Assembly: GCA_029856365.1 (NCBI GenBank)
Contig: JAHQWW010000087.1
Coordinates: 1-15,319 of the forward strand
Length of the DNA stretch: 15,319 bases
Source of the DNA: Candidatus Hodarchaeota archaeon
Lineage (GTDB): Archaea; Asgardarchaeota; Heimdallarchaeia; Hodarchaeales; Hodarchaeaceae
Direction of reading: 5' to 3'
In this document: piece by piece, positions 1 through 15,319 of the stretch
Numbering within the stretch: position 1 is the first letter of the stretch
Layout of the letters: every line of letters begins with the position of its first letter
Translations under genes and position numbers: made by a program
The notes under the pieces: generated by a model
What the model saw: the letters and a program-made list of their open reading frames with translations, nothing else
The model's database searches: none
What the model was told of the DNA's origin: nothing

Positions 1-120
1 TTGTTCCTTGCAAACCTACTAGAACGCGATGAGGAAGAAATTTCCTTTCTAAAGCAAAAGATTAATCTCGATGGTTTCAATGAGGAATTGAAGAACCAAT
101 TGTTGAAATATACTTTTTAA
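1..120 (+). CDS. 3' end of a CDS entering from the left edge (hypothetical protein)
   Basis: Frame 1 is open from base 1: LFLANLLERDEEEISFLKQKINLDGFNEELKNQLLKYTF, TAA at 118-120. Confidence 0.6.
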   Translation: MFLANLLERDEEEISFLKQKINLDGFNEELKNQLLKYTF

Positions 121-167
121 AAAGAGGCCATATTCTCATATAACCCTAGATTGTTGCAGGACTATAG

Positions 168-515
168 CATAACTTATGCCTACTAGTTAATTGGAAAATA
201 ATCAAAAAGAAAACTACCAAAGGCAATGAGGATTCAATTAAGGAAAAAAATAAAGAATTAGATGATATTAATTTTGTAGAATACATAGAAAGATGGCAAG
301 AGTCTCACAACATAAAGGTTGTTTATAAATTCATATTCCTCGTTATTCCCTTCGTTTTAAGCGGTCTTTTTTTTATCTATATGCTGACAGAAATGGGTAC
401 AATGACTCTTGAAGATACAATCGCTAATATTGTAGCCTTGTTCCCTAATTGCCATAGAAAGATGCATATTTTAAACAAACAAAAAGATGTATCAAGATTG
501 CAATCATTACACTAA
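168..515 (+). pseudogene. Chimeric remnant: membrane-protein-like fragment fused in frame to the C-terminus of an HNH endonuclease
   Basis: Stop-free frame 168-515 with first ATG at 381. It has a hydrophobic stretch (FIFLVIPFVLSGLFFIY), then EDTIANIVALFPNCHRKMHIL (from 411), which matches the HNH/McrA-type tail 'DT..N.VALCPNCHRxxH' with the first Cys replaced by Phe. Confidence 0.6.
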
Positions 516-521
516 TGATAA

Positions 522-560
522 TAATGTTGTCAATGGCTGGTTTAGATTCGAAAAGTATAT
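522..560 (+). repeat. Cassette-boundary repeat copy A (putative recombination site)
   Basis: TAATGTTGTC AAT GGCTGG TTTAG ATTCGAAAA GT ATAT. Matches the 5136 copy at 34/39 positions. Starts 6 bp after the HNH-remnant stop. Confidence 0.85.
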
Positions 561-774
561 ACCACGGTACGAGAAGATAATACTAAAGAATTGTGGAAAA
601 GAATCAGGGAAATAATGGCGCTTTCATAATCCTGTTTACAAAACTATATAGTTTCTGATGACTATCTTAATCCTGTGATTTATTCTGATTTACTCTCAAC
701 CTTGAGGTATTTTGTTAAGGTTCCCCCTGAAGATAACATTAATTAAAGAAAAAATGACGTACTTATGGAGGTAG

Positions 775-1407
775 AATCCATCGAAAATCGAACCGTTTGA
801 AAAATATACAGACCAATATGAAGATTGGTTTGAGACACATAAATTTGTTTATAAATCAGAGCTAAGGGCTATAAAAAATCAATTGCCTAAGAATGGAGAA
901 GGGATTGAAATCGGTGTGGGAAGCGGTAGATTTGCAGCGCCTTTAGGTATTAAATTTGGAATTGATCCATCTATAAAAATGAGACAAATAGCCCAAAGTA
1001 GGGGTATTGAAGTGATTAACGGTGTTGCAGAGAATTTACCTTTTAGGGACAATACTTTTACCTTTACACTGATGGTAACGACAATTTGCTTTTTAAATGA
1101 TATAAAAACCGCTTTTCAAGAAGCGCGCAGGGTGTTAAAGCCAAGAGGATGCTTAATAATAGGATTTATCGACAAAACTAGCACTATTGGAGAACTATAT
1201 CAAAAACATAAACAGGAGAATGTGTTCTATAATGTAGCAACGTTTTACTCAGTTGAGGATGTTGTTCTTCTCCTGAAAAAAATTGGTTTTAAGAACTTTC
1301 AGTACATTCAAACAATTTTTAATAATTTAAGCGAAATAAAAGATATTGAACCTATTAAAGAGGGTCACGGGGAAGGTTCATTTGTTGTAGTTAAAACATT
1401 CAAATAA
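775..1407 (+). CDS. Class I SAM-dependent methyltransferase (Methyltransf_11-like), canonical start codon apparently lost
   Basis: Motif I IEIGVGSGRF, AENLPF and VLKPRG are present. The frame is open from 775 and encodes a family-typical N-terminus (SKIEPFEKYTDQYEDWFETHKFVYKSEL) upstream of the track's TTG at 883. GGAGGT SD at 767-772. Confidence 0.9.
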   Translation, partial: NPSKIEPFEKYTDQYEDWFETHKFVYKSELRAIKNQLPKNGEGIEIGVGSGRFAAPLGIKFGIDPSIKMRQIAQSRGIEVINGVAENLPFRDNTFTFTLMVTTICFLNDIKTAFQEARRVLKPRGCLIIGFIDKTSTIGELYQKHKQENVFYNVATFYSVEDVVLLLKKIGFKNFQYIQTIFNNLSEIKDIEPIKEGHGEGSFVVVKTFK

Positions 1408-1530
1408 TGAATCCGAGAGCTATTTTTTCATTAAATGTTTTGTAGAATTAGGAGACTTGAATGAACAGCCAAATACTTGATTAATAGTTTTTTTGCCTCA
1501 TGTGTTTTGAAAAATATAGTTTTCAGGGAC

Positions 1531-1569
1531 AAACTTCGTTTATGGCTGGCTTTAATTGGAAAAGTATAT
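1531..1569 (+). repeat. Cassette-boundary repeat copy B
   Basis: AAACTTCGTT TAT GGCTGG CTTTA ATTGGAAAA GT ATAT. Ungapped 29/39 match to copy A. Lies downstream of the methyltransferase. Confidence 0.8.
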
Positions 1570-1750
1570 GCTTGATGTTTCTTCCCCGTATTTTAAGATA
1601 GGTTAGCAATTTTTTTACAGGATTGAATGAGTAGAATCATTTATGTAGATCTGGGATTTCATTTGTACGAATTCTTTTCCTAGCTATTTAAACTCCAGAT
1701 AGTAGATGAAAATTGACGCTAAAAGATTATAAAATTTTCAAGTGGTGTCG

Positions 1751-1775
1751 TTAAACCAGCCTAGGACAGACATCT
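1751..1775 (-). repeat. Cassette-boundary repeat copy G (minus strand)
   Basis: Reverse complement reads AGATGTCTGTC CTA GGCTGG TTTAA. Lies about 20 bp 3' of the minus-strand toxin gene, on the same strand as that gene. Confidence 0.7.
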
Positions 1776-1796
1776 GAATGTTTTAATGTGATAAAA

Positions 1797-2177
1797 TCAC
1801 AAACCAAATCGATAAATTTTACCAGACTGAATAATACTACATAAAAACTTGATATTATCTGAAGAGCTCCCCTTAAAAGGACTTTCAATAGCCTTTTCTT
1901 GATGTCGTGGATGAGTGTGATGTGGTTTAGAAGGTACTTCCCACTTATTATCAAAATTGTCGAATCTGATACGATCTAGCTTCTGAGAGGAGAACATCAC
2001 TATATAGGAATATTGTCCATAATTATTATACCGAATGAAGACTGTAGTTCCGCTTTTTAATTTAATTCTTAATTTACTAGTATCTTCGTCTAGATCAATC
2101 TCAGAAATAAAACCTCGTAATTCTTTGAGAATAATATCATATGCTTTAAGAATTAGATCCTCAGATAACAAGATCAT
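1797..2177 (-). CDS. TumE/DUF6516-like toxin of a type II TA pair
   Basis: YSY...IRFDN...PHHTH motif typical of DUF6516/TumE. ATG directly abuts the upstream gene's TGA (TGA-ATG). Confidence 0.7.
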   Translation of the reverse strand: MILLSEDLILKAYDIILKELRGFISEIDLDEDTSKLRIKLKSGTTVFIRYNNYGQYSYIVMFSSQKLDRIRFDNFDNKWEVPSKPHHTHPRHQEKAIESPFKGSSSDNIKFLCSIIQSGKIYRFGL

Positions 2178-2420
2178 TCACTGTAAGCCAAGCAACAGTT
2201 TTTCTATTTCATTTCGTTTATCACGTAAATTCTGTAGATCTATGGCATCGTCTTCAGCTTCAGGTAAGGTTCCAGTCTTTGCGCCATTGATAAATTCGTC
2301 AATTGAATTGGTATTCCATTTTTTGAGGATTTTTTCTATTTTCTCAGTTAGAACACGGAGTTTTGTTTCAATTAAGTCTCGAGCTGTTTCAGAATCTAAA
2401 GTAATGGACATAATGCTCAT
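2178..2420 (-). CDS. Small helical putative antitoxin (TumA-like position); start probably 2420 or 2411
   Basis: ~80-aa acidic/helical ORF directly upstream of, and abutting, the DUF6516-like gene. AGGA precedes the ATGs at 2420 and 2411. Confidence 0.65.
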   Translation of the reverse strand: MSIMSITLDSETARDLIETKLRVLTEKIEKILKKWNTNSIDEFINGAKTGTLPEAEDDAIDLQNLRDKRNEIEKLLLGLQ

Positions 2421-2512
2421 TCCTACAATAATAATATTCATTTTAAATGTTATCAATCTTTAGCTGTTTAACCCATTCTTCTATAAAAACACTTGTCCAA
2501 AAAGTGATAATA

Positions 2513-2690
2513 TTGGTTAAAAAACTAAAGCCATGGTTAGAATTGCACTTTATATTGCCTGAAGAAGACCCTGAAGAGCTAGAATTACATGAGTTTAAAC
2601 AAATAAGGAAAAAAATGGAAGAGGGAGAACGAACTCGTTAGAAAAAGGAATGAGTGATCAATTACTCAATTTTCTTACACTTTCTATTCT
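2513..2690 (+). pseudogene. Possible decayed antitoxin plus the first few codons of a RelE-like toxin
   Basis: From TTG 2513: VKKLKPWLELHFILPEEDPEELELHEFKQIRKKMEEGERTR, resembling archaeal antitoxin C-termini (EEEP.E.E...IR..M..GE). It is followed by ATGAGT and, in a shifted frame, NYSIFLH, like RelE N-termini, and then breaks off. Confidence 0.35.
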
Positions 2691-2715
2691 TTTGTGTTCC
2701 GTAAGATATCCTCTC

Positions 2716-2748
2716 TAAAGTCGTAAAAGGCTGGATTAACACTAAAAG
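2716..2748 (+). repeat. Cassette-boundary repeat copy E
   Basis: TAAAGTCGTA AAA GGCTGG ATTAA CACTAAAAG. Left arm and core are in the same register as copies A and C. Confidence 0.7.
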
Positions 2749-3257
2749 GCGAGAAAGAGATGAAAAGCAATCTAGACTTCAATAATTAAAGGTTAGTAGG
2801 TTTTGTTTCAAATAATATCCTAATGGTTCGAAAGACGAAAAAAGAAAAAATAGCAACTTTTGCACTAGCCTAATCTGTATAGACAAAACCACCAAATCTT
2901 CCTTCCTTCTTTTAAACTTTTAAGATTGGATCCAAGTTAATCTGAAGTTACTCATCAGTCGAGTTTTGTATTATTTAAAGTTCATAAGTTCAAATGTTTA
3001 AATATTCCTTTGTTTTAATAAAAATGTCCTTTAATAGTTCAATTTATAATATATTCATAAATTTCGTTAATAATGTTTATATAAAGCACGGTAAGACTTC
3101 CCAATGGCCAATCAACCGTTTTAATCTGAAGAAGCGTTGAAAATGTTTCTGTTAAAGACAGTAAATGAATATCAGATCAACTTAAACCTCTTCAATATCC
3201 TAAAAGGCTTGAGAAATTAACATGGATGTTGATTATAATTAAATGAAGTGATATAGA

Positions 3258-4202
3258 ATGACCCCTAAACAAAAAGAATTTGATGAATTTAATGAATCGA
3301 ATGATGAAATGCTACAATATTATCGTAATCAAAGTTCAATTACAGATCCAAGTATTTACTCAGATATTTATGAGGATCTACCCACAACTATTCCTGAACT
3401 GTGTAAAATTATTCAGAATGTTATAATTCATATTTTTTGGTTACAAGCATATGGAATGCGTCCTTCTGATTTAAAAGATCAAAAAAGAAACATCAATAAG
3501 GAATTGAATCAAAGATCTGTACATGAAAAATTATCAACGATATTTTCCCTCAAGGATGAGCCACTAACTGAAAGAAGGAAGCCAAATACCCGTGTTCTTG
3601 GTAATTGTCGGGATTATTCGGTACTTCTTGCATCCATTCTTCGATATAATGGAATTTCTGCAAGGGTACGGAGTGGGGTGTCGCGATACTTTTTTCCTCC
3701 TCCCAAAGATTTCCACGAGGATCACTTTATTTGTGAATATTGGCATCCTGACGACCATCGTTGGGTTATGGTTGATTCTCAAATTGATGAAATTCAGAAT
3801 AAAACAGTGAAAGTGAAAATCAATTTACACGATATCCCATCTGATCAATTTTTAAATGCGGGACATGCGTGGATTAAATTTAGAGAAGGAAAAGTAAAAC
3901 CAAAAAAAATTGGTTTATCTGGTAGTAAATGGTTAGGAGAACGCTTTTTAATAGATAAATTAATTCAGGATTTCGCCTGTTTAAATAAGGTAGAAGTTCT
4001 TGCCTGGGAAACGTGGGGTATTTGTGATCTGCAAAGAAAACTGAAACCAAACGAGTACGAAGAATTAGATAAGCTTGCTAGCAAAATCTCTTGTTTATCA
4101 GATACAAAAGTATTTGTAGATTTGAAAAATACGTTTAAACAAAATAATTTGTTTAAAATGCCAGAAAACTATAAACCGAGATTTGAAAAATTCTTTCCTT
4201 GA
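3258..4202 (+). CDS. Transglutaminase-like (Cys-His-Asp triad) domain protein
   Basis: GNCRDYS (Cys), GISARVRSG, DHFICEYW (His), WVMVDSQ (Asp). Confidence 0.9.
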   Translation: MTPKQKEFDEFNESNDEMLQYYRNQSSITDPSIYSDIYEDLPTTIPELCKIIQNVIIHIFWLQAYGMRPSDLKDQKRNINKELNQRSVHEKLSTIFSLKDEPLTERRKPNTRVLGNCRDYSVLLASILRYNGISARVRSGVSRYFFPPPKDFHEDHFICEYWHPDDHRWVMVDSQIDEIQNKTVKVKINLHDIPSDQFLNAGHAWIKFREGKVKPKKIGLSGSKWLGERFLIDKLIQDFACLNKVEVLAWETWGICDLQRKLKPNEYEELDKLASKISCLSDTKVFVDLKNTFKQNNLFKMPENYKPRFEKFFP

Positions 4203-4244
4203 TTATAAAAGCGAAATCTTGTCCTAAAAAATTAGTCAAAAAAC

Positions 4245-4281
4245 AAACGCCGTCTATGTCTGGTTAAATGGAAAAGATTAT
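4245..4281 (+). repeat. Cassette-boundary repeat copy F
   Basis: AAACGCCGTC TAT GTCTGG TTA AATGGAAAA GA TTAT, with a right arm 2 nt shorter. Starts 42 bp after the transglutaminase stop. Confidence 0.7.
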
Positions 4282-4363
4282 TCTCCTCAAAATGTAATGC
4301 AAAAGGATGATTTCAGGATATAAATTTCTGGAGACAAAGACAGAACAGCTTTCGGGAATAAAA

Positions 4364-4933
4364 ATGATAACAATTCCTACTCTCAAGACGACCCGTTTGA
4401 TTATTAGACCTTTGAATGAGAAAGACATAGACTTTCTTTTCAATCATTATAATCAAGAAGAAATTTCACGCTATACATTAATCTCCTTTAATTCTATTGA
4501 TGAGGTTAAAGCATTTTTAGGTCAATACACAGCAAAAAGTGATATGAGGAAATTCAAAGAAGGAATTGAATTGAGATCAACCCAGCAACTTATTGGAACA
4601 GTGACTTTCTTGAATTGGAGTAAGAAGGATCGTTGTGCTGAGATTGGTTATGACCTATCAAAAGAATATTGGGGAAAAGGGTTCATGTATGAAGCGCTCG
4701 AAGTTTTCATAAGATTTGGTTTTGAAGTAATGAATCTAAATCGAATTGAAGCCACTACGAATGTTAGAAATGAAAGATCAAGAAAAGTATTAACTCGATT
4801 AGGTTTTATACAAGAAGGGATCTTACGCCAAAAATATCGTTTTAGGGGAAAATTTTCTGATGAAATTATCTTTTCTATATTGAGAGAAGAATGGGAGACG
4901 AGAGGCATTCAAGGAATGCAGGATAAATCATAA
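4364..4933 (+). CDS. GNAT N-acetyltransferase, RimJ/RimL family (ORF track start 4307; 4364 more likely)
   Basis: PTLKTTRLIIRPL N-terminus, AEIGYDLSKEYWGKGFM acetyl-CoA motif, NERSRKVLTRLGFIQEG. Confidence 0.92.
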   Translation: MITIPTLKTTRLIIRPLNEKDIDFLFNHYNQEEISRYTLISFNSIDEVKAFLGQYTAKSDMRKFKEGIELRSTQQLIGTVTFLNWSKKDRCAEIGYDLSKEYWGKGFMYEALEVFIRFGFEVMNLNRIEATTNVRNERSRKVLTRLGFIQEGILRQKYRFRGKFSDEIIFSILREEWETRGIQGMQDKS

Positions 4934-5135
4934 TATTATTTTCAAACTTTTTCTATATAGAGAGAGAGAACGAGCCTTTTTTTCAACTTTAGGAACTTTT
5001 TTAAAGTGAAAAAAGTAAACTAGAAGTATTTCGATAGGGATTTGGGTAAAAAATATCAGGGGAGCTAAGCAAATGATCTCTGAATCTGATAACCTGAATT
5101 AATATTGTCAAAATTGAACATTTTTACTTATATTC

Positions 5136-5174
5136 TAATGTTGTCTAAGGCTGGTTTAGATAGGAAAAATATAT
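5136..5174 (+). repeat. Cassette-boundary repeat copy C
   Basis: TAATGTTGTC TAA GGCTGG TTTAG ATAGGAAAA AT ATAT. Matches copy A at 34/39 positions. Confidence 0.85.
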
Positions 5175-5274
5175 CCTTTGGTATTTATGATACCATATGG
5201 CAACACGGGGATTTGCCATAGTAATACAATTAATAAATCTATTATTGCTTTTATTATGGTAGGAGAAATAAAGC

Positions 5275-5979
5275 ATGGATGATAAGATCCATAAAGAAAT
5301 GATGTGCTACTATCATGAGAGAGCAGAGGAATACGATGAACTATATAAAGGAATAATTGGAAGGACACGTCACGTTACCATTAACCCGCAAGTCTATCGA
5401 CAGGATATAGCTAAAACTTCTGAAATGGTTGCAAGGTTTGGCACTGGATCGTTAATTGATATCGGGTGTGGATCTGGTTTTTGGTTTCTGTATTATGCAC
5501 GAAATTGTAGTAGGATAACAATGCTCGATCAATCGAAAAAAATGCTTCAAGAAAGCTCAAAAAAAGTTGAACAATTAGGATTAGAAGAGTCGGTCAATTT
5601 TATTCAAGGAGATTTTTTCAGAATACCTCTAGGACTCTCAATATTTGATTGTGCTTTGATTGGGTTTCTTTTAAGCCATTTTACCGTAAAACAAGAAGAA
5701 ACATTCTTTTTAAAACTCCAGAGAATTCTAAAGCCAAATGGTAAACTGCTATTTATCGATAGTGCTTGGAATAAGGAACGACAAAAGCATAGAAAGAAAG
5801 AAGGAGTCCAAGAGAGAGTTTTGAACGATGGTCGAGTATTTCAAATATATAAACGATATTTTGACAGATTGGATGTTGAGAAAATGTTTCAGAGATATAA
5901 TTTTGAAATAAAATCTCTTTATATTGGAAAAGCAATGATTTCAATCATCGCAGAGTATTTTCATCAAAAAATTGCATAA
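5275..5979 (+). CDS. Class I SAM-dependent methyltransferase
   Basis: YY.ERAEEYD N-terminus, LIDIGCGSGFW motif I, LDQS..ML, FIQGD, ILKPNGKLLFID. Confidence 0.92.
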   Translation: MDDKIHKEMMCYYHERAEEYDELYKGIIGRTRHVTINPQVYRQDIAKTSEMVARFGTGSLIDIGCGSGFWFLYYARNCSRITMLDQSKKMLQESSKKVEQLGLEESVNFIQGDFFRIPLGLSIFDCALIGFLLSHFTVKQEETFFLKLQRILKPNGKLLFIDSAWNKERQKHRKKEGVQERVLNDGRVFQIYKRYFDRLDVEKMFQRYNFEIKSLYIGKAMISIIAEYFHQKIA

Positions 5980-6072
5980 AAGATGTATATTGAGATTCCT
6001 TCATATCTATTATATTGTCTCATAGAGGATTGCATGAGAAGCAATGTTGGTCATAATACTGGAGCAAATCTG

Positions 6073-6091
6073 ATATGTCGTCGATGGCTGG
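6073..6091 (+). repeat. Cassette-boundary repeat copy D (left half and core only)
   Basis: ATATGTCGTC GAT GGCTGG, then unrelated sequence. Lies ~93 bp after the methyltransferase stop. Confidence 0.7.
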
Positions 6092-6179
6092 AAAGGGGAA
6101 TCTTTTGGTAGGTCAACTTTTAACAAGAATTTATAAAGAAGTGACGCATTCCTATCCATTGGACTCCTGTGTGAACAGA

Positions 6180-6491
6180 ATGGTAAGTCAAAACCAATTA
6201 ATTCTAAAGAATGAAATAATGGACAAACTCTTAAAATATATGTCAAAAATTAAAGAGTTTGGGGTTGAGAAAATTGGAGTATTTGGTTCATTGCTTAAAG
6301 GGGAAACAACTGGAGATGTAGATATTCTTATATCATTTAAAGAAAATGAAGAATCTTTTCATAATCTAATAGATTTGTATTATTTACTTAAGGATACAAT
6401 AAATGCACAAATTGACATTGTCACGACGAATGTTCTCAGTCCTTATATCGGTCCCTATATTCTTCGGGAAGTGGAATATATTAAAGCCTAA
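6180..6491 (+). CDS. Minimal nucleotidyltransferase (MntA-type), no adjacent HEPN partner; track start 6075 falls inside repeat D
   Basis: KIGVFGSLLKGE..GDVDILI, DIVT...LSPYIGPYILREV. Starting at ATG 6180 gives ~103 aa, the usual family size. Confidence 0.85.
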   Translation: MVSQNQLILKNEIMDKLLKYMSKIKEFGVEKIGVFGSLLKGETTGDVDILISFKENEESFHNLIDLYYLLKDTINAQIDIVTTNVLSPYIGPYILREVEYIKA

Positions 6492-6520
6492 GACTAAAAG
6501 CTGATCTATGAGGATTAAAA

Positions 6521-6814
6521 ATGCTTGAAATAACAGAAATACAGGAGAAAATAAAAACTGAGCTTGAATTCATCAGAAAAAAGTACAAAGTGAAAGAAAT
6601 AGGCATTTTTGGTTCTTATGTCAGGGGAGAGGTGGAAAAAGACAGTGATTTAGATATTCTAGTCACTGTGGATCTTTCTATTGATCTACTTGCATTTATT
6701 GAATTAGAACAATATCTATCTGAAAAGCTAGGGCTTAAGGTTGATCTTGTAATGAAAGATGCGTTGAAACCGTACCTTGGCAAACAGATATTGAAGGAAG
6801 TTATTTATGTTTGA
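6521..6814 (+). CDS. mntA: MntA antitoxin (minimal nucleotidyltransferase)
   Basis: IGIFGSYVRGE..KDSDLDILV, KVDLV..ALKP..ILKEVIYV. The stop overlaps the start of the HEPN gene. GAGG SD upstream. Confidence 0.92.
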   Translation: MLEITEIQEKIKTELEFIRKKYKVKEIGIFGSYVRGEVEKDSDLDILVTVDLSIDLLAFIELEQYLSEKLGLKVDLVMKDALKPYLGKQILKEVIYV

Positions 6815-7110
6815 AAAGAACATATAAAGATTATATCAATGATATCACAGCTGCAATAACTAATATCTCTGAATTCATAAAGGATATGGATTATGACGAT
6901 TTTATTAAAGATAGAAAAACTGAATTTGCGGTAATTCGAGCATTAGAAATCATTGGTGAAGCAACAAAGAATATTCCAGAATCTATTCGAGATAAGCATC
7001 CAGAAAATTCCTTGGAAATCAATGGCTGGGAAGCCATGGGATAAACTTTTCGTCCTCGACCTCAATTCTCTAGGAGAAAGGGTGAACGAGGATTCCCGCT
7101 CCCTATGGCT
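6811..7110 (+). pseudogene. hepT: HepT (DUF86/HEPN) toxin, frameshifted and lacking the RxxxxH motif
   Basis: DYINDI...AVIRALEIIGEATKNIP..R.KHPE, then an extra A in the run at ~7004-7007 moves IPWKSMAG into another frame. The expected MRDKLIHxY is replaced by KPWDKLFVL. Confidence 0.85.
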
Positions 7111-7166
7111 TAAATACTGTTCTAAAAGTCGGCTAATAGTTAATATGTAATTAAAATGTATATGCG

Positions 7167-7199
7167 CACATTTGAGAGAATTTTGTCACATTTGAGAGA
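7167..7199. repeat. 13-bp perfect direct repeat CACATTTGAGAGA x2, 20-bp period
   Basis: Copies at 7167-7179 and 7187-7199. Confidence 0.8.
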
Positions 7200-7266
7200 C
7201 TACTCAATTATTATACTTGATCTTAGTATTATTTTTTCGGTTAATCCAAAAAAGGGATTGGTTTTA

Positions 7267-7431
7267 ATGAAAAGTGATGGTCACAAATTCCTTGTTAAAG
7301 AAATTGATTTTTTAAAACAGGTAAATAATAAAGGTTCTGAAATTAAAGTAAAGTACAAAGAATTTGATCAAATAGAAAGAGAAATCGGGGTATCAGCGGA
7401 TCAATTGACAGATGGATTAATGTTAGAATGA
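7267..7431 (+). CDS. Small hypothetical protein (54 aa from ATG 7267; track gives 7156)
   Basis: MKSDGHKFLVKEIDF...GLMLE. Its TGA overlaps the next ATG (ATGA). Confidence 0.45.
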   Translation: MKSDGHKFLVKEIDFLKQVNNKGSEIKVKYKEFDQIEREIGVSADQLTDGLMLE

Positions 7432-7604
7432 ATAATTTGGAAGAAAAAACAAATGACATTGATAGAGATATTGATATTTTAGCTCGATTATTTGTTGAAA
7501 TGGAGGATAAAGTTGAAGATATTAAAGTAATTCAGATTAAATATTTACATGAGCACAAGGAGAATGAGAATCAAGAAAATAATATCACTTTCAAGCACCA
7601 ATAA
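7428..7604 (+). CDS. Small acidic coiled-coil-like hypothetical protein (58 aa, not in the ORF track)
   Basis: MNNLEEKTNDIDRDIDILARLFVEMEDKVEDIKVIQIKYLHEHKENENQENNITFKHQ. ATGA overlap with the previous ORF, and a T-run follows at ~7619-7626. Confidence 0.5.
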   Translation: MNNLEEKTNDIDRDIDILARLFVEMEDKVEDIKVIQIKYLHEHKENENQENNITFKHQ

Positions 7605-7723
7605 CAAGTAAATTACTCTTTTTTTTATTCATGAACCATTTATATAATCCCACATAAAAAAGAATTGACACAGAACCAGTGAGAACCATACCCAAGTTAT
7701 AGAAAATCGCACCATTGGGATTA

Positions 7724-7933
7724 TCATAAAGTGATCATTAAGCAATTGGTTGGATGAGAGGAAACGGTTTCAGGCATTAACTTCATTTTACTTGTGATGT
7801 CTGCCTCATCTGGGGTATAGATCCACTGGAGAACTTTCAGGTGGGTTCCATCCTCCGTTTTAGCAAAACCGTTTGGAACATTATCCAGAGTTTCAGCCAA
7901 TCTTTCATAAGGATCTAATAGCGTTTCAGTCAA
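7724..7933 (-). pseudogene. N-terminal fragment of a 4Fe-4S-binding (dicluster-type) protein
   Basis: YERLAETLDNVPNGFAKTEDG..LKVLQWIYTPDEA...KMKLMPET resembles the N-terminus of that family. It ends before any Cys motif. GGAGTGA SD upstream of the TTG. Confidence 0.65.
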
Positions 7934-8199
7934 TTTTAAGTCACTCCGATATAACGCCTTATAATTCAGAAAAGGTCATAATTTTTATTATACTGGAATA
8001 TATCAGTAAATTTATTTTAAGAGCGAAAAAACAAACAGTGGTATCAAAAAAAAGGACTATGGGGAGAAAGGAGTAATATTCCAAAGAAGAGGTTGCCTGA
8101 AGAATGTAAAATAGAAAGCGGTCTATCAAATCATCACCGTCTTTTTGACAAGTTGATGGAAAAAATACCCCTAATGTATTTTTAAATAAATTCCTTTTT

Positions 8200-9858
8200 T
8201 TGATTCATTTTAATAAACAAAGAGGAATTAGGATGTTTGTCCAGAATAATACGACTAAGAGAACGTTTAAATTTAATAAGGCCAATACTCGAATAATAAT
8301 AGCTTTTTTTCACATCAATATTCTGTTTTGGGGTTTTTTTATTATGCTAAATTCATTTTTTTTAGTGAGCAATTTGTCACCAGTCTCGGCAAGCTTATTT
8401 CCGAGACAAGAGGTGGGTTTTATTGGTGAAGCGGAACAGGATAAAGCAGGTATGTCTCTTTCAGATGTAGGAGATGTAAATAATGATGACTATGATGATT
8501 TCATAATAGGAGCTTCCTCAAATGATGAAGGCGGGGTTGAAGCAGGGCAGACATATCTCATATTAGGAAGGCCTGGCAACAAATGGAAGGAAGAATACAG
8601 TCTCTCAGAATCAAATGCTTCTTTTATTGGGGAAAATGGTCTGGACTTTTCTGGATGGAGCGTTTCAGGAGCGGGAGACGTAAATAGCGATGGTTACAAT
8701 GACTTCGTCATAGGAGCACCAGGATTTTATATTGGAGAAGCACAATTAGGGCAAGTATATCTTATTCTTGGTCGACCAGGTGATAAATGGAGCATGGATA
8801 CTACACTTTCACTGGCAAATGCTTCTTTCATAGGTGAGCATGAGGATCTCATGGTGGGGAGCCATGTTGCTGGAGTAGGAGATGTAAATAATGATGGGTA
8901 TGATGATTTTGCTATTGGAGGTGGAAATACTACTTACGTTATTTTTGGAAAAGAAACAAATGAATGGACAATGGATGTTTCACTTATAAATGCAGATCGA
9001 TTCATTATTGCAGGATCAAATGTTTTCGGAGTGGGAGATGTGAATAATGATAATTATCACGATCTTGCTATTGGTATACCTAGTGATGATGATGGGGGTG
9101 TTGATGCTGGGCAAACGTTTCTTTTTTTCGGCAGAGCAACCAGTGAATGGGATACCTGGATATTCAGAAATGAAGCAGATGCCTCATTTATAGGTGAGGT
9201 AGCAGATGACTATTCCGGTCTCTCAGTGTCTCGTTTAGGCGATGTAAATAGTGATGATTATGACGATCTCCTAATTGGAGCACCTTGGAATGATGAAGGA
9301 GGGGCGATTGCAGGTCAAACATATCTAATACTTGGTCGTGCAACCAATAAGTGGGAATTTGGAGCTTCTCTATTAGACGCAAATGCATCATTTATTGGGG
9401 AAGCTGCGTCAGACGAATCTGGTTGGGGAATTTCAGGAGTTGATGATGTGAATAATGATGGGCTTTCAGATTTCGTTATAGGGGCATTTGGAAATGAGGA
9501 TAGTGCTCATTACGCAGGAAAAACATATCTCCTCCTTGGCAAACCTACTGGACAATGGATCATGGACACTTCCCTCTCAACAGCTGATCTCTCAATGGTC
9601 GGAGAAGCCTTTGGAGATCATTTAGGTATAAAAGTCTCAGGTGCCAAGGATGTAGATAATGATGGATTTGATGAGTTTCTTGTAGTAGCCTATTTCAACG
9701 ATCAGGGTGGTGTGGATGCAGGAAAGGTATATTTGATACTTCATCCATTTTATGAGTGCACAACCATAATTCAAACAACTCCTATTTCATTTACGCCAAT
9801 TCTAGTAGTACTATGTCTGGTTGTCCAAATATCGTATTTTAAAAAGAGAAAAAGCTGA
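8200..9858 (+). CDS. Membrane-anchored FG-GAP / integrin-alpha-like seven-repeat beta-propeller surface protein
   Basis: Seven DVxxDxxxDxxxG-type repeats with GAP and GQTYLILG motifs, an N-terminal hydrophobic segment, and a C-terminal Thr-rich linker + TM helix + KKRKS tail. Confidence 0.92.
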   Translation: MIHFNKQRGIRMFVQNNTTKRTFKFNKANTRIIIAFFHINILFWGFFIMLNSFFLVSNLSPVSASLFPRQEVGFIGEAEQDKAGMSLSDVGDVNNDDYDDFIIGASSNDEGGVEAGQTYLILGRPGNKWKEEYSLSESNASFIGENGLDFSGWSVSGAGDVNSDGYNDFVIGAPGFYIGEAQLGQVYLILGRPGDKWSMDTTLSLANASFIGEHEDLMVGSHVAGVGDVNNDGYDDFAIGGGNTTYVIFGKETNEWTMDVSLINADRFIIAGSNVFGVGDVNNDNYHDLAIGIPSDDDGGVDAGQTFLFFGRATSEWDTWIFRNEADASFIGEVADDYSGLSVSRLGDVNSDDYDDLLIGAPWNDEGGAIAGQTYLILGRATNKWEFGASLLDANASFIGEAASDESGWGISGVDDVNNDGLSDFVIGAFGNEDSAHYAGKTYLLLGKPTGQWIMDTSLSTADLSMVGEAFGDHLGIKVSGAKDVDNDGFDEFLVVAYFNDQGGVDAGKVYLILHPFYECTTIIQTTPISFTPILVVLCLVVQISYFKKRKS

Positions 9859-9903
9859 TCGAACCTAAAAAGAGACCATGATATACTCAAAATAGAAGTA
9901 TAA

Positions 9904-10275
9904 TTAATAGGATGGAAAGAAAAAATGACTTGTACCATAACTATTTATGATGAAATTATAGCAATGAGCGATAATATGAATCAGCGATTCACTCCTCTTA
10001 TATATAAAGTTCAACGAAGCATATAGATCCTCCTGCGTAAGAAGATCAATGTCACCACTGATAGCGTTTGGTAATCCTACACTCCATCCATCAATCTCTT
10101 CTTTCTGTAAAAAGAATATTCCAAGGCTATCAGGATATTTAAACCAAATTTCAGGTGAACTACCGAAATCATGAACGAAAAGAATAGGAAAACCTGTTCG
10201 ATCTACATTTTTATTTATTAGACGGGCTGTTCCATGCTCTGTTTTTATTTCATAAATTGCTCGCTCAACGCTCAT
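9904..10275 (-). pseudogene. Truncated alpha/beta-hydrolase (N-terminal part)
   Basis: PILFVHDFGSSPEIW (cf. LVHGxxxSxxxW) and IHIIAH, where the GHSxGG nucleophile elbow should continue. The sequence then becomes unrelated and stops. Confidence 0.6.
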
Positions 10276-10708
10276 TTGCTGATTGGAAATTTTCGTATTT
10301 TTAATTCCTTTTCATGATTTTTAGCTCCATAGGCACCCACCAAAAATTCATGATTCAATGGCTAATATATCGTTGATGAACTAATGAAGTGAAGTTAAAT
10401 CAACCGATCTAAGATTAAATTATCTCAACCACATTCTAAACAATTTAAGGTAGATTTGATTGAAAAATTCCATAGCAAAATATGCACATACATTTGTCAT
10501 TTTTTGCATCCAACACTCTTTTATTATAATAAGGCTATAATGACCGCATTATTACAAGTCTTCATAAAACCTAGAACTCTATCAAAAAATACCTAGTTGG
10601 TTGTGGGCAAATCTAGGGTCAAGAGAACGTATAATTGACCATTTTGAAGATTGATATTTAATTTCATATAATTAATACAGGCCTTATGGCTTTAAAAAGG
10701 TTGTAAGG

Positions 10709-12172
10709 ATGGGATTTTCAAAACAATCTCTCTATTTAGAGACTGTCGGTACCATTTCAGAAGAGATAAGTCATGAATTCATTGCTGAGCTCTTAGACTA
10801 TCTATACATAATAAAAATCCATGCTACAGCAAAGGTCAAGGAAATTCCATATATATGTAAAAAATTGTTTAAGGATTACACAAAACCCTTTTGCGACAAA
10901 TATTCATTTTTAACAAACATTCAAATGTATCCAAGAGATACTAGAAGAAATTACTCTTTCGTCCTCACTTATTCAGGAACAAAAATTATCCTCCCTTATA
11001 ATATGTTAGCCTTTGAAGCACTAAATCCCAAGAACACCATTCTAGATCAATTGAAGTGTTCAAATAATGTAGAATCATTTTTTTTCACTTTAAGTAAGTT
11101 TTTTCATGATTTAAATTTGCCATTAGTCAAAAATGACATCAAAATTATTAAATTCTTAATGGATCCAATAATCCGAAATGAGATACCCTCCATCCCGACA
11201 AACAGGCAAATAGCAACGTCACTGGATGTTAGTGAAAATACTATTTCAAGAAGACTTAATCAATTATATTGTAATTCCATCCTTTGCCACACTTACCGTG
11301 TAGATATAGCTAAATTAGGATATTATACCTCTACAATTATTCATATTGATAATCTAGACATCCTACCTCCGATTTTTAAGCCATACTGCCTTGTCGATGT
11401 TTTACTCGACTGGGGAGAATTTATGGCAAAAATGAAAATCCTTCAAATTCCTTCAACTCAGAAAAGTGTTTTTTGTGAAATTAAAGACTATTTTGAACCT
11501 CTCTATGAAGTAACACTAACCAAAAACTACATAGGATGGAATTTGAACAGTTTAACTTCTAAAACAGAAGAGAGGTGGCAAAATTTACCTCCAATATTCC
11601 TGTGTGATAAGTGGACTGATCACCAATTTTCAGGAAAATTAGGTGTTGAGCAAAATCTAATTTCCAATAAAAATACTTTCAAAATTACTACTACACAAGC
11701 AAGGATGCTTGATCTTATTCAAAATGGGACAATAATGTCAAAAAGATATCTTAGCAAAAAATTAAATATAGGTCAAAAATACATCAAACAATTTTTCGAT
11801 GAATTTTTCCTAAAAAGGCTCATCAAACGATTTTCTATTCTTTCAAATATAGGTCTCGGATCTAAAGTTTGGATTACATTACTGGGACCAAGGTCAAATA
11901 GTGGTATAGACCTACTCAATAATATTATCAAACATTTGAAATTCTTCCCTTTTACTTACTTATTTTACAATGATAATAACCTTGATTCAAGGGGAAGGAT
12001 TTTACTCACTGGACTTCTTTGCATGCCTTCATCTTGGTATGATGATCTCTATAATGTCTGGTTTGATCTACTAGAAGAGGGGTTCGTACCAAAAATCAAC
12101 ATCAACCAGGGTAATGTTAAATGGGGAATAGATTTAGAACAGACTTATGATTTTTCTGCTTACATTTCTTAG
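10709..12172 (+). CDS. Large regulator-like protein with two winged-HTH (Lrp/AsnC-like) modules
   Basis: PTNRQIATSLDVSENTISRRLNQL...VDIAKLGY and RMLDLIQNG..SKRYLSKKLNIG...LSNIGL. Confidence 0.75.
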   Translation: MGFSKQSLYLETVGTISEEISHEFIAELLDYLYIIKIHATAKVKEIPYICKKLFKDYTKPFCDKYSFLTNIQMYPRDTRRNYSFVLTYSGTKIILPYNMLAFEALNPKNTILDQLKCSNNVESFFFTLSKFFHDLNLPLVKNDIKIIKFLMDPIIRNEIPSIPTNRQIATSLDVSENTISRRLNQLYCNSILCHTYRVDIAKLGYYTSTIIHIDNLDILPPIFKPYCLVDVLLDWGEFMAKMKILQIPSTQKSVFCEIKDYFEPLYEVTLTKNYIGWNLNSLTSKTEERWQNLPPIFLCDKWTDHQFSGKLGVEQNLISNKNTFKITTTQARMLDLIQNGTIMSKRYLSKKLNIGQKYIKQFFDEFFLKRLIKRFSILSNIGLGSKVWITLLGPRSNSGIDLLNNIIKHLKFFPFTYLFYNDNNLDSRGRILLTGLLCMPSSWYDDLYNVWFDLLEEGFVPKININQGNVKWGIDLEQTYDFSAYIS

Positions 12173-12306
12173 ATAATTGAGTTCACAGTAGTACGCTATA
12201 GGTGTTATAGATTCATACAAAAGCTGTTCAAGACTTCTTAGAAGGTTCAAAAAAATAGATCAATTATAAGGTTCATTCTTGTTATATTTTCCTCATCAAT
12301 TTGCTT

Positions 12307-12911
12307 TCAAAGACATCTATTGATGGACATCTGCTTCTCGAGATATTGAAGCTTTTGTTGATAATCTTGCGCTTTGTAAAAAATCTCTCCTAAAGGGAGA
12401 TCGTACCAGATATTAAGAATTTCGGTTTTGAAATTCTGTATTGTGTTACGATATTGTTGTTCAATGTAATCACAGAGGCACCCTTGTTCTATTATTTGCG
12501 ATTCAATGTCATCTTTTTGAACCATACAATCTTGAACACGCTGAATAGTTTCATCAAGGGGAAGACTTTCAGGAATATTGCTGAAACATTCTATCGTACT
12601 TTTGTATTGAAGGTGAAGAGCTGTACATTCTGATACTATCGATTGATCCTCCTCAGTAGATAATGCCTGATAGAGTTCCTTCACTAATGGCACTGGTTCA
12701 AATTTTTTAAGCAAATTTAAACAAGCATGGATATTTCGGCCGATTATGCATTCACATATTTGTGATGGAAACCCTAAACATAGAAATTTTTCAAGTTCAC
12801 TGCGATTGGGAATATTTATTATCCTATCATCGTGTACCTGTCTTCTAGCTTTATTTAGGAGATAACTCGAGAAGCCTAAAGTTACTATTAGACTGAGAGT
12901 CTTTTTTTCAT
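12307..12911 (-). CDS. Cys-rich hypothetical protein with an N-terminal hydrophobic leader, split by an A7 homopolymer frameshift just after the ATG
   Basis: The frame of the track ORF (12307-12714) stays open up to ~12906 (KKTLSLIVTLGFSSYLL...). The ATG at 12911 is one base out of frame (ATG AAAAAAA G). Confidence 0.65.
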
Positions 12912-13285
12912 CTTGGCAATTTTCTCAAGCCTATTCTAGAAGTTCACTATTGATATTGGATTTATGTTGAATATATGCCTCTATTTATTTTATAATTACT
13001 GATGCTGTGCTTTCTATATTCTAAATGGATTGATAGATGACTTAATCCAATAATGTTTGATGTATAGAAACTATCGATTTAGAGCGAGCTCTTATTCTTC
13101 TTCGAGAACAGGATATTTGGCCATTCAACCTAGAGGTTTGACAACAAGAAGGCTATTAGAATAATGGGATGAATAAAGATAGACAGGGTGCTTTTTTATC
13201 AAACATGGCTCACTAAAAAATTCTGCAGGATCACGGAAAAATACTAATTTATTGTTATTACAATTTTCTGAGGGGAATTATAACT

Positions 13286-14689
13286 TTGAAAGAAGATTTA
13301 GGTAAAAATGTATTACTTCTACATGCGCCAATCGCTCAATACACATTTGGGAAAAAATGGAGAGCGACTAAAGGCTTATCTCCCCCCCTTGGATTACTCT
13401 ATCTTGGCTCTCCACTACTAAAAGTAGGTTATAACGTAAAATTTGTGGATTTAAATGTTGATAAATTATCAAGGAAGGAATTTTTGAAAATTATTGAAGC
13501 CCAAGACTTCATCTTAATAACCTGCTATACTCTTACAATAAATAATGTGAAAAAAATTATCCAAGATATCAAGGAGGTGAATAACAAAGGAGTCATTCTG
13601 TGTGGCGGGCCTCACTGTAATATTACTCAAGAGTATATTGAAGGTTCTTTCATTACCTGTATTGGAGAAGTGGAAGGATATATTGTACAAATCCTCCATT
13701 TAATTGAGACAAAAAAACCTTTAGAAGTTATTCCTGGATTAATTTATAAGAAAGATGGGGAATTGGTTAAAAATACGGGTGTCATGAAAATAAATAATTT
13801 GGATTCTAGTATATTCCCTGCTTGGGAGTTATTAGACAAGAAAAAATACGGATACATTGGTAATGCTCAACTAGATCTCGCGTGGATCATGAGTACACGG
13901 GGGTGTCCTTTTAATTGTTATTTTTGTGCTCGTATGTTATATAGTAAATACCGTGAAAGAAGTGTCGATAATGTAGTTGCGGAGTTAAAATCTCTAGTAA
14001 AACAAGGTTACAAGTATATTGCTTTTGGTGATGACAATTTCTTACTTAATAAAAATAGGGTTCATGAGATTATGGAGAGAATTATCTTAGAAAAGATAAA
14101 TATCAAGATGGCTGTTCAAGGAAGAGTTGACTCGGCTGATTTTAATATGTTTCAGAAAATGCGAAAAGCAGGGGTCATTGCAATATTTTTTGGAATTGAA
14201 AGCGCTAATCAGGATGTACTTGACTTTTATAACAAGAAAACGACAGTAGAGCAAGGAATCGAAGCAATAAAAACAGCTAATCAAGCAGGTTTAATAACAA
14301 TAGGATTTTTCATAATAGGAGCTCCGTTTGAAACAGATAAACACATTAAACAAAATTTGGAATATTTCAATAGCGTACCTCTAGATTTAATTAGTTGCTA
14401 CGATTTAACATATGTGGTAGGGACAAAGCTATGGAAAAATGCTGTTAAAAAAGGAATAATTGAAAAATCAGAACTTTTTGTCCGTGCTGATAAAAAAACA
14501 TCCAATTATTCATCAGAAGAAATATCAGAAATTAAGAATGATTTAATTAAACATTTTTATAAAAATCCCCACAGATTACTAAGGGTTCTATACAAGGCTT
14601 TACGCCTTGGTGAACTAGGTCTTATTTACAAAGGACTTCTGAATGTTGGCGCAATATTATCGAAAATGCGTGGATTTACTACCGTTTGA
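13286..14689 (+). CDS. B12-binding radical SAM protein (class B methyltransferase-like)
   Basis: PPLGLLYL, GGPH, GEVE in the B12-binding region; STRGCPFNCYFC (CxxxCxxC); DDNF; GIES; FIIGAPFET. GAGGGG SD before the TTG. Confidence 0.95.
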   Translation: MKEDLGKNVLLLHAPIAQYTFGKKWRATKGLSPPLGLLYLGSPLLKVGYNVKFVDLNVDKLSRKEFLKIIEAQDFILITCYTLTINNVKKIIQDIKEVNNKGVILCGGPHCNITQEYIEGSFITCIGEVEGYIVQILHLIETKKPLEVIPGLIYKKDGELVKNTGVMKINNLDSSIFPAWELLDKKKYGYIGNAQLDLAWIMSTRGCPFNCYFCARMLYSKYRERSVDNVVAELKSLVKQGYKYIAFGDDNFLLNKNRVHEIMERIILEKINIKMAVQGRVDSADFNMFQKMRKAGVIAIFFGIESANQDVLDFYNKKTTVEQGIEAIKTANQAGLITIGFFIIGAPFETDKHIKQNLEYFNSVPLDLISCYDLTYVVGTKLWKNAVKKGIIEKSELFVRADKKTSNYSSEEISEIKNDLIKHFYKNPHRLLRVLYKALRLGELGLIYKGLLNVGAILSKMRGFTTV

Positions 14690-14738
14690 AAATGTGATTG
14701 AGTATTCCTGATGTTATCCGTGTTGTGGTGGTTTAATA

Positions 14739-15026
14739 ATGAAAAAGAGAACTATGCCAGTTGTGATAGCGTTGGTGACTGTGATCATCTTGTTACCATT
14801 ATTCTCGGTTTTGTCTCCTAGACAGCAAGAGCCAAGAATTCATGGGATAATGGATATTTATGGAACTTTTAAAGAGTTGACCACGGAGTTCGGAATCTAG
14901 ATAACACATATTGGAATAGCAGAAATGCCAACATATGAAGAGTTACAGTCTCAGGCCGAGAAATCTGAAAATGAGAAACTATTGGTGATCAATAGCTCGC
15001 TAGTGATGGTCAAAGAAAAGACATAA
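14739..15026 (+). pseudogene. Small signal-peptide-bearing ORF interrupted by an in-frame TAG
   Basis: GGTGG SD; MKKRTMPVVIALVTVIILLPLFSVLSP...EFGI, TAG at 14898-14900, then 41 more sense codons to TAA 15024-15026. Confidence 0.5.
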
Positions 15027-15051
15027 GCTGGTAATGATTGGAAAATGATAT
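15013..15051 (+). repeat. Cassette-boundary repeat copy I (core and right half)
   Basis: ...GAC ATA AGCTGG TAATG ATTGGAAAA TG ATAT. Same GCTGG-N5-ATTGGAAAA-N2-ATAT spacing as copy B. Overlaps the stop of the 14739 ORF. Confidence 0.6.
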
Positions 15052-15119
15052 TTTAAAGTTTAGCAAAAATAAGTTGAACAATTCGTCGATACTGATTTTT
15101 GAATTCTACAGGAAAGATT

Positions 15120-15319
15120 GACGGGATGCTGGCAATAAAGACCAGCCAATATGACCTTTGAGGAAGCAGCTGCCGTTCCTGTTGGGGGAATGGTAGCATT
15201 AGATATTCTTAGAAAAGGAAATATCCAGAGTGGACAAAAAGTACTAATCTATGGCGCTTCTGGAAGTGTAGGTACTTTTGCGGTACAGCTTGCCAAGTAC
15301 TTTGGAGCAGAAGTTACCG
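15120..15319 (+). pseudogene. 5'-truncated, frameshifted MDR-family NAD(P)-dependent alcohol dehydrogenase/quinone oxidoreductase; runs off the window
   Basis: DGMLAIK, one extra base at ~15141, then [55 protein letters not shown]. The N-terminal GroES-like domain is absent upstream. Confidence 0.85.

Follow-up and report, generated by a model that had tools for sequence, protein, structure and literature searches.

We consider it fairly probable that the stretch at positions 514-541 consists of the upstream half and the crossover core of a joint, peculiar to one genus, by which gene cassettes are strung into arrays pointing in one direction, and that it is not a dif-like site with two 11-base arms around a 6-base spacer, as had originally been proposed. 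In kind, the repeat to which it belongs is a cassette joint of a non-integron type. The window analyzed here is the whole 15.3-kb contig (C109; 15,319 nucleotides) of the archaeal bin G000, which comprises 4.24 Mb in 204 contigs, is 84% complete, and is confirmed as archaeal by its RpoN. On our reading, the gene for a site-specific recombinase would lie elsewhere in the genome, the enzyme would recognize mainly the upstream half and the core, strand exchange would take place within or at the edges of the hexamer GGCTGG, and packets of genes would thereby be inserted, excised, and reshuffled, much like the cassettes of integrons.

The occurrence of this repeat is far above chance. When the sequence was read again, all six copies listed in the original prediction were spelled as given there. 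Divided as was then proposed into the end of a left arm, a spacer, and a right arm, they read ..ATAATAA / TGTTGT / CAATGGCTGG (core at 535), ..GACAAA / CTTCGT / TTATGGCTGG (1544), ..CTCTAA / AGTCGT / AAAAGGCTGG (2729), ..AACAAA / CGCCGT / CTATGTCTGG (4258), ..TTCTAA / TGTTGT / CTAAGGCTGG (5149), and ..TGATA / TGTCGT / CGATGGCTGG (6086); in the same division, the whole of 514-541 reads AATGATAATAA / TGTTGT / CAATGGCTGGT. Further copies in the window are a reversed one (core 1761-1756) and weak ones near 3206 and 15026. The pattern GTYWAWGKCTGG has seven matches in the window against 0.55 expected, a number reached by none of 200 shuffles. With position 0 set at the first G of GGCTGG, a weight matrix covering -12 to +5 finds 21 matches of at least 18 bits in the 4.24 Mb of the genome, against two in the reversed control. 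A longer pattern, based on the commonest (class A) form described below, has matches in 19 of 21 genomes belonging to this genus of Asgard-type archaea, up to 17 per genome (0-1 per genome for the reversed pattern); in the other genera searched, it gave just four matches, each with two mismatches and none convincing.

To describe the joint, we aligned 60 to 100 distinct copies from G000 and from stretches of its relatives. In the logo of 60 copies, the information extends from -12 to about +39, with none further upstream, and the joint spans 26-52 bases. Its upstream half (-12 to -1), AAY-N-TCGT-M-AAA, is inherited with the gene packet to its left. The core (0 to +5), GGCTGG, is nearly invariant, the least conserved position having A in 2, G in 56, and T in 2 of the 60 copies; as it differs from its own reverse complement, it is able to set a direction. 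The part from +6 onward is inherited with the packet to its right and comes in classes, which diverge from that position. In class A (59 of 100 copies), the core is followed by TTTAGAT, three variable bases (WRS), AAAAGTATATAC, four bases of any kind, and a second box, GTATATAC, and positions -1 to +12 are invariant within the class. Class B (18 copies) continues with ATTARCAC and class C (a few copies) with AAAGGGG, and the remaining 21 are decayed copies together with some chance matches. The downstream element GGAAAA..ATAT, earlier suggested to be an accessory binding box, is indeed present in the commonest class, as RS-AAAAGTATATAC. No hairpin common to the site was found across DNA folds of 17 copies on both strands, and the two GTATATAC boxes can pair in just 16 of the 59 class-A copies. 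It should be added that the three bases WRS (+13 to +15; 548-550 and 5162-5164 in the window) differ between copies that are nearly identical over the next 30-45 bases, with four differences in nine positions versus about three in 110 in the bases that follow. This variation tracks neither flank, and may reflect a local process at the joint.

The window illustrates how such joints are placed. The stretch 514-541 (plus strand) comprises an unconserved part (514-522), the upstream half (523-534, AATGTTGTCAAT), the core (535-540), and the first downstream base. It opens a class-A joint at 523-574 (plus strand; 24.8 bits; nhmmer E 2.9e-13), in which the core is followed by TTTAGAT, TCG, AAAAGTATATAC, and a decayed second box. 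This joint starts 10 bases past the stop of a decayed HNH gene, a nuclease-type remnant (..LFPNCHRKMHIL..) at 200-513, and a strain contig (run X6) diverges from the window exactly at this stop, at 513. A gene for a SAM methyltransferase (883-1407; this and the following gene assignments are from Pfam) separates it from the second class-A joint at 1532-1583 (plus strand; core 1544-1549; 22.7 bits), which has one additional base after the core, and the homology of the methyltransferase packet with G007 stops at the left margin of this joint, position 1533. After a segment without genes (1584-1745) comes the reversed copy at 1746-1773 (minus strand; core 1761-1756; 15.6 bits), located at the 3' end of a minus-strand toxin-antitoxin packet with a TumE-type toxin pair (1797-2456, minus strand). 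A class-B joint at 2717-2742 (plus strand; core 2729-2734, then ATTAACAC; 25.0 bits) forms the right edge of the same unit. The unit from 1746 to 2742 carries inverted joints at its two ends, whose downstream halves point away from it. It is kept as one unit in a contig of a relative (G007:C63; 89% identity), with different neighbors there, and it resembles a small transposon or an inverted cassette.

Further to the right, an uncertain, weak and possibly decayed joint lies at 3194-3211 (plus strand; AATATCCTAAAAGGCTTG; 12.0 bits, in a weight-matrix scan for which the reversed control of the whole window gave one match of at least 9 bits), ahead of a transglutaminase-like gene (3258-4202). A decayed class-A joint at 4246-4290 (plus strand; core GTCTGG at 4258-4263; 18.4 bits) separates the latter from a GNAT acetyltransferase gene (4307-4933), and the homology of the GNAT packet begins at 4303 with G007 and at 4336 with G017. 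The next class-A joint occupies 5137-5188 (plus strand; core 5149-5154; 23.6 bits); homology with G011:C47 (92%) begins at 5137, spans the gene for a second methyltransferase (5275-5979), and extends to 6092. The last joint of the array, of class C, is at 6074-6091 (plus strand; core 6086-6091, then AAAGGGG; 22.0 bits), and its core overlaps the start of a nucleotidyltransferase frame (6075-6491), the gene that follows the array. Finally, an outlying, weak, and decayed copy (AGCTGG, TAATGAT, TGG, AAAATGATAT; repeat family D4; below 9 bits) is found at 15015-15051 (plus strand). The packets between the joints, from 575 to 6085, are unrelated small accessory genes, with the HNH remnant ahead of the first joint.

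Several other features of the window may be recorded here. A separate short repeat at 4196-4244, consisting of the end of the transglutaminase-like gene and about 40 further bases, recurs at 86-92% identity in G007:C63, G011:C47, G009, and G019:C42, and a strain contig diverges at 4236. At 5196-5218, about 45 bases past the joint at 5149, there is a perfect hairpin, ATGGCAA-N9-TTGCCAT, which is also present in the G011:C47 copy and, with one stem mismatch (ATGACAA), in a copy in G000:C99. The gene at 8200-9858 encodes an FG-GAP protein of 552 amino acids built from seven DNA repeats of 204 bases (one of 156 bases), and its GC content is 0.42 versus 0.32 around it. The B12-binding radical-SAM gene at 13286-14689 has its nearest relatives outside the genus in bacteria (Caldisericota, Atribacterota, and Aminicenantes; about 30-34% identity), and it was probably acquired from bacteria.

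Across the genus, the joints form arrays of constant orientation, in which the packets are reshuffled. All 19 copies over 54 kb of G007:C39 point the same way, as do seven of the eight in the window, and the single-contig genome G009 carries several clusters of joints. In one G009 cluster, three of four joints follow the stop codon of a plus-strand gene at a distance of 22-50 bases; encoded ahead of them are a protein with a glycoside hydrolase family 5 C-terminal domain, a helicase, and an APH-family phosphotransferase. The closest relatives of the window's packets are scattered over five contigs of G007, G011, and G017. In addition to the matches in G007:C63 and G011:C47 already mentioned, window positions 753-1533 correspond to G007:C39:264670-265450 (97% identity), 4303-4924 to G007:C39:254138-254756 (93%), and 6086-6493 to G007:C39:259853-260269 (82%). 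When 84 copies were compared pairwise, seven pairs had the left flank alone in common, eight the right flank alone, and none both. In G013:C97, five relatives of one packet stop at +7 to +13 of the next joint, and other homology blocks begin at -12, -9, and +5; it should be borne in mind that most of these comparisons use draft metagenome bins and that about six breakpoints are of high resolution. In the assembled contigs of four DNA runs, neither joints that skip a cassette nor excised circles were seen; these contigs had loose ends only, and the loose ends at sites are mostly cross-matches of other copies.

Where does the exchange fall? From the alignments of relatives, the switch of homology is placed between -1 and +6, that is, within or at the edges of GGCTGG. 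The best-resolved case is the joint at 6086: on the left side, G011 is alike through the core as far as 6092, past which it has ATTAGCAC in place of the window's AAAGGGG; on the right side, G007 is alike from position 0 (6086), with a different upstream half. A mangrove-strain contig matches the window over 1498-1761 and then diverges, at the -1/0 boundary of the reversed copy, and G019 and G005 share 97% identity on the left up to the end of the core, diverging from +7. The states of positions -4 to -1, including the unusual CCAT found in two copies with the same left packet, track the left packet, and they differ in five of eight pairs with a common right packet. Because these four bases are inherited with the upstream genes, the exchange falls outside the spacer that was first proposed; the switch point at GGCTGG is ten bases to the right of it. 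The broader idea of a directional recombination joint is supported, with a conserved, asymmetric 6-base core, copies that run one way, and, in the commonest class, a further conserved box past the core, but the center is GGCTGG and not the proposed spacer. The core and its flanks are without clear two-fold symmetry (3.6-4.6 of 11 positions, versus 2.9-3.2 for shuffled arms), so the usual arrangement of two recombinase monomers on inverted arms is not evident.

The same breakpoints could arise in another way. The repeat might be a conserved expression signal, either a promoter in which RS-AAAAGTATATAC serves as BRE and TATA box with an operator upstream, or a signal for 3' ends, and the shuffling would then be a by-product of homologous recombination. 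We regard this as rather unlikely. The longest invariant block, -1 to +12 of class A, is where exchange between repeats by homologous recombination would be expected to resolve as well; AAAAGTATATAC has what we take to be a resemblance to the archaeal BRE and TATA box; and the copies at 4258, 5149, and 15026 sit 17-90 bases before a gene start. However, the next same-strand frame begins anywhere from 18 to more than 5000 bases beyond the box (median 271), with no peak, and the copy at 1544 and the reversed copy at 1761 face each other over 200 bases without genes. Classes B and C do not have the box, yet they are joints, and because classes A, B, and C diverge from +6, the identity shared among the joints is limited to the 18-base half, a short length for homologous recombination. 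The AAAAGTATATAC box may act as a promoter, but the spacing does not support this, and such a role leaves classes B and C unexplained.

Returning to the cassette joint and its exchange at GGCTGG, the dif-like reading can be weighed on the same alignments. This reading holds that the copies are 11-6-11 sites with a left arm ending in wAA, a 6-base spacer ending in GT, and a right arm ywAwGGCTGG, and that XerA cuts at the borders of the spacer. The six copies in the window do parse in this way, the supposed spacer always ending in GT, and G000 encodes a clear XerA homologue, which matches that of P. abyssi (PDB 4A8E) at 211 bits (E 2.6e-61). In general, the arms of dif sites are conserved and the spacer is freer. 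With the left arm set at -21 to -11, the spacer at -10 to -5, and the right arm at -4 to +6, a logo of 77 copies gives 2.6 bits for the 11 positions of the left arm, 7.3 for the spacer, and 17.5 for the right arm; in other words, the spacer is better conserved than the left arm. Nearly all of the left arm's information lies in its last two A's, and these are all that is kept of it in the 77 copies. The complementarity of the two arms is 2.3-2.7 of 11, versus 2.8-2.9 when shuffled, and the P. abyssi dif reaches 9 of 11. The known dif has a 6-bp spacer between two semi-conserved, inverted arms of 11 bp each, and that of P. abyssi is ATTGGATATAA-TCGGCC-TTATATCTAAA (PMC2958812). The original prediction was to be given up if a larger logo showed no fixed register of arms and spacer; the letters do keep a fixed register, but it is not one of arm, spacer, and arm, which in substance is the outcome that speaks against it. 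Moreover, the joint does not have the one site per chromosome of a dif, as each genome carries about 20 or more copies in arrays, and with -4 to -1 following the left packet, the exchange at 0 to +6 is misplaced for such a site. We consequently give this reading almost no weight, and the 11-6-11 geometry is close to refuted.

A separate, single-copy site with 11-6-11 geometry does exist in this genome, at G000:C116:12768-12795 (L071:1501-1528), and reads TATTCATCTAA-TCAATG-TTATATCTAAA. In its right arm it agrees letter for letter with the P. abyssi dif, and it occurs once in each of 5 of 22 genomes, where the site and about 50 bases to its right are kept and both flanks differ. We propose it as a candidate for the host dif, possibly with elements integrated beside it. 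Compared with this candidate, as the original prediction had suggested doing with the host's dif, the cassette joint proves to be different, apart from the heptamer TTTAGAT. The joint has in common with the Xer/dif systems (bacterial XerCD-dif and archaeal XerA-dif, Cortez et al. 2010, PMC2958812) a short site, an asymmetric 6-base center of exchange, and a XerA homologue in every genome checked, and the class-A TTTAGAT matches the P. abyssi dif arm in its outer part. It differs from them in having neither 11-base inverted arms nor the inner ATAA/TTAT, and in its roughly 20 or more copies versus one site at the terminus.

Which enzyme would act at the joint is a further question. The G007:C39 array has genes for MttB and a Ras-family GTPase at its left edge but no recombinase gene, and the G009 cluster has none either. 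Of the tyrosine, serine, Y1, and Y2 enzymes searched for in five site-bearing genomes, XerA-type tyrosine recombinases alone turned up in every one, and in G000 (where the homologue is at C92, L001:1426-2340) and G013 no other tyrosine recombinase was detected; serine recombinases are sporadic, no match to a Y1 transposase was obtained in the site-bearing genomes searched, and a search for Y2 (IS91-type) enzymes gave no match but is uninformative, as its control matched nowhere either. XerA is thus kept as a candidate by elimination alone, and two points weaken its case: it is universal in the Archaea, so that its presence proves nothing, and the assemblies are 84-99% complete, so that another enzyme may have escaped assembly or may belong to an unfamiliar family.

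If XerA is the enzyme, the register would have to be shifted, so that GGCTGG forms the 6-base overlap of a tyrosine recombinase site with short, imperfect arms, CGTMAAA and WTTARMW. The bracketing of the exchange to exactly the 6-base core favors this, as do the distribution of recombinases just described and the class-A TTTAGAT, which equals the outer seven bases of the P. abyssi dif arm TTTAGATATAA; class B also has a weak dyad, GT.AA-N8-TT.AC (4.6 of 11, versus 2.9 when shuffled, sd 1.4). On the other side, the dyad is weak and in class A does not rise above chance, Xer arms have an inner ATAA/TTAT where this site has WRSA, and a downstream half that depends on the class is odd for an arm to which a recombinase binds. 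We judge this version unlikely. Slightly more speculative still is the proposal that GGCTGG is the overlap of a new type of archaeal cassette site, which XerA would exchange as a second job, using one strong half and interchangeable second halves.

In functional terms, the array of joints is like an integron cassette array, and the comparison can be made with sedentary chromosomal integrons and CALINs. Both are one-way arrays of small, unrelated accessory genes (methyltransferases, GNAT acetyltransferases, and toxin-antitoxin genes); the site is mostly just 3' of the gene, and most of it moves with the upstream cassette; the exchange is near the 3' edge of the site; and the order varies among relatives, with the copies within a genome being alike. 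Unlike attC, however, the joint has no RYYYAAC/GTTRRRY boxes in its consensus and no conserved single-strand hairpin. A search of G000 (84% complete) for an integron integrase with TIGR02249 had the XerA gene as its sole match, with 93 and 79 bits versus a cut-off of 265, and its alignment does not include profile positions 183-236. These positions are presumably the integron-specific insert. The published archaeal integrons have canonical attC folding and an IntI with an extra domain (Ghaly et al. 2022, PMC9668308). The arrays described here differ from integrons also in that no enzyme gene stands at their edge, the site is confined to one genus, and many cassettes begin with a common TATA-like box.

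Mobile elements of other kinds invite comparison as well. In pdif modules of Acinetobacter plasmids, pdif sites alternate in inverted orientation, whereas the joints run one way except in the 1746-2742 unit, which shares with these modules a single toxin-antitoxin unit between inverted copies. Tandem islands at the 3' ends of tRNA, tmRNA, or other RNA genes likewise show one-way repeats between accessory blocks with no integrase in view, but here no RNA or protein gene was found that has the joint as its tail, and the shared identity is just about 18 bases. Scans of the window for Rfam families, tRNA/tmRNA, and tandem repeats were blank.

It is also conceivable that the copies are leftover ends of transposable elements, either terminal repeats or target sites, for which the toxin unit between inverted copies at 1746-2742, mobile as a unit, might be cited. 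An insertion sequence does lie exactly inside the class-A box, behind GTATATAC-N4, at G000:C204, at G000:C11, and twice in G013:C97. It is 1.66 kb long, with two frames (the second having a weak DDE_Tnp_1 match) and with ends GTGAGATGTGCGCGAAAT... and ...CGAACACCTCTCAC; its copies are at G000:C204:120751-122383, G000:C11:5930-end, and L040 (G013:C97) 740-2355, with a solo end at about 12868. The GTATATAC box plus four bases abuts seven of the eight matches to its ends in G000, as well as the left end of the G013 copy, and the several copies in class-A boxes are always in one orientation. The four bases on its two sides are not identical, which excludes a plain target duplication. Against an origin of the joints from such ends, the exchange point has the insertion sequence's own ends (GTGAGATG...) about 32 bases to its right, almost every joint is solo and points in the same direction, without an inverted partner, no transposase is encoded in the packets, and no Y1 match was obtained in the site-bearing genomes searched. 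We find this origin very improbable. The repeated use of one exact class-A point in one orientation recalls insertion sequences of the IS1111-attC type, but the second frame is weakly of the DDE_Tnp_1 (IS4/IS5-type) family and not IS110/IS1111. The insertion sequence rides on the joint and did not give rise to it.

Three more candidates were tried and rejected. The repeat is not a coding piece (frame V-K-G-W-F-R-L-Q-K-Y-I), as no long frame enters any copy and, by our own count on the 60-copy logo, the variable positions have no third-codon bias. Nor is it the tail of a gene that heads the array, because there is no such gene at the left edge of G007:C39 or in the G009 cluster. For a sigma-54-type promoter, the spacing, judged by eye only, is wrong.

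The literature searched contains no paper linking the Hodarchaeales with gene cassettes or recombination sites. The hunt for the enzyme of these cassette joints should not presuppose a dif-type site, and the relevant center of a substrate is GGCTGG with the 12 bases upstream, not the TGTTGT spacer. Should the joint prove to be a genuine site of site-specific recombination, a genus close to the archaeal relatives of eukaryotes would run an integron-like capture of genes, which uses a different site and no integron integrase. This would widen the known routes by which the Archaea gather and reshuffle accessory and foreign genes.

What the first reader, a model, noticed from the sequence alone, without database searches (positions are those of the whole stretch)
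522..6091. Candidate novel gene-cassette array delimited by a ~39-bp non-attC repeat
Seen: seven copies (522, 1531, 1751 minus, 2716, 4245, 5136, 6073) of approx. TAATGTyGTC-wAw-GGCTGG-tTTAr-ATwGGAAAA-rT-ATAT. Each is intergenic, lies 6-200 bp 3' of a module and follows the strand of the preceding gene. Copies A and C, 4.6 kb apart, match 34/39. Established: methyltransferases, GNATs, TA pairs and nuclease remnants are typical cargo of integron cassettes and of XerC/D pdif modules. The repeat lacks the attC RYYYAAC...GTTRRRY hairpin. Copies B and G lie in a convergent intergenic region upstream of no gene, which argues against a promoter or operator. Inference: these are recombination sites of a possibly undescribed archaeal gene-capture or shuffling system whose recombinase is encoded elsewhere.
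Basis: partly seen in the sequence, partly recalled or inferred. Interest (0 to 1): 0.92.

Follow-up and report, generated by a model that had tools for sequence, protein, structure and literature searches.

The report
Xer-type gene cassette arrays in Hodarchaeum
In this Asgard archaeon, small packets of genes are strung together at a repeated 28-letter DNA joint where they have been swapped between species, and several clues point to the cell's own chromosome-untangling enzyme XerA, not an integron integrase, as the enzyme that does the swapping.

Summary
The repeat is real. It is a 28-bp site: an 11-bp left arm, a GGCTGG spacer and an 11-bp right arm, not a uniform 39-mer. It occurs in co-oriented arrays in 19 of 21 other Ca. 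Hodarchaeum genomes and in 0 of 279 other Asgard genomes. Homologous modules change neighbours at the site (25 one-sided pairs against 3 two-sided), and the left arm travels with the upstream module. It is not an attC, and no array has an integrase beside it. Evidence for XerA: (i) the left arm matches bacterial XerC arms (8.1/11, control 4.3); (ii) it lies 19-32 bp upstream of xerA in 17 of 19 genomes, in both orientations (background 6/1591 genes); (iii) this XerA has the XerC-type xRx motif; (iv) it forms dispersed arm-N6-arm palindromes, and no Pyrococcus-type dif is conserved. An ISH3-like IS inserts exactly 5 bp from the arm. The minus-strand copy is a second junction class with an inverted spacer. 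XerA catalysis is inferred, not shown, and no circles were seen. The scan found these arrays before in two other genomes (e1-5455508, e1-5671377). The xerA-upstream arm, palindromes, IS targeting and second class are not in the excerpts shown.

The parts
524..551 (+). Site A, class 1: left arm 524-534, spacer GGCTGG 535-540, TTTAGAT-type right arm 541-551, followed by the AAAAGTATATAC tail
   Evidence: score 32.6; a mangrove contig joins here with different upstream DNA (X7 record 25)
1533..1560 (+). Site B, class 1 (degenerate): arm 1533-1543, spacer 1544-1549, right arm 1550-1560, with tail
   Evidence: score 19.3; 97% match of the methyltransferase module to L016 stops at 1533
1745..1772 (+).
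   Evidence: same junction in L019 with another upstream module; X7 record 27 ends at 1761; 29 class-2 sites in all
2718..2745 (+). Site D, class 1: arm 2718-2728, spacer 2729-2734, ATTAACA-type right arm
   Evidence: score 33.3; homology to L019 ends 11 bp past the core and the neighbour differs; loose contig ends at 2720, 2742, 2747
4247..4274 (+). Site E, class 1 (degenerate): spacer GTCTGG here, GGCTGG in near-identical contig L122
   Evidence: score 16.3
5138..5165 (+). Site F, class 1: arm 5138-5148, spacer 5149-5154, TTTAGAT-type right arm with tail
   Evidence: score 31.2; downstream DNA shared with C99 and, by its first ORF, with L243 behind different upstream DNA
6075..6102 (+). Site G: good left arm and spacer (6086-6091), non-consensus right arm
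   Evidence: homology to L015 begins at 6086, and L015 has its own left arm there
7024..7029 (+). Lone GGCTGG at which the HepT gene is cut off; possible off-target crossover marking the array's right end
   Evidence: homology to the intact gene ends at 7029-7034 in L032 and L077; post hoc, one case
276..512 (+). Cargo: broken HNH nuclease remnant ending just before site A
   Evidence: weak PF01844 hit, E 0.003, below cut-off; stops in all frames
883..1407 (+). Cargo: SAM methyltransferase (module A-B)
   Evidence: PF08241; 97% identical copy among other neighbours in G007
1797..2456 (-). Cargo: TumE-family toxin (1797-2177) and putative antitoxin (2178-2456), module C'-D
   Evidence: PF20126; whole module 89% identical in L019 with other neighbours on both sides
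3258..4202 (+). Cargo: transglutaminase-like protein (module D-E)
   Evidence: PF01841
4307..4933 (+). Cargo: GNAT acetyltransferase (module E-F)
   Evidence: PF13302; 93% copy in L015 without sites at its ends
5275..5979 (+). Cargo: SAM methyltransferase (module F-G)
   Evidence: PF08241; an ORF with the same N-terminus lies between two sites in G011, L243
6219..7044 (+). Cargo: two minimal nucleotidyltransferases and a broken HepT RNase after site G
   Evidence: PF01909, PF18765, PF01934; homologues in arrays of G007 and G013

Best explanation
The repeat is a double-stranded tyrosine-recombinase site of Xer/dif geometry (11-bp arm, 6-bp spacer, 11-bp arm). It delimits mobile gene modules (median 1.4 kb) in chromosomal arrays of Ca. 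Hodarchaeum. SHOWN: sites are module junctions, exchange falls at the spacer, and neighbouring sites are directly repeated with one shared spacer. INFERRED: the host's housekeeping XerA binds the XerC-like left arm strongly and the divergent right arm weakly. Recombination between two directly repeated GGCTGG sites excises a module as a circle, and recombination of that circle with any GGCTGG site inserts it elsewhere. The weak right arm would keep excision rare. The same arm, as a half-site before xerA and as palindromes with non-matching spacers, would be XerA binding sites that cannot recombine with the arrays. Class-2 junctions (arm, CCAGCC, anything) are best read as products of recombination between a symmetrical arm-GGCTGG-arm site, seen at some array ends, and a weak spacer-only site; this could be how new DNA is captured (speculative). 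I put about 0.9 on a recombinase-driven cassette array and about 0.65 on XerA being the enzyme or one of the enzymes.
For: Clustering and genus restriction. 91 of 93 neighbouring class-1 sites co-oriented. 25 site pairs share one flank only, 3 share both. Left-arm identity 0.96 when the upstream flank is shared, 0.62 when the downstream flank is shared, 0.63 in unrelated pairs (only 8 and 10 pairs). Spacer GGCTGG in 179/216 array sites, free in dispersed palindromes. Left arm against Acinetobacter XerC arms of PMC10132070 Table 4: 8.1/11, control 4.3. Arm 19-32 bp upstream of xerA in 17/19 genomes, 9 forward and 8 reverse, arm identity 0.94/0.88 against flanks 0.39-0.53; background 6/1591 ORFs. 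XerA passes NF040815 (282 > 220), fails the IntI model (175 < 265), and its best PDB match is P. abyssi XerA. xRx key motif, XerC-type per PMC2958812, in all 21 copies (motif placed by alignment). The XerA orthologue is the only recombinase found in nearly all genus genomes. No conserved Pyrococcus-type dif (16 hits, 14 in control). dif-like sites upstream of xerA operons are known in haloarchaea (PMC11840125).
Against: No binding or recombination assay exists, and no circle or back-joint was seen (contigs only). The right arm is unlike both the left arm and XerD arms (4.0/11) yet its WTTA start is over 95% conserved, which could mean a second protein. The 17 xerA-upstream arms fall into two lineages by orientation, so they are not 17 independent events. 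G001 and G016 have XerA and palindromes but no upstream arm and only one weak array hit each. A half-site before xerA fits a regulator of xerA equally well. Directly repeated XerA sites should be unstable without a control that I did not identify. The matrix was trained on GGCTGG sites, so spacer conservation is partly built in. An arm-only scan still gave GGCTGG (136) and CCAGCC (24) as the top hexamers after 451 arms, but in loci mostly fetched for the motif.
Confidence: 0.62

Rival explanations
1. The arrays are real, but the recombinase is another tyrosine recombinase acting in trans: the patchy family encoded next to a small upstream gene (Int2), or an unidentified partner that binds the right arm, as XerD partners XerC.
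For: Left arms lie next to several Int2 operons (L136, L138, L139, L142, L144), and one Int2 element is bracketed by two sites with similar spacers. The conserved right arm starts WTTA, like an IntI R box.
Against: Int2 was found in about 10 of 21 genomes and is very divergent. It is absent from the window's genome except for fragments (genome 84% complete), and only one of ten copies has a class-1-like site nearby.
Confidence: 0.2
2. The arm is recognised by a DDE transposase (the ISH3-like IS) or by a non-recombinase protein such as the coiled-coil winged-helix protein upstream of xerA, and modules move by targeted transposition.
For: The IS inserts exactly 5 bp from the arm (24 of 36 end flanks score at offset 5, none at other offsets). 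Its terminal repeat contains an arm-like ACTTCGYA. The wHTH gene is syntenic with xerA.
Against: Module ends are not inverted repeats and do not start CAGT. The IS makes a 4-bp duplication inside the spacer, which modules lack. IS ends were found in 12 of 22 genomes and not in six array-bearing ones. A fixed asymmetric spacer is not expected of target duplications.
Confidence: 0.08
3. A CALIN: an integron cassette array with atypical attC sites, served by an IntI in trans.
For: Array layout and cargo resemble integrons. Integrons are enriched in Asgard MAGs (PMC9668308). One genome has a frameshifted IntI-like frame (G002:C77).
Against: No hairpin (mean z 0 to -0.3, like control flanks), and only 16 of 216 sites have a canonical R box near the spacer. 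No IntI passes the cut-off in five array-rich genomes. The IntI-like contig carries none of these sites. Cargo is not co-oriented.
Confidence: 0.04
4. The motif is only a transcription-factor operator or promoter carried by accessory genes.
For: One right-arm type carries a BRE/TATA-like tail. Palindromic versions with free spacers exist, and one arm precedes xerA.
Against: Breakpoints fall at the spacer and the two arms are inherited separately. Orientation follows the array, not the genes. 11 of 30 palindromes lie inside ORFs or between convergent genes. Modules of 63-73 bp, too short for a gene, exist.
Confidence: 0.03

Closest known systems
pdif/dif modules of Acinetobacter, moved by host XerC/XerD (PMC13141974, PMC12907356, PMC10132070)
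   Same: 11-6-11 sites, XerC-like arm, crossover in matching spacers, no recombinase in the array, TA and empty modules as cargo, IS elements that hunt the sites
   Different: pdif sites alternate in orientation (C and D modules), have a conserved XerD arm and varied spacers, and lie mostly on plasmids. Here sites are directly repeated with one genus-wide spacer, the right arm is not XerD-like, and the host has a single archaeal XerA.
IMEX (CTXphi, TLCphi, gonococcal island; PMC5357621)
   Same: use of host Xer; one arm and the spacer conserved, the other arm divergent; tandem accumulation
   Different: IMEX are phages or islands inserted at the chromosomal dif. Here the units are 1-3 gene modules at several loci with no replication or transfer genes seen, and no FtsK or XafT equivalent was identified.
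Integrons and CALINs, including archaeal ones (PMC9668308)
   Same: tandem, directly repeated junction sites; one or a few accessory genes per unit; shuffling between genomes
   Different: no attC hairpin or R boxes, no IntI, cargo in both orientations, a sequence-specific rather than structure-specific site
Archaeal XerA/dif (PMC2958812, PMC8371274) and bacterial XDS sites (cited in PMC11840125)
   Same: single XerA, symmetrical 11-6-11 sites, sites near xerA in some archaea; several dispersed dif-like sites as for XDS
   Different: arm sequence differs from Thermococcales dif; there are several palindromes per genome with different spacers, plus many asymmetric copies in arrays
IS1202-family dif-site hunters (PMC10132070)
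   Same: an IS inserted at a fixed 5-bp distance from a XerC-type arm
   Different: here an ISH3-like DDE transposase (below the family cut-off) with CAGT ends and a 4-bp duplication, inserting inside the spacer in either orientation rather than outside the C arm

Membership tests
Integron / CALIN | attC with R''/R' boxes folding as a single-strand hairpin | tested here: not met
   folding z about 0; 16/216 sites with a canonical box nearby. IntegronFinder itself could not be run.
Integron / CALIN | IntI (tyrosine recombinase with the IntI insertion) adjacent or in trans | tested here: not met
   none over cut-off in five genomes; one frameshifted IntI-like frame in G002 on a contig without these sites
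Integron / CALIN | tandem directly repeated sites delimiting exchangeable units | tested here: met
pdif/dif modules | 11-6-11 site with a XerC-type arm | tested here: met
   8.1/11 against 4.3 control
pdif/dif modules | conserved XerD arm (TTATGTTAAAT) | tested here: not met
   4.0/11
pdif/dif modules | inversely oriented sites with alternating C and D modules | tested here: not met
   91/93 class-1 neighbours direct; class-2 arms point the same way in 25/28
pdif/dif modules | crossover within matching spacers | tested here: met
   (comparative, small numbers)
Xer-dependent element (IMEX or dif module) | catalysis by the host Xer recombinase | not testable with these tools
   indirect only:
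IMEX | insertion at the chromosomal dimer-resolution dif | tested here: inconclusive
   the true dif is unidentified; arrays occur at several loci; the best-conserved palindrome (C157:4373) has another spacer and no array
Archaeal XerA (for gene G000:C92, L001) | NF040815 score over cut-off and intact R-K-H-R-H-Y residues | tested here: met
IS or MITE end | terminal inverted repeats with target duplication | tested here: not met
   module ends are unlike each other; the IS found in the sites has its own distinct ends

The most novel reading that the evidence does not exclude
Hodarchaeum has turned its housekeeping XerA into an integron-like gene-capture system without a dedicated integrase. 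A symmetrical arm-GGCTGG-arm master site captures DNA at spacer-only secondary sites (leaving class-2 junctions), and directly repeated asymmetric sites then let XerA excise and reshuffle the modules. XerA controls its own gene through a half-site, and a separate IS lineage has evolved to hunt XerA sites.
Probability: 0.4. Interest if true: 0.9.

Novelty: new variant of a known kind. Interest (0 to 1): 0.8.

Why it matters
Hodarchaeum belongs to the Asgard group widely placed close to eukaryotes (own knowledge), and how Asgard archaea acquire their accessory genes is an open question. A cassette system run by the host XerA would be a route invisible to attC-based integron searches. I found no archaeal Xer-module system in the papers searched. 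The finding also names a probable XerA binding sequence for the genus and yields an immediate test: one 291-aa protein and a 28-bp site.

Tried and rejected
Rfam: no match in the window. Viral contigs: 25 single hits, about what chance gives by my estimate. Recombinase beside array ends: none in the loci read; G009 looked complete but is contigs joined by 100-N gaps. Serine and IS110 recombinases: patchy and on other contigs. My first palindrome pattern was too loose and equal to control; the tighter one worked. The arm alone is not enriched genome-wide (40 against 66 reversed); it is informative only in context. 'The arm before xerA is just a coding N-terminus': rejected, since most copies are out of frame, lack the ATG or are on the reverse strand. 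SOS-like regulon: the six other genes with an upstream arm show no repair theme. Pyrococcus-type dif (lead from e1-5685565): present once at C116 but not conserved. The 15027 match from the repeat finder scores as noise. No joint between sites and no circle in four runs of contigs, which cannot show rare molecules. A resemblance of the arm to the loxP arm was noticed from memory and not tested. Literature searches found no description of this system; the library is incomplete.
Full report
OBSERVATION. All seven copies are present, and 522 and 5136 match 34/39. A matrix seeded on them and retrained on copies from relatives finds 14 sites scoring 20 or more in the 4.24-Mb genome and none in the reversed genome. 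They lie on C109 (the window), C47, C97, C99, C100, C120 and C176. An exact-pattern search of named genomes returns mostly Hodarchaeota/Heimdallarchaeota MAGs, including Ca. Hodarchaeum mangrovi. The motif is in 19 of 21 other genomes of the genus and 0 of 19 outside it; a stricter pattern is in 0 of 279 other Asgard genomes.

ANATOMY. From 216 unique sites the unit is a left arm, A[CT][GT][TC]CGT[CA]AA[AT], a spacer GGCTGG (179/216), and a right arm that begins WTTA. The right arm comes in two types: TTTAGAT with a tail AAAAGTATATAC (113 sites) and ATTA[AG]CA (81 sites). Left and right types combine freely. This is the 11-6-11 geometry of dif (PMC8371274). The left arm matches the XerC arms of Acinetobacter pdif sites (PMC10132070) at 8.1/11 against 4.3 for flanking DNA; the right arm does not match XerD arms (4.0/11). 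There is no attC hairpin. Neighbouring class-1 sites are co-oriented in 91 of 93 cases, modules have a median of 1.4 kb, and cargo ORFs face either way, 82 against 70.

THE SITES ARE JUNCTIONS (shown by comparison). Among site pairs with homologous flanks, 14 share only the upstream side, 11 only the downstream side and 3 both. The left arm is 96% identical when the upstream module is shared and at background (62%) when the downstream one is; the right side follows the downstream module. This places exchange at the spacer, on 8 and 10 pairs. In the window, the TA module 1746-2742 recurs in G007 with other neighbours on both sides, the methyltransferase match ends at site B, and the match after site G starts at the first base of its spacer. 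Contigs from independent studies break at sites A, C' and D. Not every shared gene is bounded by sites: the GNAT copy in L015 is not.

A SECOND JUNCTION CLASS. The minus-strand copy reads arm-CCAGCC-anything on the array strand. There are 29 such sites with a very tight arm; in 25 of 28 the arm points the same way as the nearest class-1 site. They too are breakpoints (5 one-sided pairs, none two-sided), and one module end occurs before either spacer polarity (C47:2869 and L018:8730). Symmetrical arm-GGCTGG-arm sites occur at or near some array ends (L160; L008, split by an IS). Recombination of such a site with a weak spacer-only site would give these products; that reading is inference. The HepT gene in the window is cut at a lone GGCTGG (7024-7029), which fits an off-target event but is a single post hoc case.

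WHICH RECOMBINASE. No recombinase lies beside any array read. The window's genome has one intact tyrosine recombinase (C92). It passes the archaeal XerA model, fails the IntI model and is closest to P. abyssi XerA among solved structures; orthologues occur across the genus. A strong left arm lies 19-32 bp upstream of this gene in 17 of 19 genus genomes examined, forward in 9 and reverse in 8, and is far better conserved than its flanks; only 6 of 1591 other ORFs have one so placed. The reverse-orientation copies form one clade, so this is two lineages rather than 17 trials; G001 and G016 lack the arm. All 21 XerA copies carry the XerC-type xRx key motif rather than the xKx of Thermococcales XerA (PMC2958812), which agrees with a XerC-like arm. 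The arm also forms arm-N6-arm palindromes: 5 strong ones in this genome against 0 in the control, and in 17 of 21 relatives against 0 of 39 outsiders. They have free spacers and lie in genes, between convergent genes and elsewhere, which suits a chromosome-binding protein better than a transcription factor. One, in C157, is kept at the orthologous locus in at least G005, G011, G020 and G021 and is a dif candidate. No Pyrococcus-type dif is conserved in the genus. Precedents: dif-like sites upstream of xerA operons in haloarchaea and dispersed XDS sites of XerD (PMC11840125), and difSL beside xerS (PMC5357621). XerA binding and catalysis remain inferred.

A SITE-HUNTING IS. An ISH3-like DDE element with CAGTACTTCG ends and its 80-bp MITE sit inside the spacer with a 4-bp duplication. 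Of 36 distinct end flanks, 24 have an arm ending exactly 5 bp from the IS and none at any other offset. This parallels IS1202-family dif hunters (PMC10132070). It shows the arm is a recognised feature, but the transposase may read the DNA itself, since its terminal repeat resembles the arm.

COMPARISON AND VERDICT. It works like an integron in layout and like pdif modules and IMEX in site chemistry, and it fails a defining test of integrons (attC, IntI) and of pdif modules (XerD arm, alternating orientation). I found no description in the papers searched. The scan reported the same arrays before in two other Hodarchaeum genomes, and a first-reader note on this window guessed a XerA-like enzyme. 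I had reached the Xer reading before these look-ups. The xerA-upstream arm, the palindromes, the IS targeting and the class-2 junctions were found and tested here and are not in the excerpts shown. Verdict: observation confirmed; recombinase-driven cassette array about 0.9; XerA as the enzyme about 0.65; new variant of a known kind; interest 0.8.

Noticed in passing
L008:11960-13255 (G002:C84); L015:9507-9586; G000 C18:3541 and C204:123608: ISH3-like IS and an 80-bp MITE with CAGTACTTCG ends that insert inside the 6-bp spacer, 5 bp from the arm; ends found in 12 of 22 genus genomes.
   Followed up: yes
L001:527-1039 (G000:C92): A 170-aa coiled-coil and winged-helix protein directly upstream of xerA in nearly all genus loci read; a candidate accessory factor or alternative binder of the arm.
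   Followed up: partly
L135-L144: Two-gene modules (a small putative DNA-binding protein plus a divergent tyrosine recombinase) at varied loci in about 10 genomes, several with a left arm just upstream; L136 is bracketed by two sites with similar spacers.
   Followed up: partly
L237:6991-9382 (G002:C77): An IntI-like domain fused at the end of a 773-aa frame and frameshifted near its C-terminus, followed by what looks like an IS21-type gene pair; no sites of this system on the contig.
   Followed up: partly
G000 C157:4373-4404: An arm-N6-arm palindrome inside a coiled-coil ORF, kept at the orthologous locus in several relatives even where the spacer changes or the ORF ends before it; candidate chromosomal dif.
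   Followed up: partly
L010:1282-1355, L245:7252-7315, L247:12661-12734: Empty modules of 63-73 bp made of little more than the TTTAGAT right arm with its tail and a left arm; possibly promoter-only cassettes.
   Followed up: no
window 552-563, 1561-1571, 5166-5175 and 113 sites in relatives: The TTTAGAT right-arm type carries an AAAAGTATATAC tail, often followed by a second GTATATAC; it resembles an archaeal BRE/TATA box or a palindromic accessory site.
   Followed up: partly
L004:9360-17900 and G000 C127:6857: A palindromic site lies just downstream of a gene that looks like valS in two genomes, between it and an array or accessory block; a possible anchoring locus.
   Followed up: no
L018-L019, L241-L242 (G007:C63:8700-72700): Two long arrays of opposite orientation face each other over about 65 kb.
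   Followed up: no
window 8200-9858 +: FG-GAP (integrin-alpha type) repeat protein with seven repeats at a 204-bp period; paralogues on C18 and C100.
   Followed up: partly
window 13286-14689 +: B12-binding radical SAM protein; the 487-aa ORF at 10709-12172 has no Pfam match.
   Followed up: no
window 765-883: The methyltransferase frame appears to extend about 100 bp upstream of 883 behind a GGAGGT without an in-frame ATG (read by eye); L016 gives the same short ORF call.
   Followed up: no
L183, L186 (G001, G016): These sister genomes have XerA and five palindromes each but no arm before xerA and almost no array sites; a natural contrast for the model.
   Followed up: partly
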